The translations under genes and the position numbers were made by a program. A stretch of 64,000 bases of DNA, taken from NCBI GenBank assembly GCA_033763215.1, contig JANRKW010000014.1, positions 68,214-132,213 of the forward strand, in the 5' to 3' direction. The notes below the pieces were generated by a model. That model saw only the letters and a list, made by a program, of their open reading frames with translations. It had not been told where the DNA came from and did no database searches. This stretch comes from Isosphaeraceae bacterium. GTDB lineage: Bacteria > Planctomycetota > Planctomycetia > Isosphaerales > Isosphaeraceae. Positions 1-64,000 of this stretch are shown piece by piece (positions within the stretch are counted from its first letter, which is position 1; every line of letters begins with the position of its first letter).

Positions 1-433
1 GGAACGGGATGGTGCTGTTGAGCTCGACGTGGATCTCGCCGCAGATCTTGCCGCGCTCGAGCTCGGCCCGCCAATCCCGCGCCGTCTCGATGGCGCTGAG
101 GAGCTCTTCCATGCCGTAGGGCTTGGTGACGTATGCGTTGGCCCCGACTCGGAAGCCGCCGATCCGATGGTCGAGATCGCCCAACGCAGTGAGCATGACG
201 ATCGGAGTGAGCATGGTCCGAGCGTCGGATCGAACTCGGCGACAGATCTCGAAGCCGTTGACGTCCGGGAGCATCACATCGAGGAGGACGACGTCGAAGA
301 CCTGAGAACTGACGAGACGGAGCGCGGTGGCTCCGTCGGATGCGATCTCGGGCTCGATCGAATGGTGACGCAACAGTCGCGCAACCATCGATGCTTGGTC
401 GGCATCATCCTCGACGATCAGGGCTCTCGACAT
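1..433 (-). CDS. Response regulator receiver-domain protein. Only the N-terminal 144 aa are in the window; the gene continues past position 1.
   Basis: Reverse translation from ATG at 433..431 gives MSRALIVEDDADQASMVARLL...VFDVVLLDVMLPDVNGFEICRRVR...IVMLTALGD...ANAYVTKPYGMEELLSAIE. This has the CheY-like hallmarks: the acidic pair, the phospho-acceptor Asp in the LLDVMLPD context, and a conserved T/K. It is not in the ORF track because it is truncated by the window edge. Confidence 0.7.
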   Translation of the reverse strand, partial: MSRALIVEDDADQASMVARLLRHHSIEPEIASDGATALRLVSSQVFDVVLLDVMLPDVNGFEICRRVRSDARTMLTPIVMLTALGDLDHRIGGFRVGANAYVTKPYGMEELLSAIETARDWRAELERGKICGEIHVELNSTIPF

Positions 434-515
434 CGCGCGACCCTCCCCCCACTGCTCGCCGAGACGACCGACCGGTGAGGTGGGTTCGCCGCGGTTCGCG
501 TTCGTTCTCCAGCGT

Positions 516-1508
516 TCAGGCATGGAGTTCGACGACGTCGCCCTCATGCAGTTCGTGATCCCGTTTGACCGTTTGGCCGTCGAAGACTCCGACGCCCCAG
601 ACCTTGGCGAACTTCAACGAGTGTTCGAGATCGCGATGAACTTCGCGAGCGAGATCGAGCACCGTCGAGCCGATCGGCAAGGTGAAAGGACTGGTGCGAT
701 CGACCGGCTTCCCGGGAACCTTGGTGTAAATCCGGATGACGCCTAGTAGATCGTAGGAGAACCGGCGGACGTCGTCCATCCCGCGACCGGTTTCGGACGC
801 CGCGGCGAGGATCGGAAACCGGGCGTCGAACCATTCGCGGACGATGGCGAGCCGGTCCTCCGCGCCCTCGGCGTCGGCCTTTTGGGCGAGGAGGATCGTG
901 GGAACGTGGCGGATCAATTCGTCTTCGGAGTCGTGCGGCAACGTGCCGACGAGTTCGGTGTGGACCTGTTCGAGTCGCTCGAGGACGGTTGTCGCGTCGT
1001 CGACGACGTCGTCGGACTCGAGGTCGACGACGAAGAGCGCCGCGTCGGCGGAGCGGATGATGTTGGGGACCCAGGGTTCCATCAGATCGGCGGAGATCGG
1101 CGGCAGGTCGACGAGTTGGATCCTCACGTCCTCGAACATCATGATCCCGGGGTAGGGGGCCCGGGTGGTGAAGGGGTAGGGGGCGATCTCGGGCTTGGCG
1201 TTCGTCAGGGAGGCCAACAGGGCCGACTTCCCGACATTCGGGGCGCCGACGAGCACGATCTGGCCCGCACCCTCGCGCGGAACGCGACGACTGACGCCGG
1301 TCGGCTTTCCCGTCGTCTTCCCGCCCTCGAGGTCGTCCTTGGCCCGACTGATCTTCTGCTTGAGGTCGGACTGGAGCTTTTCCGTGCCCTTGTGCTTGGG
1401 GAGTAGCCGGAACATCTCCCGCAACTTCTCGAGGCGCTCGGCGGGCGTGGTTGCCTTTCGAAACTCGTCCTCGGCTTTGCTGTACTGCGGTGGAAGATTC
1501 GCGGGCAT
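516..1508 (-). CDS. Obg-superfamily GTPase with a C-terminal TGS domain, DRG/Rbg1-like
   Basis: Track ORF 516..1769, with an internal ATG at 1508 (cat at 1506..1508 on the plus strand). G1 P-loop GAPNVGKS, G2 PFTT, G3 DLPP. N-terminal helical region KHKGTEKLQSDLKQKISRAKDDLE resembles the DRG KNKATE...LKAKLAKYR motif. C-terminal IRIYTKVPGKPVDRTSPFTLPIGSTVLDLAREVHRDLEHSLKFAKVWG...GDVVEL is a TGS domain, closely paralleling human DRG1 C-terminal CIYTKKRGQRPDFTDAIILRKGASVEHVCHRIHRSLASQFKYALVWG. Confidence 0.8.
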   Translation of the reverse strand: MPANLPPQYSKAEDEFRKATTPAERLEKLREMFRLLPKHKGTEKLQSDLKQKISRAKDDLEGGKTTGKPTGVSRRVPREGAGQIVLVGAPNVGKSALLASLTNAKPEIAPYPFTTRAPYPGIMMFEDVRIQLVDLPPISADLMEPWVPNIIRSADAALFVVDLESDDVVDDATTVLERLEQVHTELVGTLPHDSEDELIRHVPTILLAQKADAEGAEDRLAIVREWFDARFPILAAASETGRGMDDVRRFSYDLLGVIRIYTKVPGKPVDRTSPFTLPIGSTVLDLAREVHRDLEHSLKFAKVWGVGVFDGQTVKRDHELHEGDVVELHA

Positions 1509-1771
1509 CGTCGAGCTCTTCCGGGGCGGTGCGGTTGCGGGGGATCGATCGATCCAGTGATCCAGGGAGCCTAACGTCCGCCCGCCGGAGCGACAAGACG
1601 CGACGGCGAGAGCCGATCCCGCTGCAATGTGCTTGGGCCGAACTCGGGTCTCCCCTCGCACGCGGGCGCTTCGGGCCGGCCGATCTGATAAAACGAGTGA
1701 GGTCGAACCGTCGGACCTGGAGATCGTCGAGCGTGCCCTCTCATTTTCCCGCGACTTCCGAATTTGCACGC

Positions 1772-2566
1772 ATGCTCCGCGGCGAGCGTGTGATCTCGCT
1801 CGAGCGCATCGCCCTCGAGATCGCGCGTGACGCCTTTCCCGACCTCGACGCGTCCGAGACCTCGGCCCGACTCGATGAACTCGCCGCGCGGGTTCGCGAC
1901 CGAACCCCCAAGAACGCCGGCACTCGGGCGATGCTTGCCCAGGTTCGCTGGGTCCTCCACGTCGAGGAGGGTTTCCAAGGAGACAGAGAGCAGTACTACG
2001 ACGCCTCGAACAGCTATCTCAACGAAGTCGTGGAGAGGCGGAGGGGGATCCCGATCAGCCTCTGTCTCGTCTATCTCTGCCTCGCCGAACGTCTCGAGCT
2101 TCCGCTCGCCGGGGTGAGCCTGCCCTCGCACTTCATGCTTCGAGTCATGGACCAGCCGATTCCGCTCTTCCTCGACGCCTTCGATGAGGGAAAGCTCCTC
2201 GATCTCCCGATGTGCGAACGGCGGCTCGAGGAGATCATCGGCGCACCGACCAAGTTGTCGCCCGGCGTCCTGGCTCCGTGTCGCCTGGAGGAGATCGTGG
2301 CCCGGATGCTCAGAAATCTCCGGGAGATCCACCTCGCCGAGGGCAACTTCGTCGCAGCGCTTCCCGTCGTTCGGCGACTCGCCGCACTCGAGCCCGACGA
2401 CTTCCGTTCCACGCGCGACTGGGGCGTCGTTGCGCTCCAGGCCGATCATCCGGGGGAAGCCGTGACCCCGCTCCTGCGTTGCGCGGAATTGGCGCAGGGC
2501 GAGGAGCGCGAGGAACTCGCCCGACTGGCTCGGATCGCCAGGCGCCGGCAAGCCGAGCGAAACTGA
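1772..2566 (+). CDS. Transglutaminase-like/TPR protein of the SirB1/YchA family
   Basis: Internal ATG at 1772 of track ORF 1451..2566. This start avoids overlap with the upstream GTPase. Transglutaminase-like core region: GIPISLCLVYLCLAERLELPLAGVSLPSHFMLRV. The C-terminal helical region is TPR-like. Confidence 0.5.
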   Translation: MLRGERVISLERIALEIARDAFPDLDASETSARLDELAARVRDRTPKNAGTRAMLAQVRWVLHVEEGFQGDREQYYDASNSYLNEVVERRRGIPISLCLVYLCLAERLELPLAGVSLPSHFMLRVMDQPIPLFLDAFDEGKLLDLPMCERRLEEIIGAPTKLSPGVLAPCRLEEIVARMLRNLREIHLAEGNFVAALPVVRRLAALEPDDFRSTRDWGVVALQADHPGEAVTPLLRCAELAQGEEREELARLARIARRRQAERN

Positions 2567-2870
2567 TCGAGTCGGAGATGGATCGCGAGCGGGTCGAACC
2601 GGAAGATCGGTCTCGCTTGGCCTCGGACATTTGTGGTGGCCGCCCGCCTGAGCAATTCCCCTCGATCCTGCGAGGATTTCCTCAAGTCGCTCATGGAGCC
2701 GTTCCGAAGAACGAGGATGTGAGATTGGCGAGATTTCACGCAGTAGATCCAACACCCAGAGTTCGACATCGATCTCGACGATTCTCGACCCGATCGCCGG
2801 CCCGGATTCGTGAGGGCGGAGCCCGACCACGAAGTGGGATCGACGCGCTCGGGATCAAATACAGGAGGGG

Positions 2871-4769
2871 ATGCCGGTCATGTTGCGACGACACCCTTGC
2901 GCCTTGCTGCCGCCGATGCTCCTGATCCTCTCGTCGACGATCGGCTGCTCGATGACGTCTCCCGGTGCGCCTCGAACCGGGGGACGCTCGGAGTTGAAGA
3001 CGATCGCCTCGGTCGGCGATCGTCCATTGCCCGCGGTCACGGGCGAACCCGGGGCTTCGGTCGTCGCCGCGGAAACCGCGCCTCCCTCGCGACGAACGGC
3101 CTCGAGCCGAATCTCGGGCCGCGTCGTCGACCGGCGAGGCCGGCCGGTGCCCAATGCGCTGGTGCGAACCGCGCTCGGCGCAACGACCGCGGGCCGCGTC
3201 GCCGAGACGACGACCGATTCGTCGGGCGGCTTCACGCTCCACGGACTCCGTCCGGGCTCGCGATACACGCTCATCGCCGAGTTTGAGACCGACGACGGCC
3301 TGGAGTCGGGCCGGATCGATGCGCTCGCCTCGGAGAGTGGTCTCGAGATCGCGCTGAGCGGCGACGAAATGCCCGACGCGCCGAGGCTCGGGGCAGGGGA
3401 GGGGGCCCGTGCGCGTTCGGTGTCGAATCGGACTCCGATCGATGACCTCGACGAGATCGATGCTCCGGCTTCTCGACGCTCGCGTGCCGCAGTCGAGGTG
3501 AATCTGGACGACATTCCAACGAGCGAGGAGATCGAGGCGAGAAACTCCCCCGAGCCGACGGTCGACTTCGCTCCAGCGCGGGATGCTACGCCGCGACCCG
3601 GAACATCGGGCTGGCGCGGGGTCGGAGATGAGCCGATCGGCCGTGCGACGATTCCGAGTGCGGGAATCTCACGCACGACGGATCTCGATGCCAAGGCAGC
3701 CGCTCGCACCCTCGATCCACCGCCCGCAAGCGAGGTCGAGTCGTTGGACGAGCCGGGGTCGAGGCTCTCCGAGGACGACGGGGAGAATCCGCTTCCTCCC
3801 GCGATCGATCCTTCTGCGTCGCGACCTTCGAGCCGGGAACTCGGCAGTCGCGGCACGCCCTCCTCTCGACCCACGCGCGGCGCTGGGGAGTTCGACGCGG
3901 CGGCGCTGCTCGCCGCTGAAGCGAATGCCGGCGGGATCAGGTTGGCGGAGCGGGACGCATCGCCTCGGCCGCCGGTCGACTGGGACGGCACCAAGGGGCA
4001 GGGGGCGGTTTCGCAACAACCGTCGTCGCTCGCGACTGAGGACACGCCCAGCGGACGAAACGCGCCGACGGAGCTCCCGGAGAGCCCCGCTCGGGCCACG
4101 ACATGGGATGAACTCCTCGCGGCGGAGGCCGGGCCTCGAACCGCTTCACGCCGCGAGCCTTCCGTCGCGCCGGATGCCGCGACCGCTCCGGCGACGGCCT
4201 CTGCGTCCACGACGCGTGCCCCGTCGCGTCTCCTCGACGTCTTTCGGCGATCCACTCCCGGCGACACCACGCCCGCAAGACTCGAGCTCTGTCGCTATGA
4301 TGCGTCGCGGCAGAAGCTCGACGAGCTGCGTCTCCCTGATGCCGACGGTCGGGTCGTGTCGTTTCGAGAGATCGACGCCGACTACGTGCTCCTCGACTTC
4401 TGGGGAAGCTGGTGTCGTCCCTGCGTCCAGTCGATCCCGCACCTCGTCGAGCTCCAGAATCGATTCGGTCCGCGGATCAAGATCGTCGGAATCGCATGCG
4501 AGAAAGGCGGATTCGAGGAGCGCGCGGCCAAGGCTCGCGAAACCGCGACGAAGCTTGGCGTGAACTACACGGTGCTCGTGAGTTCCGCGGAGGAGTTCAG
4601 CCCGGTCCTGGACGCGCTGAAGATCCAGGGCTTTCCCACGATGATCTTGGTCGACCGCTCCGGCAAGGTCGTTTGGCGCGAGCAGGGTGCAGCGCCGCCG
4701 ACCTTGGCGCGGCTCGACCGAGTGCTCGCCGCGTCGGCGGCGGGAGTCGGCGATTCGGTCCGTCGCTGA
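2871..4769 (+). CDS. Secreted/lipoprotein-like protein. It has a carboxypeptidase-regulatory-like beta-sandwich, a ~330-aa Pro/Ala/Ser/Arg-rich disordered linker, and a C-terminal TlpA/ResA-like thioredoxin domain.
   Basis: SD-like caggagggg lies immediately upstream of the ATG. Signal and lipobox-like stretch: LLPPMLLILSSTIGC. CarbopepD_reg-like segment: GRVVDRRGRPVPNALV...DSSGGFTLHGLRPGSRYTLIAEF. Thioredoxin CxxC motif WCRPC, followed by ...GFPTMILVDRSGKVVW. Confidence 0.75.
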   Translation: MPVMLRRHPCALLPPMLLILSSTIGCSMTSPGAPRTGGRSELKTIASVGDRPLPAVTGEPGASVVAAETAPPSRRTASSRISGRVVDRRGRPVPNALVRTALGATTAGRVAETTTDSSGGFTLHGLRPGSRYTLIAEFETDDGLESGRIDALASESGLEIALSGDEMPDAPRLGAGEGARARSVSNRTPIDDLDEIDAPASRRSRAAVEVNLDDIPTSEEIEARNSPEPTVDFAPARDATPRPGTSGWRGVGDEPIGRATIPSAGISRTTDLDAKAAARTLDPPPASEVESLDEPGSRLSEDDGENPLPPAIDPSASRPSSRELGSRGTPSSRPTRGAGEFDAAALLAAEANAGGIRLAERDASPRPPVDWDGTKGQGAVSQQPSSLATEDTPSGRNAPTELPESPARATTWDELLAAEAGPRTASRREPSVAPDAATAPATASASTTRAPSRLLDVFRRSTPGDTTPARLELCRYDASRQKLDELRLPDADGRVVSFREIDADYVLLDFWGSWCRPCVQSIPHLVELQNRFGPRIKIVGIACEKGGFEERAAKARETATKLGVNYTVLVSSAEEFSPVLDALKIQGFPTMILVDRSGKVVWREQGAAPPTLARLDRVLAASAAGVGDSVRR

Positions 4770-4818
4770 GCCGGGCATTGAGCCCCTCGCACGACGGACC
4801 TCAGCTTCGCCGCGCGAG

Positions 4819-6048
4819 TCACTCGTGCGAGGTCAGCTCGGCGATCGCGACGAGTTCCTCGGGAGCCCCCTCCTTGTGGATGTCGGGCATGAGTGCCTTC
4901 AGCCAGGGTGGGGCGATGAAGGTGGTCGCCATCACGACGATTGCGATCGCGGCGAACTGCCCTTCGTCGAGCAGCTTCGAGGAGAGGCCGATCTGAGCGA
5001 AGATGAGACCGACCTCGCCGCGCGGGATCATCCCGACGCCGATGAGTTGCTTGTTCCCCTTGAACCACCAAGCCGCATAGCCGCAGACGTACTTGCCTGC
5101 GACTGCGGCCAGCGTGAGGCAAGCGGCGATCAAGAGTGTGCCGTGATTGCGGCTGTCGAGCGGATTGAGGGTGGTGACGTCGAGCGCCGCACCCACGCTG
5201 ACGAAGAAGAGCGGGACGAAGAACGCCCCCAGACGAATCACGCTGGTCTCGATGTCGTGATGTTGCGGCGTTCCGACGAGCAGCATTCCGCCGGCAAACG
5301 CTCCCAGGATCACGGCCGAGCCGAGTAGATCCGCCAACCAGGCGAGGCCGAGAGCGAGCAGCAGAGCGGGGACGATGGCCGTACCCTCTTCCATGGTCAG
5401 CCTTGCGAGCCTGCGGGTGATCGGCGGAACGACGATCCGACCGACGAGGATCACGACGACAAGGAACCCGATCGCGAGGCCGGCCGTCTTGCCGACACCG
5501 AGGAACGAGAGCTCCTGACCCTGGGCCAAGCCCGACACGAGCGACAGGATGATCAGGCCGATCACGTCGTCGATGACCGCGGCGCCGAGGATCACCTGAC
5601 TCTCGTCGGCGTGGAGTTGCCCGAGGTCGCTGAGCACACGCGCGGTGATTCCCACACTGGTTGCCGTCAGCGCCGCACCGGCAAAGATTGCGATGATGTT
5701 GCTCGAGCCGAATGCCTTCATCACGAGGAAGCCGAGAACGAAGGGGAGAGCGACGCCCGCCACAGCGACGACCGCCGAAGTCGGCCCCACGCGCAGGAGT
5801 TGACGCAGGTCGGTCTCGAGCCCGATCGTGAAGAGCAGGAGGATGACCCCGAGTTCGGCCATCAGATGGATGACTTCGACCTTGGGGTCGACGAGGCCGA
5901 GCACCGATTTTCCGACGATGACCCCGGCGATCAACTCTCCGAGCACCGCGGGTTGCCCGAGCTTGCGAGCGAGCCAACCGCAAAGCCGGGCCGATCCCAG
6001 CATGGCGATGAGGATTCCGAGGAACTGGGCGAGCGTGAGGTGCTCCAT
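4819..6048 (-). CDS. Cation:proton antiporter (Na+/H+ or K+/H+ exchanger, CPA family)
   Basis: Start MEHLTLAQFLGILIAMLG at 6048 (cat at 6046..6048). The ~198 aa upstream of it in the track ORF are Arg/Ser-rich junk. There are 10-12 hydrophobic spans with typical CPA segments: LGELIAGVIVGKSVLG, IGLETD, and ATSVGITARVLSDLG. Total 410 aa. Confidence 0.85.
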   Translation of the reverse strand: MEHLTLAQFLGILIAMLGSARLCGWLARKLGQPAVLGELIAGVIVGKSVLGLVDPKVEVIHLMAELGVILLLFTIGLETDLRQLLRVGPTSAVVAVAGVALPFVLGFLVMKAFGSSNIIAIFAGAALTATSVGITARVLSDLGQLHADESQVILGAAVIDDVIGLIILSLVSGLAQGQELSFLGVGKTAGLAIGFLVVVILVGRIVVPPITRRLARLTMEEGTAIVPALLLALGLAWLADLLGSAVILGAFAGGMLLVGTPQHHDIETSVIRLGAFFVPLFFVSVGAALDVTTLNPLDSRNHGTLLIAACLTLAAVAGKYVCGYAAWWFKGNKQLIGVGMIPRGEVGLIFAQIGLSSKLLDEGQFAAIAIVVMATTFIAPPWLKALMPDIHKEGAPEELVAIAELTSHE

Positions 6049-6157
6049 GCTTCTCCCCTCAAAGGAGATCGCGGCCAGGCGCGAGCCTGCGGCTCTCGGC
6101 GACTCCCATGACGGGAGACGCCGAGAGCAGGCCGGCGCCGAACCTCGATCGGAATGA

Positions 6158-7789
6158 TCACTTGAGACCGATGATCTGTCCCTGGGCGTCGAGATCGATC
6201 CTCTCGCCGGCCGGCCGTTCGGGCAGGCCGGGCATGCGGACGATCTCTCCAGTGAGAGCGACCACGAATCCCGCGCCCGCCGCGATCTCGAGATCGCGGA
6301 CGGTGAGGGTGAAGTCGCGCGGGCGACCGCGACGCTTCGGGTCGTCGGACAACGAGTCCTGGGTCTTGGCCATGCAGATGGGGAGAGCATCGTGGCCGAG
6401 CTTGCGGAGTTTGCGGATCTTGGCTTCCGCTGCGGGCAGAATCGAGACTCCGGCGGCACCGTACATGACCTTGGCGATCCGTTCGATCTTGGCCTCGATC
6501 GGCCAGTCGAGAGGATAGAGCGGCTGATACGGGGTCTCGGGGCCCGCAGCCGCCTCGACGACCTTGCGTGCGAGTTCGGCGGCGCCGGGGCCGCCCTGAC
6601 CAAAGACGTCGGCCGTGGACGACGCCACGCCACGCCCCGCACAATATCGGTGAACCACGTCGAGCTCAGCGTCGGTGTCGCTCGCGAATCGATTGATGGC
6701 GACGACGATCGGCTTGCCGAAGTTGGTCGCGGCGTCGAGGTGCGCCGCGAGATTCTCCAGCCCGCGCTCCACCGCCGCGGGGTCCGACTCGGTGAGCGAA
6801 TCGAGTGCGACGCCGCCGTGCATCTTGAGAGCCCGGATCGTGGCGACGATCACGATCGCCGCAGGATTGAATCCGCCGACGCGGCACTTGATGTCGAAGA
6901 ACTTCTCGGCGCCGAGGTCGAAGGCGAAGCCGGCCTCGGTGACGGCGTAATCGGCGTGGGCGAGCGCCATTCGAGTCGCGAGAACCGAGTTGCAGCCGTG
7001 GGCGATATTCGCGAACGGGCCGCCGTGGACGAATGCGGGAGTCCCCTCGCGCGAGCGGACGAGGTTCGGGTGGATCGCCTCCTTGAGGATCGCGGCCATC
7101 GCGCCCGTGATGCCGATCTCCTGGGCGAGCACCGGTTTGCCGGCGTCGTCGTAGCCGACGAGGATCCGGTCGAGCCGCGATCGGAGGTCGCTCGGCGAAT
7201 CGGCGAGGCAGAGGATCGCCATCACCTCGCTCGCCGCGGTGATGTCGAAGCCGGACTCTCGGGGGACCCCTTGGCTGGGCCCGCCGAGGCCGATCACGAT
7301 CCTCCGAAGCGCTCGGTCGTTCATGTCGAGCGCGCGCTTCCAGAGGACGTGCAGCGGCGAGAGACGCGTGTCCCCGAAGTGGAGCCGGTTGTCGATCGCA
7401 GCGGCGAGCAGATTGTGCGCCGCGGTGATAGCGTGGAAGTCGCCCGTGAACTGGAGATTGATCTCATCGGAGGGGATCAATCGGCTCGCGCCCCCGCCGG
7501 TGGCCCCCCCTTTGCGACCGAAGACCGGGCCCATCGACGGTTGCCGGAGGGCCAAACACGACCGCTCTCCGATCACCCGCAATCCCTGCGCCAAGCCGAT
7601 CGAAACGGTGGTCTTCCCTTCGCCGGCAGGGGTCGGAGTGATCGCCGAGACGAGGATCAGCTTGCCCGGCGGCCGTTTCGATGCCGCGATCGCATCGAGG
7701 CGAACCTTGGCCTTGTCGCGTCCATACGGTTCCACGTGTTCCGGAGCGATGCCGAGATCGGCGGCCAGGTCGAGAATCGGAAAGGACAT
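6158..7789 (-). CDS. fhs: Formate--tetrahydrofolate ligase (10-formyl-THF synthetase)
   Basis: Start MSFPILDLAADLGIAPEHVEPYGRDKAKV at 7789 (cat at 7787..7789). P-loop PTPAGEGKTT. Overall 543 aa, colinear with the FTHFS family. The end matches ...EIVRMPGLPERPAGERIDLD. Confidence 0.9.
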   Translation of the reverse strand: MSFPILDLAADLGIAPEHVEPYGRDKAKVRLDAIAASKRPPGKLILVSAITPTPAGEGKTTVSIGLAQGLRVIGERSCLALRQPSMGPVFGRKGGATGGGASRLIPSDEINLQFTGDFHAITAAHNLLAAAIDNRLHFGDTRLSPLHVLWKRALDMNDRALRRIVIGLGGPSQGVPRESGFDITAASEVMAILCLADSPSDLRSRLDRILVGYDDAGKPVLAQEIGITGAMAAILKEAIHPNLVRSREGTPAFVHGGPFANIAHGCNSVLATRMALAHADYAVTEAGFAFDLGAEKFFDIKCRVGGFNPAAIVIVATIRALKMHGGVALDSLTESDPAAVERGLENLAAHLDAATNFGKPIVVAINRFASDTDAELDVVHRYCAGRGVASSTADVFGQGGPGAAELARKVVEAAAGPETPYQPLYPLDWPIEAKIERIAKVMYGAAGVSILPAAEAKIRKLRKLGHDALPICMAKTQDSLSDDPKRRGRPRDFTLTVRDLEIAAGAGFVVALTGEIVRMPGLPERPAGERIDLDAQGQIIGLK

Positions 7790-7868
7790 GCGAACTCTCT
7801 CGAGAGATGAAGTGAACAAGGGAGGTTGGACGCACGGAGCCGGTCGAACCGACTCCGGATCGTCGATG

Positions 7869-10800
7869 TCAGGGTTTACCGAGGTGCTCCGCGAGCCATC
7901 CGTGCATCGCCTTCCACCATTCGATCCGATTCGCGGGCTGGAGGATCCAGTGCCCCTCATCGGGGAAGAGCACCAATCGGCTCGGAACCCCGCGACGTTG
8001 CAGCGCCGTGAAGAGGCCGATGCCTTGGGCCTCGGGCACTCGGAAATCGAGAGCTCCGTGGATCACGAGCGTCGGCGTCTTGAAGTTCTTCACGAACGCG
8101 CTCGGCGTCTGGCTCTTGTAGAGATCAGGGGCATCCCAAGGAGGTCCGCCGAACTCGAATTCGGGAAACCAGAGTTCCTCTGTTGTTCCGTACTTGCTCG
8201 TCAGGTCGAACACGCCCGCGTGGCTGATCAAGGCCTTGAAGCGGTCGGTGTGGCCCAGGATCCAGTTGACCATGAACCCGCCGTACGACCCGCCCGCCGC
8301 CGCCATGCGCGACTCGTCGAGGAAGGAATACGTCTTCAAGGCATGATCGAGCCCGAGCATGAGGTCGGTGTAGACGCGACCAGTCCAATCCTTGCTGATC
8401 TGGAGCGTGAACTTCTGGCCGTAGCCGGTCGATCCGCGAGGGTTGATCGCGACACCCACGTAGCCCGGGCTGGTGAACATCGCGTAGTTCCAGCGTGCCG
8501 ACCATTCGTCGTGCCAGGCACCTTGGGGGCCGCCGTGGATCAAGAAGAGCACGGGGTACTTCTTCTTGGGGTCGAATCCGGGCGGTTTGATCAACCATCC
8601 CGCGACCTCGTCGCCGTCGGCTCCCTTGAAGCGAAACTCCTCGGCGCGATGGAGGTCGAGCTCGGCGAACTTCGCCGCGTTGTGCTTGGTGAGCGCGACC
8701 GACTTCGATCCGTCGGACGAGGTCCGGTGGATCTCGGCGGGGGAGACCGAGTTCGCGTGGAGATGTATCAGGTTTTTTCCAGTGCTCGTCGCCGCCGTCG
8801 AGACCCCGCCCTTGGTGAGAATCTCGGGAGCCGCGACGAGCAGGCGTCCCGCTTCGTCTTCGATGAAGCCGATCCGCACCAACGGCTCCGTGCCCTCGTG
8901 GTCGACGACGGCGATCAGTTCGTAGAGAGTTCCGGCATCGACCTTCGACGGCGGCCCCCAAGAGAATCCGAGAACTGGTCGGTCGAGGGTTCGAGTCAAT
9001 TCGACGAACTGACTCGTTTCACGGCTCTTCACCGTCAAGACCCACTGATCCGACTCATATCCCGGAGTGTCCTGGGAGACGAAGGCGAGGAAGGCTCCGT
9101 CCGGAGAGAAGGCGGGTTGAGCGTCGGCCGCGGGGTTGCCCGAGGTCAGGTTGCGGAGCTTGCCGCCGCTTGAGGGTACGCTCCAGAGGTCGGTGTTCGT
9201 CGACCATGCCATGTTCTCGACCGGCTCGGCCGTGAACACGACCTCGAGTCCGTCGGGGGAGAAGGCGTAATCGCTCGACCCGCCGAACGGGGCGGGCGGG
9301 GTGTTGACGCGGAGTTCAGGAGTCACGTCGATCGCCGCACCCGTCGTCGCGTCGATCACGAGCAGATGGGACCGCTTGCCATCGTCCCATCGATCCCAGT
9401 GACGGATCATCAAAGAGTCATAGACGCGAACCTTGCTCTTCGAGGCGGCGCGAGCCTTGTCGCGGGCGGCGGTCTCCTCGGGGGTCGTGCCGGGGTAGAC
9501 TTCGGCGGCGACCACGAGCTTGTCGCCCTTGGGCGACCAGATCGGTCCGGAGACGTCGATCGGCAACTTGGTGAGCGGGCGAGCCTCGCCGCCGTCCGGA
9601 GGGATCAGCCAGACCTGGCTCGAGCCGCCTCGCGACGACGTGAACGCGATCTCGCGACCGTCGGGCCTCCATCGCGGATGGGTGTCGGGGCCGGGGGTCG
9701 CCGTCAACCTGCGCGGCTCGCCGCCTTCAACCTGTACGATCCAGAGGTCGGCGTTGCTCTTGCCGGCGGCGGGGTCGTACTCCGACACGACGTAGACGAC
9801 GAGCTTGCCGTCGGGAGAGACCTGCGGGTCGCTCACCGACTTGACTCCGAGGAGGTCGTCGACCTTCATCGGACGTCCGGCCGCCGACGCCGTCGAATCG
9901 AGCCCGCCCCAAACCACGAGCGCGAGCAATACGGCGGCGATTCCCGAGTTGTTCATGGGGGTCTTCCTCTCGAAGAGCCTCAGGATCCGCAGGATCACGA
10001 CCAGGCTGAGCGCGGCGGCGAACGAGGTGATCACGAGGATGAGGAACAACTTGCTCGGCGGATACTTGCCCCAGAACTGACCGGTGACGTGCACGAGCTT
10101 GTTGCCGACGGCCGTTGCCAGGAACCAGAAGCCCATCCAGAGGCCGCGGTAGCGGGGCGGAGCGAGCTTCGAGGTCAGTGAGAGACCGATCGGGCTGATC
10201 CAGAGTTCGGCGACGGTCAAGAGCGCGTAGCATCCGACGAGCCATCCGGGCCCGACCTTCCCGGTGTCGGCCCCGGCGAATCCGGCGGCCATCATCACAA
10301 CATAGGCGAGGCCGGTGACGATCATCCCCAAGATCATCTTGGTCGTCGTCGACGGCTCGCGACGCGCCCGAGCCAGGCTCGACCAGAGCCAGACCATGAC
10401 GGGGCTGAGCACGAGGATCAGGAACGGATTCACCGACTGAAAGGTCTCGGGGTCCCAGTCGGACTGGGTATTGTCGCGGGCGAAGAAGGTGAGCGTGACC
10501 GAATTCTGATGGAACGCCATCCAGAAGATCGCCACCACGACGAAGACCGCCTTGAGTCGCGCGGCGTCGGCAGCGACGCGGTCGCCGACCGCGAGGAACA
10601 TCGCGACGGTGATCGTCTCGATCGCCAGCCAGATGATCCCGAAATGGACGACGTCGGTCGGCCAGAGTCCCACCGCGGCGATCGACTCGGGCCAGGGGAC
10701 GAGCGGCCCCAGCAGCAGCCAAGCCAGAGCGATTCCGACCGCGACCATGTTGAACGTCTGTGCGAACGCGATTCCGCGGTCGCTCGCGGTCAACGGAGCG

Positions 10801-11534
10801 CTCGTCAACGCCAAGGTCTCCGCCGCTCGTGCGTTGCCGGCCTTGGCGCTGAACTTGCCCTTGTTCAACACGAAGATGAGGAGGCTGAGGAGCATGCCGA
10901 AGCCCGCCGAGCCGAATGCGAGGTGCCAGCCGGCCTCGGCCGGGAGCGACGTGCCGAAGAGGTCGTTGACGATCCCGACTCCGTTCTTGCGGATGTAGTT
11001 CGCCGCCAGGGGGGCGAGCGTCGCGCCGACGTTGATGCCCATGTAGAAGATCGTGTACCCCTGGTCGCGGCGGGGGTCGTCGCTCGCGTAGAGGTCGCCC
11101 ACGATCGACGAGACGTTCGGCTTGAACAATCCGTTTCCTGCGATCAAGAGACCGAGAGCTGCGAACAGGAAGATGTGATCGCTCGACGCCTTCGAGTCGA
11201 AGGCGAGAGTGATGTGCCCGGCCATCATCAGGACGCCGCCGATCAGGATCGCGGTCGAAGGCCCTGTGATCTTGTCTGCGATCAGGCCGCCCAGAAAAGG
11301 CGTGAAGTAGACGAGAGCGATGTACCAAGTGGCGATGTCGGAAGCGCGAGCGTTGGCGAATCCGAGATAGTCGGTCATATAGAGAGTCAAGAGCGCGATC
11401 ATCAAATAGAAGCTGAATCGTTCCCACATCTCCGTGAAGAAGAGCGTGAACAGCCCTCGGGGATGACCGAGGAAGCCGGACTCGGCGGAGCGCGGGGCGC
11501 CCGTCGTCGACTCGGAGGTGTTCGGCGGATTCAT
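7869..11534 (-). CDS. Single-ORF fusion of a POT-family (proton-dependent oligopeptide transporter) di/tripeptide:H+ symporter (N-terminal, ~526 aa) with a signal-anchored S9 prolyl-oligopeptidase-family serine peptidase (C-terminal, ~695 aa)
   Basis: Continuous frame 7869..11663. The chosen start MNPPNTSE is at 11534 (cat at 11532..11534); it avoids overlap with the upstream hydrolase gene. POT signatures: GHPRGLFTLFFTEMWERFSFYLMIALLTLYM (ExxERFxYY), GGLIADK, FKPNVSSIVGDLY. The junction lies near 9956, where RLFERKTP-MNNSGIAAVLLALVVWGGLDSTASAAG looks like a signal peptide or extra TM helix with an AxA site. After that comes a beta-propeller plus alpha/beta-hydrolase with PVLFLIHGGPQGAW, the nucleophile motif GGSYGGFM, and the end LFPDEGHWI. 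I re-translated the DNA across the junction by hand and found no stop or frame change. Confidence 0.8.
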   Translation of the reverse strand: MNPPNTSESTTGAPRSAESGFLGHPRGLFTLFFTEMWERFSFYLMIALLTLYMTDYLGFANARASDIATWYIALVYFTPFLGGLIADKITGPSTAILIGGVLMMAGHITLAFDSKASSDHIFLFAALGLLIAGNGLFKPNVSSIVGDLYASDDPRRDQGYTIFYMGINVGATLAPLAANYIRKNGVGIVNDLFGTSLPAEAGWHLAFGSAGFGMLLSLLIFVLNKGKFSAKAGNARAAETLALTSAPLTASDRGIAFAQTFNMVAVGIALAWLLLGPLVPWPESIAAVGLWPTDVVHFGIIWLAIETITVAMFLAVGDRVAADAARLKAVFVVVAIFWMAFHQNSVTLTFFARDNTQSDWDPETFQSVNPFLILVLSPVMVWLWSSLARARREPSTTTKMILGMIVTGLAYVVMMAAGFAGADTGKVGPGWLVGCYALLTVAELWISPIGLSLTSKLAPPRYRGLWMGFWFLATAVGNKLVHVTGQFWGKYPPSKLFLILVITSFAAALSLVVILRILRLFERKTPMNNSGIAAVLLALVVWGGLDSTASAAGRPMKVDDLLGVKSVSDPQVSPDGKLVVYVVSEYDPAAGKSNADLWIVQVEGGEPRRLTATPGPDTHPRWRPDGREIAFTSSRGGSSQVWLIPPDGGEARPLTKLPIDVSGPIWSPKGDKLVVAAEVYPGTTPEETAARDKARAASKSKVRVYDSLMIRHWDRWDDGKRSHLLVIDATTGAAIDVTPELRVNTPPAPFGGSSDYAFSPDGLEVVFTAEPVENMAWSTNTDLWSVPSSGGKLRNLTSGNPAADAQPAFSPDGAFLAFVSQDTPGYESDQWVLTVKSRETSQFVELTRTLDRPVLGFSWGPPSKVDAGTLYELIAVVDHEGTEPLVRIGFIEDEAGRLLVAAPEILTKGGVSTAATSTGKNLIHLHANSVSPAEIHRTSSDGSKSVALTKHNAAKFAELDLHRAEEFRFKGADGDEVAGWLIKPPGFDPKKKYPVLFLIHGGPQGAWHDEWSARWNYAMFTSPGYVGVAINPRGSTGYGQKFTLQISKDWTGRVYTDLMLGLDHALKTYSFLDESRMAAAGGSYGGFMVNWILGHTDRFKALISHAGVFDLTSKYGTTEELWFPEFEFGGPPWDAPDLYKSQTPSAFVKNFKTPTLVIHGALDFRVPEAQGIGLFTALQRRGVPSRLVLFPDEGHWILQPANRIEWWKAMHGWLAEHLGKP

Positions 11535-11637
11535 CGGCGGCTGGTCTCCAAGTCGATCGGGGATCCGGGCGGCCGGCCGGAAGCCCAGCAGGCGGATCGT
11601 GGTGCGACGAAGTGAGGAGGAGAGGCGGACAAGGATC

Positions 11638-13017
11638 CTAATCGATCGCTCGGCCGTTCCCAAGTCCGCGGTTCCCCGAGACCGGCAGGTCGGTCGCCAG
11701 TCGATCGAGGATGAACGGCATCGCGACCACCGGCCCCGGGTCCGGATAGATCAGCGGAGCGCGGATCAATTCGAGATGATCGGCGTGGACGACCTCGTGG
11801 TCGGCGACTCCGGCGAGCTTGCTCCGCTCGACCGCGACGCAGCCGTCGCCCGTGCCGTCGGTCAACTCCTCGAATTGACCGAGCAGGGCGGGGCCGGCAA
11901 GCCGCGCGGCGATGCCCAGTCGACCGATGATCTGTTTGCTGACGGGGGCTCGGATCAGTCCGACGTCCCCGGCGATGATGTGGTAGCCGACGCTGGGCCG
12001 TCTGCGGTAGGAGTCGAGACGCCTCAGCAGACGCGAACCTGGAGTGAGATCCTCGGCGGCCGCCCCCAGCCCGTCTCCGAGAAAGGCAAGGGCGTCGGCG
12101 CGCGTCTTGCCGTTCACCGCCTGCACACCCTGGAGGAACTGGAGCGCGGTCTGCGCCTGGGCGAGATACGAGCCGCCGTTCACCGGGGCGATCATGATCG
12201 AGCTCGCGACCTCGCCCGAGCGATCGGGCTCGCCCTCGACGAGTTCTCGGGCGAGCAGGGCCCCCATCGAGTGCGACACCAGGGCCCAGGGGCGCTTCTC
12301 GCGGTTCGCGGTTCGAAATCGATCCCAGTCTCGTCGGAACTCGGCGACGGTCTCCTCAACGTCGCGATTGTACGGATAGTCGTAGACCACGACGCCGTAT
12401 CCCGCGCGTTCGATCGGCTCGACCATGTGCAGGAAGACGCTCGAGGTCGAGTTCATGCCGTGAATCAGGCAGACCGTCGGCCGTGAGGGGTCGTTCGGCC
12501 GGTACGACTCGCGGGGCCAGAGCCCGTAGAAGTTGCGTCGACCCTTCTCGCGCTCGACCCGCTCGATCAGCCGCTTCAATCCGCGTTCCCACGCCGGTCG
12601 CGAATCGGGGCCGAGACGGTCTCTCGGGATGGTGATCCGCGCGCTTGCGGGCTCGAACGTGATCGTCGGCCCGACGCCGAGGGCCTCTTGGAGCAGCGTT
12701 CGGGTCAACGCTCCTCCGAGTCCATCGGTGGGAAGCGCGAGGATTCCATCCGCCTTCGGAATCTCGACGCCCGCTGTCTTGGCGATCGCTGCGGCGAATG
12801 CGCCGAGTTCGATCTTGCGATCCTCGCCGAGCGGCACGACGACCACCACCGGCGCCGGTCCGTCGTCGTCGTTCGAGCGACTCGGAGCCGACTGAGCGAC
12901 CAGCAACACGCCGGCAAGAATGAGGATCGAGTTCACGATCGAGATGCTCCGCGAGATCCCGGCGCGGGCTCGACGCCGGAGTCGACGATCGTAGCCGAGA
13001 GCGGTCCGCCTCGCCAA
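11638..13017 (-). CDS. Secreted/membrane-anchored alpha/beta-hydrolase (lipase/esterase-like)
   Basis: N-terminal TM/signal segment SIVNSILILAGVLLVAQSA. Oxyanion region CLIHGMNSTSSVF. Nucleophile elbow VSHSMGA (GxSxG). Confidence 0.6.
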   Translation of the reverse strand: MARRTALGYDRRLRRRARAGISRSISIVNSILILAGVLLVAQSAPSRSNDDDGPAPVVVVVPLGEDRKIELGAFAAAIAKTAGVEIPKADGILALPTDGLGGALTRTLLQEALGVGPTITFEPASARITIPRDRLGPDSRPAWERGLKRLIERVEREKGRRNFYGLWPRESYRPNDPSRPTVCLIHGMNSTSSVFLHMVEPIERAGYGVVVYDYPYNRDVEETVAEFRRDWDRFRTANREKRPWALVSHSMGALLARELVEGEPDRSGEVASSIMIAPVNGGSYLAQAQTALQFLQGVQAVNGKTRADALAFLGDGLGAAAEDLTPGSRLLRRLDSYRRRPSVGYHIIAGDVGLIRAPVSKQIIGRLGIAARLAGPALLGQFEELTDGTGDGCVAVERSKLAGVADHEVVHADHLELIRAPLIYPDPGPVVAMPFILDRLATDLPVSGNRGLGNGRAID

Positions 13018-13135
13018 TCCTCGTCCGACACGTCGGGTGAGTGAGCGAACTTCCGAATCGGGCCCGACTCCAACGTCTGATAATGGGAGTTATGTCGAAT
13101 TCGGCTCGAGCCGGAAACGTTCGCCGCAGGATTCA

Positions 13136-13591
13136 TCACTCATGACCGAATGCCGCGATGCCCGCAGCGATTGCCGCCCTTTTCAAGTCGTGGTCGAGAG
13201 TTGCGATCGGCAATCCGCGGCGGATCGCGAGCTCGAGATAGGAGGCATCGTATGCCGTCAATCCATGGAATCTCGCCGTCTGCAGGATGTCCTTGCAGAT
13301 CCGATCGTCGTCGTCGAGTTCGACGTAAATCGGAAGCGCGGAGAGAACCTCGACCCATCGAGTTGACCGCGACTCGGTCATCCTCTTCCGACGTTCTCCC
13401 ACGATCAGAGCGTTGGATACTTCCAACCGCCAAATCGGCGTTACGATTGCTCGATGTTCGGCGAGCGAGTCGAGAACGCTCTCCGCATATTGGTTGGACT
13501 CGTCCTCGAATGTCCACGACAGGGCGATGGAACCATCGAGGACGAACGACGCATCCAAGTCCTTTCGAAGTCGGCTGATCGACAACATCAA
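13136..13591 (-). CDS. vapC: PIN-domain ribonuclease toxin of a type II TA system (VapC-like)
   Basis: 151 aa. PIN acidic residues occur in the contexts VLDGSIAL, RLEVSN and LTAYDASYLELA. The start overlaps the upstream antitoxin stop by 4 nt. Confidence 0.75.
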   Translation of the reverse strand: MMLSISRLRKDLDASFVLDGSIALSWTFEDESNQYAESVLDSLAEHRAIVTPIWRLEVSNALIVGERRKRMTESRSTRWVEVLSALPIYVELDDDDRICKDILQTARFHGLTAYDASYLELAIRRGLPIATLDHDLKRAAIAAGIAAFGHE

Positions 13592-13830
13592 CGACGTCCT
13601 TCGTCGATCAGTTGACGGAGCGTCGAATCGGGACCGAGCTCGTTGCCGCGGCGGAGTTCCCGAATCGCCGCGATGGCGTCCGAGACGCTCATCGGCGATG
13701 CCGAGGGTTCGGGCACCAATCGGGCGATCGCTCGACCTTGTTTCGTGATGCGGATCTCCTCGCCTCGGGCGACGCGATCGAGGAGTTCCGCCAGCCGAGT
13801 CATGGCGTCATGGTCCGCGACGGCTTCCAT
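13588..13830 (-). CDS. vapB: Type II antitoxin (Phd/YefM-like) paired with vapC
   Basis: Internal ATG at 13830 (cat at 13828..13830) gives MEAVADHDAMTRLAELLDRVARGEEIRITKQGRAIARLVPEP. That is a typical Phd/YefM antitoxin N-terminus. 80 aa. ATGA overlap with vapC. Confidence 0.7.
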   Translation of the reverse strand: MEAVADHDAMTRLAELLDRVARGEEIRITKQGRAIARLVPEPSASPMSVSDAIAAIRELRRGNELGPDSTLRQLIDEGRR

Positions 13831-14051
13831 TCGACCCTCCGAGCTTACGCTTCCTCGAGCTCTCGATCTCGTCAGATCCAGCATGAGCGATCATAGGCCG
13901 TATTGGAAGGGAAGCCCGGGGCGTCGAGAGCAATTCGCAAGGCAACGACTCGAGGCTCCCGAGGCTTCGCGGAGTTGCCGCGAGGTCTCGGGAGCCTCGG
14001 AGGGCCGGATCATGGGAGATGATCCGGCGGAATTCGGGATCGAACTCGGAA

Positions 14052-15197
14052 TCAGGCGTTGGTCTTGTTCGTGGCCTTCCACGAGGACCAGGAGGTGATC
14101 CAGCCGAGAGGGTTGAAGAGCGAGCTGTTGAGCTTGGAGCTCGTGCGGGAGACGCCGGTCGAGACCGTCTCGTTGGACGACTGGGTCGCGACGACCGGCG
14201 TGACGATCTGGCGCGGAGCCTGGACCGGGATGCGGACTTCGACCGGAGGCGCGGGAGCCGCGACGGCGATCGGGGCCGGGGCGGCCGGCGGGGTCGACTG
14301 CTCCCACGGGTCGTTGAGGTTGAAGTCGACCTTGACGTTCTCGGAGCCGATGGAGACGCGACGGCTGCGAATCGTGCGGTCGCCTTGCGACGCGGTAACC
14401 TGGTAGTCGCCCGGGTCGAGGTTCATCTGGTAGCCGCCGGCGTCCCAGGTCTGAGTTGAGGTCACGCGGCCGTCGGCGAGGTTTCGGGCCTCGACGGTGA
14501 TGCCGCCGCGGCCTTCGCCGGGCCCGTAGAGTCGGTTGCCGTCGGCATCGCCGTAAGCGACGCCGAGCAGGTACGGCTTGACGCTGGTCCTGCGGGCGAA
14601 GTTCTGGGTGACGACGAGCGGTCCGAGACCCTTGTTGCCGGTGCGGACGATTCCGACGCCGAGCTCGTTGAAGCTGGTGTCGCCGGCGGCCTCGGGCTGG
14701 AGGATCGTCTTGCGGTGGCCCTTGGAGTCGACGCCCCAGTCGATGAGGAAGGCCTTCATCGCCTGGTCGACGGAGTTGGAGTAGGCGAAGGCGTTCTCGG
14801 CGGTTGCAGACGTCGGCCCGAGACCGACGCGACGGAGACGGGTATCGAGATCCGAGCCGTCGGCTCCGATGTGGGACTGGATGCCGGTGTTGGCTTGGTC
14901 GAGGCTCTGTTGCGTCGCGGCGGCGGCGAGGGTGTTGCTCCAGGCGACGGGCTGACGCGGGGTCGAGCCGGAGATCTCGGCGAGTTCGCGTTGCAGGTTG
15001 ACCCGGTAGTGGGCCAGAGTCGCGTTGTCGTCGGCGTCGATCGAGGAGTTGATGTGCTGGGCGATGGTCGAGGGGCTGGTCCGCGCCAGGTTGACGAGCT
15101 CGAGCATGTATTGGGCGTCGGCGCTGGGTCCCGAGAGGACTTCACGCTTTTCGAGCGACTCGAGCGTCGGGGACTGACGGTGGATAGGCCGGGTCAT
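14052..15197 (-). CDS. Secreted CAP/SCP (YkwD-like) domain protein with a C-terminal CarbopepD_reg-like beta-sandwich and a Pro/Ala-rich tail
   Basis: Start MTRPIHRQSPTLESLEKREVLSGPS at 15197 (cat at 15195..15197). CAP signature: MKAFLIDWGVDSKGHRKTILQPE...FNELGVGIV (compare YkwD GHRRNIL...EVGVG). The N-terminus carries the basic stretch plus LEKREVLS motif. Confidence 0.7.
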   Translation of the reverse strand: MTRPIHRQSPTLESLEKREVLSGPSADAQYMLELVNLARTSPSTIAQHINSSIDADDNATLAHYRVNLQRELAEISGSTPRQPVAWSNTLAAAATQQSLDQANTGIQSHIGADGSDLDTRLRRVGLGPTSATAENAFAYSNSVDQAMKAFLIDWGVDSKGHRKTILQPEAAGDTSFNELGVGIVRTGNKGLGPLVVTQNFARRTSVKPYLLGVAYGDADGNRLYGPGEGRGGITVEARNLADGRVTSTQTWDAGGYQMNLDPGDYQVTASQGDRTIRSRRVSIGSENVKVDFNLNDPWEQSTPPAAPAPIAVAAPAPPVEVRIPVQAPRQIVTPVVATQSSNETVSTGVSRTSSKLNSSLFNPLGWITSWSSWKATNKTNA

Positions 15198-15210
15198 ACG
15201 CCCTCCCTTG

Positions 15211-15429
15211 CTATGCGATCGCCGTCCTGGCGTCGGTGATTCTATCGTTCGCGACCTCGACCACTCTGGAAGAGGTCTCGTCTTCAGAGCCGTTCGACTT
15301 GAGGAAAAGATCCTCGGAGGCCTCTCGTCGATCGGTCTTGTCGAAAGGTACAAGGAGCAATTGACGTGCCAAATCGTCCGAAATCGAGCGGAGGATCTCC
15401 CGAAGACTCGCCAAGTCGTTATCGAGCAA
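15211..15429 (-). CDS. Possible small acidic protein of 72 aa, immediately upstream of and co-directional with the CAP gene. Uncertain.
   Basis: Track ORF. It lies in a lower-GC island. Codon third positions are not GC-biased, unlike the surrounding genes. This means it is either foreign or acquired DNA or a non-coding leader. Confidence 0.2.
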   Translation of the reverse strand: MLDNDLASLREILRSISDDLARQLLLVPFDKTDRREASEDLFLKSNGSEDETSSRVVEVANDRITDARTAIA

Positions 15430-15733
15430 GGGTTAGGGACGCGACAGTCGGAGAAGCGAGGTCGGCCGCCGAGAAAAACGCGTGTCAAGCCCAATTCTCC
15501 TTGTGACTCTCCTGTGACGCCGAACTTACAAACCGGCGGTTTTTACAAGCCTCGCAATCGGTGCGATCGGGACAGAACTTTCGATCAAGTTTCGGTTTGT
15601 GTCGACCGAACGGGGGCTGACGATCGTGTGGGTCGTCCGGCTTCGGGTTGCGAGTCTCGCCCGGGGCGCGGCAGAATCCCGGAGCGATCGGTCGTCGTCG
15701 CGCTTGCTCCGAGGTTCGAGGGGATTCGAGGTC

Positions 15734-17575
15734 ATGGCCGAAGATGTGTTGAACCGTGTGGCGAAGGCCGAGACCCAGGGCGAGCTCACCGCCTCCGCGG
15801 CCGCGAACATCAAGCGGTGGCTGACGGAGACCCCGTTCGCACGGTACCGCGAGCGATTGGTCCGCGACATCGAGGCAGGACGCTGGAAGGCTCTCGACGA
15901 CGCCTTCTACGCAGTGATCGAGTTCGGCACGGGTGGACGTCGCGGAAAGATGTATCCGGTCGGGACGAACGTGCTGAACGATCGCACGATCGCGGAGAGC
16001 GCCCGCGGGCTCGCCGACTACATCGGCAAGCGCAAGGCTCCAGGCGAGCCGCGCTCGGTGGCCGTCGCTCGCGACACGCGGCATCAGTCGCCCGAGTTCG
16101 CCGCGCTCTGTGCCCGAGTCCTCGCCGCGGCCGGGTTCCAGGTCTACCTCTTTCCGGAGCAGCGATCGACCCCCCTGCTCTCGTTCGCGGTCAGGCATCT
16201 CGGTTGCGACTGCGGAATCATGATCACCGCTTCTCACAATCCCCCTTCGGACAACGGCTTCAAGTGCTACTCGGCGACCGGCGGGCAGGTGATTCCGCCC
16301 GACGATGCCGGGATCATCGAGATGGTCGCCGAGTGCTCAGACCGCGAGATCCCCGAGAAGGACTTCGACCAGGCGATCGCCGACGGTTCGATCCGCCTGG
16401 TCGGCAAGGAGGTCGACGACGCCTACATCGCGGCGGTGGTCGCCCAGTCGGTCGCGCGTGATCGCGATCTCTCGATCGTCTACACGCCGATGCACGGCGT
16501 CGGAGAGACCTCGGTCGCCGCGGCCTTGGTCGCCGACGGGTTCGACCGCGTCAACATCCTCGCTTCGCAGCGCACACCCGACGGCGACTTCCCGAACGTC
16601 CCGGGGCATGTCTCCAACCCCGAGATTCCGAAGACTCTCGACGCCGCCGTCGCCGAGGCGCGTGCGACCGGTGCCGACTTGGTGCTCGCCAGCGATCCCG
16701 ACGCCGATCGGATCGGCGTCGCGGTTCCCGTCACGGGTGATCCGGCGGGATCCTGGACCACGCTCGACGGTAATCAGATCGGCGTCGTGCTGTCGGCGTT
16801 CGTGCTCGAGCAGACGAAGGCTGCGGCGTTGTTGCGTCCCGAGCATTATCTTGTGACCACGCTCGTCACCAGCCGGATGAGTCGAGCGATCGCGGAGCGT
16901 TTGGGCGTCCGCGTCGAGGACGACCTGCTCGTCGGCTTCAAGTGGATCGCGCAAAGGATCGACCAGGCGGGACCGAGCGGGTTTCTGTTTGGGTTCGAAG
17001 AGTCGCACGGATACCAAAAAGGGACTCATGTTCGCGACAAGGATGCCGCGGTCGCCGCAATGCTCTTCGCCGAACTCGCCGCAACGGTGAAGGCCCGCGG
17101 AAGCACGGTTCTCCGCTATCTCGATGAGCTCTACCTTCGCGTGGGGCATTACGCCGAGCGTTTGATCAACAAGACCCTCGAGGGTCGCGAGGGCGCCACG
17201 CAGATCAAGACGCTGATGGCGGCGTTTCGCCAGGCACCTCCGAGAGAGATCGGCGGCCTGGCCGTCGCGGCGATCCACGACTACAAGCTCCATGAGACAC
17301 GCGACCCGCGAACGGGCGACGTCACCCCCCTGCCCCAGCCTTCGGGCGACTTGTTGATCTTCGAGCTCGACGCCGAAGGCGTTCGATTCGCCGCTCGGCC
17401 GTCGGGAACCGAGCCGAAGATCAAGTTCTATCTCTTCGCGCGGACCGATACGAGCGACCTGGCCGATTCCGGCCGGCTCGAAGAACGCAAGCACGCGACT
17501 CGGGAACGGCTCGATCGGATGGCTGCGGATCTCGAGGCCTATATCGCGGCCGTGTTGAATCCCCAGAGTTCTTGA
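15734..17575 (+). CDS. Phosphoglucomutase/phosphomannomutase (alpha-D-phosphohexomutase family)
   Basis: ATG at 15734 gives MAEDVLNRVAKAE. Active-site loop TASHNPPSDNGFK. Metal-binding loop SDPDADR. Sugar-binding region GFEESHGY. Total 613 aa. Confidence 0.85.
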   Translation: MAEDVLNRVAKAETQGELTASAAANIKRWLTETPFARYRERLVRDIEAGRWKALDDAFYAVIEFGTGGRRGKMYPVGTNVLNDRTIAESARGLADYIGKRKAPGEPRSVAVARDTRHQSPEFAALCARVLAAAGFQVYLFPEQRSTPLLSFAVRHLGCDCGIMITASHNPPSDNGFKCYSATGGQVIPPDDAGIIEMVAECSDREIPEKDFDQAIADGSIRLVGKEVDDAYIAAVVAQSVARDRDLSIVYTPMHGVGETSVAAALVADGFDRVNILASQRTPDGDFPNVPGHVSNPEIPKTLDAAVAEARATGADLVLASDPDADRIGVAVPVTGDPAGSWTTLDGNQIGVVLSAFVLEQTKAAALLRPEHYLVTTLVTSRMSRAIAERLGVRVEDDLLVGFKWIAQRIDQAGPSGFLFGFEESHGYQKGTHVRDKDAAVAAMLFAELAATVKARGSTVLRYLDELYLRVGHYAERLINKTLEGREGATQIKTLMAAFRQAPPREIGGLAVAAIHDYKLHETRDPRTGDVTPLPQPSGDLLIFELDAEGVRFAARPSGTEPKIKFYLFARTDTSDLADSGRLEERKHATRERLDRMAADLEAYIAAVLNPQSS

Positions 17576-17708
17576 GCACTCCAAACGCATCACGGGTCGC
17601 GTCGCGGAACGAGGAACCATGACGGAAGACGGATCGCCCTCCCCTGCTCTCCCTCCGACCACGGATGACTCCGCGAGCCGCGAATCTCATCCTCCGCGCG
17701 CGACGCCG

Positions 17709-19001
17709 ATGACGAGTGTCCGAAAATTCCCCACGACTCCGGGCGTCTACCTCATGAAGGACGCCCAGGGTCGCGTGATCTACATCGGCAAGGCGAAGAA
17801 CCTTCGCGCTCGCGCGGCGTCGTACTTCCAGAAGACCGCGGCGGATGACCGCCGGATCAAGGACTGGATCGGCGAGGTGGTCGAGGTCGACTACCTCGCG
17901 GCGGACAGCGAGGTCGACGCTCTCCTGCTCGAGGCTCGACTGATCAAGGATATCCAGCCGCGGCACAACGCCGATCTCAAGGACGACAAGTCGTTCCCGT
18001 ATCTTCAGATCACGACCAACGAAGACTTTCCTCGCGTCAACTTCACGCGCGAACCGAAAGCGCGGGGAGTGAAGCTCTACGGGCCGTTTCCTCGGGCCCG
18101 CGGGCTCCGAGGCGCGATCCAAGTGCTCCAGAAGGTCTTCAAGTTTCGCACTTGTTCGCTCGAGATCGAGGAAGGCGACCCACGTTGGCGGTGGTTCCGG
18201 CCCTGTCTCCTGCATTCGATCGATCAGTGTACGGCGCCTTGCAACCTCAAGATCGACAAAGAGGCATACAAGAGGGATATTCGCCGACTCAAGCTCTTCC
18301 TCGACGGCAAGAAGGCGGTGGTCGTCGCCGAGATCGAAGCCGAGATGAAGGAGGCATCGAAGGCACTCCTCTTCGAGAAGGCTGCTCGGCTGCGAGACGA
18401 ACTCCAAGCGCTTCGGAACATCGATCTCCGCGGCGATCTCGCCAAGCACGCCCAGCCCGAGGTGTTCTACGTCGACCCCAAGCGCGGGTTGACGGGCTTG
18501 CGCAAGGTCCTCGAGCTCGAGACGACGCCTCGCAGGATCGACGGAGTGGACATCGCACATCTCGGCGGGACGGAAACGGTCGGTTCGCTCGTCTGCTTCA
18601 TCGACGGCCTGCCCTTCAAGCCGGGGTATCGACGTTACCGCATCAAGACCGTGAAGGGTGTCGACGACTTTGCGTCGATCCGCGAGGTCGTCGCGCGGCG
18701 AATCGAGGGACTCCAGGAACGCGAAGAACCGTTCCCCGACATCTTCTTGATCGATGGGGGCAAGGGGCAGCTCAACGCCGCGCTCTCGGCGTTCGAGTCG
18801 GCGGGGGTTCGTCCGCCGACCCTCATCTCGCTCGCCAAACGCGAGGAAGAGATCTACGTCCCCGGCCGTTCGGACCCGATCGTGCTGAGTCGTCGGTCGT
18901 TCGCTCTCCGTCTGTTACAATATGTGCGCGACGAGGCCCACCGCTTCGCGCAACACTATCACCACATGTTGCGGACCAAGCGGACGTTCGACGAGACCTG
19001 A
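17709..19001 (+). CDS. uvrC: Excinuclease ABC subunit C, short form with no C-terminal (HhH)2 domain
   Basis: The track ORF starts at 17619. The likely start is ATG 17709 (MTSVRKFPTTPGVYLMKD). GIY-YIG motifs: PGVYLM...VIYIGKAKNLRAR. Cys-rich region: FRTCSLEIE...RPCLLHSIDQCTAPC. UVR motif: ARLRDELQALRNI. RNase-H-like endonuclease domain with DEAHRFA. The protein ends 44 nt before the next gene, so there is no room for an HhH region. Confidence 0.8.
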   Translation: MTSVRKFPTTPGVYLMKDAQGRVIYIGKAKNLRARAASYFQKTAADDRRIKDWIGEVVEVDYLAADSEVDALLLEARLIKDIQPRHNADLKDDKSFPYLQITTNEDFPRVNFTREPKARGVKLYGPFPRARGLRGAIQVLQKVFKFRTCSLEIEEGDPRWRWFRPCLLHSIDQCTAPCNLKIDKEAYKRDIRRLKLFLDGKKAVVVAEIEAEMKEASKALLFEKAARLRDELQALRNIDLRGDLAKHAQPEVFYVDPKRGLTGLRKVLELETTPRRIDGVDIAHLGGTETVGSLVCFIDGLPFKPGYRRYRIKTVKGVDDFASIREVVARRIEGLQEREEPFPDIFLIDGGKGQLNAALSAFESAGVRPPTLISLAKREEEIYVPGRSDPIVLSRRSFALRLLQYVRDEAHRFAQHYHHMLRTKRTFDET

Positions 19002-19044
19002 GCTCTCATCGAACGGTCGCGATCCGAGATTCGACGCACCGACC

Positions 19045-20943
19045 ATGATCCTCGTCTCCGCCCGCGGGTTGGGCCGGCAGTATTCCGGCGACCCGATCTT
19101 CACCGACCTCCAGTTCGAGATCCGGACCGGGGAGCGGATCGGCCTGGTCGGGCCCAACGGCGCCGGCAAGACGACGCTGATGCGCGTCATCGCCGGTCTC
19201 GATGCCCCGGAGTACGGCGATATCCATGTGCGCTCGGGGATTCGAGTGTCCCTGTTGCGTCAGCAGCCCGACTTCGGCCCCGACGACACGTTGATGAGCG
19301 TGGCGCGCTCGGGGCTGGCGTCGCTCGTGGAACTTCAGCGCGAGCTCGAGGAAGCGGCCGCCGAGATGGCCGAAGCCGATGACGAAGAAGATCGCCGTCG
19401 TGCCGGTCGCCGATACGATGAGATCAACGAACGGCTCGTCCATCAGGACGCCTACTCGGTCGAGCACCGCGTGGAGGAGATCCTCGGCGGTCTCGGTTTC
19501 GCCAAGAGCGATTTCGGTCGCAGAGCGGGGACGTTCTCGGGTGGTCAGCAGTCCCGACTGATGCTCGCGAAGCTGCTGCTTCAGAGCCCCGACCTGATGC
19601 TGCTCGACGAGCCGTCGAACCACCTCGACATCGAGACGACGAGCTGGCTCGAGAGCTATCTCGCGAGGCAGGCGGTTGCGATGGTGATCGTCAGTCACGA
19701 CCGCTACTTCCTCGACAAGGTCGTCACCAAGATCTGGGAACTCTTCGACGGTCGGATCGAGGCTTATCCCGGCAACTACACTCAGTATTGGAGGCTGCGC
19801 GGCGAGCGGGCCAAAGTGCTTCAGAAGCAAGCCGAGAAGCAACAGGAACAGATCGCCGACCTCGAAGCCTACATCCGCAAGTACGGCGCGGGTCAGCGGG
19901 CCAAACAGGCCCACGACCGCGAGAAGAAGCTGGCGCGGATCGAACGCGTCGAGACGATGCGCGACGTCGAAGGGCCCGTGATGGGCTTCGGCGAGGTCGA
20001 CCGCTCGGGCGACATCGTCGTCGAGGCCCGCAAGCTCACCAAGGCGTTCGACAAGTCGCTGTTCAAGGACTTCGACCTCAGCCTGCTGCGCGGGCAGTGC
20101 GTCGGCGTGCTCGGACCCAACGGAGCCGGCAAGACCACGCTGATCAAGTCGTTGATCGGTCGAGAGAAGCCCGACTCGGGCGAGGTCAAGCTCGGGCACA
20201 AGGTGCTCGTCGGCTACCACGACCAAGGGCTGCACTCTCTCAGTCCAGAGACGACCGTCGTCCGTGCGGTTTGGCCCGAGGACGAACCCGACTGGGGTGA
20301 GGGCGACGTCCGCAACTTGCTCGCGCGCTTCGGCCTGACCGGCGAGCAGGCGTTCCGGACCGTCGGCGTCCTCTCCGGAGGTGAAAAAGCGAAGGCGGCT
20401 CTGGCACGCCTCGCCGCGACCTCGGCGAACCTCCTGGTCATGGACGAGCCGACGAACCACCTCGATATCTGGTCGTGCGACGCACTCGAACGCTCGATCC
20501 TCGAATTCGAAGGGACCGTGCTCGTCGTCAGCCACGACCGGTACTTCCTCAATCGTGTCGCAGACCGGATCATCTCCGTGGCGAACGGCCGAGCCCGCGT
20601 GATCGAGGGCGACTACGAGACCTATCAACGATTGATCCAACAAGAGAACGAGGCGGCCGCGGCGAAGCAGGCGACTGCCGCCAAACTCGACGATTCGACG
20701 AAGTCGACGGGCAAGGCCGAGAAGAGGAAACGGAAGTATCCCTACCGAAAGGCGGGCGATATCGAGCGCGAGATCGGCGCGGTCGAGGCCGAAGTCGCCG
20801 AACTCGAGGATCGTCTCGGTCAGCCCGCGACCTGGAAGGATCCGGTCAAGGCCCGCGACCTCCAGCTTCGCCACGACGAACGAAAGAAGTCGCTCGCCGC
20901 GCTCTACGAGCACTGGGAAGAAGCTCTCGAGCTCAACGCCTGA
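19045..20943 (+). CDS. ABC-F family ATPase (Uup/YheS-like; two ABC domains, no TM domain)
   Basis: ATG at 19045. Two Walker A motifs, GPNGAGKTT at ~19.1 kb and ~20.1 kb. Two signature motifs, LSGGQQSRL and LSGGEKAKA. An inter-domain linker and a C-terminal coiled-coil/basic tail (KRKRKYPYRKAGDIEREI...ELEDRL). Confidence 0.85.
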   Translation: MILVSARGLGRQYSGDPIFTDLQFEIRTGERIGLVGPNGAGKTTLMRVIAGLDAPEYGDIHVRSGIRVSLLRQQPDFGPDDTLMSVARSGLASLVELQRELEEAAAEMAEADDEEDRRRAGRRYDEINERLVHQDAYSVEHRVEEILGGLGFAKSDFGRRAGTFSGGQQSRLMLAKLLLQSPDLMLLDEPSNHLDIETTSWLESYLARQAVAMVIVSHDRYFLDKVVTKIWELFDGRIEAYPGNYTQYWRLRGERAKVLQKQAEKQQEQIADLEAYIRKYGAGQRAKQAHDREKKLARIERVETMRDVEGPVMGFGEVDRSGDIVVEARKLTKAFDKSLFKDFDLSLLRGQCVGVLGPNGAGKTTLIKSLIGREKPDSGEVKLGHKVLVGYHDQGLHSLSPETTVVRAVWPEDEPDWGEGDVRNLLARFGLTGEQAFRTVGVLSGGEKAKAALARLAATSANLLVMDEPTNHLDIWSCDALERSILEFEGTVLVVSHDRYFLNRVADRIISVANGRARVIEGDYETYQRLIQQENEAAAAKQATAAKLDDSTKSTGKAEKRKRKYPYRKAGDIEREIGAVEAEVAELEDRLGQPATWKDPVKARDLQLRHDERKKSLAALYEHWEEALELNA

Positions 20944-21040
20944 GTCCGGCGGCGTCGTCCGACGTGGGAGACGGTCCCCTGCCCCGAGCGACCGAGTTTC
21001 CGGTCCTCCATCGATCCTCGAGAAAGCAACGGTCGACGCC

Positions 21041-21901
21041 ATGCCCGATCCCGCCAAGATCCTCGCCACCGTTCGCCGTGCCAAGGAGTTGTTTCGCGCG
21101 ACGCCGGGGAGGTCGGGCGGTCTGATCGACCTGGTCGATGCCGACGAGGTCTTGGTCGTCGGCGACCTCCACGGCAACACACCCGCCTTCCGGCAAGTCC
21201 TCGAGATCGCAGCGCTCTCCAAGCATCCGCGCAGGCATCTCGTCCTCCAGGAACTCGTGCACGGCAATCGGTTCTATCCCAACGACGCGGGCGAGAAGTC
21301 GCACCAACTCGTCGACCTCGTCTGCGCACTCAAGTGCCAGACTCCCGACCGGGTGCACCTCATCCTCGGCAATCACGAGCTCTCGGAACTGACGGGTCGC
21401 TCGATCTCCAAGAACGGTGTCGCACTCAATGCTCTGTTCAAGCAAGGAGTGGTCACCGCCTACGGAGCCTTCGCCGACTCGGTCTATCGGGCCTATCTCG
21501 ATCTCTTCGCCGCTTTGCCGATCGCCGTCCGGACCGAGAACCGAGTCTTCGTTTGCCACACGATCCCCGAGGAACGCGATTACGAGCGATTCGATCCGGC
21601 GATCTTCCAGGCCGAGACCTGGCCGCCCGAGACGATGATGCGCGGTGGAAGCCTCTACGCCGTGACCTGGGGACGCGACACCGCGCCGGAGACGGCCGAT
21701 CGCTTCGCCGGCGTGGTCGATGCCGATCTGTTCGTCACCGGTCATCAGCCCTGTGAGGAAGGATTCCGGCAGGCGAATCATCGCCAGGTGATCATCGACG
21801 GAACCGACCCCTACCCCGCCTACTGTCTCTTTCCGGCGCGGGGGCCGATCTCGATCGAACGACTGATGGCCGGGATCGCGATCATTCCGATGGCGATCTG
21901 A
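21041..21901 (+). CDS. Calcineurin-like metallophosphoesterase
   Basis: GDLHGN and LILGNHELSE motifs. The canonical GDxxDRG second motif is replaced by LVLQELVHGN. Confidence 0.7.
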   Translation: MPDPAKILATVRRAKELFRATPGRSGGLIDLVDADEVLVVGDLHGNTPAFRQVLEIAALSKHPRRHLVLQELVHGNRFYPNDAGEKSHQLVDLVCALKCQTPDRVHLILGNHELSELTGRSISKNGVALNALFKQGVVTAYGAFADSVYRAYLDLFAALPIAVRTENRVFVCHTIPEERDYERFDPAIFQAETWPPETMMRGGSLYAVTWGRDTAPETADRFAGVVDADLFVTGHQPCEEGFRQANHRQVIIDGTDPYPAYCLFPARGPISIERLMAGIAIIPMAI

Positions 21902-23177
21902 GCGGCGATCCGCGTCGGCCGATCCAGGCTCCCCATGCCCCAGGTCCGACTCGAGGGCGGCCGCTTCGAATTCCGGAGGATGCATAGCGTTCGAGCGACT
22001 CGAGCGCCTCGTCGATCGACGTTCCCGCGAATCGCGAGCGGTCCGCGGCGTCGAGCGACTCGATCGCGACGAACGCCTCGATCGCCGGGTCGACGGCGAC
22101 GAGCGACCGCGCGACGTCGAGATTGCGAGCGTTGAGGGCGTCGCGAATCGCTTCGATGACCGCTCCACGATCGGGATCGTTCGCGGGGAGAACGCGGAGG
22201 AGCACGACGAGTGCGCGAACCATGATGTAGTGATATGCGGGACGAGCGTTGTGAGGATCCGCCCATCGTCCGCGTCGGGGCCCGACCTCGAGACGTCCCG
22301 GAAGCAGGCCCAACCTGAGCTCGCGCTTGGCGGCTGCGAGGTAGCGCGGGTCTTGGGTTGCGGAAAAGGCTTCGGCGAGCAACTCGGTCGAGAAGGCGTT
22401 GTAGTTCCAATTCGGGACGCAGGGACGCTCGACGGCCCAGTCGGCCGATCGTCTCGCGGCTCGAAGCAGCTCGGGGTCGCGGCTCCGTGCGTGGAGATGG
22501 AACAGTGCGACCCCCGCGCGGCCGTTATCGAACTTCAGACCGCCGTCGCCGAGATCCTCGAAGATCCAGCCGTTTCGGACCATTTCGTGGATCCTCCCCT
22601 CGGATTCGGCCCGCTCGAGGAAGCGCTCGGCCACCTCGAACGGTCGGCCGCGGCCCCGACGAACGGCGGGAAAGGGAAAGACGCCGGAGCCGGCTCGATC
22701 CTGAGTCCAGATCAAGTAGTCGGCGGCGTCGCGGGCGAGCGCGAGGCAGCGGTCGCGAATCTCGTCGTCGACTTCGGCGGCCCCCAGGCACCCCTCGATG
22801 ACCGCAGCCGCTTCCCTCGCGGCGTGATTGGTCTTCGTCGGATCCAGTCCCTTTCGCCACCACTTCTCTCGCTCGAGGCGATCGAGATAGGGCCGAAACG
22901 AGCGACGAAGTTCGAGGGTCTCCAGCGGTTGCGAGTCGCGTGGGATCTCGAGAGGCCGATCCGCCGTCTCCGGCAAGCCCGCCTGATCCCCCAGTAGGGC
23001 GATCGCTTCCCTTGCGATCTTCTCGACCTCGATCCGGTCTCTTCGGAGTTGCGCGTCGGCCAGACGGCCCACCGTCGCCCTTAGGCGGGTCGACAGCTCG
23101 GGGTCGAGCCGAGCGACCCGCCCCGAGAGCGATTGATCCTGGAGCACGAGGTAGATCGAGAACAGGATCACGAGCAT
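21882..23177 (-). CDS. Hypothetical protein with an N-terminal TM segment; possibly an alpha-helical toroid/glycosidase-like fold
   Basis: Track ORF of 431 aa. High-GC codon usage is consistent with coding. No motif I can name with confidence (WTQDRAGSGVFPFP, WADPHNARPAYHYIMVRAL). There is a convergent 20-nt overlap with the phosphoesterase gene. Confidence 0.4.
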   Translation of the reverse strand: MLVILFSIYLVLQDQSLSGRVARLDPELSTRLRATVGRLADAQLRRDRIEVEKIAREAIALLGDQAGLPETADRPLEIPRDSQPLETLELRRSFRPYLDRLEREKWWRKGLDPTKTNHAAREAAAVIEGCLGAAEVDDEIRDRCLALARDAADYLIWTQDRAGSGVFPFPAVRRGRGRPFEVAERFLERAESEGRIHEMVRNGWIFEDLGDGGLKFDNGRAGVALFHLHARSRDPELLRAARRSADWAVERPCVPNWNYNAFSTELLAEAFSATQDPRYLAAAKRELRLGLLPGRLEVGPRRGRWADPHNARPAYHYIMVRALVVLLRVLPANDPDRGAVIEAIRDALNARNLDVARSLVAVDPAIEAFVAIESLDAADRSRFAGTSIDEALESLERYASSGIRSGRPRVGPGAWGAWIGRRGSPLRSPSE

Positions 23178-23210
23178 CGCGGACTCCGCTCCCTTCGCCG
23201 GCCTCGAGGA

Positions 23211-25010
23211 TCACTCGATTCGGATGTCGAACGGCATGATCACGAGCACGGGTTCACGTTCGAGGAGGCTCTGGATGAGTCGAACCCTTCGGAGTGCAGC
23301 GATCGCCGCATCGGGGGCGACGATGCCCAACTCCGCGCCGAGGCCGTCCAGGCCTTCGAGCGGACCGAGCAACGACTCGAGCAGCCCTTGCGGCTCGGGG
23401 AGGACCAGGATTTCGCTCTCCTTCTCCGAGGAGATTCCGCCGAGCTCACGAGCCGAGGCGAGAGCGTCGGCAAGGCTTCCGACCTCGTCGACGAGTCCGA
23501 GCGCCTTGGCTTGGCGGCCGGTGTAGACTCGTCCACCAGCATGCTTTTCGACATCATCGAACGATCGCTTGCGACCGGCCGCTGCCTTCGTGACGAACTG
23601 ACGATAGGTCTCGTCCATCATCTTCTGCATCGCCGACTTCTCGGCTTCCGAGAAGCGTGAGAACGGCGAGAGCAGAGTGCCGTTCTTGCCGACGTGGATC
23701 GTGTCGGTGGTGACTCCCGCCTTCTCGAGCAAGCCGCCGACCACGATCTTCCCGCCGGTGACGCCGATCGACCCGGTGATCGTGCTCGACTGAGCGTAGA
23801 CTTTGTCGCAACCCATGCTGATATAGTAACCACCGGATGCGGCGACGTCGGACATGCTCGCGACGATCGGTTTCTCGATTCGGACGACCTCACGCCAGAT
23901 GAGGTCGGAAGCGAGCGCCGAGCCGCCCGGAGAGTCGACGCGAAGTACGATCGCCTTGACCGTTGCATCGGCCTCGGCCTTGCGGAGAGCCTCGATGATC
24001 GTGTCGGAACCCATCGTCGCCTCGCCGAGCAGCCCGGCTCCCGAGGATTTTCCGGTCATGATCGACCCGGAAGCGTGGATCAATGCGACCTTGGGAGCCT
24101 TGGACGCCGCCTTCTTGGGGGCGTCTCCCGAGAGGGCCGACATCATGCGCATGAAGCCTGCGAAGCCCGAATAGTCGACCTTCTCGGTCGACTTGCCGTA
24201 TTTCTTCTCGAGCACGAGTTTGGGAAGTCCGAGCGACCGCTTCAACTCGGCCTCGACCTGGTCTGCATAAGCAATTCGGGAGATCAGTCCGGCGGCCTTC
24301 GCGGAGGCGGCCGTGTAGGGTCCGCCGTCGATGAGCGTCTTGGCCGCATCGACGTCGATCCCCTGTCGCGCGGCGATCATCTCGGCCATCTGGGCATAGG
24401 AATCGGAGAGGAGTTCGGTCATCTCCTGACGGAAGGCGGGCGACATCGAGGTCCGCGTGTACGGTTCACCATATGACTTGAATTTGCCGACCTGCATCCA
24501 GTCGGCGACGATGCCGAGCTTGTCGAAGAGTCCCTTGTAGAAGGTGACCTCGGCGGCGAGCCCCTTGAGCATCAACGTGTCGCTCTCGGCCATGACGATC
24601 TCGTCGGCGGCGGCGGCGAGGAGATATTCGGCGTTGCCCGGCGCTTCGAGGAGAGCGTGAACCGGCTTACCGGACGAACGAAAGTCCAGTACGGCTCTTC
24701 GAAGATCCTCGATCTTGGCACGGCCGGCGGAGAGCGAGCGAATTCGGAGAACGAGCCCCTTGACCGCGGGGTCGGCCTTCGCCTTCGAGAGCCGCTCGAC
24801 GAGTCCCTGGAGATTCTCGCCGATCGTCTTGCCGTCGAACCCGATCGAAAGTGGCGCTTCGCTGAGCGAGCCCTTGATCGCGAGGTCGACGACGATCGGC
24901 GCCGGTGTTGCGGCGGACTGGACGGTCTTGGAAGCGTCCTCGGCGCGCAGAGTCGCCACAATGCTGAAAACGGAGATGACGGCGACGGAAAGTGCAATCC
25001 TCGGGCGCAT
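23211..25010 (-). CDS. sppA: Signal peptide peptidase SppA (protease IV, long 67K-type with two S49 domains)
   Basis: Signal peptide MRPRIALSVAVISVFSIVATLRA. The second domain carries the catalytic region ASMSDVAASGGYYISMGCDKVYAQSSTITGSIGV and VDSPGGS. 599 aa. Confidence 0.85.
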   Translation of the reverse strand: MRPRIALSVAVISVFSIVATLRAEDASKTVQSAATPAPIVVDLAIKGSLSEAPLSIGFDGKTIGENLQGLVERLSKAKADPAVKGLVLRIRSLSAGRAKIEDLRRAVLDFRSSGKPVHALLEAPGNAEYLLAAAADEIVMAESDTLMLKGLAAEVTFYKGLFDKLGIVADWMQVGKFKSYGEPYTRTSMSPAFRQEMTELLSDSYAQMAEMIAARQGIDVDAAKTLIDGGPYTAASAKAAGLISRIAYADQVEAELKRSLGLPKLVLEKKYGKSTEKVDYSGFAGFMRMMSALSGDAPKKAASKAPKVALIHASGSIMTGKSSGAGLLGEATMGSDTIIEALRKAEADATVKAIVLRVDSPGGSALASDLIWREVVRIEKPIVASMSDVAASGGYYISMGCDKVYAQSSTITGSIGVTGGKIVVGGLLEKAGVTTDTIHVGKNGTLLSPFSRFSEAEKSAMQKMMDETYRQFVTKAAAGRKRSFDDVEKHAGGRVYTGRQAKALGLVDEVGSLADALASARELGGISSEKESEILVLPEPQGLLESLLGPLEGLDGLGAELGIVAPDAAIAALRRVRLIQSLLEREPVLVIMPFDIRIE

Positions 25011-25467
25011 TTTCGGCGAACCTCGATCTCTATTGGTGCGACAGTTTCGGCGACGAACCGCCGAGGTGGATCGGCGGCGATCTTCGACGAGGCCGGCGAC
25101 GACGGGCGGGGCGTCGCGAAGCAGTCGAGGAGTGCCCTTTGCGAGGGGCGTGCCCGCCGAGTCCGAGAGAGGATCGGTCGAGCCTGCGGAACGATGGGGA
25201 ACGGTTCCGATGAAAAATGAGTGTAGGTGCCGGCCGTCACGAATGTCAACCGCAGCAACGCGGCCGGTTGTGGAACGGGACGGACGGTATCCTCTTGATT
25301 CCGTCGGTCATTCTGGTAACTCTTTAGAAGATTCCTCGGAAACACCGAAGGCCGTCTGAGCGGCTCGGGCGCCGAGGGTTGGATGCCGGGACGGCCCCGG
25401 AGCTGATTGCCGCTTCTTCCGACCCTCGCCCGCCTCGCGGAACTGATTCAGGACAGGAGTCTGCCCG

Positions 25468-25827
25468 ATGTCGCAAGCCCCTCGTCGACACCTCCGCCTC
25501 GAAACGATCGACGGCGTCACCGTCGTCAGCTTCGTCGATAGCAAGATCGTGACCGAGGAGAATATCCAGGAGGTCGGCGATCAGCTCTACAGTCTTGTCG
25601 AGGACGAAGGTCATAAGCAGATGTTGCTGAACTTCGGGAACGTCCAGTACCTCTCCTCGGCCGCGCTGGGCAAGCTCATCAACCTGAAGAAGAAGGTCGG
25701 AGCGGTGAAGGGCAAGTTGAAGCTCTGCTGCATCCACCCGGAACTGCTCGAAGTCTTCCGAATCACACGTCTCGATCAGGTCTTCGAGATCTATCCGGAA
25801 GAGCAGACGGCGCTCGACAAGTTCTGA
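25468..25827 (+). CDS. STAS-domain anti-sigma-factor antagonist (SpoIIAA/RsbV-like)
   Basis: 119 aa. Motifs: VVSFVDSKIVTEENIQEVGDQL, NFGNVQYLSSAALGKLINLKKKV, LEVFRITRLDQVFEIY. Confidence 0.8.
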   Translation: MSQAPRRHLRLETIDGVTVVSFVDSKIVTEENIQEVGDQLYSLVEDEGHKQMLLNFGNVQYLSSAALGKLINLKKKVGAVKGKLKLCCIHPELLEVFRITRLDQVFEIYPEEQTALDKF

Positions 25828-25879
25828 TCGCCGTTCTCGCATGCTTCGATCCTCGGCGTTCACGGCCATTCTCGAACGG

Positions 25880-25922
25880 CACGCTTGCTCGGTTGAACGG
25901 GTGAGCGTGTCTTTTCTTTTTT
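25880..25922 (+). terminator. Putative intrinsic terminator of the STAS gene
   Basis: Inverted repeat CACGCT...AGCGTG followed by TCTTTTCTTTTTT. A T-rich run like this is rare in this ~70% GC sequence. It lies 8 nt upstream of the mutS start. Confidence 0.3.
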
Positions 25923-25930
25923 GACGCGTC

Positions 25931-28561
25931 ATGGAAATCGATCCCTCCGCGCCTGCGACACCGATGATGCAGCAGTATCGCGAGATGAAGTCTCGCGATC
26001 CGGACGCCCTGTTGCTCTTCCGCATGGGCGACTTCTACGAACTCTTCGGCGACGACGCGATCGAGGCCTCGAACTTGCTCGGTCTGACTCTGACGAGCCG
26101 AGACAAGGGGCCGAATGCCGTGCCGATGGCCGGCTTTCCTCATCCCGCGCTGGAGTCGTATCTGGCGAAGATCGTGCAGGCGGGTCGGCGTGCGGCGGTG
26201 TGCGAGCAAATGGAGGATCCCCGCTTCGCGAAGGGGATCGTCAAGCGCGACGTCATCCGCGTGGTGACCCCCGGAACCCTCACCGACGAAGCGTTGCTCG
26301 ACCCCAAGGCCGCGAATCACCTCGCCGCGATCGTCGAATCGCGAGGAAAGCTCGGGCTCGCCTGGGCCGAGCTCTCGACCGGCCGATTCTCGCTGACCGG
26401 CGTCTCTCGGACCGAGTTGCTCGACGAGATCGCGCGACTGAATCCCGCGGAGGCGCTCGTCTCGGAGATGAGTCTCGATGCGCCCTGGGTTCGCACCTTG
26501 CGAGGTCTGACCCGGATGCCCGTGACGACTCGGCCTTCCTGGGATTTCCAACCCGACCAGGCACGCCGGGCTCTCTACGATCACTTTCGCGTGACGACGC
26601 TCGGCGGATTCGGAATCGACGACGAGGCCGTCGAAGTCCAGGCCGCGGGTGCATTGATCGCCTACCTGCGCGAGACCCAGCGATCGACCCTCGGGCACCT
26701 CACACGGATGACGCCCCATCGCCGAGGGCAGGTGCTCGGTCTCGACGAGATGACGCGTCGAAGTCTCGAGCTCACCAGGACCCTACGCGACAACAAACGA
26801 GAAGGCTCGCTCCTCCAGGTGATCGATCGGACTGCGACACCGATGGGGGCACGGTTGCTCTCCGAGTGGCTGACCTCGCCGCTCGTCGATCCCGGATCGA
26901 TCCGCGAGCGGCAAGACGCCGTCGCCGAACTGGTTCATGACTCTGCGCTTCGATCGGAACTTCGCGGTGCTCTCGAGGGCGCATTCGATCTCGAACGACT
27001 CGCCGCGAGGGTCGGAACCGGTCGAGCGGGTCCTCGAGACCTCGTCGGCCTTGCTCGGACTCTCTCGCTGTTGCCTCGCGTGAAGGCAAGACTCGCCGGT
27101 CGGTCGACTCGACGATTCCAGGAACTCGAGGAGGCTCTCGACCTTTGCCCCGAGATCCGCAACGACATTCAACTCGCTCTCGTCGACGATCCTCCGCTCG
27201 CGCTCAAGGAAGGCGGGTTGATCCGCGACGGTTACTCCACCGAACTCGACGAGCTTCGCGAGACCGCCCGCGGCGGCAAGAGCTGGATCGCGCGGTTCCA
27301 AGCCGAGGAAGTCCGCAAGACCGGAATCCCCGGGCTCAAAGTCGGATTCAACAAGGTCTTCGGCTATTACATCGAGATCACTCATGTCCAAGGCGCACGC
27401 GGCGTGCCGCCTGAGTACATCCGCAAGCAGACCGTCAAGAACGCCGAACGTTACATCACGCCCGAACTCAAGGAGCACGAGGACCGCGTTCTTCGAGCGG
27501 AGGACCGCGCCCACGAATTGGAATACGAGCTGTTCGCGTCGTTGAGGGATCGTGTCGCGGCCGAAGCGCCCCGGCTCGTCCAGTCGGGACAGGTTCTCGC
27601 GCAGATCGATGTGCTCGCAGCCCTTGCGGAGTTGGCCGCCCGTCAGGGCTATTGCCGCCCCGAGATCACTCCTGGGCTCGAGCTGCTGATCGAGGGCGGT
27701 CGACACCCCGTCCTCGACGTCGTGCTCGCCGCCGGTGAGTTCGTGCCCAACGATCTACGCCTCGGCGACGGCGAAGACGGCCGGATCATCATCCTCACCG
27801 GGCCGAACATGGCGGGAAAGAGCACCTACATCCGCCAGGTCGCCCACATCGTGCTCATGGCGCAGATCGGCAGTTTCGTGCCCGCGTCGAAGGCGCGGAT
27901 CGGCGTCGTCGACCGGCTGTTCGCCCGAGTCGGAGCGACGGACGAACTGAGCCGAGGCCAGAGCACATTCATGGTCGAAATGACCGAGACGGCGAACATC
28001 CTCAACAATGCGACCGAGCGGAGCCTCGTCATCCTGGACGAGATCGGCCGAGGGACCAGCACTTTCGATGGTGTCTCGCTCGCGTGGGCGATCACCGAGC
28101 ATCTCCACGATGCAGTCGGCGCCCGCACGCTCTTCGCGACGCACTACCATGAACTCGTCGATCTCGAGAAGACGAAGGCCCGACTCCGCAACGCGAACGT
28201 CGCGGTGCGCGAGCAGGACGGAGACGTCGTCTTCCTCCATCGGATCGTCCCGGGCGGGGCCGACCAGAGCTACGGCATCCACGTCGCTCGGATCGCGGGT
28301 GTTCCCGGCCCCGTGCTCGATCGCTCTCGCGAGATCCTCGCGTTCTTGGAGAAGCAACACCGCCCTGCCGAGGGGACGGGATCGGGCGAGATCGTGCCGC
28401 CACGGATGCCGCGGGTCAAGGCTGCTCGAGCGCTGCAAGGAAGTCTCTTCGCGCGATTGCCCGAACCGATCCTCGAGGAGTTGCGTGAGGTCGACACGGA
28501 GAATCTCGGTGCGGAAGAAGCTCTCGACCTGATCCGCCGCCTCAAAGAGACGGCGGGTTGA
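25931..28561 (+). CDS. mutS: DNA mismatch repair protein MutS
   Basis: N-terminal TPMMQQYREMKSRDPDALLLFRMGDFYELFGDDA. Walker A GPNMAGKST. DEIGRGTSTFDG, HATHYHEL. 876 aa. Confidence 0.95.
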   Translation: MEIDPSAPATPMMQQYREMKSRDPDALLLFRMGDFYELFGDDAIEASNLLGLTLTSRDKGPNAVPMAGFPHPALESYLAKIVQAGRRAAVCEQMEDPRFAKGIVKRDVIRVVTPGTLTDEALLDPKAANHLAAIVESRGKLGLAWAELSTGRFSLTGVSRTELLDEIARLNPAEALVSEMSLDAPWVRTLRGLTRMPVTTRPSWDFQPDQARRALYDHFRVTTLGGFGIDDEAVEVQAAGALIAYLRETQRSTLGHLTRMTPHRRGQVLGLDEMTRRSLELTRTLRDNKREGSLLQVIDRTATPMGARLLSEWLTSPLVDPGSIRERQDAVAELVHDSALRSELRGALEGAFDLERLAARVGTGRAGPRDLVGLARTLSLLPRVKARLAGRSTRRFQELEEALDLCPEIRNDIQLALVDDPPLALKEGGLIRDGYSTELDELRETARGGKSWIARFQAEEVRKTGIPGLKVGFNKVFGYYIEITHVQGARGVPPEYIRKQTVKNAERYITPELKEHEDRVLRAEDRAHELEYELFASLRDRVAAEAPRLVQSGQVLAQIDVLAALAELAARQGYCRPEITPGLELLIEGGRHPVLDVVLAAGEFVPNDLRLGDGEDGRIIILTGPNMAGKSTYIRQVAHIVLMAQIGSFVPASKARIGVVDRLFARVGATDELSRGQSTFMVEMTETANILNNATERSLVILDEIGRGTSTFDGVSLAWAITEHLHDAVGARTLFATHYHELVDLEKTKARLRNANVAVREQDGDVVFLHRIVPGGADQSYGIHVARIAGVPGPVLDRSREILAFLEKQHRPAEGTGSGEIVPPRMPRVKAARALQGSLFARLPEPILEELREVDTENLGAEEALDLIRRLKETAG

Positions 28562-28585
28562 GCGTCGTTGATACTCGCGACGCGA

Positions 28586-29407
28586 TCAGAAGGTGCGCCT
28601 CATTCGGGAGCCGTCGCGAGCGGGGTTGATTCCGAGAGTCGACGCTTTGACGAAGTCGACGAATTCGGCGACCTGTTCGACGTGGCCCAGATCGGTCGAG
28701 ATCCGCTCGAGGGCGTTCGAGAGTGTTCTGCCCTCCTTGTACAGAATGCGGAAGGTCTCGCGCAGTGCGTTGATCGCCTCCGAGGGGAAGCCCGCGCGAC
28801 GCAGGCCGACGACATTGAGCCCGGTCACGCAGTTGTAGCCTTGCTGGAGTACGAAGGGCGGGATGTCCTTCGACGTCGAGCCGAGCCCGCTGAGCATGGC
28901 CAAGCGGCCGATCCTGACTCTCTGTTGGATCGCGGCGTGGCCTGAGAGAATACAGCCGTCGTGCAGTTCGACATGCCCGGCGACGAGTGCTCCGTTCACG
29001 AGCGTGCAGTCGTTTCCCATTCGGACATCGTGACCGAGATGGCTGCCGATCATGAGGAGATTGCGGTCGCCGATGACGGTCTCGCCGCCGCCCTGAACTG
29101 TTCCGCGATGTACGGTGACATGTTCACGGAAGACGTTTCCGTTTCCGACGCGAAGCCGGGTGTCTTCGCCTCGGTAGCCCTTGTGCTGCGGGCTCTTGCC
29201 GAGGACCGCGCCATGACCGACGAAGTTCTCTCGACCCATGATCATGGGACCGGTGAGGCAGGCGTGGCCCTCGATCACCGTGCCGGCGCCGATCGTGATC
29301 GGCCCCTCGAGGATGGTGTAAGGACCCACCTGAACGTCCGGTGCGAGGTCGACCTCGGAGCCGATGACGGCGGTCGGGTGGATCAAGTCCGACATGGTGA
29401 GCGACAT
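28586..29407 (-). CDS. lpxA: Acyl-ACP--UDP-N-acetylglucosamine O-acyltransferase LpxA
   Basis: Internal starts at 29407 (MSLTMSD) or 29395 (MSDLIHPTAVIG). The latter aligns better with the E. coli LpxA N-terminus. Left-handed beta-helix hexapeptide repeats. C-terminal helical domain GLNVVGLRRAGF...ALRETFRILY. ~270 aa. Confidence 0.85.
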   Translation of the reverse strand: MSLTMSDLIHPTAVIGSEVDLAPDVQVGPYTILEGPITIGAGTVIEGHACLTGPMIMGRENFVGHGAVLGKSPQHKGYRGEDTRLRVGNGNVFREHVTVHRGTVQGGGETVIGDRNLLMIGSHLGHDVRMGNDCTLVNGALVAGHVELHDGCILSGHAAIQQRVRIGRLAMLSGLGSTSKDIPPFVLQQGYNCVTGLNVVGLRRAGFPSEAINALRETFRILYKEGRTLSNALERISTDLGHVEQVAEFVDFVKASTLGINPARDGSRMRRTF

Positions 29408-29537
29408 CACCCATTCCTCCCTGAATCGGCTCGGCGGGCGGACCTCCTGTCCGCTCTTCCCTTGCCATCGGACTCCGCGGCGGACGATCTTGAGGGATTC
29501 CCCCGGCGAGCCGGGGGGAAAGCGAGCGGCGTCGGGC

Positions 29538-30584
29538 TCAGGAGACCGCGACTTCGCGGCCGGTCCGCACGCTCTCGACTTCGGCGTGGCAAAGGACGAG
29601 CGCCTGTCGCGCGAGTCCGCCCGCGAGCGCCGGGGCCTCGACCCCCGAGTCGGCTGCGGCGACGGCGAGAGCCAGCTCGGCCGTGAAGGCATCGATCGGG
29701 TCGCCCGACCCGAGTTCGGGTCGCTCGACCGTTCCGTCGGGAAGGATGACCGAGAGCGGCGTCGCGACATGCCCGTTTCCCGCGAGATTCGCGAACTCGA
29801 ACGCCAGCGTCGCGCGTTCGAGGTAGATCTCGAATCCGTGCTTGAACGGACGCCCCGACTGGCTCGAAGCCCCCGAGGTCGCGGTGACGACGAGACTCGG
29901 ATCGTCGTAGATGTATTGGGTTGCGAGGTGAACCACGGCGGTCCCCTGCTGCAGTCCACGCGATCTCACGGCGCGAGGGACGCCGCAGACCAACCCCACG
30001 AAGTGCGTGTCGTGGATGTGCAGATCGATCGCGGGGCCGCCGGATCGGTCGGCGTCGGCAATACCCGCCGACCAGTCGGGCTTGGAGATGACTCGATCGA
30101 AATGCGCCGCGAGCAGGCGGCCGTAGCGGCCCGATTTCACCGCTTCCGCGGCATAGGCGAACTCGGGGAAGAACGGGAGCACGTGAGCGACCATGAGAAG
30201 ACGGCCGTTCGCCTTTGCCGCCGCGACCATCGCGTCGGCGTCCTCAGTGGTCAACGCGATCGGCTTCTCGACCAAGACGTGCTTGCCTGCTTCGAGAGCG
30301 CGAATCGCGAGCTGGGCGTGCTCGTCGTTGGGTACGCAGAGATCGACGAGGTCGACCTTGGGATCGGCGAGGAGGTCGGCGACATCGGCGTAACGCCCGA
30401 GCCCCGAGAGGTCCATCTGCTCGCCTCGCGGCCCGAAGTTGCCTTGGATGCTCGTCCAGTCGCCCGCGAGCTTTTTCGGGTCGCGGCTGCAGACCGCGAC
30501 CACCTCACCGCCCTGGAGTTTCCGGGCGGCGAGATAGTGGATCATGCCCATGAAGCCGATCCCGACGATTCCGATCCCGGCCAT
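29538..30584 (-). CDS. Gfo/Idh/MocA-family NAD(P)-dependent oxidoreductase, directly upstream of lpxA (a GnnA-like candidate)
   Basis: Start MAGIGIVGIGFMGMIHY at 30584 (cat at 30582..30584). Rossmann motif GxGxxG. Segments DLCVPNDEHAQLAIRALEAGKHVLVEKP. 348 aa. Confidence 0.8.
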   Translation of the reverse strand: MAGIGIVGIGFMGMIHYLAARKLQGGEVVAVCSRDPKKLAGDWTSIQGNFGPRGEQMDLSGLGRYADVADLLADPKVDLVDLCVPNDEHAQLAIRALEAGKHVLVEKPIALTTEDADAMVAAAKANGRLLMVAHVLPFFPEFAYAAEAVKSGRYGRLLAAHFDRVISKPDWSAGIADADRSGGPAIDLHIHDTHFVGLVCGVPRAVRSRGLQQGTAVVHLATQYIYDDPSLVVTATSGASSQSGRPFKHGFEIYLERATLAFEFANLAGNGHVATPLSVILPDGTVERPELGSGDPIDAFTAELALAVAAADSGVEAPALAGGLARQALVLCHAEVESVRTGREVAVS

Positions 30585-30896
30585 CCGCCGCTCCTCAGAA
30601 CTCTCGTCGGCGTGGAAGGGAACCACTCCGGCGGACGTGGTTTCAGGGGGAGTTCCGGTGCGATTGCCGTCTCGGCCGTTGCAGTGTGGAACTCCGAAAC
30701 GGCGGGCAGGGTAGCCGAAACCGCCGGGGACGGCAAGGTCGAGACGCGGCGATTCTCGATCGAGCAAGGAAGCGAAACGGACGGAAACGAAGGGAGGCGG
30801 GCGAACCATGCCGCTTCGCATGGTCGCCCGCCTCGAGGAGCAGTCTTGCCTCGGCGTCGAGGTTCGACTTCGGGAGCGCTGTGCGACTCTCGCCGA

Positions 30897-33230
30897 TCAA
30901 TGCGAGGTCGCTGCGATCGGAGCCCCGTTTTGGGGAGCGGGCGAGTCGTCCGCGACGGATGCGGTCGGAGCGGCGAACCGCTCGGACTCATCCATGATTC
31001 GGCGGACCATCTCGTCGGCCTGTTCCAGCATCGCTCCGGTCTCGGTCCCCGTGACGTCGAATCCCGACTTCTCGGCGACGAGGAGTGCGAGCAATGTCCC
31101 GAGGAGTCCCTGCGTCGCGCCGGCGCCCGCGGTTTCTCCAGGGGTCCCCGAGCCTCCAGCCACGAAGACTCGCTCGGGAACGAGCGGCTGTTTGCTCTGC
31201 GAGAGTTCCTCGGCGACCTTCGACAACGCGTAGAGCCGAGGGTCGGTGAACGACTGGATCTTCCGGAGCAGGACGGCCGCCTCCGAGAGACCGATCTGCA
31301 TCAGCTTCGAACCCTCGCCTCGGCCCGCGAGGACCTGACGGCGGCTCTCGGCCTCAGCCGTGACCACGAGTTGCTCGGCCTCCTTGCGGGCACGAGCGAG
31401 CGCGGCGTCGCCCTGATTCTCGGCGATCTGCACTTGAACACGCGAGTTGGTGAGTTGCTCCTGCATCGCCGCGACGGCCTGCGCTTCGTTGAGGCTCTTG
31501 AGCTTCTCCGATGCCGCGCGCTGTCGTTCGTAAGTCTCGATCTGTTCGATCGAGAGCTGACGGAGTCGCAGTTGCTCGAGGAGCGTTTCGATCTTGTTCG
31601 AGCCTTGGTTCTCCGACGTGTCGGGCTTGCCGATCAGGACATCGACGCACTCGATGTCGAAGTCGTGGAACTTTCTGCGGAGTTCGTCTCGTGCCTCGAG
31701 TTGGATGGCGTCGCGCTCGTGGAGCAACTGGAGCATCGTCTTCTTGTGGGCGACGTCGCGGAAATAGGCGCTCAACATCGGGTCGAGCGTCTGGGTGATC
31801 AGCTTCTTCACGTCGCCGAAGCGTTGGATGACGCTCGGCGCCCGCTGGTAGTCGATGTGGACGACCACGGAGAGCGGGAGACTCGGTTCGTAGGCGTCGC
31901 GGGTGACGAGGTCGATCGATCGGAGGCTCTCGTCATATCGGTGAGTCTCGGAGCGACCCGTGACCCAGTGGAGCACGAAGTTCGTCGTGGGCACCAGGAT
32001 GATGTTGCCCGCATAGGTATTGAAGGGATACTTGCCCGGTCCGAACGGCCGTTCGAGCACGCCGCGTTCGCCCTCGGCGACTCGTTCGCCGTGGCGGAAC
32101 CCCTCTCCCGAGACGTCCTGCCCTGCGCGGCCGTAGTAGCTCACGACGACGCCGACGTAGCCGATCGGGACCACGGTCTTGGGGATGATCTCGATCGAGG
32201 CGAACCACCGGTTGATGAAGTAGGTACCGTCGGTGAGCGGAACGTACTGCCGCCCTCGGCGGCCGCCCGCCCGCAGGAATGCCTCGGGATCCTGGAAGTT
32301 GTTGTGGAAGTGCTTGCCGTCGCGATCGTTGCCGACGGCCGGGGCGATGATCTCGCCCGGTTCGAGCGACGGTCCGTCGTGCACGGTCACGATTCCGATC
32401 GTGTCGACCAAGATCGAGCGATCGGGCATGAGAGGGTCGGGCGCGGTGGTCGGGGCACCGATGACGACCGGCCGAAATCCGTCCACGGCCTGAAGTTGAT
32501 TCTGCCAATCGACGAGGGTCTTGATCTCGTTGCGACCCTGCATGTCGAGGCGGTAGACGGCATCCTCGGTGATCACGACGAAGAGCGCGAGATTGATCGC
32601 ATAGACACCTTCGCGGAGTACGATGCGCTGCCGGCCGCGTTGGCCGATGATCGGCGAAGAATCGGGACCGCCGTCCTTGCCGAGGAGAAAGCTCCGGGCG
32701 TCTTGGAAGTGGTTGCAGTCGATCACGCGACCGAGCGTCTGACTCGGCTCGAGCGATTCGCCGTCGCGGGCGTAGACATAGCCGATCTTGCCTTGCGGCA
32801 CGGTCACGAGCGGAACGCGATGGATGCGGTACTGCCATCGCCAGAGTCCGAAATGGAGTCCGCCGCGGAGCACCTCGGTCTGATAGCCGGCCTCTCCCCC
32901 GAGTGCCATGATTCGGCCCTCGGGCACGGAACCCTTGGGCGACCAGAGCTTCTCGACGAGTCCGACTCGATTGTTCGCGATGAACCTCAAGCCCATCGCC
33001 TCGACGGCCACGACGCCGACGATCACGATCCCGAACAACCCCATCAGCCAGCCCGTGGCCGGCTCGACCGTCGCGGCGAGGAGTGCATCGACTCCCAGGC
33101 CCATCGACATGTCCACGTGAATCGCCTCCCAATGAGGCCGAGCGAGTCGGTCCACGAGGGCTCGAGACTCACTCGGCGCATTCGACCCGTTCCTCGCGAT
33201 GTCGGCCGAGCCGAGCCCGGGGCGGGTCAT
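30897..33230 (-). CDS. Flotillin/SPFH (band-7, YqiK-like) family membrane protein with an extended central region
   Basis: Start at 33230 (cat at 33228..33230) or shortly downstream. TM segment GWLMGLFGIVIVGVVAVEAMGL. SPFH-like beta/alpha region. C-terminal flotillin-type coiled-coil Ala/Glu repeats: ASEKLKSLNEAQAVAAMQEQL...AENQGDAALARARKEAEQLVVTAEAESRRQVLAGRGEGSKL. The N-terminal 189 aa of the track ORF are Arg/Ser-rich and are rejected. Confidence 0.65.
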   Translation of the reverse strand: MTRPGLGSADIARNGSNAPSESRALVDRLARPHWEAIHVDMSMGLGVDALLAATVEPATGWLMGLFGIVIVGVVAVEAMGLRFIANNRVGLVEKLWSPKGSVPEGRIMALGGEAGYQTEVLRGGLHFGLWRWQYRIHRVPLVTVPQGKIGYVYARDGESLEPSQTLGRVIDCNHFQDARSFLLGKDGGPDSSPIIGQRGRQRIVLREGVYAINLALFVVITEDAVYRLDMQGRNEIKTLVDWQNQLQAVDGFRPVVIGAPTTAPDPLMPDRSILVDTIGIVTVHDGPSLEPGEIIAPAVGNDRDGKHFHNNFQDPEAFLRAGGRRGRQYVPLTDGTYFINRWFASIEIIPKTVVPIGYVGVVVSYYGRAGQDVSGEGFRHGERVAEGERGVLERPFGPGKYPFNTYAGNIILVPTTNFVLHWVTGRSETHRYDESLRSIDLVTRDAYEPSLPLSVVVHIDYQRAPSVIQRFGDVKKLITQTLDPMLSAYFRDVAHKKTMLQLLHERDAIQLEARDELRRKFHDFDIECVDVLIGKPDTSENQGSNKIETLLEQLRLRQLSIEQIETYERQRAASEKLKSLNEAQAVAAMQEQLTNSRVQVQIAENQGDAALARARKEAEQLVVTAEAESRRQVLAGRGEGSKLMQIGLSEAAVLLRKIQSFTDPRLYALSKVAEELSQSKQPLVPERVFVAGGSGTPGETAGAGATQGLLGTLLALLVAEKSGFDVTGTETGAMLEQADEMVRRIMDESERFAAPTASVADDSPAPQNGAPIAATSH

Positions 33231-33333
33231 GGGAGAGTATTCGCCGATCGGCCCGATTATTTCAAAGAACTCGCGTCCGCGACTCCGAATCCGACCTTTC
33301 GGTCGGCCGGAGTCGCGTTCAACGCCGCTCCGA

Positions 33334-35016
33334 TCAAGGCCGAGCGGGTCCCTGGATCGCCATGCCGAGCGCCATGATCGATCGGAGAAGCACGACATCG
33401 CTCGCCAGGCGAATTCGCAAGACCTTTTCCTTCGCCTGCATCGTGAGCTGGAGACGATTCTTCGCGAGAGTCGCCTCTTCGAAGACGGCACGAGCGGCAC
33501 GGGCGATGTTGGGATCCCCTCCCTGAGCAGGAATCGCACGCATGAGACGGCCGATCTCGAGTGTGACCGCGACCGGAGACCCCGATGCCGGCGCGGGCGC
33601 CGCGCTTTCTTCCATCGCCTTGCGGAGTGCCGCGATCCCCGGCTCTCCCACGGCCATCCAAGCGAGGTCGTCGCGGATTGCGAGGAAGACGTCGAGGCGG
33701 CCGAAGAGGCCCTCCGCCGCCGCGTCGCCCGTGGAGGATCCGAGTTTGTGGATCGAGCCTCGCCCGTCGGGCCCCTTGGCGATGTCGAGAATCGCACCTT
33801 GCTTCCCCGCTGAGTCGCGGATCAACGCTTCGAGAACGGCTGGGTCTTCGATATGCATCGCGGCGACGAGCGCGTGACGATCCCGCTTTGGTTCGCCTTC
33901 GACAGCGAACGGTCCCCTGAGTGCGAGGAGCATTTCGGTGGAATCGGCCGCGAGAGTCTTGATCGTCCAATTGGCGATCGCCTTGGCGATCCGTCGTTCC
34001 TCGTCGTTCTTCGCCTCCTTCTCGACTCCCGCTTCGGACATCCTGGCGAGTTCGACCATCGCGTCGCGCAGCGACTTGGGGAGCCGCGCCGCAAAGTGCG
34101 ATTCGAAGATCGACTCACCGCTCGCGTCCGAGAACCGAGACCGTTGCTTCTCGATTCCGGTGATCGCGGCGTCGAGCCCCGAACCCTCCGTTCCGCTGAC
34201 TCGGACCTCGAGCGCGATCGGACCGTTTGCGGAATCGAGCTCGAAATCGACCGCAACCTCCCTCCCCTCGCGGGCGAGCGTTCGGAAGAGAGAAGCAGTG
34301 AGATCCTGCCCGACTTTCCTGCCGAGGAACGCGGCGTCGTTTTCTCCAGGATTTCGCTCGCTCATCCGCTTGACCGCCTCATCGAACGACGAGAGGAACT
34401 GGTTGCGGAGTTCGACGGGGACCCGGTCGAGTCGGGCGGAGACCGTCAGGCTGCTCGACTTCGGTCGAGCGCGGTCGAGTTGGGCCAGGTCGAGCTTCTC
34501 GAACCGTTCGGGACGTCCCGGGAACATCGAGAAGAAGAGATACTTCCCTTCAGTTGGGAAGACGTAGAACCGCGTTGCGCCGTCGGGTAGGGTGACGACG
34601 TGGGTGAAGCTCCGAAAGCCCGGTCGCGCGGGCTGAGGGTCGACGCCCAGACCGAGACCCTTCAGCGTTTCCAGAAAGCGGGCCGCATCGGTGACCGGAA
34701 AGGCGACGGCGACGAGCGGCGCCTCTCCTGCGGCCGGAAGATCGGCGAAGCCGCCCCAGGGACGCGTGCGATCGAGCCCCTCGAGCTTGTCGGCGGCGGT
34801 CGCCGCTTCGACGACCGGCAGGATCTGGTCGGCGAGTGCGGGGGGCATGACCGCCCGAGTCAGAGCACGGGCCTCGACGATCCAGGCCTCCACGGGTCGT
34901 CCCGAGACCGTGACGATCTGGGCCTGGGACGAAATCGATCCGAGCGCGGCGAACATCCAGAGCACCGCCGCCGACACGGGGGCGAGACGACGCCCCAAGG
35001 ACTGATTGCGAGCCAT
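33334..35016 (-). CDS. Hypothetical secreted protein (signal peptide), co-directional with the downstream flotillin-like gene
   Basis: 560 aa. N-terminal LAPVSAAVLWMFAALGSISSQAQI. No recognisable catalytic motif. Confidence 0.5.
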   Translation of the reverse strand: MARNQSLGRRLAPVSAAVLWMFAALGSISSQAQIVTVSGRPVEAWIVEARALTRAVMPPALADQILPVVEAATAADKLEGLDRTRPWGGFADLPAAGEAPLVAVAFPVTDAARFLETLKGLGLGVDPQPARPGFRSFTHVVTLPDGATRFYVFPTEGKYLFFSMFPGRPERFEKLDLAQLDRARPKSSSLTVSARLDRVPVELRNQFLSSFDEAVKRMSERNPGENDAAFLGRKVGQDLTASLFRTLAREGREVAVDFELDSANGPIALEVRVSGTEGSGLDAAITGIEKQRSRFSDASGESIFESHFAARLPKSLRDAMVELARMSEAGVEKEAKNDEERRIAKAIANWTIKTLAADSTEMLLALRGPFAVEGEPKRDRHALVAAMHIEDPAVLEALIRDSAGKQGAILDIAKGPDGRGSIHKLGSSTGDAAAEGLFGRLDVFLAIRDDLAWMAVGEPGIAALRKAMEESAAPAPASGSPVAVTLEIGRLMRAIPAQGGDPNIARAARAVFEEATLAKNRLQLTMQAKEKVLRIRLASDVVLLRSIMALGMAIQGPARP

Positions 35017-35149
35017 CCTGTCGAATCTCCTCGATGATCGAAGCGGGACTTCGTCTCACACGAAAAGGGACGCTACTCCGTCGGGCCTCGGCCGGCAACC
35101 GGTCGATCCTCGTTGCCGACGCGGAACCCTCGAATCGGAACCACTCCCC

Positions 35150-35740
35150 ATGATCACCTACGAAGTCGAGCTCAAGTTTCGGGTTTCCGATCATCAAGCC
35201 CTCCGAGCGGCCTTGGCCGCCCGCGGCGCTCGATCCGAGCCCTCTCGACGGCAAGAGGACCGTTACCTCGCTCACCCCGCACGCGACTTCGCCGCCACCG
35301 GCGAAGCCCTCCGGCTCCGGAGCGACCGAGACGCCAATCGCATCACCTACAAGGGCGTGAAGCTCGCTTCCGAGGTGAAGACCCGAGAGGAGATCGAGGT
35401 CGGTTTCGAGTCTGGACCCGAAGGGTTGGAAGCGATGGGCTGCCTGTTCGAGCGACTCGGATTCCGCCCGGTCGCCGTGGTCGCCAAGACGAGAACGGAG
35501 TACTCGCTCGCACACCAAGGCCGAATACTCCACGTCGCCCTCGATGAAGCCGACGGGCTCGGCACGTTCGCCGAGGTCGAGACGATCGCTCACGGCGAAG
35601 ACGACCTCCCGAATGCGCGAGAGGGAGTCGTCGCGATCGCGGCCGAGTTGGGGCTGGCGGTCGTCGAGCCCCGCTCGTACCTTCGAATGCTCCTGGAATC
35701 TCGAGGCCTCATGCCGCCCGTTCAACCCCGCGGACAGTGA
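35150..35740 (+). CDS. CYTH-domain protein (CyaB / thiamine triphosphatase-like triphosphate tunnel metalloenzyme)
   Basis: ATG at 35150. MITYEVELKFRV carries the ExExK signature on the first strand. The fold is continuous thereafter. ~196 aa. Confidence 0.7.
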   Translation: MITYEVELKFRVSDHQALRAALAARGARSEPSRRQEDRYLAHPARDFAATGEALRLRSDRDANRITYKGVKLASEVKTREEIEVGFESGPEGLEAMGCLFERLGFRPVAVVAKTRTEYSLAHQGRILHVALDEADGLGTFAEVETIAHGEDDLPNAREGVVAIAAELGLAVVEPRSYLRMLLESRGLMPPVQPRGQ

Positions 35741-35759
35741 ACCGAGTGGAGAGACCTCG

Positions 35760-37013
35760 ATGCCGATCGCGGCTTGCGTCCTTGCATCTATTCTGGCGGT
35801 CGGGTCGAACGATGATCTCGTCGACCGGCCCCTTCGATCCAAGATCACCCGCGTCCAGCCGATGACCGGGATCGCCCTGTGGACCACGAACCCCAAGAAC
35901 GCAGTCGACGCGATCCAACTCGAGTTCGCGTATGTCGGTTACGACGACGTCGTCGGAGCAGACGGCAGCTACGACTGGTCGCGGGTCGAGAAGATCCTCG
36001 ATGGGGTTGCGAGCCGAGAGCATCAGGCGATCCTTCGATTCCACGACACCTACGTCGGCCGCGAGACCCGCGTCCCCGCTTCGATCAAGTCTCGAACGGA
36101 CTATCGTGAGACGGTGGGGACGTCCGAGGGCAAGCGGACCGTCTTCCCCGACTGGTCCTGCGCGGCCTGGCGTGATCTCGTCGTCGACTTCTACGGGAAA
36201 CTCGCCGCGAAGTACGACGGCGACCCGCGCCTGGCCTTTCTCCAGACCGGCTTCGGGCTCTGGTCGGAATATCACATCTACGAAGGCCCGATGAAGCTCG
36301 GCGCGACGTTTCCGTCGCTCGAGTTCCAGGACCGCTTCCTCCGCCGCATCGACGGGCTCTTCAAGCGTACGCCTTGGATGATCTCGATCGACGCGGGCGA
36401 AGCGAGCCGCTCGCCGATCGTCGCTTCACGCGAGCTGCTCGCGCTCGATTTCGGCCTCTTCGACGACTCCTTCAACCACGCAGATCACGCAAGCTACAAC
36501 GGCAAGATGTGGCGGGCGCTCGGGGCCGATCGATGGAAGCGCGCTCCGATGGGCGGAGAGTTCTCCTTCTATACTCGGCGGGATCAGACACACGCGCTCG
36601 ACCCAATGGGACCGCATGGTCGGTCGTTCGAGAGCGAGGCGGCTCGGTTCCACCTCTCATTCATCATCGGAGACTCACAGCCGCGGCACCAGTCGCTCGA
36701 GCGGGTCGCCGAGGCGGGCCGGGCCTGTGGGTATCGATTCCGCGTCGTGCGATTCGCGTCGAACTCGCATGTCACCGAGGTCGCGATTCGGAACGTGGGG
36801 GTTGCTCCCATCTATCGCGACGCATATCCGACTGTCGACGGAAAGCGAGCGGTCGAGTCGCTCGTCGGACTCGAGCCGGGGGAAACGCGAACGTATCGGA
36901 TCATGTCCGGCGGAGAATCCCCACGTCTTCAGATCACGTCGGACCAGATCTTGCCGGGTCAGGTGATCGAGTTCGAGGCCGAACTCAGTGAGACGCAGGA
37001 TCGGACGAAGTGA
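35760..37013 (+). CDS. Secreted hypothetical protein (DUF4832-like, possible glycoside-hydrolase-type TIM barrel)
   Basis: ATG at 35760. Signal MPIAACVLASILAVG. 417 aa. The motif assignment is tentative. Confidence 0.45.
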   Translation: MPIAACVLASILAVGSNDDLVDRPLRSKITRVQPMTGIALWTTNPKNAVDAIQLEFAYVGYDDVVGADGSYDWSRVEKILDGVASREHQAILRFHDTYVGRETRVPASIKSRTDYRETVGTSEGKRTVFPDWSCAAWRDLVVDFYGKLAAKYDGDPRLAFLQTGFGLWSEYHIYEGPMKLGATFPSLEFQDRFLRRIDGLFKRTPWMISIDAGEASRSPIVASRELLALDFGLFDDSFNHADHASYNGKMWRALGADRWKRAPMGGEFSFYTRRDQTHALDPMGPHGRSFESEAARFHLSFIIGDSQPRHQSLERVAEAGRACGYRFRVVRFASNSHVTEVAIRNVGVAPIYRDAYPTVDGKRAVESLVGLEPGETRTYRIMSGGESPRLQITSDQILPGQVIEFEAELSETQDRTK

Positions 37014-37425
37014 GGCCTTGGGCGGCGATTCGTTCCCTCTCGTAGGCTCGATACCGTCGCCGAAGCGTCAAGAAATCGGCCCACGCCCACGCCAACATCG
37101 GAATGAAGAGCACGGCGACCCCGATCAACCCGATATCCGGCCGACCGAACGCTGCGAAGATCGCGACGAAGAAGACTGCGATCAATGCCGGGACGACCGT
37201 CAGCACGACGGTCGCGCGTCGATACTTCTCGACTTGTTCCGCCAACGGCTCGGCATTGAATCGGAGTCGACGCAACTTGCGCCTCCAAGTGATCTCGCGA
37301 GCCTGCCATGCCGGGTCGACGGTCGGGGCGGTGGTCACTGGACGTTCAACGAACATTTCCAACCTCTGCAAACGAGTGTCGGTCCGCACCGGGGATGCTG
37401 CGTCTTCGAAGGACAGCTCAAGCAC
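36985..37425 (-). CDS. Small membrane protein with two TM helices
   Basis: Track ORF of 146 aa. Hydrophobic stretches VVLTVVPALIAVFFVAIFAAF and IGLIGVAVLFIPMLAWAWA. Confidence 0.35.
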   Translation of the reverse strand: MLELSFEDAASPVRTDTRLQRLEMFVERPVTTAPTVDPAWQAREITWRRKLRRLRFNAEPLAEQVEKYRRATVVLTVVPALIAVFFVAIFAAFGRPDIGLIGVAVLFIPMLAWAWADFLTLRRRYRAYERERIAAQGLTSSDPASH

Positions 37426-37798
37426 TCGATGAAACGGGATCGGGATCGGCCGAATCCGGCGTCTCCCCCGATCTCGGGGGCCCGGACGAGTCGACTCCTT
37501 CGCCGAGCCGAGGCGACGCGTGCCGTCTTGGTCCCTCGGGTGCCAATTTCGTGGGGATGAGGGCCTTGGCCCTTTCGAACTCTTCCCTCGTCATCGTGCC
37601 GGAGAAAAAGCCCCGCTCGATCTCGCGGAGAAGGTCGTCCTCGGTCGTGGGACAGCCGTCCTCTTCGACCTCTCTCGAGAGTCGGACCGCGACGACGCAA
37701 CCCACGATGAAGGTCGCGACCAGCAATCCGACGAAAACCTGATAATGAATGGGCTCGAGGCCGCTCATCTTGCCCAATTCTCCCAGTCGGCGGAGCAA
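37418..37798 (-). CDS. Small membrane protein with a SHOCT-like C-terminal motif
   Basis: TM IHYQVFVGLLVATFIVGCVVAV. Then DDLLREIERGFFSGTMTREEFERAKALI, which is a SHOCT-like motif. Confidence 0.4.
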   Translation of the reverse strand: MLRRLGELGKMSGLEPIHYQVFVGLLVATFIVGCVVAVRLSREVEEDGCPTTEDDLLREIERGFFSGTMTREEFERAKALIPTKLAPEGPRRHASPRLGEGVDSSGPPRSGETPDSADPDPVSSSA

Positions 37799-37961
37799 TC
37801 GATCAATGTGACGAAATGGATGCGGTTTCGGACCTTGTCGAGACGATGATCCGTGGGATATGGTTGATGGTAGTCGTGGCTGGAAAACGTGGCAACCCGT
37901 CGGCGCGGATCCGGTTCGCCTCGGCGGTACGTCGCGATCGGCCCGCGGGAGGTTTGACGAG

Positions 37962-38477
37962 ATGCGACGAGCGATCTGGGGGATGGGGCTCTTGGCCGGC
38001 CTGGCGATCTTCGCCGGCGAGGCCCGTGCACAAAACTTCAGCGACCCGTTCTTCTTGTACTACGGTTATTTCCTGCCGCGCCAGCAGGCAATGGCCGCGA
38101 CGCCGACCGTGACCGACACGATCAATGCCGTGACCGCGGCTCGACAAGGGAACGCGTCGACGAACCGAGCCAATCTCTACGATCCCAACGGCAACTTCGC
38201 GCCGCTGGAGGACTTCGAGAATCCCGGCGGCGGCTCGCGTCGGCAAGACGCGCGTGCCCCTTATCTCCAGTCGGGTCGATTCCCGTCGGGCAACATCGGC
38301 GGCACCGGGCCCGGTCTCTATTACGCGAGGACCGCCCGCTACTATCCCGGCCTTCGCCAGGGAGTCTCGCCGAATCGGAATGTGGGATTGTCGAATCCTC
38401 GTCCGGGCGGCGGTTTCGGCGGCGGGGTACCCGTGGCACGTCCGAACGTCGGCGGCGGCGTTCCCGGCCCACGTTGA
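37962..38477 (+). CDS. Gly/Pro/Asn-rich secreted protein
   Basis: ATG at 37962 gives MRRAIWGMGLLAGLAIFAGEARAQ, a signal peptide with an AxA site. The rest is low-complexity G/P/N/R-rich sequence. Confidence 0.5.
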   Translation: MRRAIWGMGLLAGLAIFAGEARAQNFSDPFFLYYGYFLPRQQAMAATPTVTDTINAVTAARQGNASTNRANLYDPNGNFAPLEDFENPGGGSRRQDARAPYLQSGRFPSGNIGGTGPGLYYARTARYYPGLRQGVSPNRNVGLSNPRPGGGFGGGVPVARPNVGGGVPGPR

Positions 38478-38669
38478 ACCCGCCCCCAATTTGCGGGCCC
38501 TGGATTCAGCCTTCGAGAGCGAGTCTCGTCCGCGTTGCGCGGTCGACACTCGCTCTTGCCGTTGGTGTTCCATAAGATGGATCGACCACGGCTCATCTCG
38601 GGCGAGTCGCCACGGATTCCTCGCGAGTCGTGATCGTCGCCGCTCTTCTACCGTTGGATCGTCGTCACC

Positions 38670-39152
38670 ATGGCTCTCGAAAACCAGAGACTGAGCCCGG
38701 ATGAGCGCGCCGATCTGGTCGCCTATCTGGACGGCGAACTGGAGGAGCCCGGTCGCAGTGCGATCGCCACGAAGTTGGCTCACAGTGCCACGGCTCGCCG
38801 CGAACTCGACGCTCTCAAGCGGACCTGGGAGATGCTCGATCATCTCCCGCGCATCGAAGCATCCGAAGAACTCGGAACCCGGACGATCACGGAAGCCCTG
38901 CAGCTCGTGACGCACGAGGATCGGATCGCCGGTACCGCCGGGCTCTGGGTCCGACGCATCAAGCGTGCGTCGGTCCTCGTGCTCGCCTTCGTCGGGGCCT
39001 TCGCGGCCGGCTTCATCCTGATGCGACATGTGTGGCCGAATCCGACCGCTGAACTCGCGAGGAATCTCTCGATCGCCGAGCATCTCGAGGAGTATCGGTC
39101 GGTTGGTTCGTTCGAGTTTCTGGAGATCCTCGAACACGCGCCGCCGTTCTGA
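38670..39152 (+). CDS. Putative single-pass anti-sigma factor (RskA/ChrR-like N-terminal helix, no zinc motif)
   Basis: ERADLVAYLDGELEEPGRSAIATKL is typical of anti-sigma N-domains. One TM helix, ASVLVLAFVGAFAAGFILM. No ECF sigma gene is adjacent. Confidence 0.5.
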   Translation: MALENQRLSPDERADLVAYLDGELEEPGRSAIATKLAHSATARRELDALKRTWEMLDHLPRIEASEELGTRTITEALQLVTHEDRIAGTAGLWVRRIKRASVLVLAFVGAFAAGFILMRHVWPNPTAELARNLSIAEHLEEYRSVGSFEFLEILEHAPPF

Positions 39153-39239
39153 ATGTTCGAACCGGAAGGGTCGCCCGAGGCGAGGGCGATTTCACGATCA
39201 TCCCCGGCGGAACCCATGGTCACCGAGGTCTGAAAGTCG

Positions 39240-40274
39240 ATGTCGTCCCAGCAGGTCAGGTTCCTGGTTCTCGCCGGCGTGGCCGTAGCCATCGTCGCGG
39301 CCGCTTCGACACCGACGGCGCTCGATCGAAATCTCGAGCGACTGAGATCGATGCCTCACGAGGAACGAATCCTGCTCGCGCGGGCGCTCGACGAATTCGA
39401 GAAGCTCGGCCCCGAAGATCGTGCAGCGATCGAGAAGATCGACCGGCAGATCCAGGCTCTCGACCCCACCGCTCGATCGAATTATCTGAACACGCTCAGG
39501 CGCTATCATCTGTGGCTCTCGAGATTGAGTGCCGCGGATCGCGCAAAGATTGCCGACGCTCCCGATGATGCCGCACGATTCGCGATCGTCGAGAAGCTCC
39601 GCAAGACGACGCCGAGTACGTCCTCGCTCGTTCGCACCCCCGGCCAACTCGGGGTTCCCATCGGCGACATCGGGTCGATCGCTCCGATCGAATTGGGCAA
39701 CCTGATTCGAGTCTGGTTCGCACTCGATGACCGCGAGCGGGCGAGGATCGAGTCCTTTCCGGTGGTCCGCCGGATCGCGGAACTATCTGCGATCGGATTC
39801 CAACGTCGGATCGAGGTTCGGCGGCTCCCCGAGGCCGACCAATTCGCGGCCCGAAAAGAGCTCGAGGAGCTTCCGCTCTACAAGTCGCTCCTGGCCAACA
39901 TTCGCGGCCGACAGGACAAGTCGAAGCTCGATTCCAAGGTCGGCGGGCTTCTGAAGAAGAAGCTGGAGAATCGTCCACAGGTCCTCGCGAATCCGCTGAA
40001 TCATCTCGTCGAGTCGCACTACTTCGTCCAGCATCCGCCGATTCGCGTCGAACCGAGCAATCTCGCGAGATTCGCCGCGGCGCTGCCGAGCTGGGTCAAG
40101 GACTCGATCGACCCGCTTCCCGCGGAGGAAGCACGACGCCGATTGACGATTCTTTATCGAGAGATCTACCCGCATCCGCAGGAGATGCCGAAGCCGACGA
40201 AGCAAACCGAGGTTCCTGCACCCCCGTCGCCGGGGAGACCGCCCGGTGCCGAGAAGCCGCCCCAGCCTTTCTGA
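39240..40274 (+). CDS. Hypothetical exported protein
   Basis: Signal/TM VRFLVLAGVAVAIVAAAS. Helical, Arg/Glu-rich. Ends with the Pro-rich tail PAPPSPGRPPGAEKPPQPF. Confidence 0.5.
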   Translation: MSSQQVRFLVLAGVAVAIVAAASTPTALDRNLERLRSMPHEERILLARALDEFEKLGPEDRAAIEKIDRQIQALDPTARSNYLNTLRRYHLWLSRLSAADRAKIADAPDDAARFAIVEKLRKTTPSTSSLVRTPGQLGVPIGDIGSIAPIELGNLIRVWFALDDRERARIESFPVVRRIAELSAIGFQRRIEVRRLPEADQFAARKELEELPLYKSLLANIRGRQDKSKLDSKVGGLLKKKLENRPQVLANPLNHLVESHYFVQHPPIRVEPSNLARFAAALPSWVKDSIDPLPAEEARRRLTILYREIYPHPQEMPKPTKQTEVPAPPSPGRPPGAEKPPQPF

Positions 40275-40287
40275 TGCGGATCGAGCG

Positions 40288-41436
40288 ATGAACCAGGTGA
40301 CGGCCCTCTCCACGACCGACCGGGATCGAGCGTTGATGCGCCTGGCGCTGGCGGAGGCCGAGCGATCGCGCGGGTGGGTGGAGCCGAACCCGATGGTCGG
40401 GGCCGTCGTCTCTCGCGACGGCGAGTTGATTGCGATCGGGCGTCACGAACGATTCGGCGGGCCGCATGCCGAGGTCCACGCGCTCACCGCGGCGGGAACG
40501 GCCGCACGCGGGTCGACGCTCCATGTCACGCTCGAGCCTTGTCGCCACTACGGCAAGACCCCGCCGTGTACCGAGGCGATCCTCTCCTCCGGGATCGCTC
40601 GCGTCGTGGCGGCGACAGCGGACCCATTTCCGGAAGTCGCAGGTCGTGGTTTCGAGCGACTCCGATCCGCTGGGATCGAAGTGACTGTCGGAGTCGAAGA
40701 GGCGGCGGCGCGTCGGCTGATCGCTCCGTTCGTCAAGCGCGTCGAGACTGGGAAGCCCTACGTGATCGCGAAGTGGGCGATGACTCTCGATGGACGGATT
40801 GCCACGGTCGCCGGGGAGTCCCGCTGGATCAGCGGTCCGGAGTCGCGGTCGCGGGTCCACGAGACTCGCGGGGTCGTCGACGCGATCCTGGTCGGCATCG
40901 GGACGGTGATCGCGGATGACCCGATGCTGGATGCACGCCCGCCCGGCCCGCGCACTGCGGCGCGAGTCGTGCTCGATGCCCGAGCCCGGATCCCACTCGA
41001 CTCTCGGTTGGTCCGGACGGCTCGTGACATCCCCACATGGCTCGCGGTCGGACCCGACGCGACCGGGGACGCGATCTCCACGCGAGAAGTCGCCGGCTGT
41101 AGGATCCTTCGCCTACCCGGCGACGTTCACGGTCGTCCGCTTCTCGATCCCCTGCTCCGGTCGCTCGGTGAACTCGGGGTGACCAATCTGCTGATCGAGG
41201 GCGGGGCGGGAGTCTTGGGGGCGTTCTTCGACGCGAACGAGGTCGACGAAGTCGATGTCTTCGTCGCGCCGAAGATCTTTGGAGGTGGGACTGCTCCGGG
41301 CCCAGTCGCGGGGATCGGGATCGAATCGCCCCGACTTGCGAGGAGACTCGAGGACCGGGTCGTGACCCTGCTCGGCGACGACGTCAGGATCCAGGGGCGA
41401 ACGGTACGAGCGGCCGTCGGACCCCGCCCGACTTGA
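40288..41436 (+). CDS. ribD: Bifunctional riboflavin biosynthesis protein RibD (pyrimidine deaminase / reductase)
   Basis: ATG at 40288. Deaminase zinc motif region HAEVHAL...LEPCRHYGKTPPC. Reductase domain VIAKWAMTLDGRIA...LLIEGGAGVLGAF. 382 aa. Confidence 0.9.
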   Translation: MNQVTALSTTDRDRALMRLALAEAERSRGWVEPNPMVGAVVSRDGELIAIGRHERFGGPHAEVHALTAAGTAARGSTLHVTLEPCRHYGKTPPCTEAILSSGIARVVAATADPFPEVAGRGFERLRSAGIEVTVGVEEAAARRLIAPFVKRVETGKPYVIAKWAMTLDGRIATVAGESRWISGPESRSRVHETRGVVDAILVGIGTVIADDPMLDARPPGPRTAARVVLDARARIPLDSRLVRTARDIPTWLAVGPDATGDAISTREVAGCRILRLPGDVHGRPLLDPLLRSLGELGVTNLLIEGGAGVLGAFFDANEVDEVDVFVAPKIFGGGTAPGPVAGIGIESPRLARRLEDRVVTLLGDDVRIQGRTVRAAVGPRPT

Positions 41437-41509
41437 CGTCATGCAACCATAAGCAATACAATGAATTGGGAATGAATTCGCGATTCCGGGTTCTTGGAGC
41501 GTCTGACAC

Positions 41510-42184
41510 GTGGGGGACCCGCGACGTGACTCTTCCGGGGAGAAAGTCGCGCCCAAGGCGGTGATCGGCCGTGTCTGTCTCTATCTCCGCCGTCTCGAGG
41601 CGATCGAGAGTCAGGGCGAGACGACCGTCTCCAGCAGCCAACTCGGCGCTGCACTTTCCATCAGCGACGCACAGGTCCGAAAGGACCTTGCGTTCTTCGG
41701 ACAATTCGGCCACCCCGGAATCGGGTATCGGATCGATGAACTCAGCGAAGAACTCCGTCGGGTCCTGGGAATCGATCGGGATTGGCCGCTTGCCTTGATC
41801 GGGCTCGGGAATCTCGGAAGAGCTCTCCTGCGTTACCGCGGCTTTCGATCGCGAGGGTTTCACATCGTCGCGATCTTCGACAACGATCCGGCGAAGATCG
41901 GCCTGTAGTTCGACGGCCTCCTCGTTCAACCGATCACGGAACTCGCGAGAATCGTCGGCGAGCGTCGAATTCAGCTCGCGGTGCTCTCCGTGCCGGCCGA
42001 CGTTGCACAGTCGACAGCCGACCTCTTGGTCGGTTGCGGCGTCACCGGGATCCTGAATTTCGCGCCGATGCCGCTGAACCTCCCGCCGCACGTCAGTGTC
42101 GTCGGTGTGGATCTCAGCATTCAACTGGAGCACTTGACATACAAGGTCCAAAACTCTCCGGGGGGGATTTCCTACTCCGGTTAG
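41510..42184 (+). pseudogene. rex: Redox-sensing repressor Rex interrupted by a single in-frame TAG at 41906..41908
   Basis: N-terminal wHTH region AVIGRVCLYLRRLE. Rossmann start LIGLGNLGRALL...IVAIFDNDPAKIGL, then TAG. The same frame continues FDGLLVQPI...QLAVLSVPADVAQSTADLLVGCGVTGILNFAPMPLNLPPHVSVVGVDLSIQLEHL, which is the canonical Rex C-terminal half. The two track ORFs 41510..41908 and 41981..42184 are in the same frame. Confidence 0.7.
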
Positions 42185-42246
42185 TCTTTTCGCTCGCCAT
42201 CCCTCGAGCTAGAATGCCGAGGTCGGTGAGGCTCTCTCCGATCTTC

Positions 42247-42317
42247 TACCCGGTGGTGTAACGGTAACACATCAGGTTTTGGTCCTGATTTTCCAGGTTC
42301 GAATCCTGGCCGGGTAA
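42247..42317 (+). tRNA. tRNA-Gln (anticodon UUG)
   Basis: Manual fold. Acceptor TACCCGG/CCGGGTA. D-arm GTGT-AACGGTA-ACAC. Anticodon stem TCAGG/CCTGA with loop TTTTGGT, so the anticodon is TTG. T-arm CCAGG-TTCGAAT-CCTGG. Discriminator A. CCA is not encoded. Confidence 0.75.
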
Positions 42318-42359
42318 TCCCTAACCCTCGATCTTTCGAGTGCTCCCAAGAGTCACTCC

Positions 42360-44759
42360 TCAGCCTCGCGGGATACCAACTTCTCGCAAGAGATGACCAG
42401 CCGCTGCGTTCCCTGAGAGGAATGCACCCTCGATGCGGCCCTGGGCGAGCCAGTCGCCGCAGACCACGAGTCCCGATTCCGAGTCGAACAGCGTTCGTCG
42501 GTCCGAGGCGTCGGCCCCTTGGCTGAATCGCCAGCGGTGTGCCGCCTGCATGGCTGGGCGAGGTAGGACTCGGTCGCATGCCGCTTCGAGCGACTCGAGC
42601 AGGTCGAGAGCGACTTGCTCCTGTGTCGACTCGAGGTGCTTCGTCGACCACTCGGGCGACGCATGAAGGACCCATCGATCGATCCGACTCGGTCTGCCGG
42701 GTTTGGATGAATCCCGCGCGGCCCACGCGATCGAAGAGTCTTGAACGAAGGCTCCGTCCCAGGCGACGTCGAATCGCTCTTCAAAGGCCACCATCACCGC
42801 CCAGCAGGGAGTCATCGAAGTACGCCCACACTCTCGTGCGAGCGGATGATCCGCGAGCAGTTCGCTCGCCTGAGGGCCCGGAACGGCGATGATCAGTCGG
42901 TCGAATCGCCCGAGCGATCCGCCCTCCAAGTCGAAGAGTTCCCAGTCGGACCCCAAGCGTTCGAGGCGAGCGACGCGGGTCTCGCGACGAATCGCCAAAT
43001 CGATCGCAAGCCTTCCCGGCAAGGCCGACATGCCCGGGACGCCGACGAATCGCCTCTGCGGCGAGCAGTCGGTCGCAGTGCCTCGGTCGAGTCGCACGAT
43101 GCGACCAGCCCAATCGGCGACAACCCCCTGCTCCACCCAGGCCTCGACGGCACGTCGGAAGGTCGGATGTCGCGCCGTGAAGTACTGTGCTCCGTGGTCG
43201 AAGGTCAGGTCAGCGTCGACTCGACGCGTTGCGATCCTGCCCCCCGTGCCGCGTCCTTTGTCGAAGACGGACACGTCGAAGCCGTGATCGGAGAGAGTCC
43301 GCGCGGCGGTGATCCCGGCGATACCGGCGCCGATGATCGCGACGCTAGGCATCGGGTCGCGTAGCGGCCGAGTGGTCCACGCGAGATAGCGAGCGGTGTC
43401 GAGGCGTTGAGCATGGACCCGCGTCGGGCGACTTCGCACCGTACCGAGGATCGGCTGGGGCGGAGAATGAGGGCGATCGAACTGACCGAGGCACCAGAGC
43501 AATCCGCCGGAGGAGGACGGGTCGCGGCCATCGAGGGCGTAGCGGTGATTGAGATCGATGATCGACCGGAGGGCCCGCTCCGCGTCCGGCTTCCAGTGGA
43601 GCACGGCCTTGCCCCAAGTCATCCGGACATTGTTGTGGAGCTCGCCTTGGATGAGAAGCGAGAGCTGGGCTGCGTCCCAGAGCGGGTCGCCGCTTCGTCC
43701 GCGTGCAAGTGTTTCATCGTCGATGAGCATGGGGCGGGGGTCGTCGACGCGGCGGTCGAGCGAGTCCTTCGCCCAAGCGGGGATCGCTCCGATCGACTCG
43801 TGATCGGGGCGATGGAAGCAGAATGCGTGGGCGAGTTCACGCCAGATGAGGAGTTCATCGAGGTACTTCTCGGCTCCCGCTCCTCGAATCCTCGATGCTT
43901 CACGAGCGATCCGGAAGGGCGAGACCATTCCATAGTGAAGATATGCGGACATGCGACTGACTCCGTCTCGGAGTGCGTCGTTGCGGTCGTCCGCATACCG
44001 TCTGATTCGCTCGTCCTTGAATTCACTCCAGCGTGCGTACCCGGCCGCGGAGCCTCCGAGCGTGTGAGGAACCGGTGCGATCGAGTGATCGATGTCGCAT
44101 TCGGCGAGGAGTTCGCCGATCACGAGCGCAGCCGGATCGAGCGGATCGACGGGCATCTCCGGGATGCCCGAGGACACCTCGGGGTCGGGCTGTTCTTCCC
44201 AAGGGAGATCGATGCGTGCCTCGAGGAGGCGACGCGTCGCGGTCCGATAAGCAAACGCTCGATCATGGGCCTTGCCGACGAGCCTCATCGGGACGATGCA
44301 CGAAGTGTCGATGCGGATGATCGGAGCATGCGTCGACTCGGCAAGCCGCTCGACCGCGAGATCGATCGGCGGAGTCGGTAGGTCGTCCGTCACGACGAGA
44401 GCGGCATCTGACGACAGAGATCGGACCAACGAGCCGCGGGCGGTCCTGCGTTCGACATGGAGAACCGAGGCGATCCGCCGTCTCGCCAGTTCCGCATGGA
44501 ACTCCGGCGCCGCCTGGAGTTGAAACGTGTGGAATCGGTCGCAAGCGTAAGCGTCCGACTCGAGGAGTTCCTGCACGACGAGCAAGGGCAAGCCGAGCCT
44601 GCTCGCGAAGACGAGAGCGGTGTCGAGCGCAGGGTTTTCGTGAGCCCGGAGCGCGTGGTGGACCCAGTAGAGAACGAAGCGTCCCGAGGCCGAGAATTCG
44701 GTCCCGGCGACCAGTCTCGCGCGTTCGAGGAGCCGGGGCGGGAGCGTAGATTCGAGCAT
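42360..44759 (-). CDS. Fusion of a class-II-like CPD photolyase (N-terminal ~468 aa) with a COG3380/renalase-like NAD/FAD-dependent oxidoreductase (C-terminal ~330 aa)
   Basis: Photolyase part: RFVLYWVHHALRAHENPAL (the class II YWM.RD.R..DN.AL pattern) and FAD-binding C-terminal GELHNNVRMTWGKAVLHW. Oxidoreductase part starts MPSVAIIGAGIAGITAARTLSDHGFDVSVFDKGRGTGGR (GxGxxG, dinucleotide-binding) and ends ...VVCGDWLAQGRIEGAFLSGNAAA. One continuous 799-aa frame. Confidence 0.8.
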   Translation of the reverse strand: MLESTLPPRLLERARLVAGTEFSASGRFVLYWVHHALRAHENPALDTALVFASRLGLPLLVVQELLESDAYACDRFHTFQLQAAPEFHAELARRRIASVLHVERRTARGSLVRSLSSDAALVVTDDLPTPPIDLAVERLAESTHAPIIRIDTSCIVPMRLVGKAHDRAFAYRTATRRLLEARIDLPWEEQPDPEVSSGIPEMPVDPLDPAALVIGELLAECDIDHSIAPVPHTLGGSAAGYARWSEFKDERIRRYADDRNDALRDGVSRMSAYLHYGMVSPFRIAREASRIRGAGAEKYLDELLIWRELAHAFCFHRPDHESIGAIPAWAKDSLDRRVDDPRPMLIDDETLARGRSGDPLWDAAQLSLLIQGELHNNVRMTWGKAVLHWKPDAERALRSIIDLNHRYALDGRDPSSSGGLLWCLGQFDRPHSPPQPILGTVRSRPTRVHAQRLDTARYLAWTTRPLRDPMPSVAIIGAGIAGITAARTLSDHGFDVSVFDKGRGTGGRIATRRVDADLTFDHGAQYFTARHPTFRRAVEAWVEQGVVADWAGRIVRLDRGTATDCSPQRRFVGVPGMSALPGRLAIDLAIRRETRVARLERLGSDWELFDLEGGSLGRFDRLIIAVPGPQASELLADHPLARECGRTSMTPCWAVMVAFEERFDVAWDGAFVQDSSIAWAARDSSKPGRPSRIDRWVLHASPEWSTKHLESTQEQVALDLLESLEAACDRVLPRPAMQAAHRWRFSQGADASDRRTLFDSESGLVVCGDWLAQGRIEGAFLSGNAAAGHLLREVGIPRG

Positions 44760-44905
44760 GGCGGGACCTCGAGGCGAGCGTGCGAATCGACGGCGGCGGC
44801 CGTGATCAGCGCGGCATCGACTCGAAGATCATAGGCGCGCAAGCAGGGCCCGCCCAATGAGGGACGGGCCCGTGTGCGAAGAGCCGGGTCGGCTTCGGGG
44901 TCGGT

Positions 44906-45790
44906 TCAGAATCGAGCCGAGCTCGCGGGAGCTCCCTTGGTCGTTGGAACCTTGACCGTCAGGCGGAAGACCCTGCTCGGTCTGCTGACGAAGCCGGTGT
45001 CGAGCGCTTGGAGCCGAAATCGATAACTGCCGTTGGGCAGAGGGGTCGTGATCTTGATGGTGTATTGACCGTTCGAGAGAGCCACGGAACTCGCCACGAC
45101 ATTGCCTCGATCGTCGATGATCTGCATCGTCGAGTTCGGTTCGTAGGTGCCGACGAACGTGGGAGTCGCCGTCTTCGAGGTACTCGCCGACTTCGCCGCC
45201 TGATCGGATCGCTGAAGCGTGGGCGCACCGGGCGGGCGAAGCGGGCGGCCGATCCCGAGCGCGGTTTGGAGGACGAGACTGTAGTCGTTGATGGCGAGTG
45301 TGACGGGATTGAGACTGTCTGCGTCGGCTCTTGCGAGACCGCGCATTCCTTCCTGCAGACCGGCAACGACCGACGGCTCCGCCTTGGCGGCCTGGAGGAC
45401 TCGGCCGAAGGAGAAGTTGAGCGCGTTCGCATCGCTTTGCGAGAGCGACGCACCCGACTGGATCCGGCGGATCTGAAGATTGTAGTTCGAGAGCGCGGAC
45501 GTCGGCGGCGCGGTGAGCCTCGTGATCAGCAGGACGAGGTTTTCCTGGACCTGCTTCATCGAATCGGCGGGAATGAACCGCCCGGGCTGAAAGCTCGCGA
45601 GGAAGAACGGCAGGTTCTGAACGCGCTGGAGGCGCTGCTGGATCGTCTCGGCGGCGGTGGAATCGCCGTCGGCGGCGGGCACGGGGGTACGTCTCGCGAT
45701 GAGCGCCGCGGGGGCGGCGGCCGTGGAGAGGACTTCCCGTCGTTCCAGGCCGTCGCAGCCGGGAACGAATCGTCTTTTGCGGCGATCCAT
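44906..45790 (-). CDS. Secreted protein with a planctomycete-type N-terminal LERREVLS motif and a C-terminal Ig-like/beta-sandwich domain
   Basis: Start MDRRKRRFVPGCDGLERREVLSTAAAPAAL, taken from track arithmetic. In this stretch the printed sequence differs by 1 nt from the track in my reading, so the boundary may be off by 1. C-terminal NGQYTIKITTPLPNGSYRFRLQALD. Confidence 0.5.
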   Translation of the reverse strand: MDRRKRRFVPGCDGLERREVLSTAAAPAALIARRTPVPAADGDSTAAETIQQRLQRVQNLPFFLASFQPGRFIPADSMKQVQENLVLLITRLTAPPTSALSNYNLQIRRIQSGASLSQSDANALNFSFGRVLQAAKAEPSVVAGLQEGMRGLARADADSLNPVTLAINDYSLVLQTALGIGRPLRPPGAPTLQRSDQAAKSASTSKTATPTFVGTYEPNSTMQIIDDRGNVVASSVALSNGQYTIKITTPLPNGSYRFRLQALDTGFVSRPSRVFRLTVKVPTTKGAPASSARF

Positions 45791-45917
45791 GCCTACGCAC
45801 TCCTCTCGATCGACCATCGGTCGTACGAGGGCGCGCGGGCCCTCGGTTCCAAGGGCCTTGCTATACCTCATTCGTCTCGACTCGAGAAGGTGAACCGCAC
45901 GCTGCCGCAGTATGCCT

Positions 45918-46916
45918 TCAGCCGCCGATCGAGTGCATCAGCCGCGTCGGCTTGATGAAGCGAGCGGTGTTGATCTCGTGTCCTTCCCACTTCGAGGCCA
46001 CGCTCTCGCGAAGGGCTTTTGCGATCTGTTCGTCGGTTCCGTCTCCTCGGAGCAGCGGGCGGAGATCGGTCTCCTCGAGCGAGAAGAGACAGTTGCGGAG
46101 CTTGCCTTCGGCGGTGAGTCGGAGGCGGTTGCAGCTCATGCAGAAGGGTCGACTGACCGACGCGATGAATCCGACCCGGCCCCCGCCGTCGCGATAGTCG
46201 TAGTCGAGAGCCGGGGCACGCGGATCGGGGTCGGAGACGGGGTCGAGCGGCCCGACCTGTGCAGAGATCGTCTCGAGGATCTCCGAGGCGAAGAGCACCT
46301 TCTCTCGCTCCCAGAGATTGTCGGCGTCGAGCGGCATGTACTCGATGAACCGGAGCTCGAGTCGATGTTCTCGACAGAACTCTGCGAGCGGCACTATGTC
46401 CGGCTCGGTCGTGCCTTTGATGGCGACCGCATTGATCTTGACCGGATCGAAGCCCGCAGCCTTGGCGGCGAGGATTCCCTCGATCACCTGCTCGAATCCG
46501 GTGCGTCGGGTGATCTCGAGAAAGCGACCGGGATCCATCGTGTCGAGGCTGACGTTGATTCGACGAAGTCCGGCATCCCAGAGTTCTCTCGCGACCGGCG
46601 CGAGCGTGATTCCGTTGGTGGTCAGTCCGATATCGGCGATGCCGGGGATCTCTCGAAGGCTTCGTACGAGGACCGGCAGGTCGCGCCGAACGAGGGGCTC
46701 ACCGCCGGTCAATCGGATCTTGTCGACCCCGAGGGTCGAGGCGACTCGTACGACCCGAGAGATCTCTTCGTAGGAGAGAAGGCTCGACTTCGGCAGGAAT
46801 TGCACCGTCTCCGGCATGCAGTAGACGCAGCGGATGTTGCAGCGATCGGTGACGCTGATCCGCAAGTTGTTGTGGATGCGTCCGAATCCGTCGATGAGGC
46901 GTGCAGTCGAGTTCAT
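45918..46916 (-). CDS. moaA: GTP 3',8-cyclase MoaA (radical SAM)
   Basis: LRISVTDRCNIRCVYCMP (CxxxCxxC). GGEPLVRRD. C-terminal second cluster FCMSCNRLRLTAEGKLRNCLFS. 332 aa. Confidence 0.9.
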   Translation of the reverse strand: MNSTARLIDGFGRIHNNLRISVTDRCNIRCVYCMPETVQFLPKSSLLSYEEISRVVRVASTLGVDKIRLTGGEPLVRRDLPVLVRSLREIPGIADIGLTTNGITLAPVARELWDAGLRRINVSLDTMDPGRFLEITRRTGFEQVIEGILAAKAAGFDPVKINAVAIKGTTEPDIVPLAEFCREHRLELRFIEYMPLDADNLWEREKVLFASEILETISAQVGPLDPVSDPDPRAPALDYDYRDGGGRVGFIASVSRPFCMSCNRLRLTAEGKLRNCLFSLEETDLRPLLRGDGTDEQIAKALRESVASKWEGHEINTARFIKPTRLMHSIGG

Positions 46917-47024
46917 GGGGATTCGCCGGTCGGACGAGTTCGACGTTCGATACGCTATCCATCTTAACCGATCGGCTCGCTGCAGGCGCGACGGCTGGCC
47001 GGCGATTCCGAAGGGTTCGGAGAT

Positions 47025-47438
47025 TCAAGTCCCGGGATGGACCCACTCCTCGGTCCCGTCGGCCCAGACCTCCTTCTTCCAGATCGGAACGATCTCCTTG
47101 AGCGTGTCCATGATCCAACGACAGGACTCGAAGGCCGCGGCGCGATGAGGGGTCGAGACGGCGACGACCACGGAGATCTCGCCCAGGTCGTGCTTCCCGA
47201 GGCGATGCACGATCGCCGCCTCGATGATCGGCCAGCGCGAGCGAGCTTCCGCTTCGAGTTCCGCGAGCTTGCCCGCCGCCATCTCGGGGTAGGCTTCGTA
47301 CTCGAGCGAAGACGTTCGACGCTCGCCCGTCATTTCACGAACGGTGCCGAGAAACGCACAAACCGCCCCAGCAAGGGGTGATCGGACACGCTCGACCACC
47401 GCGGCGTAATCGATCGGAGATTCGGTGAGTTCGACCAT
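47025..47438 (-). CDS. moaE: Molybdopterin synthase catalytic subunit MoaE
   Basis: 137 aa. GAVCAFLGTVRE...LEYEAYPEMA...ISVVVAVSTPHRAAAFESCRWIMDTLKEIVPIWKKE. Confidence 0.85.
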   Translation of the reverse strand: MVELTESPIDYAAVVERVRSPLAGAVCAFLGTVREMTGERRTSSLEYEAYPEMAAGKLAELEAEARSRWPIIEAAIVHRLGKHDLGEISVVVAVSTPHRAAAFESCRWIMDTLKEIVPIWKKEVWADGTEEWVHPGT

Positions 47439-47498
47439 GGCGTCGGCTCGAGGTGAACGGTGACGGTGTATCCGTATCGTGGTCGCGGCGGGGCGACG

Positions 47499-47744
47499 TC
47501 ATCCGCCGCTGACGGGAGGGATCGCTGCGACGTCGGCATTCGGCGGGATCGGGGTGTCGTCGTCCGCGTAGTCGGTTCCGATGGCGAACCGGATTCGGTC
47601 GATCACGGGGTCGAGGCCCGGCACCGCTTCCGAGAGAGCCCGCTTCAGGTCCGAGATCGTGCCGTGGTCGGGAACCTCGAGTTCGATCGTCGGCCGTCCG
47701 GCGCGTTCCTTGGCGATGGCGAAGAGTCGGAGTCGGATCCGCAT
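47499..47744 (-). CDS. moaD: Molybdopterin synthase sulfur-carrier subunit MoaD
   Basis: Internal ATG at 47744 (cat at 47742..47744). MRIRLRLFAIAKERAG...ends VAAIPPVSGG, the ubiquitin-like Gly-Gly C-terminus. 81 aa. Immediately upstream of moaE. Confidence 0.75.
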   Translation of the reverse strand: MRIRLRLFAIAKERAGRPTIELEVPDHGTISDLKRALSEAVPGLDPVIDRIRFAIGTDYADDDTPIPPNADVAAIPPVSGG

Positions 47745-47913
47745 CGGTCGAGTGCGTCTCGGTGGTGGAGTCGGAACGGACGATGGTCGCGACCCGAGGG
47801 GTGCTCGACCCATCTCTCGAGGAACGAGTGTAACATGAATGCGTCCCGCGTCGATCGTTCGCGATCGGACCAGTCGGCCATGATCGCTCCCGCGTTTTGG
47901 GGATTCGCCCTCG

Positions 47914-50688
47914 ATGAAGACGGAGACCGAAGGAGAGTGGATCCGGATTCGCGGAGCACGAGTGCACAATCTCCGTGATGTCGACGTCGACATCCCGCGC
48001 AATCGGTTCGTGGTCTTGACGGGGGTGAGCGGGTCGGGGAAATCGACCTTGGCCTTCGACACGATCCACGCGGAGGGACGTCGACGATACGTCGATGGGC
48101 TCTCCAGCCATGCCCGGAGGTTTCTCGATCAACTCGAGCGGCCCGACGTCGACGAGATCGAGGGGTTGCCGCCGACCGTTGCGATCGATCAGAGGTCCGG
48201 ATCGGCGAACCCGAGGAGCACGGTCGCGACGTTGACGGAGATCCACGATCATCTCCGATTGCTCTACGCTCGCGTCGGGACGCCGCACTGTGCGGGGTGC
48301 GGCGGGGAGATTCGACGGCAGTCGCCCGAGCAGGTCGTGTCGTCGATCCTGTCGCTCCCTGACGGGACGAAACTGATTCTCCTGGCCCCGCTGGTTCGGG
48401 GCCGCAAGGGCGAGCATCGCGAGGCGTTCGATGCAATCCGCCGCGCCGGTCTGCTCCGAGCGAGGGTCGACGGAGAAACGATCGAGATTCAAGAGGATCC
48501 GAAGCTCGCGAAGACCAAGGCGCACCGGATCGAGGCGGTGGTGGATCGCCTCGTGGTTCGCGAGGGCATCCGCCCCCGTCTCGCCGAGAGCGTCGACGCC
48601 GCTCTACGACTCGGAGACGGCGCGATCGTGGTCTCAGTCCAAGAAGGGGCCGAATGGATCGACCGACCTTCGAGCATCCATTACGCTTGCCCCAGTTGCG
48701 GGACGAGCCTGGAAGAGTTGGAGCCGCGGACCTTCAGCTTCAACAGTCCGTATGGTGCGTGTCCGAGTTGCGACGGCCTTGGGAGCATCGCCTCGTTCGA
48801 GCCGGACGCGGTGTTGCGCGACCCTGGTCGATCGCTCGACAGTGGTCTCGTCGCAGCCTGGGAGGCGCTCGGGCCGCGGTCCCGACAGCGTGAGTCGACC
48901 GATCCCGGTCTCGAAGCGTTTCTGAGTGCGTTCAAGATCAGCCGGAGCAAGCCTTTTCGGGCCTGGAGCTCGAAAGCCCGCGATGGATTCCTCCGCGGAA
49001 CGAACGAGTACGCAGGCGTTCTCCGACGCCTCGCCGAACTCTACGAGGCAACGACCGACTCGGAGCGGGCGACGCTCGAGTCGTTTCGAGTCGTTCGCCC
49101 CTGTGCGTCGTGCGGAGGGGCCCGCTTGAGACCCGAGGCCCGAGCCGTACTGATCGAATCGACGTCGATCGATCGGCTTTGCGGGCTGTCGATCCGAAGC
49201 GCTCGGGGCTTTCTCGCGCAGTGGACGCCCTCCCTGGAGGCCTCCGCGATCGCCCGGCCGATCCTGGCCGAGGTCGAGCGGCGGCTCGGCTTTCTCGAGC
49301 AAGTGGGTCTCGGCTACTTGACGCTCGATCGCTCCGCCGACACTCTCTCGGGCGGCGAGCTCCAGAGAGTGCGTCTCGGCAGTCAAGTGGGTTCGGGACT
49401 GGTCGGTGTCTGTTACGTCCTCGACGAGCCGACCGCCGGCCTGCACCCCTCGGATACCGAGCGATTGCTCTCCACCCTCGTCGAGCTGCGCGACCGAGGA
49501 AACAGTCTCGTCGTCGTCGAGCACGATGAACTGACGATCCGTCGCGCCGATTGGCTCATCGATCTCGGTCCCGGCGCGGGGATCGAGGGCGGTCGAGTCG
49601 TGGAGCGCGGATTTCCGGCCGACGTGGTCGCTCGCGGGGAGACTCTCACCGCCCAGTATCTTGGCCGCGAGCCTGGATCGATCGTTCCGAGACATCGCTC
49701 GATGCCAACGCATTGGATCTCGATCAAGGATGCACGCGCGAACAATCTTCGAGGGATCGACGTGGACTTTCCGCTCGGGCGGTTGATCTGCGTGACGGGC
49801 GTGAGCGGCTCGGGAAAGAGCACGCTCGTGCACGAGATCCTCGCCCGAGCCTGCAGGCGTGTGCTCGCAGGGTCTGACCCCGGTTCGACCGATCATGGTG
49901 GGGTGATCGGGCTCGAACGCATCGACAAGGTGATCGAGGTCGATCAAGCTCCGCTGGGGAAGGGATCGCGCTCGACCCCCGCCACCTACACCGGTCTCTT
50001 CGACGAGATCCGCCGCGTCTATGCTCGAATGCGCGAGTCGAAGATTCGAGGCTTCGGTGCCGGCAGGTTCAGCTTCAATGCCAAGCCTGGTAGGTGCGAG
50101 CGTTGCGCGGGTCTCGGGGTACGACGCATCGAAATGGGATTCCTGCCGGCGATCGAGATCCGCTGCGAGTCGTGCAATGGACTCCGCTTCAATCCCTCGA
50201 CACTCGAAGTGAAGTTCCGCGGCAAGTCGATCGGCGAGGTACTCGGGATGCGAGTCGACGAAGCTCTCGAGATCTTCGAGAACGTTCCTCGCGTCAAGCG
50301 TGGACTCGAGTCGTTGCGTGAGGCCGGGCTGGGATACGTCGCGCTCGGCCAATCGAGCACGACGCTCTCGGGTGGCGAGTCTCAGCGAGTCAAGCTCGCG
50401 GCGGAACTCGGTAAGGCAGCGACCGGGAACACGCTCTACATCCTCGACGAACCGACCACCGGACTCCACTTTGCCGATACCGAGCGATTGCTGGCGCTCC
50501 TCGATCGATTGGTCGATCTCGGGAACACCGTCTTGGTGATCGAACACGCTCTCGAGGTCATCCGTCGCGCCGATTGGGTGATCGATCTCGGGCCCGGCGG
50601 GGGAGAAGAAGGCGGCGAGCTCATCGCCTCGGGGCCGCCGGAAGCGATTCGAGAGGTCGAACGCAGCCTCACCGGTCGCTGGATCTGA
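47914..50688 (+). CDS. uvrA: Excinuclease ABC subunit A
   Basis: 924 aa. Two ABC modules (GVSGSGKST twice). Zinc-finger Cys pairs CAGCGG, CPSCG, CASCGG, CERCAG, CESCNG. LSGGE signature motifs. By my reading the ATG is at 47915, one base off from the track. Confidence 0.95.
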   Translation: MKTETEGEWIRIRGARVHNLRDVDVDIPRNRFVVLTGVSGSGKSTLAFDTIHAEGRRRYVDGLSSHARRFLDQLERPDVDEIEGLPPTVAIDQRSGSANPRSTVATLTEIHDHLRLLYARVGTPHCAGCGGEIRRQSPEQVVSSILSLPDGTKLILLAPLVRGRKGEHREAFDAIRRAGLLRARVDGETIEIQEDPKLAKTKAHRIEAVVDRLVVREGIRPRLAESVDAALRLGDGAIVVSVQEGAEWIDRPSSIHYACPSCGTSLEELEPRTFSFNSPYGACPSCDGLGSIASFEPDAVLRDPGRSLDSGLVAAWEALGPRSRQRESTDPGLEAFLSAFKISRSKPFRAWSSKARDGFLRGTNEYAGVLRRLAELYEATTDSERATLESFRVVRPCASCGGARLRPEARAVLIESTSIDRLCGLSIRSARGFLAQWTPSLEASAIARPILAEVERRLGFLEQVGLGYLTLDRSADTLSGGELQRVRLGSQVGSGLVGVCYVLDEPTAGLHPSDTERLLSTLVELRDRGNSLVVVEHDELTIRRADWLIDLGPGAGIEGGRVVERGFPADVVARGETLTAQYLGREPGSIVPRHRSMPTHWISIKDARANNLRGIDVDFPLGRLICVTGVSGSGKSTLVHEILARACRRVLAGSDPGSTDHGGVIGLERIDKVIEVDQAPLGKGSRSTPATYTGLFDEIRRVYARMRESKIRGFGAGRFSFNAKPGRCERCAGLGVRRIEMGFLPAIEIRCESCNGLRFNPSTLEVKFRGKSIGEVLGMRVDEALEIFENVPRVKRGLESLREAGLGYVALGQSSTTLSGGESQRVKLAAELGKAATGNTLYILDEPTTGLHFADTERLLALLDRLVDLGNTVLVIEHALEVIRRADWVIDLGPGGGEEGGELIASGPPEAIREVERSLTGRWI

Positions 50689-51763
50689 AAGGAGTCTCGG
50701 TCCGGAGTCGCGAGGCCTCGAGTGGTCTTCGACGATGATTCCGGACTTCGCGCATCGGGTTGACCCGGAGCGGGAAGTGAGGCCGAGCGACGCCTCGACG
50801 AGCGATGTCGAACCGGAGGGCACGTCGAGTCGCGAGCATCCGAATCGAACGGACCGCGTCGAGCTTCCCGAGGAGGAATGGACGTAGGCGTCCACGGATC
50901 AGACGGGCGATGCACTGGGCGAGCGTGAAGGCCAGGTGCGGCCAGAACGCGACGAACATCCAGAGAGGCGGGAGATTCGTCCAGAAGAGGAGTTCGGAGT
51001 TCCGCGCCATTCTGCGCTGGAGTTCGGGGCGGGAATGGTCGTATGAGGCCGAGACTTCGTGGAGGATCACCGAACGAGGCTGGTGAACGCAGGAGTATCC
51101 CGCCCATCGCAGTCGGAACGCGAGATCGACGTCTTCGTAGTAGGAACCGAAGGCGGGGTCGTAGCCGCCGACTCGCTCGATCGCCGAGGCGCGGTAGAAC
51201 GCACTGGAGCCTGAAGCGCCGAAGACGACGTCGGTCGGGCGGTCGGTCCACTCTGCGGCCGCCTCGCCGTGTCCACGCTTGAAGGGCCATCCGATCAACG
51301 CGTATCCATCACCCGCGGAGTCGACGCGCGACGGATCCGACCGAACGAGCACCAACGGGGCGACCGAACCGACCCGCGGATCCTCGAAAGGTGCGAGTCC
51401 GGTCTCGATCCAGCCGGCGGTCACTTCCGTATCGTTGTTGAGGAGTTGGATGAATCGTCCGCCGGCGAGGCTCAAGCCCGCATTCGCCGCCGCGACGAAT
51501 CCGCCGTTCCGCTCGAGCACGACGAGACGCACCTTGGGATATCGCTGGGAGACCCAACTGCGAGTGTCGTCGGTCGACGCGTCGTCGACGACGATCACTT
51601 CGACGTCGAGATCCTCCGGGAGATGCTCGAAGACGCTTGCGAGGCAAACTTCGAGCAGGTGTCGGCCGTTGTAGGTCGGGATCACGACGGAGCAGTCGGG
51701 GCGTCGGCCGGGTGCGCTGGTCACGCGGGAGGTCTCCGAGGGGTACGACCTCCGTCGTTCCAC
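50669..51763 (-). CDS. Family 2 glycosyltransferase
   Basis: CSVVIPTYNGRHLLEVCLASV...VIVVDDASTDDT...LNNDTEV: a GT-A fold with a DxD motif. The true start is probably internal, because the track ORF overlaps the upstream gene by 43 nt. Confidence 0.75.
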   Translation of the reverse strand: MERRRSYPSETSRVTSAPGRRPDCSVVIPTYNGRHLLEVCLASVFEHLPEDLDVEVIVVDDASTDDTRSWVSQRYPKVRLVVLERNGGFVAAANAGLSLAGGRFIQLLNNDTEVTAGWIETGLAPFEDPRVGSVAPLVLVRSDPSRVDSAGDGYALIGWPFKRGHGEAAAEWTDRPTDVVFGASGSSAFYRASAIERVGGYDPAFGSYYEDVDLAFRLRWAGYSCVHQPRSVILHEVSASYDHSRPELQRRMARNSELLFWTNLPPLWMFVAFWPHLAFTLAQCIARLIRGRLRPFLLGKLDAVRSIRMLATRRALRFDIARRGVARPHFPLRVNPMREVRNHRRRPLEASRLRTETPFRSSDR

Positions 51764-52944
51764 GAAGTTCGACCGAATACGACGTGCTCGAAGGTCATGA
51801 GCAGTACTCGGAAATCGATCCAGAACGACCAGCGTTGGATGTAGTCGAGATCGTACTGAACTCGCTTGCGGAGCGACGTCCGGCCCCGCCAGCCGTGAAC
51901 CTGGGCCCAGCCGGTCATTCCGCCGGGCATCGCGTGGCGGAGGTCGTAGTCGGGGACGGTCTCGCGGAACTTCTCGACGAACACGGGTCGCTCGGGCCGA
52001 GGGCCGACGAGACTCATCTCGCCGCGGAGGACGTTGAAGAGCTGCGGGAGTTCATCGATGTTCGTCCGGCGGAGCCAGGCACCGATACGCGTACAACGAT
52101 CGTCGCGGTTCGATGCCCAGATCGGTCCGGTCGAGCCCTCGGCGTCGGGTCTCATGCTCCGGAACTTGTGCATTCGGAAGAGTCTACCTCCCCGACCGAC
52201 TCGTTCCTGCGTGTAGAGGATGGGGCGTCCCGATGTGATCAAGATCGCCAAGGCGATCACGGCAAACAGGGGCGAGAGAACGGTCAGCCCGAAGAGTGCC
52301 CCCAGGATGTCGATCGCACGCTTCGCGATCCGATGGCGTCGCCTCCCGAAGCTCGGCTGGGCGATGGTCCAGGCGGCCGGCGCGATTCCCGCGCTTCCGG
52401 GCGAGGGGTCCTCGGCAAGCCAGAGCACATGGAGATTCGACTTGGAGACGATCTCGAGCTGTCGACGGATCCGGTGTCGCGACTTTCCGGTGAGAGTGAT
52501 CACCAGGTGGGTCGCCTTGGCTTGGTCGACGAGTTCCGCGAGTCGATCGATGCGACCCAGCACCGGAACCGGCTCGGATTGGGGATGGATCGCCAGTTGT
52601 CGTCCGCGAGCGAGCGGACCGACGTAGCCGGCGTGTCCTGCGTCGACGAAGCCGACGACAGGTAGGTCGAGCGCGGGACCGCGTCGCAGAGAGCGCGCCA
52701 CGCGTCGACTGTCGCGATGTTCACCGACGATCAGGGCCCTCGACGAGGGGGCGTCGATGCCCGTTGCGAGAGGCTCGCCCCGCTCCGAGTTGCTCGCTCC
52801 AAGGACCGCCCAGGTCGAGGCGCGATCTCCGAGGGGCTTTTCCATGGTCGTCCACCGTTCCATCGGCGTGAGTCGGGATCGCGACCGAAACCTCGGCACA
52901 GGGGCCGGTTCGGCACCGTCGACTCGAACGAGCGGTCTCACCAT
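51721..52944 (-). CDS. Polyprenyl-phosphate glycosylphosphotransferase (bacterial sugar transferase, WbaP/WcaJ-like initiating enzyme)
   Basis: C-terminal catalytic region KRAIDILGALFGLTVLSPLFAVIALAIL...RVGRGGRLFRMHKFRSM...IDELPQLFNVLRGEMSLVGPRP. Also an N-terminal NAD-binding-like segment. Confidence 0.8.
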   Translation of the reverse strand: MVRPLVRVDGAEPAPVPRFRSRSRLTPMERWTTMEKPLGDRASTWAVLGASNSERGEPLATGIDAPSSRALIVGEHRDSRRVARSLRRGPALDLPVVGFVDAGHAGYVGPLARGRQLAIHPQSEPVPVLGRIDRLAELVDQAKATHLVITLTGKSRHRIRRQLEIVSKSNLHVLWLAEDPSPGSAGIAPAAWTIAQPSFGRRRHRIAKRAIDILGALFGLTVLSPLFAVIALAILITSGRPILYTQERVGRGGRLFRMHKFRSMRPDAEGSTGPIWASNRDDRCTRIGAWLRRTNIDELPQLFNVLRGEMSLVGPRPERPVFVEKFRETVPDYDLRHAMPGGMTGWAQVHGWRGRTSLRKRVQYDLDYIQRWSFWIDFRVLLMTFEHVVFGRTSWNDGGRTPRRPPA

Positions 52945-53065
52945 CCTTGGCGATCCCCCTGTTGAATTCCCTCGTGGTCTTCCATCGGCCGTCCCGACCG
53001 ATTATTCCAGTATTTCCTCGCGTGACGTTCGGACGGTCCGAAGGCGCCGAGTCCCGAGCCCATGA

Positions 53066-54172
53066 ATGAGTGGCGTGACGACTTCGAATCCCGCCGAATC
53101 TGATTCCACGGATCGTTCTCGGAACGATCGTCTCGCTCCGACGCGTCTCTCGGTCGTCATCGTCAACTACAACGGCTGGGACGACGTCGCTCGATTGATC
53201 CTCTCCCTCGGACGTTCGTCGCTGGTCGCATCGGGCCTCGCCGAGATCCTCTTGATCGACAACGCCTCACCCGACCCGATCCCTACCGATTTCCCGCAGA
53301 TGCCGGGGAGATCGAGGCTGATCTTCCGGGCCGACAACGGCGGATTCGCGGTCGGGGTCAACGAAGGTCGCAAGGCATCCCAAAGTCCTTGGCTGCTCGT
53401 GCTCAACCCCGATGTCGAGGTCGAGCCCGAACTCCTCGACCGAGTCATCGACAGGATCGACGACTACGAAGCTCGACCGGGACGTCCTCCCGGGCTGGTC
53501 GGCTACGCGCTCGAGAATCCGGACGGATCGGCTCAGCCCTCGGTCGGCTCGTTCCCGAGCCTGCTTCGGACCCTGCGCGAGCAGTTGATACCCCGATCTC
53601 GCCGGAAATACCAGCCCGATCGGCTCGTGCGTCCCGGACCCGTTCCCTGGGTCACCGGAGCGTGTCTGCTGGTGAACGTCGCCGCCTTCGATTCCGTCGG
53701 CGGCATGGATGAGGATTTCTTCCTCTACCACGAAGAAGTCGCGCTCTGCAAAGCGATGACGGACGCCGGCTGGGCGGTCGAATACGACCCCGCCGTGTCG
53801 GTCGTCCATCTTCGGCCTCTTCAGAATCGCTCGATCTCACCGAAGATGCGTCTCGTGACGCGGCACAGCAAGCTGCTCTACTTCCTCAAGCATCTTCCTC
53901 GTCGCGAATTCGATTGGCTTCGTTTCGGGATCGGCCTCGAGGCGCGTCTCCGCGGCCCGATCGCGGCGCTCCTCGGCCACGAAATCGAGGCGCGTTCTTG
54001 GCGGGCGATCTCTCAGTTGACGCGATTGATGGCGTCGGGGCGGGTCGTCCCCGGATCGGTGGTGCGCGACGTCGGGGAGCGGCTGGCTCTCTCCGGGCCG
54101 ACCCTCGAGGATTGGGAGAAAATCGGGCTCGAACCCGAGTCCGGTCGCCCGCCCGGCTCGAACTCCGACTGA
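53066..54172 (+). CDS. Family 2 glycosyltransferase
   Basis: ATG at 53066 (checked). LSVVIVNYNGWDDVARLILSL...LLIDNASPD...VLNPDVEV. Confidence 0.8.
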   Translation: MSGVTTSNPAESDSTDRSRNDRLAPTRLSVVIVNYNGWDDVARLILSLGRSSLVASGLAEILLIDNASPDPIPTDFPQMPGRSRLIFRADNGGFAVGVNEGRKASQSPWLLVLNPDVEVEPELLDRVIDRIDDYEARPGRPPGLVGYALENPDGSAQPSVGSFPSLLRTLREQLIPRSRRKYQPDRLVRPGPVPWVTGACLLVNVAAFDSVGGMDEDFFLYHEEVALCKAMTDAGWAVEYDPAVSVVHLRPLQNRSISPKMRLVTRHSKLLYFLKHLPRREFDWLRFGIGLEARLRGPIAALLGHEIEARSWRAISQLTRLMASGRVVPGSVVRDVGERLALSGPTLEDWEKIGLEPESGRPPGSNSD

Positions 54173-54243
54173 TTCTCGAACAGCGCGCGAACCTTCGCGC
54201 GGGATGCACCCGCTCGCAAACGACCCCAAGGCGGGGGTCGCTC

Positions 54244-55821
54244 ATGCTTGGAAGGATACAAGCCGTGACCAATGAACGACATGTGGCGAGAGTCGCCCTG
54301 CTCGTGATCGCCGCCGCCATGCTCTTCGGGCGATCGGCCTCGCAGTCGTCGGTGATGTTCGACGACGGAACGCGCTACATCCGACAGGCTCGGAGCATCG
54401 ACGCCGGCGCTTGGGGTGAGGGGCTCCTGAAGGCGGTCGACCATCCCATGTATCCCCTCTCGATCGCGGCGTGGCATCGAGTTCTCGGTGGAGATTCCCC
54501 GGCCGACTGGGAACGAGCGGGGCATTTCGCCTCGGTCTTTGCCGGCGTGCTCTGGTGCATTCCGCTCTATTTGATCGCTCTCGAATTCTACGGTGGAGCG
54601 AGTGCGTGGATCGCGGTCGCCATCGCGTTGATCCTACCGGTGACCGGCAGGGTGTTCGCGGACGTCCTCTCCGAATCGACATTTCAGCTCTTCTGGTGCT
54701 GGGGCGTCTGGTGCGCGACGCGCTTCCTCCGCCAGGGGCATTTCGCCTGGATCCCCGCCGCGATCGCCTTCTCCGGCCTTGCCTACCTCACCAGACCCGA
54801 GGGCCTGCTCCTTCCGATCGCACTGGTCGCGACCCTGATGGTGATCCCATTGTTTCGGTCGGTGCATTTGAACTGGCCGAGATGGTGGGCCGCGGTCGGG
54901 TTCCTCGTCATCGGGCCGGCGCTGATCGTCGGTCCATACGTCATGCTGGAGGGCGGCCTGGGCACGAAGCCCGCCGTCGCTCGGATCCTGGGCACTGCCC
55001 CGAAGTCGTCGCCCACGGCCGTCGAGCGCAAACGCCCGCTCGACCCCGACCAGTCGATCGCCAAGACCTATTCCGATGCCTCGCGTGAAGTGGTCTTCGC
55101 GATCCGCGACGGTCTGACCGTGCCGCTCGTCCCCTTCTTGCTCGCGGGCCTGGCGTTTGCCTGGCCGCCAAGCGAACGCCGGCGGGCCTGGATTCTCATC
55201 GGCATGATCCTCGGCGCTTCGGTGCTCGCGTTGATCCGCCTCCATGCGACCGCGGGTTACTGCGAGCCGAGGCATGCGATGATCATCATCTACCCGCTCG
55301 TCTGCCTGGCGGCGTTCGGGCTCGAGTCGATCCTCTCACGGGTCACGATTCCGGGGCGCTTCGTCGGTCTGGGCGAGGGACGTTACCAGCCCGGTCCGAT
55401 CGTTTGGGTTGCGGTCTTGGGCGGATTGGCCCTCTGGAATGCAGGCGAGATCTTCTCGTCGATCAACCGCGAGAAGGCCGGCTACCGAGGCGCGGGAGCG
55501 TATCTTGCGGAGCACGCGACGGCCGAGGACCGAACCGTCGACCTCGTCGGTCTCTCGCTTTTCTACGGAGGCCGCGAAGGGTATACGTTCGCCGACCTCC
55601 ATGCCGCACCCGGCGATCCTCGGACGCGCTGGGTCGTCGTTCGCGAGGCCCACCTTCGCGGGGATTGGCCCTATTGCGAGCGGATCCGCGAGATCGTCGG
55701 CGATCGCTTGCCGGTGGCGACCTTCCCCGAACAAATCTCGAAGGGGCAGGCGAAGGTGCTCGTGTTCCGGCTCGACCGCCCCGAGGCGTCGGTCGCCGCT
55801 CGACCCGATGCGGTCCGCTGA
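54244..55821 (+). CDS. Polytopic membrane glycosyltransferase-like protein (GT39/GT83, ArnT/PMT-type fold)
   Basis: ATG at 54244 (checked). ~11 predicted TM helices. First-loop acidic motif MFDDGTRYIRQA, comparable to the DExxY/R motif of ArnT/PMT enzymes. Soluble C-terminal domain. Confidence 0.5.
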   Translation: MLGRIQAVTNERHVARVALLVIAAAMLFGRSASQSSVMFDDGTRYIRQARSIDAGAWGEGLLKAVDHPMYPLSIAAWHRVLGGDSPADWERAGHFASVFAGVLWCIPLYLIALEFYGGASAWIAVAIALILPVTGRVFADVLSESTFQLFWCWGVWCATRFLRQGHFAWIPAAIAFSGLAYLTRPEGLLLPIALVATLMVIPLFRSVHLNWPRWWAAVGFLVIGPALIVGPYVMLEGGLGTKPAVARILGTAPKSSPTAVERKRPLDPDQSIAKTYSDASREVVFAIRDGLTVPLVPFLLAGLAFAWPPSERRRAWILIGMILGASVLALIRLHATAGYCEPRHAMIIIYPLVCLAAFGLESILSRVTIPGRFVGLGEGRYQPGPIVWVAVLGGLALWNAGEIFSSINREKAGYRGAGAYLAEHATAEDRTVDLVGLSLFYGGREGYTFADLHAAPGDPRTRWVVVREAHLRGDWPYCERIREIVGDRLPVATFPEQISKGQAKVLVFRLDRPEASVAARPDAVR

Positions 55822-55846
55822 TCATCCCTCGTGCGGAAGCTCACCC

Positions 55847-57127
55847 ATGAAGATCGCCTGGTTCACGCATCGATATCATCCCTGCATCGGAGGCGCGGAG
55901 ACATACGGCCGTGCAGTGGTCAAGCGGTTCGTACGCGCGGGGCATGAGGTCGATGTCTTCACGTCGGATGCTCACGAGCTCGCCTACTATACGGATCGCA
56001 ATTGCCGCAAGGTCGACGCGCCCGAGCGATCGGTCGTCGACGGAGCGAACGTACGCCGGCTTCCAGTGCGTCACTATCCGCTCCAACGCTACGTCGGGAA
56101 GGCCCTCAGCCTCGTACCGCATCGGCCGACTCAGTGTCGATTCGCGTCATACATGCCGTGGATCCCGGGCTTGGGTTCGATCCGAGGCGACTACGACGCC
56201 GTCTTCGGTGTCGGCTTCCCCTTCACCAACTTCTCCCATGCCGCGCTCCGGACCGCACGCGCGGCCGGGGCTCCGTTGATCCTGACGCCGTTCCTCCATC
56301 TCGCCACGCCCGGCGACCCCGTCCACCGGACCTACACCCGGCCGCACCAGATCTCTCTGCTTCGTGCAGCCGACCTCGTGATCAATCCGACTCAACGCGC
56401 TTCAGAGACCGTCATATCCTGGGGCATTTCTTCCGACAGAGTTGCCACGATCTCGATGGCGATCGATCGCCGCGACGTCATCGGCGGTGATCGCGATCGA
56501 TTCCGACACGAGCAGTCACTCTCACCGACCGGGCCCGTCATCGGCCAACTCGGAGCACTCGACCCGAACAAGGGCTCTTGCGACCTGATCCTCGCGTGCG
56601 ACCGAATCCACGACCGCGGCCGCGCGGTCGAACTCGTGCTCGCGGGCAACCCCACGCGCGAATTCCGCCGGTTCCTCGAAGAGCATCCGCGCGAGCGACC
56701 TTGGCTCCGCCTCACCGGGCCTCTGCCAGTCTCGGAGGTCCCTTCGTTCTATGCGGCTCTCGACATCTTCTCGATGCCCTCGCGGACAGACTCGTTCGGC
56801 ATCGTCTTTCTCGAGGCGTGGGCCAACGGCTTGCCCGTCGTCGCGGCAGACGCCGGCGGTGTTCCCGAGGTCGTCGACGACGGTCGAACCGGTCGGCTCG
56901 TGCCCTTCGGCGACGTCGAGGCGCTGAGGGCTGCGTTCGAGCGGTGGATCGACGACCCAACCGAGCGTCGACGAATCGGCGAGGAAGGTCGGCGTCACGT
57001 CGAGAAGGGCTTCGACTGGGACGATCGCTTCGATTCGATCCTGGCCCACACCCGCCGCCTCGTCGAATCTCGCGGTCGCCGTGTTTCCGGTGGTTGGGGC
57101 GACACGATCGGTCGGAGAGCTTCATGA
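55847..57127 (+). CDS. Family 4 glycosyltransferase (GT-B, RfaB-like)
   Basis: ATG at 55847 (checked). MKIAWFTHRYHPCIGGAETY. C-terminal EX7E-type region FSMPSRTDSFGIVFLEAWANGLPVVAADAGGVPEVV. Confidence 0.8.
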   Translation: MKIAWFTHRYHPCIGGAETYGRAVVKRFVRAGHEVDVFTSDAHELAYYTDRNCRKVDAPERSVVDGANVRRLPVRHYPLQRYVGKALSLVPHRPTQCRFASYMPWIPGLGSIRGDYDAVFGVGFPFTNFSHAALRTARAAGAPLILTPFLHLATPGDPVHRTYTRPHQISLLRAADLVINPTQRASETVISWGISSDRVATISMAIDRRDVIGGDRDRFRHEQSLSPTGPVIGQLGALDPNKGSCDLILACDRIHDRGRAVELVLAGNPTREFRRFLEEHPRERPWLRLTGPLPVSEVPSFYAALDIFSMPSRTDSFGIVFLEAWANGLPVVAADAGGVPEVVDDGRTGRLVPFGDVEALRAAFERWIDDPTERRRIGEEGRRHVEKGFDWDDRFDSILAHTRRLVESRGRRVSGGWGDTIGRRAS

Positions 57128-58293
57128 GCATCGAATCAGTCGCGAGTATGCCGAGTCGTTGGTTTCCGCGCCTCCGCGCCGTACTCGGTCGTCTCCCGCT
57201 CGGATTCTTGGGCACTCTGGTTTTGATCGCGCTCGTCGAATCAGCGCTTGGCGGGATGCGTCTCGAGATCGCCCCGCCGCCGACCCTCTCGTGGATCGCG
57301 AGCGACGATGCGACGCGCTCGGGGCTTGGGCCGATCGATGTGCTCTGCCTCGGCGACAGCTTGATCAAGCACGGACTGCTTCCGCTCGAGATCGAAAGAC
57401 TCATCGGCAAGCCTTCATTCAACCTCGCAGTCAGCGCAGCGCAGCCGCCGACGACCGAGGCGATGCTCCGTCATGCTCTCGATCGCGGAGCCCGGCCATC
57501 GGCGATCGTGATCGGTTACTCGCCCGACATGCTCCTCGGCGGCCCCTCGGCATCGGTTCGCAACTACCCAGAGATCCTCGGGCCGCTCGAACTGATCGAC
57601 CTCGCCCGCGAAGCGCGAGATCGCGACTTCGGCACCGAGGCGATCATCGGCAGCCTTCTTCCCAGCGTCAGAGCAAGGTTCGAGCTGCGCGCGATGATCG
57701 CGTCGACGGTACTCGACCCAAAGCGGGAACGCGACCGCGAGGTCACCGCCTCGATGCTCCTCCGGAATTGGAGCCTCAATCGAGGAGCGCAATTCACGCC
57801 CGAACGACCGGAATACCGCGGAGAGGTCTCCGAGGCCGACATCGAACGTCTCTCCGCTCGCCGCTTCTGGTGCAATCGCTTGAACATGAAGGCGATCGAA
57901 CGCACGATCCGGCTCGCGACCGATCGAGGGATCCGTGTCTACTGGCTGCTCTGCCCAGTCACCCCGGCTCTCAGAGAGGTCAGGGTCGCATCGGGCTCCG
58001 AATCGAAGGAAACGGCGTTCGTCGAGGGATTCCTAGGGCGATTCCCCGGGCTCACCGTGATCGACGCACGCGAATCCGGCCTCCCGTCCGACTGCTTCGT
58101 CGACCCGATCCACACGAGCGGCCGCGGGGCGCTTCGACTCACGAAGGCGGCGGCGGCGATCCTCGCCGATCCGACGCGGACCGGTCTCGTTCGGGTCTCG
58201 GCGCCCGAGGTCGACTGGGGCGATCCCCCCTATGAGACGCTCCACGAATCCGAGTTCGCAGTGCGAAGCGCCGCGGGACGGCTTCGCCGCTGA
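57124..58293 (+). CDS. Membrane-anchored SGNH/GDSL-like hydrolase or acyl-esterase. Tentative.
   Basis: ATGA overlap with the GT4 stop (ATG 57124). TM LGFLGTLVLIALV, then the GDSL block IDVLCLGDSLIKHG. C-terminal DPIHTSGRG, a possible DxxH catalytic pair. Confidence 0.45.
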   Translation: MSIESVASMPSRWFPRLRAVLGRLPLGFLGTLVLIALVESALGGMRLEIAPPPTLSWIASDDATRSGLGPIDVLCLGDSLIKHGLLPLEIERLIGKPSFNLAVSAAQPPTTEAMLRHALDRGARPSAIVIGYSPDMLLGGPSASVRNYPEILGPLELIDLAREARDRDFGTEAIIGSLLPSVRARFELRAMIASTVLDPKRERDREVTASMLLRNWSLNRGAQFTPERPEYRGEVSEADIERLSARRFWCNRLNMKAIERTIRLATDRGIRVYWLLCPVTPALREVRVASGSESKETAFVEGFLGRFPGLTVIDARESGLPSDCFVDPIHTSGRGALRLTKAAAAILADPTRTGLVRVSAPEVDWGDPPYETLHESEFAVRSAAGRLRR

Positions 58294-58619
58294 CGACTCC
58301 CGAGAGCCGCCCCCGCTCAGCTCCCTCGGGACTCGCCGCCTCCCCGACCGAGAATTCTATAATCCGCCCCTGAGCCCGCTCTCCCATCGGCTCGTGGATG
58401 GGGATTCACGAAGACGCGAGCTTTGCCGCTTCGGCCTCGATCTTCGGCACTTCCCAGCCGGTCCAACTCGATCTCGACGCGATTTGACTGCGGGGTGCGG
58501 CGATCGCTTGCATTTCGGCGGCGAATCCATACATTGTTTAACAAAGGCCCAGGCGGAGCGCTCGCGCGGTCGTCTCGTCGGCAAGTTCGTGTTTCCGCGT
58601 ATTGTTGGGGGGGACTCCG

Positions 58620-61055
58620 ATGCGTGAGTCGGTCGGTCGAATCCTCGCGATCTCGTCTCTGGCGCTCTCCCCTGCTCTCTGCTCGGCGGCGGAGAAGCCG
58701 CAAGAGCTCCAGGTCTTTCCGAGTGCAGTCCGCCTGGAGGGGCCCGAGGCGTCTCACGGCTTGGTCGTCGTCTCGGTCGACGCCGCGGGCCGATCGCGCG
58801 ACGCGACCGACTCGGCCCGAATCCGATCGAGCAACCCGGCGATCTTCGTCGTGGATGCGACAGGCCGACTCGCTCCTCGAGGAGACGGGAAGGCGGAGGC
58901 GATCGTGTCGATCGACGGAGTCGAGTCGCGCGTGTCTGTTGAGGTTCGAGGAGCGTCGCTGCCGCGCGTGGTCTCGTTTCGCCGCGAGATCGAGCCCGTT
59001 TTGACCAAGCTGGGCTGCAACCAGGGGGCGTGTCACGGCAGTCAACACGGCAAGGGCGGTTTCAAATTGTCGCTGCTGGGTTTCGAGCCCGAGCCCGACC
59101 ACGCTGCGATCGTGAAGAGCGCGGAGGGACGGCGAGTGACGCCTTTTGCGCCGGCTGAGAGCTTGCTCCTGCTCAAGCCGACCCTGCGAGTCGGCCACGG
59201 CGGGGGCAAGAAGCTCGAGCCCGACTCGGACGAGCATCGGCTGATCGAACTCTGGCTTGCCCAGGGCGCGCCCGGTCCGTCGGCGAACGAGCCCGAGGTG
59301 ACTCGGCTGAGCGTCCATCCCCCTCGGCGCCGCCTCGAACCTGGTGAGACCCAGCGATTGGTCGTGACTGCGGAGTTCACCGACGGCGCCACGCGCGACG
59401 TGACTTCCACGACGAAGTTCGACACGCTCGGCGAGGCGGTCGCCACGGTCGATTCGGCGGGCCGCGTCCGAATTCTCGGCGCGGGCGAAACCAACATCCT
59501 GGCCCGGCATCGCGGTCGCGCGGCGATGTCGTTGTTCACAGTACCGTACGGTCCCGAGCGTCGCTTCGAGTGGAATCTTTCGAACCCCATCGACCGCCTG
59601 GCCGCGGCCAAGTGGCGCGAATTGGGGCTCGCGCCCTCGGAACCGTGCACCGACACCGAATTCCTGCGGCGAGCGATGCTCGACGCGATCGGTACGCTGC
59701 CGACTCCGCAAGAGATCGAGGCGTTCCTTGCCGATCGCTCGCCCGACAAACGCACGAAGATCGTCGACGCCATCCTCGATCGTCCCGAATATGTCGATTA
59801 TTGGACGCTGAAGTGGGGAGACCTGCTCCGCATCGAGCGTCAGAAGCTCGGCATGCCGGGGATGCTGGCGTTCAATCTCTGGCTCCGAGAGTCGTTTCGC
59901 GACAATCGCCGGTTCGACCGGATGATCGAAGAACTCGTGACCGCGCAAGGGTCGATCTACAGCCGAGGGCCCGCGAATTACTTCCGAGTCGCGTCGTCGC
60001 CCGACGACCTTGCGGAAACGACGGCCCAGGTGTTCATGGGCGTGCGTTTGCAGTGCGCGAAGTGTCATCACCATCCGTTCGAGTCGTACGGTCAAGACGA
60101 CTACTACGGCCTCGCCGCCTACTTCGCGCGAATCCGGACGAAGAACAGCCAGGAGTTCGGGCTCTTCGGCCGCGAGCAAGTGATCTATACCGCGAAGACC
60201 GGCGAGGTCCGGCAGCCCCGGAGCGGCAAGGTGATGGCGCCCAAGCCGCTCTCCGCCGAGCCGAGCGACGACCCGGTCGATCGCCGCCGCGCACTCGCAC
60301 GATGGTTGACCGATCCCAAGAACCCGTGGACTGCACGGAGCGTCGCCAATCGGTACTGGGGGGCGTTCTTCTCGAGCGGACTGGTCAATCCGATCGACGA
60401 TCTCCGAGAGACGAATCCGCCGTCGAACCCCGCACTTCTCGACGCACTCGCGGACTCGTTCATCGCGAGCGGATTCGACCTCAAAGCGCTCATGCGCTTG
60501 ATCATGAGCAGCCGAGTCTATCAGTTGTCCTCGATTCCGACGCCCGAGAACCGGCTCGATCGGCGTTGGTTCACACACTACCTGCCGCGTCGACTGGGTG
60601 CGGAGGTGCTGCTGGATGCGGTCAATGCGGCGACCGACTCGACCGAGGATTTCAAGCTCCGCCCCGACGGCACGCGAGCGATCTCCCTTCCCGATCCCGA
60701 GTACAAGTCGACCTTCCTCGACACCTTCGGTCGACCGGTGCGTGCGATCGCATGCGAGTGCGAGCGTGGCACCGAGCCGAACCTCGCACAAGCTCTCGCT
60801 CTGATGAACAGCGAAGAGATCAACGCGAAGCTCGCGGCTCCGAAAGGACGGGTCGCCCGTCTCGCGGGTGATCGAACGATCGACGATCAGCAATTGATCC
60901 GGACACTCTACCTCCTCACTTTCTCGCGACCGCCCGACCCCGAAGAGATCGAAGTCGCAACCAAGGCGATCCGAGCCGCTCCCGATCGGGCCCAAGGCGC
61001 GCAGGACCTCCTCTGGGGGTTGCTGAACTCGAAAGAGTTTCTGTTCAACCACTGA
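58620..61055 (+). CDS. Planctomycete-type DUF1549/DUF1553 (PSCyt2/PSD1) protein with N-terminal Ig-like (BIG2) domains
   Basis: ATG at 58620. Signal ILAISSLALSPALCSAAEK. LGCNQGACHG is the PSCyt2 box. CAKCHHHPFESYGQDDYYGLAAYFARI is the DUF1549/1553 heme-like CxxCH box. Confidence 0.85.
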   Translation: MRESVGRILAISSLALSPALCSAAEKPQELQVFPSAVRLEGPEASHGLVVVSVDAAGRSRDATDSARIRSSNPAIFVVDATGRLAPRGDGKAEAIVSIDGVESRVSVEVRGASLPRVVSFRREIEPVLTKLGCNQGACHGSQHGKGGFKLSLLGFEPEPDHAAIVKSAEGRRVTPFAPAESLLLLKPTLRVGHGGGKKLEPDSDEHRLIELWLAQGAPGPSANEPEVTRLSVHPPRRRLEPGETQRLVVTAEFTDGATRDVTSTTKFDTLGEAVATVDSAGRVRILGAGETNILARHRGRAAMSLFTVPYGPERRFEWNLSNPIDRLAAAKWRELGLAPSEPCTDTEFLRRAMLDAIGTLPTPQEIEAFLADRSPDKRTKIVDAILDRPEYVDYWTLKWGDLLRIERQKLGMPGMLAFNLWLRESFRDNRRFDRMIEELVTAQGSIYSRGPANYFRVASSPDDLAETTAQVFMGVRLQCAKCHHHPFESYGQDDYYGLAAYFARIRTKNSQEFGLFGREQVIYTAKTGEVRQPRSGKVMAPKPLSAEPSDDPVDRRRALARWLTDPKNPWTARSVANRYWGAFFSSGLVNPIDDLRETNPPSNPALLDALADSFIASGFDLKALMRLIMSSRVYQLSSIPTPENRLDRRWFTHYLPRRLGAEVLLDAVNAATDSTEDFKLRPDGTRAISLPDPEYKSTFLDTFGRPVRAIACECERGTEPNLAQALALMNSEEINAKLAAPKGRVARLAGDRTIDDQQLIRTLYLLTFSRPPDPEEIEVATKAIRAAPDRAQGAQDLLWGLLNSKEFLFNH

Positions 61056-61071
61056 AATCAAAGGATGGTCG

Positions 61072-62640
61072 ATGGCTGCGATGCACACGAAACTCGTACT
61101 TGCGACATTGGTTGGTTGGGTCTCGCTCGCCGCCGCCGCCGCGGCCGACGATTCCCCCGACTACGGCTCCGATGTCCGTCCGCTCCTTCGAGCACGATGC
61201 ACGGTGTGTCACTCTGAGAAGAATCGCTCGAAGGTCGAGATCTCCGGCGGCCTCGTGCTCGACTCGATCGAGGGGATCCGTCGAGGGGTCGGCGGCAAGG
61301 CGGTCGTGAAGCCGGGGGATCCAGGTAAGAGTTCGCTGATCACACGGCTCAGCGAAACGGACGAAGACCTCCGCATGCCGCGCGACGCCGATCCTTTAGC
61401 GGAAGCCGAGCGCGAGTTGCTGAGGCGCTGGGTCGAGGCCGGCCTGCCCGCGGGAGGGGTCGGGGGAACGCCGTCGGACGAGTCGGTCGAGGTCGGTCGC
61501 TCGAGTCGCCCCGCTCGCACGGGCACTGTTTCGATCTCGTACGACCGCCCGCTCGAAAAGAATGAGTCGAAGCCGGTCTCGGGCACGATTCGGCTCGTCG
61601 CCGCCCCGATGCCGCCGGTCACCGCCCTGGCCTTCAGTCCCGACGGCGGCCGACTCGCCGTCGGGTCGCACGGACGGGTCGTGGTCTGGGATCTCCCAAA
61701 GCTCGAGCCTGCTCACTTCGTCGACGACTTCCCGGGGATGGTCGGGTCGCTGCTCTTTCCCGACGGCGATCGCCTCGTGATCGGAGGCGGCCGACCGGCG
61801 ATCGAGGGCGTGGTCGAGATTCGCAGGCTTTCCTCGGGCAAGCTCGAGCGTCGGCTGACGGGTCACGACGACGTCGTGGCGGCGGTCGCGCTGAGGCCCG
61901 ACGGCCGCGCCCTCGCGACGGCATCGTTCGACCAGACCGTGCGATTCTGGGATCTCACGGATGCGGCCACCGCTCCCAAGGTCTTTCGAGGGCATTCGGA
62001 TTTCGTCCACGACGTCGTCTGGATGCCCGACGGCCGATCGGTTCTGTCGTGTTCAAAGGATCGATCGATCAAACGCATCGATGTCGAATCGTTGAAGGAA
62101 ACGATGACCTACAGCGGTCACGACTCCGACGTCCTGAGCCTGGCTCTCCGGACCGACGGCAAGGAGTTCGTGTCGGGCGGGATCGACTCGCAACTCCGGA
62201 TCTGGTCGGTCGACTCGGAGAAATCGACGAAGCGATTGAGCGGTCATTCGGGGCCGATCCATCAGCTCGCGTCGTCGAGGTCGGCGGGGCTGACCGCGAC
62301 GGCCTCGGGCGACGGTTCGGCTCGACTCTTTCGAGGCGACTCTTGGGCCCCCGAGGCGACGATTCCCAACCTCGGAGAGTGGCAATACGCCGCCGCACTC
62401 GACGCGGACGGCAAGACGTTGGCGTTGGGCGGCTGGGACGGACTGACCCGCGTCTGGAAGCTCGACGGCAAGAAGCAGCGCCTGGCGGCAACGTTGGTCC
62501 AGCCCACACTCGACCCCTCCAAGCCCGATTGGCTGTCGGTCGCTGCCGACGGTCGCGCCCGCGCCTCCGCCGTTCTGATCCCGACGATCCGGCGCGTCGA
62601 GGGCGGGACGGACGTCGAACCACGACTGAAAGGCGAGTGA
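61072..62640 (+). CDS. PSCyt1 (planctomycete cytochrome-c-like) domain fused to a WD40 beta-propeller
   Basis: Signal LVLATLVGWVSLAAAAAA. CTVCHSEKNRSKVEISGGLVLDS...GDPGKSSLITRLSETDEDLRMP is the PSCyt1 motif. Then 6-7 WD40 repeats: GHDDVVAAVALRPDG, GHSDFVHDVVWMPDG, GHDSDVLSLA, GHSGPIHQL. Confidence 0.8.
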   Translation: MAAMHTKLVLATLVGWVSLAAAAAADDSPDYGSDVRPLLRARCTVCHSEKNRSKVEISGGLVLDSIEGIRRGVGGKAVVKPGDPGKSSLITRLSETDEDLRMPRDADPLAEAERELLRRWVEAGLPAGGVGGTPSDESVEVGRSSRPARTGTVSISYDRPLEKNESKPVSGTIRLVAAPMPPVTALAFSPDGGRLAVGSHGRVVVWDLPKLEPAHFVDDFPGMVGSLLFPDGDRLVIGGGRPAIEGVVEIRRLSSGKLERRLTGHDDVVAAVALRPDGRALATASFDQTVRFWDLTDAATAPKVFRGHSDFVHDVVWMPDGRSVLSCSKDRSIKRIDVESLKETMTYSGHDSDVLSLALRTDGKEFVSGGIDSQLRIWSVDSEKSTKRLSGHSGPIHQLASSRSAGLTATASGDGSARLFRGDSWAPEATIPNLGEWQYAAALDADGKTLALGGWDGLTRVWKLDGKKQRLAATLVQPTLDPSKPDWLSVAADGRARASAVLIPTIRRVEGGTDVEPRLKGE

Positions 62641-62641
62641 A

Positions 62642-64000
62642 ATGATCCATCGCATGGTCGCTCTCGGTCTCTTCGTGTTCTTCGTGACCGCATGTGCGAG
62701 TGCGACTGCGCAAACATCGTATCCGATGATCACGCGAGTCGAACCAGCCGCATGGTGTCGCGGTGAGAGTCGGAGGGTGTCGATCAGCGGCGTCGGAGAC
62801 TTCTCGGGAGCATCGCGTCTGCTCTTCTCGGCTCCAGGCATCGAAGGGTCGATCGTTGGGCACGAGGCCGGCGCCGCCGATTCGAAGTCGGGCCCTGCGA
62901 TGAAGGCGACGAGCAAGACGTCGACGACCGCCGAGATCGTGGTCCGTCCCGACGCGCCGCTCGGACCGGTCGAGGTGCGCGTGGTGACTCCCCAAGGGGT
63001 CTCGTCGATCGGCATGGCCGTGATCACGGCGGATCCCGTGGTCGATGAAGGGGACGACAAGGCGAACGGCAAGCCCGAGACTGCGCCGCGGATCGCTCTC
63101 CCGTGCGCCGTTTCGGGAAAGATCGGCGTCGAGGAAGACGTCGATCGGTTCATCGTTCGGGCGAATCGGGGCGAGACGCTGTCGTTCGAGGTCTGGGCGA
63201 ACCGACTCGAGGACAAGATTCACGACCTTCAGACGCATCTCGATCCCATCCTCGTCTTGACCGATGCTCGCGGTCGCGAGTTGGCTTCCAACGACAACGC
63301 GAGGTTTGCGGATCCGGCTCTCGAGTTCGAAATCCCCGAAACGGGCGACTACCGGGTCGAGATCCGCGACGCGGGCTATGCGGGAAACGTCAACTGGAGC
63401 TATGTCCTACTCGCGGCGCGTCGGCCGTCGCCGTTCGCGATCTTCCCGAGTGCAGTGCCTCGGGGGAGCGAGGTGGAGGTCGAACCGATCGTCGCTAGAC
63501 CGGAAGCGTCGGGGCGAGTTCGACTTCGTCTCGATCCCTCGGTGCCGGTTGGTCCCGGAGCTTTTCCGCTGAAGCTCTCGGACGCGATCACGTGGCCGGT
63601 GCCGATGTTCGTCACCGACCATCCGATCGTGGTCGAGCAGGGAGACGCGCCTTCCCAGGCGGGCGGTCTCGAACTCGAGACTCCGGTTGCGTTCTCGGGC
63701 AGGCTCCTGGAGGCGGGCGACATCGATCGATTCACCGTGGCGGTCCAGAAGGGCCGGCGATACGACTTCGAGGTGGTTGCCCGAAGGATCGGATCCGAAC
63801 TCGATCCGACGATGCGGCTTCTCGACCCGGCGGGGAAGACGCTCGCGGAGGTCGACGACTCCCCTTCGCTCGGTAAGGACGCCCGCGTCGAGTGGACCTC
63901 GACCTTCGACGGCTCGCTCAGCGTCGAGATCTCCGATCTCCATGCTCGCGGCGGACGCTCGTTCGGCTACGCTCTGATTGCTCGCGCTGCGGCACCCGAC
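62642..64000 (+). CDS. Secreted protein with repeated PPC-like (pre-peptidase C-terminal) beta-sandwich modules. Partial; it runs off the window end.
   Basis: ATG at 62642 gives MIHRMVALGLFVFFVTACASATA (signal). Repeated modules GKIGVEEDVDRFIVRANRGETLSFEV...DPILVLTDARGRELASND and GRLLEAGDIDRFTVAVQKGRRYDFEV...DPTMRLLDPAGKTLAEVDD. No stop codon before position 64000. Confidence 0.6.
   Translation, partial: MIHRMVALGLFVFFVTACASATAQTSYPMITRVEPAAWCRGESRRVSISGVGDFSGASRLLFSAPGIEGSIVGHEAGAADSKSGPAMKATSKTSTTAEIVVRPDAPLGPVEVRVVTPQGVSSIGMAVITADPVVDEGDDKANGKPETAPRIALPCAVSGKIGVEEDVDRFIVRANRGETLSFEVWANRLEDKIHDLQTHLDPILVLTDARGRELASNDNARFADPALEFEIPETGDYRVEIRDAGYAGNVNWSYVLLAARRPSPFAIFPSAVPRGSEVEVEPIVARPEASGRVRLRLDPSVPVGPGAFPLKLSDAITWPVPMFVTDHPIVVEQGDAPSQAGGLELETPVAFSGRLLEAGDIDRFTVAVQKGRRYDFEVVARRIGSELDPTMRLLDPAGKTLAEVDDSPSLGKDARVEWTSTFDGSLSVEISDLHARGGRSFGYALIARAAAPD

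Follow-up and report, generated by a model that had tools for sequence, protein, structure and literature searches.

The DRG/Rbg proteins, a conserved group of GTPases bound to the ribosome, work by a mechanism that is still under debate. [quoted passage not shown] The DFRPs are firmly established in eukaryotes only (PMC8629797). According to reviews, no DRG occurs in bacteria (PMC8629797, PMC4263083), in agreement with the original prediction for the locus studied here, which treated DRG as archaeo-eukaryotic. Reviews and preprints from 2024-2026 describe bacteria as having no DRG and Obg as the stand-in, with only the G domain in common (PMC8629797; 10.64898/2026.05.13.724932).

Here, we describe a DRG-like GTPase gene near one end of a 64-kb window, the whole stretch of DNA that was analysed, from an Isosphaeraceae bacterium. 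The gene is read from the minus strand, with the ATG start codon at 1508-1506 and the TGA stop codon at 518-516. The features of the locus are:

1..433, minus strand: 5' part of a receiver-domain gene, at least 144 codons, truncated at the window edge (Response_reg, E 3.7e-25)
434..515, no strand: spacer of 82 nt from the GTPase stop to the regulator start
516..1508, minus strand: coding sequence of the DRG-like GTPase, 330 aa, stop codon (516-518) counted in
519..743, minus strand: TGS domain, residues 256-330, with RIYTKVPG and IHRD (PF02824 at 258-329, E 2.5e-14)
744..1268, minus strand: Obg-superfamily G domain, residues 81-255 (MMR_HSR1)
873..884, minus strand: G4 position, QKAD, residues 209-212
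912..947, minus strand: short loop, residues 188-199, where DRGs bear the S5D2L domain of about 55 residues
1098..1109, minus strand: G3 position, DLPP and not DxxG by direct reading of the sequence, residues 134-137
1224..1247, minus strand: G1/P-loop, GAPNVGKS, residues 88-95, intact
1323..1508, minus strand: N-terminal extension (MPANLPPQY, helix 7-18) and DRG-type HTH, residues 1-62
1772..2566, plus strand: divergent upstream gene for a SirB1-like protein with a transglutaminase core and TPR (Transglut_core2, E 9e-46; TPR_9)

The start codon is backed by the conserved MPANL N-terminus, and M1 is found in 189 of 203 diverse family members. A longer, GTG-started reading frame reaching up to 1769 was considered and is not supported, as the family N-terminus favours the ATG at 1508. 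An identical protein in the database, P0001, bears the title 'GTPase [Isosphaeraceae bacterium]'. The promoter and terminator scan of window positions 1-2000 gave nothing above shuffle expectation, and the Rfam scan of the whole window found one tRNA only, far from the GTPase locus. The SirB1-like gene is context only and lies outside the GTPase feature; among the flanks of the related loci compared, it adjoins the GTPase in this window alone.

The GTPase is unremarkable within the family to which it belongs, a large and uncharacterised group of bacterial P-loop GTPases in the Obg superfamily. Our main reading, with a probability of roughly 60%, is that it is a typical member of a bacterial branch of DRG/Rbg that would modulate translation on the ribosome. 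The family of bacterial short-form DRG-like proteins was defined by an alignment of 60 sequences (A1, with the window protein as first row), and motif statistics were drawn from the 203 diverse members. Its traits are a length of about 330 aa, the motifs MPANLxPxY, PKHKGTE, GxPNxGKS and DxP[P/A/S], the lack of S5D2L and the presence of TGS. The window protein carries every family motif and is 36-78% identical to other members. There are 541 clusters at 50% identity with E<=1e-30, and the family is present in at least 600 genomes; the best 80 matches are all bacterial and cover about 17 phyla. A lone bacterial DRG copy, as first proposed, is therefore not what we find. Some members carry the IMG label 'ribosome-interacting GTPase 1', and a literature search for a described bacterial DRG (COG1163, Planctomycetes included) returned none.

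Could the protein instead be a divergent Obg or YchF, that is, a bacterial housekeeping GTPase that merely resembles DRG? The top NCBIfam names for it are indeed ObgE, CgtA and YchF-related models, and the C-terminus of YchF is also TGS-like. However, these matches cover the G domain only, at 33-59 bits against cutoffs of 279-406. The Obg/CgtA models TIGR02729 and NF008955 score 56.7 bits (cutoff 280) and 58.7 bits (cutoff 406), and the YchF model TIGR00092 scores 32.9 bits (cutoff 279) over the P-loop region only; all NCBIfam models of Obg, YchF, Era, Der and HflX stay well under their cutoffs. Pfam finds neither the GTP1_OBG N-domain nor YchF-GTPase_C in the protein. Searched alone, the window GTPase matches Rbg2 at 4e-24, Rbg1 at 3e-23 and Obg at 2e-11. 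With the 60-member family profile, the values are 2e-54 for Rbg2, 3e-51 for Rbg1, 2e-23 for MTG2, 2e-21 for Obg and 2e-10 for YchF, which places DRG ahead by about 30 orders of magnitude. The top Foldseek match of the AF2 model is Rbg1 (5e-19), with the next matches at about 1e-11. E. coli ObgE and YchF are 20-22% identical to the protein, canonical DRGs about 28% and archaeal long forms 36-38%. The Pfam, NCBIfam and family-profile searches thus refute an Obg or YchF identity, for which we see practically no chance. The HMM comparison favours DRG and does not place the protein in an Obg clade, and the resemblance to DRG rather than to Obg or YchF noticed in the original prediction holds by single sequence, profile, structure and NCBIfam models alike.

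The three-part architecture first described, an N-terminal helical region, a G domain and a TGS domain, is borne out by Pfam, by the AF2 model and by the alignment to Rbg1 and Rbg2; the N-terminal peptide quoted for it, KHKGTEKLQSDLKQKISRAK, is present at residues 38-57. AlphaFold on the single sequence gave an unusable model (pLDDT 42), and it was replaced by a run with the alignment A1, which reached an overall pLDDT of 92.3 and 84-96 across residues 1-62. According to this model, the two HTH helices span residues 22-35 and 40-60 around the apex motif PKHKGTEK. Residues 20-62 align to Rbg1 and Rbg2, where the apex counterpart is 'QKNKATE', so that the HTH with an apex lysine motif (KNKATE) typical of canonical DRGs is found here as well. 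N4, P37, H39 and K40 are invariant in A1; among the 203 members N4 is found in 198 (with five gaps), P37 in 200, and H39 and K40 in 202 each.

The C-terminal TGS domain, another mark of canonical DRGs, is also present. Its absence would have spoken against the DRG assignment, yet beside the PF02824 match it aligns to the TGS structure of human DRG1 (2eki) at 3.6e-11 from the single sequence and at 9.5e-21 from the profile, in line with the C-terminal likeness to human DRG1 claimed at first.

Within the G domain, MMR_HSR1 is matched at residues 83-180 (E 2e-17). The P-loop is almost invariant among the 203 members (G88 203, G93 203, K94 202, S95 201, N91 200), the G2 Thr is found in all 203, and the G3 Asp and the G5 SA are strongly conserved family-wide. 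The fourth G3 position is P in 168 members, A in 27, S in seven and G in one. Canonical DRGs have DxxG followed by a Gly-rich switch II; in the window GTPase the motif is DLPP, and the alignment to DRG, Obg and YchF shows a switch II with 4-5 residues fewer than that of DRG and no GAxxGxGRG segment. The G4 consensus of the family is [N/T]KxD, with N in 117 and T in 59 of the 203 members. As a further departure at G4, the window protein has QKAD instead of NKxD; when 129 close relatives were tabulated, the common variants listed had ANKxD, and ILLAQKADAE was found twice, once in the window protein and once in the database copy identical to it.

The S5D2L insertion of canonical DRGs is missing as well. 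The spacing from G3 to G4 is 75-80 aa in the family and 130-135 aa in canonical DRGs, and the family-profile alignment jumps over Rbg2 residues 183-235. PF16897 (MMR_HSR1_Xtn, S5D2L) has no match in the window GTPase at E<=0.1, while an archaeal DRG control gave 2e-30. Among members with a longer G3-to-G4 spacing, the domain was found in the archaeal long forms alone; bacterial members of 349-358 aa have different short insertions without PF16897. The DRG identity first proposed therefore stands in part: the HTH, the TGS domain and the best similarity agree with it, whereas S5D2L, DxxG with the Gly-rich switch II, and a place in the canonical clade are missing. The window GTPase is a trimmed variant and not a canonical DRG.

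The trees, which are neighbour-joining (NJ) only, agree with this. The canonical, archaeo-eukaryotic DRG clade has 97/80/77% bootstrap, and all bacterial sequences, including the window GTPase, fall outside it; monophyly of the bacterial family has moderate bootstrap (54-71%). Bootstrap values for a grouping of the family with archaeal long forms are 75% and 52%, and those for its grouping with the Desulfurococcales forms 68% and 50%, so that support for the link is moderate (50-75%). Judged from sequence, the nearest relatives of the window GTPase are the DRGs, and nearest among these are the long forms.

The archaeal long forms are found in Thermococcales (for example in Pyrococcus furiosus, with 387 aa) and in Desulfurococcales (388-392 aa), and are annotated as 'OBG GTPase family GTP-binding protein' or 'RBG1-like'. 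Their N-terminal extension, which reads MPTNVTAEY in Thermococcales and MPANLPPE in Desulfurococcales, and their PKHKGTE apex are shared with the bacterial family, and so is, in the Desulfurococcales forms, DTPP at G3. In contrast to the bacterial family, their S5D2L is complete (PF16897, 1e-13 to 1e-21) and their switch II has nearly its full length, and the Thermococcales forms retain xxPG and GAxxGKGMG. The bacterial HMM gives the long forms 354-370 bits, the canonical DRG HMM 267-327 bits. Since the long forms share the N-terminus and, in Desulfurococcales, DxPP, yet keep S5D2L, an ancient archaeal origin of the bacterial family followed by domain loss is suggested.

Horizontal acquisition, as put forward originally, may thus hold in a deep sense, with the archaeal long forms nearest, but not as a recent isolated copy. 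A recent transfer from an archaeon or eukaryote would make the planctomycete gene a bona fide DRG ortholog, a reading that draws on yeast Rbg1 and Rbg2 being the best PDB matches and on the reported absence of DRG from bacteria. It is, however, largely refuted by the breadth of the family (the phyla being counted in the best 80 matches), by its divergence (36-50% identity among members, only about 28% to canonical DRGs), by its position outside the canonical clade in the NJ trees, and by the family-wide lack of S5D2L and DxxG. Contaminating archaeal contigs are also unlikely, given the bacterial neighbour genes and complete-genome records such as CP155447.1. We consider such a transfer very improbable.

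By analogy, the GTPase is likely to be a nucleotide-dependent ribosome-binding factor. It would dock on the ribosomal GTPase-associated centre as Rbg1 does, via the G, HTH and TGS domains and in a nucleotide-dependent manner, and once docked could modulate translation, for example on paused ribosomes. The bacterial protein would act without the A-site tRNA contact that S5D2L gives to Rbg1. Sensing of the gamma-phosphate is expected to be non-canonical in the family because the proline at G3 has no backbone NH, and hydrolysis is probably slow, or dependent on the ribosome or on K+ (the P-loop Asn is conserved). With the G3 glycine missing and switch II remodelled, the protein may not go through a normal GTPase cycle. 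In the loci compared, no translation-related gene neighbourhood was found to back a ribosomal role.

Alternatively, the family could consist of nucleotide-binding pseudo-GTPases or sensors without switch-II hydrolysis, serving as static ribosome-binding or scaffolding factors with GTP or another nucleotide as ligand. In favour of this, 202 of the 203 members have another residue in place of the G3 glycine, the Gly-rich part of switch II has been lost, a minority of members show a relaxed G4 (THxD, QKAD), and one archaeal long form has a Lys-to-Arg change in the P-loop. On the other hand, G1 (GxPNxGKS), the G2 Thr (203/203), the G3 Asp and the G5 SA are strongly conserved and most members keep [N/T]KxD at G4, the pattern expected of a working Mg-nucleotide site; moreover, the HAS-GTPases of the Obg family hydrolyse even without the switch-II catalytic Gln. 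We therefore hold a pseudo-GTPase to be unlikely, and prefer the ribosome-binding factor with an unusual GTPase cycle. In its fullest form, which we offer tentatively, our proposal is that this bacterial DRG/Rbg relative arose by ancient transfer of a crenarchaeal-type DRG (MPANL, DxPP) with loss of S5D2L, and may act on paused 70S ribosomes as a DFRP-independent factor with a non-canonical switch II that contains proline. For canonical DRGs, a DFRP partner (Tma46/Gir2-type DFRP domain) is obligate, and none is known from prokaryotes; a scan of 13 products of the 64-kb window gave no such protein.

The gene downstream was first described as a CheY-like response regulator 80 nt away. The computed gap is 82 nt (434-515), and the neighbour does have a receiver domain; 144 aa are visible with no stop codon, and only the receiver half lies inside the window. 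'CheY-like' is probably wrong, because the Singulisphaera ortholog (279 aa, 63% identical over 142 aa) consists of REC and HATPase_c_2. The neighbour is thus probably an RsbW-type protein of the same composition, judging by this ortholog.

A signalling module of the GTPase and the downstream receiver protein, at least in Isosphaerales, would for example let a REC and RsbW-like kinase partner-switch read out or control the GTPase. The same-strand order GTPase, REC + HATPase_c_2, REC-HisKA-HATPase_c is kept in 7-8 genomes of Isosphaerales with 66-78% identical GTPases; the spacer is short across these loci (60-115 nt), and in the 82-nt spacer of the window no terminator-like or sigma-70-like site was found. 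However, descent alone predicts synteny at this phylogenetic depth, and the spacer sequence is not conserved, the alignment of orthologous Isosphaerales loci showing no conserved element. The pair is confined to Isosphaerales and missing from the other 74 or so loci, other Planctomycetota included. Clustering of flanking ORFs from 83 loci found no conserved partner: no neighbour cluster occurs in more than nine loci, and the recurring ones either lie antisense to the GTPase gene as shadow ORFs or belong to generic families (ABC ATPase, histidine kinases, SDR, PanE). The regulatory module is thus not supported beyond one order, no neighbour gene being conserved family-wide, and a functional link even there appears rather improbable. 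The REC and RsbW-like neighbour is an Isosphaerales-specific gene order and not a family-level partner.

At the window locus, the result is modest: an ordinary family member, and a module without support beyond one order. If our reading is true, an overlooked relative of DRG exists in many non-model bacterial phyla, and Obg is neither the sole nor the closest bacterial counterpart of Drg. The family keeps both domains essential to Rbg1, HTH and TGS, and would offer a simpler, partner-free system for the DRG core on the ribosome. It also has implications for the claim that the DRG lineage is restricted to archaea and eukaryotes, and is a natural experiment with a G domain that has no G3 glycine.

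Obg and YchF are all ribosome-associated. Obg/CgtA and YchF/Ola1 share with the window GTPase the superfamily, the GxPNxGKS P-loop and the YPFTT G2 motif, and YchF likewise has a TGS-like domain at its C-terminus. Unlike Obg, the window GTPase has no glycine-rich N-domain, and unlike YchF it has neither the coiled-coil insertion nor the YchF-GTPase_C domain. The DRG/Rbg proteins (human DRG1/2, yeast Rbg1/Rbg2, canonical archaeal DRG; COG1163) combine MMR_HSR1, MMR_HSR1_Xtn and TGS in 364-374 aa. The bacterial family, at about 330 aa, differs from them in having no S5D2L, DxP[P/A/S] at G3, a shorter switch II without GAxxGxGRG and about 20 additional conserved N-terminal residues. Common to both are the Obg-type G domain, a hydrophobic residue after G3, the HTH with its K-x-K-[A/G]-T-E apex and the C-terminal TGS domain.

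The GTPase gene and its neighbours are laid out as follows:

516-1508, minus strand: GTPase coding sequence, a 330-codon ORF starting MPANLPPQY
433 to the window edge, minus strand: receiver-domain gene, partial, running off the edge after 144 codons
1772-2566, opposite strand, upstream of the GTPase: SirB1-like transglutaminase-core/TPR gene (Pfam domains)

The GTPase ORF can be extended upstream as far as a GTG at 1769. We place its start at the ATG at 1508, because almost every homolog begins with MPANL (M1 in 189/203). Pfam assigns residues 83-180 to MMR_HSR1 (E 2e-17) and residues 258-329 to TGS (E 2.5e-14), and finds a receiver domain in the downstream gene (E 3.7e-25), 82 nt away. This confirms the original prediction of a TGS GTPase next to a receiver-domain gene; the peptide quoted there corresponds to residues 38-57.

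The prediction that the protein resembles DRG rather than Obg or YchF also held. Among all PDB sequences the best matches are yeast Rbg2 (4e-24) and Rbg1 (3e-23), followed by Obg (2e-11), and the Rbg alignments take in the N-terminal helical part as well as the TGS domain. The margin is greater when 60 diverse family members are combined into a profile, which matches Rbg2 at 2e-54 and Rbg1 at 3e-51, and MTG2 (2e-23), Obg (2e-21) and YchF (2e-10) more weakly. An AlphaFold model from the same alignment is confident (pLDDT 92.3), and Foldseek ranks Rbg1 first (5e-19), with Nog1, MTG2 and HflX at about 1e-11. Mean identity of the family is 28% to DRG, 20% to ObgE and 22% to YchF. The NCBIfam equivalog models for Obg, YchF, Era, Der and HflX match the G domain only, with scores far under their cutoffs.

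Across 203 diverse members the TGS motifs are kept, as are G1 (GxPNxGKS), the G2 Thr (203/203) and the HTH apex PKHKGTE (H39 and K40 in 202/203); G4 [N/T]KxD and G5 SA are kept in most. K+-dependent GTPases make use of the P-loop Asn, and its conservation here suggests that hydrolysis may be stimulated by a cation or by the ribosome. The window protein has Gln at the first position of G4:

873-884, minus strand: G4 motif QKAD, residues 209-212 of the GTPase

Among its 129 close relatives NKxD is listed as common, and a Q-type G4 occurs twice, in the window protein and in its identical database copy, 'GTPase [Isosphaeraceae bacterium]'. The change from Asn to Gln takes two nucleotide substitutions.

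The bacterial family is not canonical DRG. Pfam does not find S5D2L (PF16897) in the window protein, while an archaeal DRG, used as positive control, gives 2e-30; the domain is also absent from the precomputed domain lists of the homologs. The spacing from G3 to G4 is 75-80 residues, compared with 130-135 in canonical DRG, and Rbg2 residues 183-235 are passed over in the profile alignment. G3 reads DLPP in the window protein, and its glycine position is occupied by P in 168 of the 203 members, by A in 27, by S in 7 and by G in 1. Proline has no backbone NH to offer the gamma-phosphate at G3, so switch II would have to be coupled differently. Compared with DRG, switch II has lost 4-5 residues, and the Gly-rich segment GAxxGxG[R/L]G of DRG, Obg and YchF is missing. 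At the N-terminus the family has about 20 residues more than DRG, with Asn4 invariant.

HMMER, run exhaustively against 1.84 billion cluster representatives, gave 541 clusters at E<=1e-30, and the best 150 are nearly all full-length (320-340 aa). When one genome per GTDB species was scanned, at least 600 had a match. The best 80 of these are all bacterial, from Planctomycetota, Acidobacteriota, Zixibacteria, Methylomirabilota, Armatimonadota, Bipolaricaulota, Poribacteria, Gammaproteobacteria (Woeseiaceae, Arenicellales), Desulfobacterota, Nitrospinota, Gemmatimonadota, Latescibacterota, Thermotogota, Binatia, Eisenbacteria, Aerophobetes, Clostridia and Spirochaetales. The family is thus common in bacteria outside model organisms and no planctomycete curiosity. 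One 445-aa homolog (P0258) has normal short-family sequence in its N-terminal 190 residues, then an acidic insertion and an Arg/Pro-rich tail without TGS, and looks like a frameshifted gene call.

Some longer HMMER matches are archaeal:

P0253, P0479, P0511: DRG-type long forms of Thermococcales (Thermococcus, Pyrococcus, Palaeococcus), 387-388 aa
P0255, P0518-P0559: DRG-type long forms of Desulfurococcales, 388-392 aa
Locus L205, 5837-7015: DRG-type long form

They share the N-terminal type and the PKHKGTE apex of the bacterial family, but unlike it they carry a full S5D2L (PF16897, 1e-13 to 1e-21). Thermococcales retain xxPG and GAxxGKGMG, and Desulfurococcales have MPANLPPE at the N-terminus and DTPP at G3. 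Scored over shared columns, the long forms reach 354-370 bits with the bacterial HMM and 267-327 bits with the DRG HMM.

An NJ tree included yeast Rbg1/2, E. coli ObgE and YchF as references, and 42 full-length canonical DRGs with the DRG switch-II pattern from a metagenome scan, one of them traced to Thermoplasmata. The canonical DRG clade (97% bootstrap) excludes every bacterial sequence. NJ trees with the long forms added give (outgroups,(canonical DRG,(Thermococcales,(P0263,(Desulfurococcales, bacteria))))), in which bacteria and long forms group with bootstraps of 75% and 52%, and bacteria and Desulfurococcales with 68% and 50%. Rare changes nest in tree order: the N-terminal extension comes first, next the replacement of the G3 Gly by Pro together with loss of the Gly-rich segment, and last the deletion of S5D2L with a shortened switch II. 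The simplest account is descent of the bacterial family from an archaeal DRG-type lineage with a single loss of S5D2L; support for it, with NJ as the tree method, is moderate. P0263, a metagenomic long form of 386 aa, keeps S5D2L and TGS; its P-loop is GMTGSGRS (Lys to Arg, Asn lost) and its G3 ELPA, and it may be an inactive GTPase.

A module of GTPase and regulator, also suggested originally, is unsupported at the family level, because a receiver gene directly downstream occurs, among the loci compared, only in Isosphaerales (GTPases at least 66% identical), no neighbour is common to more than nine of 83 loci after clustering of flanking ORFs, and aligned spacers show no conserved sequence. 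The recurring neighbours are generic families, and neither a terminator nor a promoter is predicted in the 82-nt spacer. In Singulisphaera sp. Ch08 the GTPase is followed by a 279-aa REC + HATPase_c_2 (RsbW-type) protein, 63% identical to the 144 residues of the window regulator, and then by a REC-HisKA-HATPase_c kinase. A lineage-specific functional link is possible. A MAG from Gemmataceae, planctomycetes more distant than Isosphaerales, has a PAS-HisKA-HATPase_c-REC hybrid kinase gene (L010, 2550-3860) 126 nt upstream of the GTPase; in the two lineages, two-component genes adjoin the GTPase on different sides and differ in architecture.

Other features of the window are:

2871-4769, plus strand: 632-aa protein, CarboxypepD_reg and C-terminal thioredoxin/redoxin domain (WCxxC), with long low-complexity Ser/Ala/Pro/Arg-rich linkers
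7872-11750, minus strand: 1293-aa stop-to-stop ORF, POT/PTR2-MFS peptide transporter region (about aa 109-549), PD40 repeat and C-terminal S9 prolyl-oligopeptidase domain (aa 1083-1292); either transporter and peptidase are fused, which would be unusual, or two neighbouring genes lie in the same frame
18889-20940, plus strand: ABC-F-type ATPase (two ABC_tran, ABC_tran_Xtn linker, ABC_tran_CTD), about 17 kb from the GTPase; ABC-F is another family of ribosome-associated factors
42247-42317, plus strand: tRNA gene, the sole Rfam match in the window (64.7 bits)

The family is already in databases, annotated as COG1163-like, and many members bear the IMG label 'ribosome-interacting GTPase 1'; our literature search found no published description of it. 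Reviews describe DRGs as without bacterial homologs (PMC8629797, PMC4263083), and a 2026 preprint on Obg/Rbg phylogeny has Obg only on the bacterial side, Obg lacking HTH, TGS and S5D2L (10.64898/2026.05.13.724932). We consider the significance moderate for the family and low for the window locus itself.

Beyond the domain inventory, we infer by analogy with Rbg1 that the bacterial proteins would dock in a nucleotide-dependent manner at the GTPase-associated centre of 70S ribosomes, with neither A-site tRNA contact nor a DFRP partner. Rbg1 itself binds the ribosomal GTPase-associated centre through its G, HTH and TGS domains, and its S5D2L touches the A-site tRNA; function is abolished by deletion of HTH or TGS and is partial after deletion of S5D2L (PMC8629797). 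The bacterial family keeps precisely the parts that are essential in Rbg1.

Follow-up and report, generated by a model that had tools for sequence, protein, structure and literature searches.

We identified an unbroken reading frame of 1221 codons, in which a complete di/tripeptide transporter runs into a complete S9 peptidase, in a 64,000-nucleotide stretch of DNA from an Isosphaeraceae bacterium (the window). Judged by comparison with related sequences, this frame is very probably a derived, unrepeated read-through of a two-gene operon, POT (proton-dependent oligopeptide transporter) followed by S9, that is conserved in the Isosphaeraceae. Since the two genes are separate in every relative examined, the fused frame is read as the product of a recent mutation or of faulty assembly, and a new protein family is rejected.

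Two complete proteins in one frame

The frame was confirmed on the minus strand, which the preliminary description had left unstated (Table 1). It begins with an ATG at 11534, ends with a stop codon at 7869-7871 and is open 5' of this ATG as far as a TTG at 11663. The NCBI entry, named "oligopeptide:H+ symporter", comes from an Isosphaeraceae MAG and forms a singleton cluster with one member on one contig. Pfam domains in the product are PTR2/POT and MFS_1 at residues ~25-520, and PD40 and Peptidase_S9 at residues ~600-1220. The order along the chain is a complete 14-helix POT transporter, an ATG-led putative signal peptide and a complete PD40-propeller/S9 peptidase. The frame and the Pfam matches thus bear out the preliminary description, which had reported a complete POT and a complete S9 peptidase in one 1221-aa ORF.

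Table 1. Positions of the fused frame, its parts and the flanking genes in the window
Feature	Position	Strand	Basis or remark
Fused ORF with stop codon	7869..11534	minus	identical to NCBI MDX2035706.1
POT (proton-dependent di/tripeptide transporter) module, residues 1-526	9957..11534	minus	Pfam PTR2, TIGR00924, structure alignments
Last POT helix TM12, residues 496-518	9981..10049	minus	hydropathy peak 2.83
POT cytoplasmic tail RLFERKTP, 8 residues	9957..9980	minus	codon-by-codon homology to stand-alone tails
Shine-Dalgarno-like GAGAGGAAG	9963..9971	minus	6 nt upstream of internal ATG
C5 run abutting internal ATG on 5' side	9957..9961	minus	read from sequence
Internal ATG	9954..9956	minus	homologous to start of relatives' separate S9 genes (window MNN..., L087 MNR...)
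S9 signal peptide (putative), residues 527-552	9879..9956	minus	14-residue hydrophobic core IAAVLLALVVWGGL, then ..ASAA before GRPM
Mature S9 peptidase: PD40 beta-propeller and alpha/beta-hydrolase domain	7872..9878	minus	Pfam, NCBIfam, 8WT1 alignment
S9 Ser motif GGSYGG, residues 1081-1086	8277-8294	minus	
S9 Asp motif, residues 1159-1167	8034-8060	minus	
S9 His motif, residues 1191-1197	7944-7964	minus	
Upstream alpha/beta-hydrolase gene (Hydrolase_4, weak DUF7379)	11638..13017	minus	same position in L084, L085, L089
Downstream formate-tetrahydrofolate ligase gene, intact	6158..7789	minus	same position in L085, L089

The transporter half scores 189 bits against Pfam PF00854 (PTR2, TC 2.A.17; cutoff 27) and 277 bits against NCBIfam TIGR00924 (cutoff 130). 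It has the complete 14-helix fold with TM12, and ExxER(F)xxY in TM1. The family motifs are ExxER (TEMWERFSFY, residues 34-43), GNGLFKPN (133-140), FYMGINVGA (163-171) and the TM10 Glu motif (441-452). The solved bacterial POTs (GkPOT, 4IKV; PepTSt, 5MMT/4APS; YePEPT, 4W6V) align full-length and colinearly over all helices, with E-values of 8e-72 to 6e-59; chain residues 11-490 of 4W6V correspond to query residues 19-517, and 4IKV and 5MMT are likewise colinear. The window protein shares their ExxER, FKPN and TM10 Glu motifs, but they end soon after TM12, whereas the window frame runs on into another gene. Both termini of the solved bacterial 14-helix POTs are cytoplasmic. The last transmembrane helix, correctly included in the POT module by the preliminary description, is homologous to TM12 of the stand-alone POTs in L087, L089 and L081. 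The tails behind it also correspond (LRLFERKTP in the window; LKAFEPKDGRA, LKRVGPKSSDS and LQRFGPPSSDA in L089, L087 and L081), the stand-alone ones extending two codons further before their stop. By this alignment, the end of the POT tail in the window is the natural one. The module is a candidate proton-coupled importer of di/tripeptides.

The peptidase half belongs to peptidase family S9 (prolyl oligopeptidase, clan SC) and matches Pfam PF00326 (Peptidase_S9, 202 bits) and PF07676 (PD40, 70 bits). The propeller precedes the catalytic domain, Ser, Asp and His follow in order, and GGSYGG is conserved in the alignment with the S9 peptidase 8WT1, a full-length match of 283 bits. The Pfam matches, the motif positions and this alignment agree with the earlier account of a full S9 peptidase with beta-propeller, GGSYGG nucleophile and terminal His. 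The NCBIfam Dpp5 model NF053518 is covered over profile positions 3-654 of 655 with 473 bits, below its equivalog cutoff of 900, and the half is therefore classed no more closely than as a Dpp5-related S9 peptidase. It resembles the periplasmic exopeptidase DPP5 of Porphyromonas gingivalis (MEROPS S9.012) and 8WT1 in its PD40 propeller, S9 catalytic domain, Ser-Asp-His triad and putative N-terminal signal peptide, but differs in lying far under the Dpp5 cutoff, a score that does not assign dipeptidyl- versus acyl-peptidase specificity.

The segment between the two halves had been read as a cleavable signal peptide or an extra transmembrane helix; its ordinary 14-residue signal-peptide core and conserved cleavage motif favor the former. 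The cleavage context, small residues followed by G(R/K)PM, is common to L001, L002, L081, L084, L085, L087 and L089 and was found in 79 S9 orthologues. Each of the 79 S9 relatives with a recognisable mature start has its own signal peptide, of 15-32 aa. We infer that the S9 part is exported via a putative Sec signal peptide and cleaved at the conserved site. The n-region in the window, MNNSG, has no Lys or Arg, while 69 of these 79 relatives have at least one; in the fused context, R519, R523 and K524 lie ahead of the core. This combination is weakly compatible with an established fusion. As an adaptation to fusion, the missing charges make a weak case, about 10 of the 79 stand-alone orthologues lacking them too.

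The gene pair in relatives and the search for other fusions

Transporter and peptidase are encoded by two genes at all ten orthologous places (L001, L002, L081, L084, L085/L086, L087, L088, L089 and the P0131 contig), with gaps of 26-124 nt, and are fused at none. Loci that always hold two genes with a gap were the outcome that the preliminary description had set against a fusion family, and this was the outcome found. The closest relative, present on two contigs from two samples (L087/L088), is 73% identical to the window in POT and 71% in S9, with a gap of 74 nt; in L081 the values are 64%, 69% and 50 nt. The MAG loci L001 and L002 likewise have separate POT and S9 genes, and on the P0131 contig the next gene starts 124 nt downstream.

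The same arrangement was found in three complete isolate genomes, those of Isosphaeraceae bacterium EP7 (CP151667.1, gap 49 nt), Aquisphaera giovannonii (CP042997.1, 40 nt) and Singulisphaera sp. Ch08 (CP155447.1, 26 nt). These cultured Isosphaeraceae have POT then S9 in the same order, on the same strand and between the same flanking genes as the window, with S9 62-64% and POT 34-63% identical to it; unlike the window, they keep a stop codon and a spacer of 26-49 nt between the two. The synteny abhydrolase-POT-S9-FTHFS is common to the window and the isolate genomes, and the downstream ligase of the window matches Pfam FTHFS with 793 bits over profile positions 14-555 of 556. From these gene orders, a POT gene and, behind it, an S9 exopeptidase gene with a predicted signal peptide form an operon-like pair that is conserved across the Isosphaeraceae. 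Among the matches listed, S9-like genes also adjoin POT genes in many Bacteroidota loci.

The close relatives found for either half are stand-alone proteins. The 19 POTs of the window's subfamily (full-length members of 528-552 aa, and some fragments) carry POT/MFS domains only and are 53-72% identical over residues 212-526; among ~118 S9 relatives (full-length 660-750 aa, some shorter fragments), none has a POT domain. When 1.84 billion representatives were scanned exhaustively by HMMER, using a query centred on the junction, the best 150 matches included no protein that covers both of its sides. Among the proteins found, only the self-match, P0001, has both domains in full, and there was no independent colinear full-length homologue. 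A full-length word-index search returned POT matches only and missed all S9 orthologues and the POTs that are 64-73% identical; such searches also missed the self-match and are therefore unreliable for absence, so that junction-centred and POT-half queries were used instead. Exact look-up of the 1221-aa protein, the S9-only product and the neighbouring FTHFS product found no second assembly of the strain, and a junction DNA pattern allowing 3-7 bases for the C-run had no match in JGI metagenome contigs. No transporter partner is named in a survey of the domain architectures of bacterial S9 proteins.

Apart from the window protein, only P0271 and P0272, on the noisy long-read-style MAG contigs L082 and L083, span the junction. 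Like the window protein, they join a POT C-terminal part and an S9 N-terminal part in one called protein. Unlike it, they are fragments of 535-663 aa with the last POT helix out of frame and more frame hops in both genes, whereas both halves in the window are intact and in a single frame. POT, S9 and FTHFS homology hops between frames on these contigs, and we rejected both proteins as true fusions, regarding them as artefacts of frameshift-ridden assemblies. With none of the ten places fused and no independent colinear full-length homologue found, the earlier suggestion of a genuine Rosetta-stone fusion is not supported. The nearest relative being only ~73% identical, the fusion may nevertheless be common to unsampled relatives of the same genus.

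Origin of the joined frame

The junction reads ...RLFERKTP / MNNSGIAAVLLALVVWGGLDSTASAA / GRPMKVDDLL, as quoted in the preliminary description. If the run of five C's before the internal ATG is shortened to four, the POT frame becomes ACC CCA TGA, with a stop that overlaps the S9 start as ATGA; the fusion lies one nucleotide away from an ordinary overlapping gene pair. So strong a Shine-Dalgarno-like motif is rare: across the window it stands at -16..-5 of only 4 of 193 further ATGs that are internal and in frame. The S9 part keeps its ribosome-binding-like motif, start codon and putative signal peptide, which supports the alternative offered earlier, in which a lost stop codon or an indel joined two genes. 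We found no sequence adaptation at the junction beyond features of stand-alone relatives.

One small event in the final ~24 nt of the POT gene would have sufficed to merge the two frames. Simplest would be the gain of a C before the S9 start, turning ACC CCA TGA (the ATGA overlap) into ACC CCC ATG A; loss of a TAG at codon 522 or 524 by one substitution would have the same effect. A larger deletion, with the 15 nt 5' of the ATG as the remnant of an intergenic spacer, was excluded, FERKTP aligning with the tails FEPKDG, VGPKSS and FGPPSS. Phase variation at the C-run was rejected as well, a run of five C's being too short for it. In L001, POT and S9 overlap by 4 nt as ATGA. We downgraded this overlap as a precedent: the tail PLKKAMPGV, ending at a stop (compare PLKRAMPGV in Aquisphaera), sits in another frame, and L001 is itself probably frameshifted, with a true spacer of ~36 nt.

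Whether the joining took place in the organism or in sequencing and assembly is about an even question. A pure sequencing or assembly error, with four C's or a stop in the organism and two genes in ATGA overlap, has a probability not far short of one half. The homopolymer location, one nucleotide from a canonical overlapping pair, is consistent with it, as are the intact S9 gene-start signals and the singleton cluster; frameshift errors have demonstrably mis-joined this gene pair in MAG assemblies elsewhere (L082 and L083), and the L001 POT tail also appears frameshifted. However, the window assembly looks clean, with an open-frame profile like that of isolate genomes and unlike that of noisy contigs, and Pfam coverage is full-length and unbroken in 18 neighbouring genes. 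The window holds 88 C/G runs of at least 5, and the genes checked show no further evident frameshift; five C's also make a short run for a homopolymer error.

The clean local assembly is in favour of a real, recent and essentially neutral mutation, which we regard as a serious possibility at somewhat less than even chances. The fused chain would be translated, the internal signal peptide cleaved and/or S9 internally initiated, leaving the cell with the two functional proteins that its relatives also have. The topology is suitable, with both POT ends cytoplasmic and the chain colinear with solved structures; positive charges precede the core, whose 14 residues are typical of cleaved signal peptides, and the cleavage context is conserved. 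A precedent is the Bradyrhizobium cytochrome b/c1 (FbcH) precursor, a membrane/exported-protein precursor processed at an internal signal sequence. Against this, the fusion is a singleton, and its inheritance is not seen.

A stable uncleaved chimera, in which the former signal peptide serves as a 15th helix and tethers the periplasmic S9 peptidase beside the POT entrance for direct hand-over, is improbable. The topology would permit it with a tether of ~8-10 residues, the POT tail supplies the Lys and Arg that the n-region lacks, and POT and S9 are functionally linked by conserved adjacency. Yet the core has only 14 residues, the conserved signal-peptidase context is intact and the Shine-Dalgarno-like motif is kept; no second example was found in the HMMER, POT and S9 searches, and the junction has no adaptation beyond that of stand-alone relatives. 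That the frame belongs to a POT-S9 fusion family that is conserved but not yet described, and so is a true Rosetta-stone protein, is very improbable: in favour are only the existence of the ORF and its listing at NCBI as a single protein, against ten of ten unfused orthologous places, stand-alone close relatives of both halves, the frameshift origin of the other two junction-spanning ORFs and the S9 survey without a transporter partner.

Proposed peptide trimming and import

From what is known of the two families, the S9 enzyme would reach the periplasm through its Sec signal peptide and trim oligopeptides to di/tripeptides there, and POT would import these by proton symport. If the fused chain is made, insertion of the signal-peptide core would add a 15th segment, N-in/C-out, after the cytoplasmic POT C-terminus, and signal peptidase I would then probably free the peptidase at the conserved site, with the same outcome as from two genes. 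Separate initiation of the peptidase is a further possibility, given that its Shine-Dalgarno-like motif and ATG are retained. The topology proposed earlier holds in that 14 helices plus one segment would place the peptidase on the periplasmic side, but not in its tethering: because the segment is a 14-residue signal-peptide core with a conserved cleavage motif, the peptidase is probably cut free. Of the two readings offered in the preliminary description, that of two joined genes is thus supported and that of a Rosetta-stone family is not; its topology argument is sound.

A POT importer of P. gingivalis is supplied by S9 dipeptidyl-peptidases that act in the periplasm (PMC8048996). As proposed for the window, exported S9-type exopeptidases there yield di/tripeptides that POT imports; unlike the window frame, these are separate proteins, described neither as fused nor as one operon. 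By analogy, the working unit is likely to be the conserved POT-S9 operon whether or not the frames are joined, with a periplasmic exopeptidase feeding a di/tripeptide importer. The proposed coupling of trimming to di/tripeptide uptake draws its support from the conserved gene adjacency rather than from the fusion.

It would be a mistake to treat the fused ORF as a new domain architecture, and without read-level confirmation it should be kept out of fusion-based (Rosetta-stone) function-prediction sets; public MAGs elsewhere show the same gene pair visibly mis-joined by frameshifts. Should the junction prove real and stay uncleaved, the protein would be a natural peptidase-transporter chimera of a rare sort, in which freshly cut di/tripeptides are channelled into the importer. 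The conserved POT-S9 pair itself supports, for these planctomycetes, a route analogous to that of P. gingivalis, with peptides trimmed in the periplasm and then imported.

Two complete modules in one reading frame

The 1221-aa frame is read on the minus strand as 1221 codons and a stop without interruption, and stays open upstream as far as a TTG at position 11663. Residues ~25-520 match the PTR2/POT and MFS_1 families, residues ~600-1220 match PD40 repeats and Peptidase_S9 (Pfam), and the identical product is held in NCBI from an Isosphaeraceae MAG (P0001; MDX2035706.1) as the one member of its cluster, on one 155-kb contig. These three observations bear out the ORF of the preliminary description, in which a proton-dependent di/tripeptide transporter (POT) and an S9 serine peptidase share one chain. 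The POT half (residues 1-526) passes the cutoff of the oligopeptide:H+ symporter subfamily model (NCBIfam), contains the ExxER and FKPN motifs and the TM10-Glu, and aligns colinearly with 14-helix bacterial POT structures (4W6V chain residues 11-490 onto query 19-517; also 4IKV and 5MMT), with its last transmembrane helix in place as had been claimed. The S9 half, from residue 527, matches the Dpp5 model (NCBIfam) over its full length at 473 bits, under the cutoff of 900, and can be aligned to the S9 peptidase 8WT1 across GGSYGG, followed by the Asp and His motifs in that order; the earlier reading of a full peptidase with propeller, nucleophile and terminal His also holds. Both modules are complete; each adds a member to a known family (POT; Dpp5-related S9), and their functional pairing is of a kind already known.

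Other architectures and pairings were also seen. The POT homologue P0004 (892 aa) carries a ~350-residue WD40/beta-propeller-like insert between TM11 and TM12, in a loop that would face outwards, and many other POT matches of the first full-length search are 670-790 aa, far above the canonical ~500 aa. P0186 (1325 aa), as annotated and assembled, joins a signal peptide, a PD40/S9 peptidase of the window type and a C-terminal M49 (DPP3-like) domain in a single chain. Many Bacteroidota loci have one to three tandem POT genes immediately preceded, on the same strand, by a gene whose similarity is limited to the S9 C-terminal catalytic part. In several Prevotellaceae and Bacteroidaceae loci (L003-L005, L015), as well as L072 (labelled Roseburia), a POT gene and a full-length S9 gene of the window type lie ~0.1-2.5 kb apart at most.

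Features of the fused ORF, its neighbourhood and related loci (positions are those of the window unless a locus is named)
Feature	Position or locus	POT / S9 identity to window	Gap or remark
Last POT helix	residues 496-518		then 8-residue tail
Predicted protein sequence across the junction	...LFERKTPMNNSGIAAV...		
Conserved neighbourhood	11638-13017, 7869-11534, 6158-7789; also L084, L085, L089		
FTHFS mechanical ORF	6158-7960, minus strand		likely start at 7789 (MSFPIL...)
PIN-domain (VapC-like) and Phd/YefM-type antitoxin genes	13136-13884, minus strand		4-nt overlap
Closest relative, two contigs, two samples	L087, L088	73% / 71%	74 nt
Metagenome contig	L081	64% / 69%	50 nt
Isosphaeraceae bacterium EP7, complete genome	L089	63% / 63%	49 nt
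Aquisphaera giovannonii, complete genome	L084	35% / 62%	40 nt
Singulisphaera sp. Ch08, complete genome, and Logan contig	L085, L086	34% / 64%	26 nt
Isosphaerales MAG	L002	40% / 64%	26 nt
Planctomycetota MAG	L001	34% / 63%	two genes; 4-nt overlap as called, probably artefactual
JGI metagenome contig, known without DNA	P0131 contig	71% on POT C-terminal half	124 nt to the next downstream gene
POT gene apparently frameshifted near 3' end	L001:7374-7467		long-read MAG
POT, S9 and FTHFS split over several frames	L082:5300-8920 (ERZ25039474 contig_1413); L083:5100-8700 (ERZ25039496 contig_40125)		public MAG contigs
Bacteroidota S9-catalytic-like gene upstream of POT	L009, L010, L018, L029, L039, L047, L054, L060, L061, L065, L067, L074, L080		

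Anatomy of the junction

The coding strand at the junction reads ...CTG AGG CTC TTC GAG AGG AAG ACC CCC ATG AAC AAC... The window POT tail LRLFERKTP aligns codon by codon with the stand-alone tails LKAFEPKDGRA, LKRVGPKSSDS and LQRFGPPSSDA, each closed by a stop codon, and thus the transporter finishes at its natural place, two codons before the stop of its relatives. The internal ATG is homologous to the S9 start of relatives (MNN... in the window, MNR... in L087), and it is followed by 26 residues with the make-up of a typical signal peptide: a 14-residue hydrophobic core, then small residues, then the mature start G(R/K)PM. All relatives share such a signal peptide and the conserved mature start, as do 79 orthologues, in which the signal peptide is 15-32 aa long. 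Judged from its core and conserved G(R/K)PM context, the hydrophobic stretch is probably a cleavable signal peptide, one of the two readings suggested earlier.

The Shine-Dalgarno-like motif GAGAGGAAG lies 6 nt upstream of this ATG. The window has 193 other internal in-frame ATGs; a 4-mer Shine-Dalgarno-like match of any kind occurs at -16..-5 in 11% of them, and one of this strength in 2%. In the alternative frame, the TGA at the junction is preceded by another one 27 nt upstream, which restricts any frame-joining indel to the last ~24 nt. Removal of one C from the run of five directly before the ATG gives ACC CCA TGA, in which the stop overlaps the start as ATGA. The fusion could also have arisen from a TAG by one substitution, at GAG522 or AAG524. 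By either route, one nucleotide lies between the fused ORF and an ordinary compact gene pair.

Orthologous loci and searches for the fusion

The nearest relative of the window is only ~73% identical. Isolates keep the flanking order of the window, namely alpha/beta-hydrolase, POT, S9 and formate-tetrahydrofolate ligase (FTHFS), and the loci are truly orthologous; POT-then-S9 order is kept within the family, and in Singulisphaera a CAP-domain gene lies further upstream of the shared order. The ancestral state is two separate genes. In L001, the tail PLKKAMPGV before its stop is nearly identical to PLKRAMPGV in Aquisphaera and is out of frame with the called ORF; the called ATGA overlap of 4 nt between POT and S9 is therefore probably an artefact of an assembly frameshift, with a true spacer of ~36 nt. 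For this reason, L001 was not used as a precedent for overlap.

Across Isosphaeraceae the neighbourhood runs from the alpha/beta-hydrolase (DUF7379/Hydrolase_4) through POT and S9 to FTHFS, with 0-4 genes before the last. A P-type ATPase and a DsbD_2 gene are found upstream in Aquisphaera and L083. In the window, the PIN/antitoxin pair sits between the CAP-domain and alpha/beta-hydrolase genes, a position it does not occupy in Singulisphaera L085. The mechanical FTHFS ORF includes 57 codons upstream of its likely start and consequently overlaps the S9 3' end; with the shorter start, a 79-nt gap follows the S9 stop. At the same syntenic position, POT is much more diverged than S9 (34-40% versus 62-64% identity to Aquisphaera, Singulisphaera, L001 and L002), and the loci show three distinct POT C-terminal types, a sequence pattern suggesting that the transporter gene evolves fast or has been replaced.

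Among the matches listed in a scan of one genome per GTDB species, both halves were colinear at two MAG loci of Isosphaerales/Planctomycetota, and the ORF listing shows two genes at each. Residues 330-830 were chosen as a junction-centred query because a real fusion would score on both sides. When 1.84 billion representative proteins were scanned exhaustively with this query (HMMER), none of the best 150 covered both sides of the junction; the matches included P0133 and P0131, stand-alone POTs ending within two residues of the window junction, and stand-alone S9 N-termini starting at it. A word-index search with the same residues returned two proteins that cross the junction, P0271 (663 aa) and P0272 (535 aa), from contigs L082 and L083, where POT, S9 and FTHFS lie in pieces. 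In tblastn with Aquisphaera proteins, homology on these contigs changes frame several times and the last POT helix is out of frame; these breaks account for the fusion-like entries, which were rejected as frameshift artefacts of noisy assemblies. The other ~118 matches, including S9 proteins of cultured Aquisphaera, Singulisphaera, Tautonia and Paludisphaera, have no POT domain, the full-length ones being about 660-750 aa. With POT residues 212-526, we found 19 members of the window POT subfamily (53-72% identity), all carrying POT/MFS domains only (528-552 aa when full length). Transporter partners go unmentioned in a survey of bacterial S9 domain architectures. The word-index searches missed known homologues and the self-match. 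P0001 was found by the first search only and by none of the later sub-region queries, the HMMER scan included, while S9 orthologues were all missed by that first search, so the absence claims from all these searches are soft. The fusion belongs to no described or detectable family. Given two genes in relatives, stand-alone POT and S9 matches and the artefactual P0271 and P0272, the proposal of a Rosetta-stone fusion was not sustained.

Origin of the fused frame and its meaning

A sequencing or assembly artefact and a real mutation in the organism are about equally likely as the source of the junction. The event is located in a homopolymer, the fused protein is a singleton, every S9 start signal is intact, and other MAGs join the same gene pair wrongly through errors, all of which favour an artefact. 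On the other hand, the assembly does not look generally error-prone: 75% of window bases lie in open frames of at least 300 aa (isolates 70-90%, noisy contigs 14-43%), 18 neighbouring genes have full-length Pfam coverage, and despite 88 C/G runs of at least five in the window, no other frameshift is evident among the genes checked. A second assembly of the same strain was looked for and not found. A stably tethered POT-S9 chimera is possible but unsupported.

The C-terminus of 14-helix POTs of solved structure is cytoplasmic. If the fused chain is made, its charged tail (R519, R523, K524) and the hydrophobic core would insert N-in/C-out and put the peptidase outside, consistent with the earlier proposal that one added helix places it on the periplasmic face. 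Signal peptidase I would then likely free the peptidase, given the short core and intact cleavage context; separate internal initiation at the kept Shine-Dalgarno-like motif and ATG is also possible. If the chain is cleaved or S9 is internally initiated, the fusion would be functionally silent. From family knowledge, the S9 enzyme, which has a predicted export signal in all relatives, would be exported by Sec and act as a Dpp5-like periplasmic exopeptidase, yielding di/tripeptides that the POT would import by proton symport. This putative Isosphaeraceae scheme matches the periplasmic DPP-plus-POT route of P. gingivalis (PMC8048996). The main value of the locus is a warning not to count the fused ORF as a Rosetta-stone fusion; it also backs the view that Isosphaeraceae share a conserved operon for peptide trimming and uptake.

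Follow-up and report, generated by a model that had tools for sequence, protein, structure and literature searches.

Why would a bacterium join a photolyase and a renalase-type FAD oxidoreductase in one polypeptide, and is the joined protein real? An earlier note on this DNA had read the locus as a covalent fusion with a domain boundary at about 468/330 aa, which proved right within a few residues, and the four peptide strings that it quoted are all found within the 799-aa ORF. This ORF has an ATG start and no internal stop and runs in one frame throughout (ORF list), the GC content is unbroken along the gene, and in a sequence search the full protein was a 100% match to the NCBI entry 'MAG: FAD-dependent oxidoreductase [Isosphaeraceae bacterium]'. 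A Pfam search on both halves, proposed as a check in the earlier note, assigned photolyase domains to the first (DNA_photolyase, aa 29-184; FAD_binding_7, aa 304-382, weak) and NAD/FAD oxidoreductase domains to the second (NAD_binding_8, aa 475-537; Amino_oxidase, aa 574-790). Judged from its sequence, its product is a true bifunctional flavoprotein with two predicted activities. Its features are listed in Table 1 in coordinates of the window, by which we mean the whole 64,000-nucleotide stretch of DNA that was analyzed.

Table 1. Features of the fusion gene, with positions counted from the first nucleotide of the window.
Feature	Position	Strand	Basis
Complete photolyase-renalase fusion gene, 799 aa	42360..44759	-	Stop codon 42360-42362; ORF list
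Predicted class II CPD photolyase module, aa 1-464	43368..44759	-	TIGR00591, 2XRY match, Foldseek
N-terminal alpha/beta (DNA_photolyase) subdomain, aa 29-184	44208..44675	-	PF00875 E 1.4e-6, profile 1-157 of 164
FAD-binding helical subdomain, aa 236-445	43425..44054	-	MmCPDII alignment and 42 fusion homologues
Class II tryptophan triad stretch	43593..43679	-	W361 43677-43679, W382 43614-43616, W389 43593-43595
Junction, aa 460-471 (AWTTRPLRDPMP)	43347..43382	-	Short, fixed length; 42-homologue alignment
Putative renalase (2-/6-dihydro-NAD(P) oxidase-type) FAD module, aa 472-795	42375..43346	-	3KKJ/4ZCC match, fold, conserved positions
GxGxxG dinucleotide-binding motif of the renalase FAD site (G477, G479, G482)	43314..43331	-	NAD_binding_8; invariant

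The locus could be an artefact or pseudogene, produced when a sequencing frameshift in a metagenome-assembled genome (MAG) merged two separate genes. The window does derive from a MAG, the neighboring Rex gene has an in-frame stop, and related loci L012, L035, L076, L083, L085, and L086 are visibly frameshifted. Against this, the frame of the fusion gene is continuous and the ~800-aa architecture was found by sequence search in at least 120 clusters of 90% identity, at 49-62% identity. The same junction recurs in more than 120 clusters, including isolates that carry the fusion on long contigs (Rubripirellula reticaptiva, Novipirellula sp. SH528, and Planctomycetales bacterium 10988), and the search for the same fusion in other Planctomycetes that the earlier note had recommended was thus successful. 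Intact fusions account for 35 of the best 80 GTDB loci, and 110 of the 120 closest photolyase-domain relatives have renalase-domain Pfam matches as well. Because the gene is a single frame and the same architecture occurs in isolates, we exclude a frameshift or an assembly chimera, as do the continuity of GC content and the indel-free junction, and the chance that the gene is an artefact or pseudogene is negligible. The claim that the covalent fusion is real therefore stands.

The junction itself is of fixed length. Residues 440-480 show zero gaps or insertions across 42 homologues, column 470 is Met in 20 of them, and Pro471 is present in 36; Met470 is a possible relic of a renalase start codon. 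An AF2 model of the 799 aa reached a pTM of 0.90, where about 0.58 would be expected by our own arithmetic for independently placed domains, and this implies a defined inter-domain geometry in the predicted structure. A rigid predicted interface together with an indel-free linker exceeds what simple co-expression needs and leaves room for direct redox coupling.

The earlier assignment of the N-terminal half to the class II-type photolyases is borne out by profile, structure, and residue comparisons. TIGR00591 (phr2, NCBIfam) aligned to aa 12-459 over model positions 6-450 of 453 (E 2.3e-79), and aa 28-443 matched the Methanosarcina mazei class II photolyase MmCPDII (2XRY), with E values of 2e-53 to 7e-54 in a PDB sequence search. 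The photolyase fold is present in the model (pLDDT 87.6), with Foldseek TM scores of 0.86-0.88 normalized to the MmCPDII chains. Invariant in 42 fusion homologues are the Trp triad W382-W361-W389 (MmCPDII W381-W360-W388), the FAD-N5 Asn N404 (MmCPDII N403), and the CPD-pocket residues E302, W306, M380, W422, and R259/N260 (MmCPDII E301, W305, M379, W421, and R256/N257). From these residues and the fold, the N-terminal module is predicted to be a full-length class II CPD photolyase. Its phr2 score of 267.8 bits lies below the curated NCBIfam membership cutoff of 550, which places this half in a divergent class II clade and makes it non-canonical by the NCBI threshold. H405 aligns with MmCPDII D404, an Asp-to-His change that is invariant among the fusion homologues; the position of MmCPDII Tyr380 is an invariant Thr in the fusions, and Tyr345 is not conserved. 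Given the divergent clade, the change at D404, and the loss of Y345 and Y380, the substrate preference is not certain.

MmCPDII (2XRY/2XRZ) and rice PhrII (3UMV) share the full-length fold, triad, N5 Asn, and lesion-pocket residues with the photolyase half of the fusion, but identity by structural alignment is only 26-28%, and none of the solved photolyases in the Foldseek comparison has a C-terminal 330-aa flavoenzyme. A preprint on PhrSph98-like bacterial class II photolyases (bioRxiv 10.1101/2022.06.29.498140) includes planctomycetes in a tree figure that marks PHR2 and COG3380 domains, so the fusion architecture has been seen previously; the COG3380 domain is marked in the figure without discussion in the text. 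At the Tyr389 position, nodes 13-14 of that tree carry Thr or Leu, and Thr is also the residue of the window protein; the preprint leaves these two nodes out of the bifunctional CPD/(6-4) group that it proposes. The literature searched contained no discussion of photolyase-renalase pairing, which agrees with the earlier view that the partnership is biochemically uncharacterized.

The C-terminal half had been described as a COG3380-type FAD oxidoreductase of the renalase family, and both its PDB matches and the JGI names of its homologues support this. In the PDB search, aa 473-794 matched residues 5-327 of 336 of bacterial renalase (3KKJ/4ZCC) at E ~1e-75 to 1e-76, and structural alignment of the modeled module with 4ZCC gave a TM of 0.92, an rmsd of 1.8 A, and 42% identity; VioA, the next-best PDB family, matches the Rossmann motif only. 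The biochemically characterized Pseudomonas renalase, a 2-/6-dihydro-NAD(P) oxidase known here through the 2015 study as cited in PMC7660482, thus aligns end to end with the fused module, its full-length orthologue, but it is a free 328-aa protein, whereas the fused module is tethered to the photolyase by a fixed linker of roughly 10 residues. Human renalase (3QJ4) has the fold family and FAD-binding motif in common with the fused module but is a distant relative only (E 1.6e-12); its reported chemistry on NAD(P)H isomers is the same as that of bacterial renalase. Renalases oxidize 1,2- and 1,6-NAD(P)H (PMC7660482), isomers that inhibit dehydrogenases and are generated when reduction is radical, photochemical, or electrochemical (PMC7660482, PMC8669784). 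The characterized renalases are oxidases that barely use 1,4-NAD(P)H (PMC7660482).

As a proxy for the published catalytic residues of renalase, we used 48 family-conserved positions, each at least 90% conserved in 118 stand-alone renalases, and compared them with 34 fused members, in which their conservation was similar. The window protein carries all 48 except S746, where the family consensus is Ala. G477, G479, and G482 are invariant across fusion homologues, and G788 is the sole fusion-specific position in the renalase domain in the same comparison. Mean renalase-domain identity was 42% among fused members, 41% between fused and stand-alone members, and 41% among stand-alone members. With the conserved positions kept and these means equal, there is no sign of altered renalase function, and the fused domain has most likely retained renalase activity.

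Genes of this oxidoreductase family had been said to neighbor photolyase genes, and a survey of the 80 closest renalase loci in GTDB species-representative genomes agrees. Fused genes (35) and split fusions (2) made up 37 of the loci and came from Planctomycetota, Rhodothermales, Chromatiaceae, and Desulfosarcina; another 37 were stand-alone. A photolyase-family gene lay within 10 kb of 8 of these 37 stand-alone renalase genes (binomial P ~1e-8 against a background assumed at 1.2%), and none lay within that distance of the remaining 29. The commonest neighbor family, at stand-alone and fused loci alike, was DPRP (FeS-BCP photolyase family), with a same-strand order of renalase then DPRP at L006, L069, L079, and L081; at L047 a canonical photolyase is followed by renalase. 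Fused genes also neighbor other photolyases, Fpg, phytoene synthase, and NmrA/SDR proteins. Overall, the linkage involves three photolyase classes and extends over Planctomycetota, Acidobacteriota, Myxococcota, Gammaproteobacteria, and others. The fusion makes permanent a partnership that occurs in many bacteria as neighboring genes, and it probably arose when the stop codon separating adjacent photolyase and renalase genes was lost. Three of four apparent stand-alone photolyases of the fused clade that were checked have a renalase ORF directly downstream; their junctions look frameshifted or deleted, and we did not accept them as clean evidence of naturally split genes. In a neighbor-joining tree and nearest-neighbor analysis of 152 renalase domains, the topology was star-like, with 23 parsimony changes and within-group identity equal to between-group identity, a picture compatible with one origin of the fused domains as well as with several.

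A related arrangement is found in Pseudomonas, where the gene immediately upstream of RudS-LitR-PhrB encodes a renalase with 93% identity to 3KKJ. At this LitR/PplR1 light-inducible phrB cluster (PMC9758184), physical linkage connects the renalase gene with a photolyase gene and other photoprotective genes, but each is a gene of its own and the photolyase is of class I type, whereas the window holds a fused class II type. The 'FAD-dependent oxidoreductase' inside the phrB operon was considered as the renalase and rejected, as it is a different 415-aa protein of the amine-oxidase type; a 413-aa amine-oxidase gene of the same kind follows the fusion in the close homologue P0011. The renalase gene itself sits upstream of the light-inducible promoter that was mapped, and the published list of induced genes does not include it. 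For P. mendocina, that list (>2-fold, from a single RNA-seq replicate) comprises PME_6625 to PME_6655 plus PME_6670, without PME_6660, which should be the renalase by synteny with other Pseudomonas species. Since PME_6660 is missing from the list, adjacency is no proof of co-regulation.

Within the window, the fusion gene is surrounded by genes for RibD, Rex, an Ig-domain protein, MoaA, and MoaE. No LitR/MerR gene occurs among the annotated ORFs of the window, and the locus does not qualify as a light-inducible operon of the LitR/CarH type; no other photolyase-family gene lies within the 64 kb, and a promoter and terminator scan around the fusion gene gave nothing usable. RibD, Rex, tRNA-Gln, MoaA/E/D, and UvrA were considered as functional partners and rejected. 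Close fusion homologues have different neighbors, and the context in the window is therefore treated as coincidental. Related loci elsewhere do show light-type clusters of photolyase and photoprotection genes.

The domain identities, the conserved catalytic residues, the conserved junction (with its rigidity predicted by the model), and the gene linkage across phyla are directly established. The best explanation of them, in our view, is paired repair by a bifunctional photolyase-renalase, one module mending light damage in DNA and the other in the NAD(P)H pool, and we give this about an even chance of being correct. The photolyase module would split cyclobutane pyrimidine dimers with the help of FADH- and blue or near-UV light, after photoactivation via the W382-W361-W389 chain, while the renalase module, with its own FAD, would oxidize NAD(P)H in its non-physiological 1,2- and 1,6-dihydro forms back to NAD(P)+ and pass the electrons to O2. 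One-electron chemistry driven by UV or blue light, including reduction of the terminal Trp radical by NAD(P)H, may yield NAD radicals, and those re-reduced at the wrong ring position would become inhibitory isomers. A renalase held rigidly beside the photolyase could clear these isomers at the site and moment of their formation. In the photoreduction of class II photolyases, NAD(P)H serves as a reductant according to Ignatz et al. 2018, as cited in PMC12723161. We infer here that each module has its predicted enzyme activity and that the renalase substrate arises through light.

Alternatively, in a refinement of the idea in the earlier note, the renalase-type FAD may take electrons from NAD(P)H or its isomers and feed them to the photolyase instead of O2, making the enzyme self-activating through a built-in reductase; the electrons would go to the surface Trp389 radical formed in photoactivation or to the catalytic FAD. 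The fixed-length junction and the defined geometry implied by the model are consistent with this, as is the invariance of H405 (Asp in M. mazei) beside the N5-contacting Asn. At least one genome, MAG MFD03804.bin.2.65, has a stand-alone renalase (L064) plus a fusion (L038), which suggests a specialized role for the fused copy. Moreover, class II enzymes accept NAD(P)H as a reductant in vitro, by the account given in PMC12723161, and the physiological reductant of photolyases is an open question in the field. However, no family-conserved renalase position shows a fusion-specific change, G788 alone being specific to the fusions, and an electron donor of this kind would depart from the characterized renalases, with their oxidase chemistry and poor use of 1,4-NAD(P)H. 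Renalase genes also pair with three structurally different photolyase classes, mostly as separate genes, which argues against docking dedicated to the surface of a single photolyase. The earlier note had proposed that the partner re-reduces the photolyase flavin directly or acts on the antenna cofactor; neither proposal is supported here, the former is less likely than paired repair, and we regard a built-in reductase as improbable. A self-contained, NAD(P)H-coupled photolyase, in which the renalase-type flavin would sit within electron-transfer range of W389 and either feed photoactivation or capture nicotinamide radical or isomer products, seems to us equally doubtful.

It is also conceivable that both enzymes are simply needed under light, UV, or oxidative stress and became joined by accidental loss of a stop codon within an operon, with neither chemical nor physical coupling between them. 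Met470, followed by a typical renalase N terminus, suggests a read-through fusion of adjacent genes, the neighbors of related loci make up a loose island of photoprotection and DNA repair, and fused and free renalase domains are indistinguishable by sequence. Mere co-expression does not readily account for a linker that stays free of indels across ~50% sequence divergence, for the confidently predicted rigid interface, or for the persistence of the fusion in several phyla, and the Pseudomonas renalase adjoins a light operon yet is absent from the published light-induced list. We consider this account rather unlikely.

The fusion bears on which reductant serves the photolyase flavin in living cells, with NAD(P)H as one candidate in the class II family, and on the cellular source of 2-/6-dihydro-NAD(P), whose oxidation by renalase is well defined in vitro, and why bacteria keep renalase. 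If the NAD(P)H-coupled reading were true, it would reveal both the physiological electron source of photolyase activation and a natural, light-driven origin of renalase substrates. The conserved, predicted-rigid fusion and the recurrent linkage to three photolyase classes suggest that light is the missing context of renalase, and together the fusion and the pairing of neighboring genes point to an as yet unstudied connection of NAD(P)H repair with light stress. If paired repair is correct, cofactor repair would join the bacterial response to light and UV stress.

The fusion gene holds up as one intact reading frame: its 799 codons contain every peptide quoted in the earlier note, and GC content stays at 0.61-0.69 through the gene without a break. 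The domain identities proposed there, a class II-type photolyase joined to a renalase-type oxidoreductase, proved right in Pfam, NCBIfam and PDB matches to the two halves. The NCBIfam phr2 model for class II photolyases aligns over positions 6-450 of 453 with aa 12-459 (E 2.3e-79), at a score of 267.8 bits that lies below the curated cutoff of 550. Among PDB sequences, the Methanosarcina mazei class II CPD photolyase (MmCPDII) matches aa 28-443 (E about 1e-53) and the rice class II photolyase more weakly, while residues 5-327 of 336 of the Pseudomonas renalases 3KKJ and 4ZCC match aa 473-794 (E about 1e-75).

Fusion gene, its Pfam domains and neighbouring genes in the window
Feature	Position	Strand	Remarks
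RibD (riboflavin biosynthesis deaminase/reductase)	40246-41436	+	about 1 kb from fusion gene
Rex-type redox-sensing repressor gene	41510-42150	+	Put_DNA-bind_N and start of CoA_binding
tRNA-Gln(TTG)	42247-42317	+	43 nt past fusion stop codon, opposite strand
Photolyase-renalase fusion	42360-44759	-	single ORF, 799 aa, ATG start
DNA_photolyase	aa 29-184		Pfam
FAD_binding_7	aa 304-382		Pfam, weak
NAD_binding_8	aa 475-537		Pfam
Amino_oxidase	aa 574-790		Pfam
MoaA	45918-46916	-	molybdopterin cluster
MoaE	47025-47438	-	molybdopterin cluster
MoaD, probable	about 47499-47740	-	molybdopterin cluster; ends ...PPVSGG
UvrA	47914-50688	+	924 aa; adjoins molybdopterin cluster

Several neighbours in the window deserve mention in their own right. 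The Rex-type gene, convergent with the fusion gene, is broken by an in-frame TAG at 41906-41908, after which good Rex-like sequence resumes in the same frame; possible explanations are a nonsense mutation, a pseudogene or a sequencing error in the MAG, and in the related loci examined no Rex gene was found beside the fusion. The tRNA gene sits in a local GC dip (0.54). RibD lies close to the fusion gene, which encodes a double flavoprotein, but this adjacency is not conserved in relatives. UvrA, which also serves UV repair, lies about 3 kb from the fusion, probably by coincidence.

We rejected the possibility that the fusion is an artefact. A search of 5.8 billion proteins, counted in 90%-identity clusters, returned an identical protein in an Isosphaeraceae MAG and at least 120 further clusters of about 800 aa (query cover 95-100%, identity 49-62%). 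The same architecture was thus found in other Planctomycetes, including long isolate contigs of Rubripirellula reticaptiva, Novipirellula sp. SH528 and Planctomycetales bacterium 10988. An alignment of 42 homologues has no gaps or insertions across the junction (aa 440-480), and renalase-domain Pfam matches also occur in 110 of the 120 best hits to the photolyase half searched alone.

In the photolyase half, the MmCPDII tryptophan triad W381/W360/W388 aligns with W382/W361/W389, the FAD-N5 asparagine N403 with N404, and the lesion-pocket residues E301, W305, M379, W421 and R256/N257 with E302, W306, M380, W422 and R259/N260, all of them invariant across the 42 homologues. By contrast, MmCPDII D404 and Y380 are replaced by invariant His405 and Thr381, and the counterpart of Y345 is variable. 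With catalytic residues kept and these three positions changed, the half has the appearance of a functional, though divergent, class II CPD photolyase.

The renalase half shows no sign of changed chemistry at the level of sequence. When 1.84 billion representatives were searched exhaustively with HMMER, 2,445 clusters matched the renalase domain at E<1e-30; of the top 150, 28 were about 800 aa long, 5 were fragments with a photolyase N-terminus and the other 117 were stand-alone proteins of about 330 aa. All positions conserved at 90% or more in 118 stand-alone domains, including the GxGxxG motif, are similarly conserved in 34 fused ones (the window protein among them), and G788 is the only fusion-specific position. 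Mean pairwise identity is 42% between fused domains, 41% between fused and stand-alone domains and 41% between stand-alone ones. Characterised renalases oxidise 1,2- and 1,6-dihydro-NAD(P), dehydrogenase inhibitors that arise by radical, photochemical or electrochemical reduction, to NAD(P)+ (PMC7660482; PMC8669784).

To map the distribution, we ran a renalase-domain profile against a single genome for each GTDB species and analysed the best 80 of at least 599 matches. These comprised 35 intact fusions, 2 frameshift-split fusions, 37 stand-alone renalases (more than 1.5 kb of upstream sequence, no class II photolyase within 10 kb) and 6 loci too short to classify. Among these loci, fusions occur chiefly in Planctomycetota (Pirellulaceae, Planctomycetaceae, Mariniblastus, Rhodopirellula europaea, Alienimonas chondri) and also in Rhodothermales, Desulfosarcina, Chromatiaceae (Halochromatium glycolicum DSM 11080) and 'delta-proteobacterial' MAGs; source names of the best 120 photolyase-half hits add Alphaproteobacteria, Acidobacteriota, Myxococcota and Deinococcus-Thermus MAGs.

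The earlier note stated that such oxidoreductase genes neighbour photolyase genes in several bacteria, and the stand-alone loci bear this out. When the two closest ORFs on each side were compared with Pfam, the commonest neighbour family was DPRP (the FeS-BCP/(6-4) photolyase family; 4 of 37 loci), with FAD_binding_7 at 2 more. Within 10-kb flanks, 8 of 37 loci carry a photolyase-family gene (binomial P 1.2e-8 against an assumed background of 1.2% per random 20-kb window; 1e-5 at 3%): renalase is followed by an abutting same-strand DPRP gene in four (L006, L069, L079, L081), DPRP lies within about 3 kb in three (L025, L028, L067), and a canonical DNA_photolyase+FAD_binding_7 gene abuts renalase in L047. 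Flanks of fused genes contain DPRP (4 loci), canonical photolyases (3), Fpg (3), amine-oxidase-type (4), NmrA/epimerase (3) and phytoene synthase (2) genes. One Pirellulaceae MAG holds a dense 'photolyase island' (L014, 2567-11071), where two more photolyase/cryptochrome-family genes and one of DPRP type accompany the fusion within a single 10-kb stretch. Fasciclin, NmrA/DUF2867, DUF427 and SDR genes recur around renalase/photolyase loci of unrelated phyla (L001, L086, neighbour sets A3/A4) and are possible members of the same set of light-stress genes.

In Pseudomonas, a protein 93% identical to 3KKJ and its P. tohonis orthologue are encoded directly upstream of, and on the same strand as, a cluster ordered RudS, MerR/B12-type LitR, PhrB, SnoaL, SDR, a 415-aa amine oxidase, DUF1365 and CMAS, which is the light-inducible PplR1/PmlR1 cluster (PMC9758184). 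At the Pseudomonas loci L087 (9001-18955) and L088 (9001-18883), renalase of the biochemically characterised type heads the RudS-to-CMAS cluster and a divergent ferrochelatase gene lies upstream. Two points call for caution. The mapped light-inducible promoter falls between renalase and RudS. In P. mendocina RNA-seq (n=1; PMC9758184), PME_6625 to PME_6655 and PME_6670 were induced more than 2-fold (Table S1) and ferrochelatase is listed as light-induced; PME_6660, presumably the renalase gene by synteny, is absent from the >2-fold list. The 'FAD-dependent oxidoreductase' of the Pseudomonas phrB operon was rejected as a renalase candidate, being the 415-aa protein.

The junction consensus, ...RLDxxxY-xxxx-TRPxxxP-M-P-R-VAVIGAG, includes a linker methionine (Met470, window 43350-43352) that is present in 20 of the 42 homologues, three residues ahead of the renalase beta-1 strand and followed by an apparently normal renalase N-terminus. 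It might represent the remnant of an earlier start codon, or a site of internal initiation from which free renalase is made. The sequence fits a fusion that arose when a photolyase gene was read through into a renalase gene behind it. Members of the clade that seem to be 'photolyase-only' are in most cases followed closely by a renalase ORF, with a seemingly frameshifted or deleted junction, so no clean natural split genes were demonstrated among those checked. In one metagenome contig (L086, 6120-6400) the photolyase frame stops early and the renalase frame restarts past the Rossmann motif, with about 80 aa around the junction apparently missing, either through decay of the fusion gene or through assembly error.

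The AlphaFold2 model, computed from the alignment of 42 sequences, reaches a mean pLDDT of 87.6 and a pTM of 0.90, with low confidence limited to aa 428-440. By our own arithmetic, a pTM of about 0.58 would be expected if the two domains (464 and 335 residues) were placed independently, a difference that suggests a defined inter-domain arrangement. In Foldseek, the C-terminal half superimposes on 4ZCC (TM 0.92, rmsd 1.8 A, 42% identity) and the N-terminal half on MmCPDII (TM 0.86-0.88); no solved chain covering both halves was found.

Both halves should work as their families do. Why they are joined may be that both mend light damage, a reading to which we give an even chance. Across phyla, renalase genes are linked to photolyase genes of three different classes, the renalase domain keeps its sequence in fusions, and the neighbours are other photoprotective genes. 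The formation of NAD(P)H isomers by one-electron or photochemical reduction (PMC7660482) also fits, as does the role of NAD(P)H as reductant in class II photolyase photoreduction (Ignatz 2018, as cited in PMC12723161). The halves may instead be merely co-expressed, with no further coupling; this seems rather unlikely, and is hard to tell from paired repair with sequence data alone.

The indel-free linker and the predicted pTM hint at more than co-expression. In one Pirellulaceae MAG (MFD03804.bin.2.65), a free renalase (L064) exists beside the fused one (L038), so in that genome the fusion is not the sole source of renalase. We therefore keep as an option, if a still less likely one, that electrons pass from the renalase flavin to the Trp389 radical. 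The suggestion of the earlier note that the partner acts on the photolyase flavin is a conjecture and less likely than paired repair of light damage, the reading that we prefer.

Public records name the architecture 'FAD-dependent oxidoreductase' (NCBI), 'photolyase PhrII' or 'predicted NAD/FAD-dependent oxidoreductase/deoxyribodipyrimidine photolyase' (both JGI), and it appears uncommented as domain labels in one preprint figure (bioRxiv 10.1101/2022.06.29.498140). Full-text literature searches (renalase + photolyase, COG3380, renalase + metabolite repair) found no paper discussing the pairing; both enzymes are known, and neither their conserved fusion nor their wider linkage in genomes is described in the literature searched. 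Drawn so far from comparative evidence only, the pairing is a concrete lead, cheap to check, on what bacterial renalase does in the cell and on how photolyases are photoactivated.
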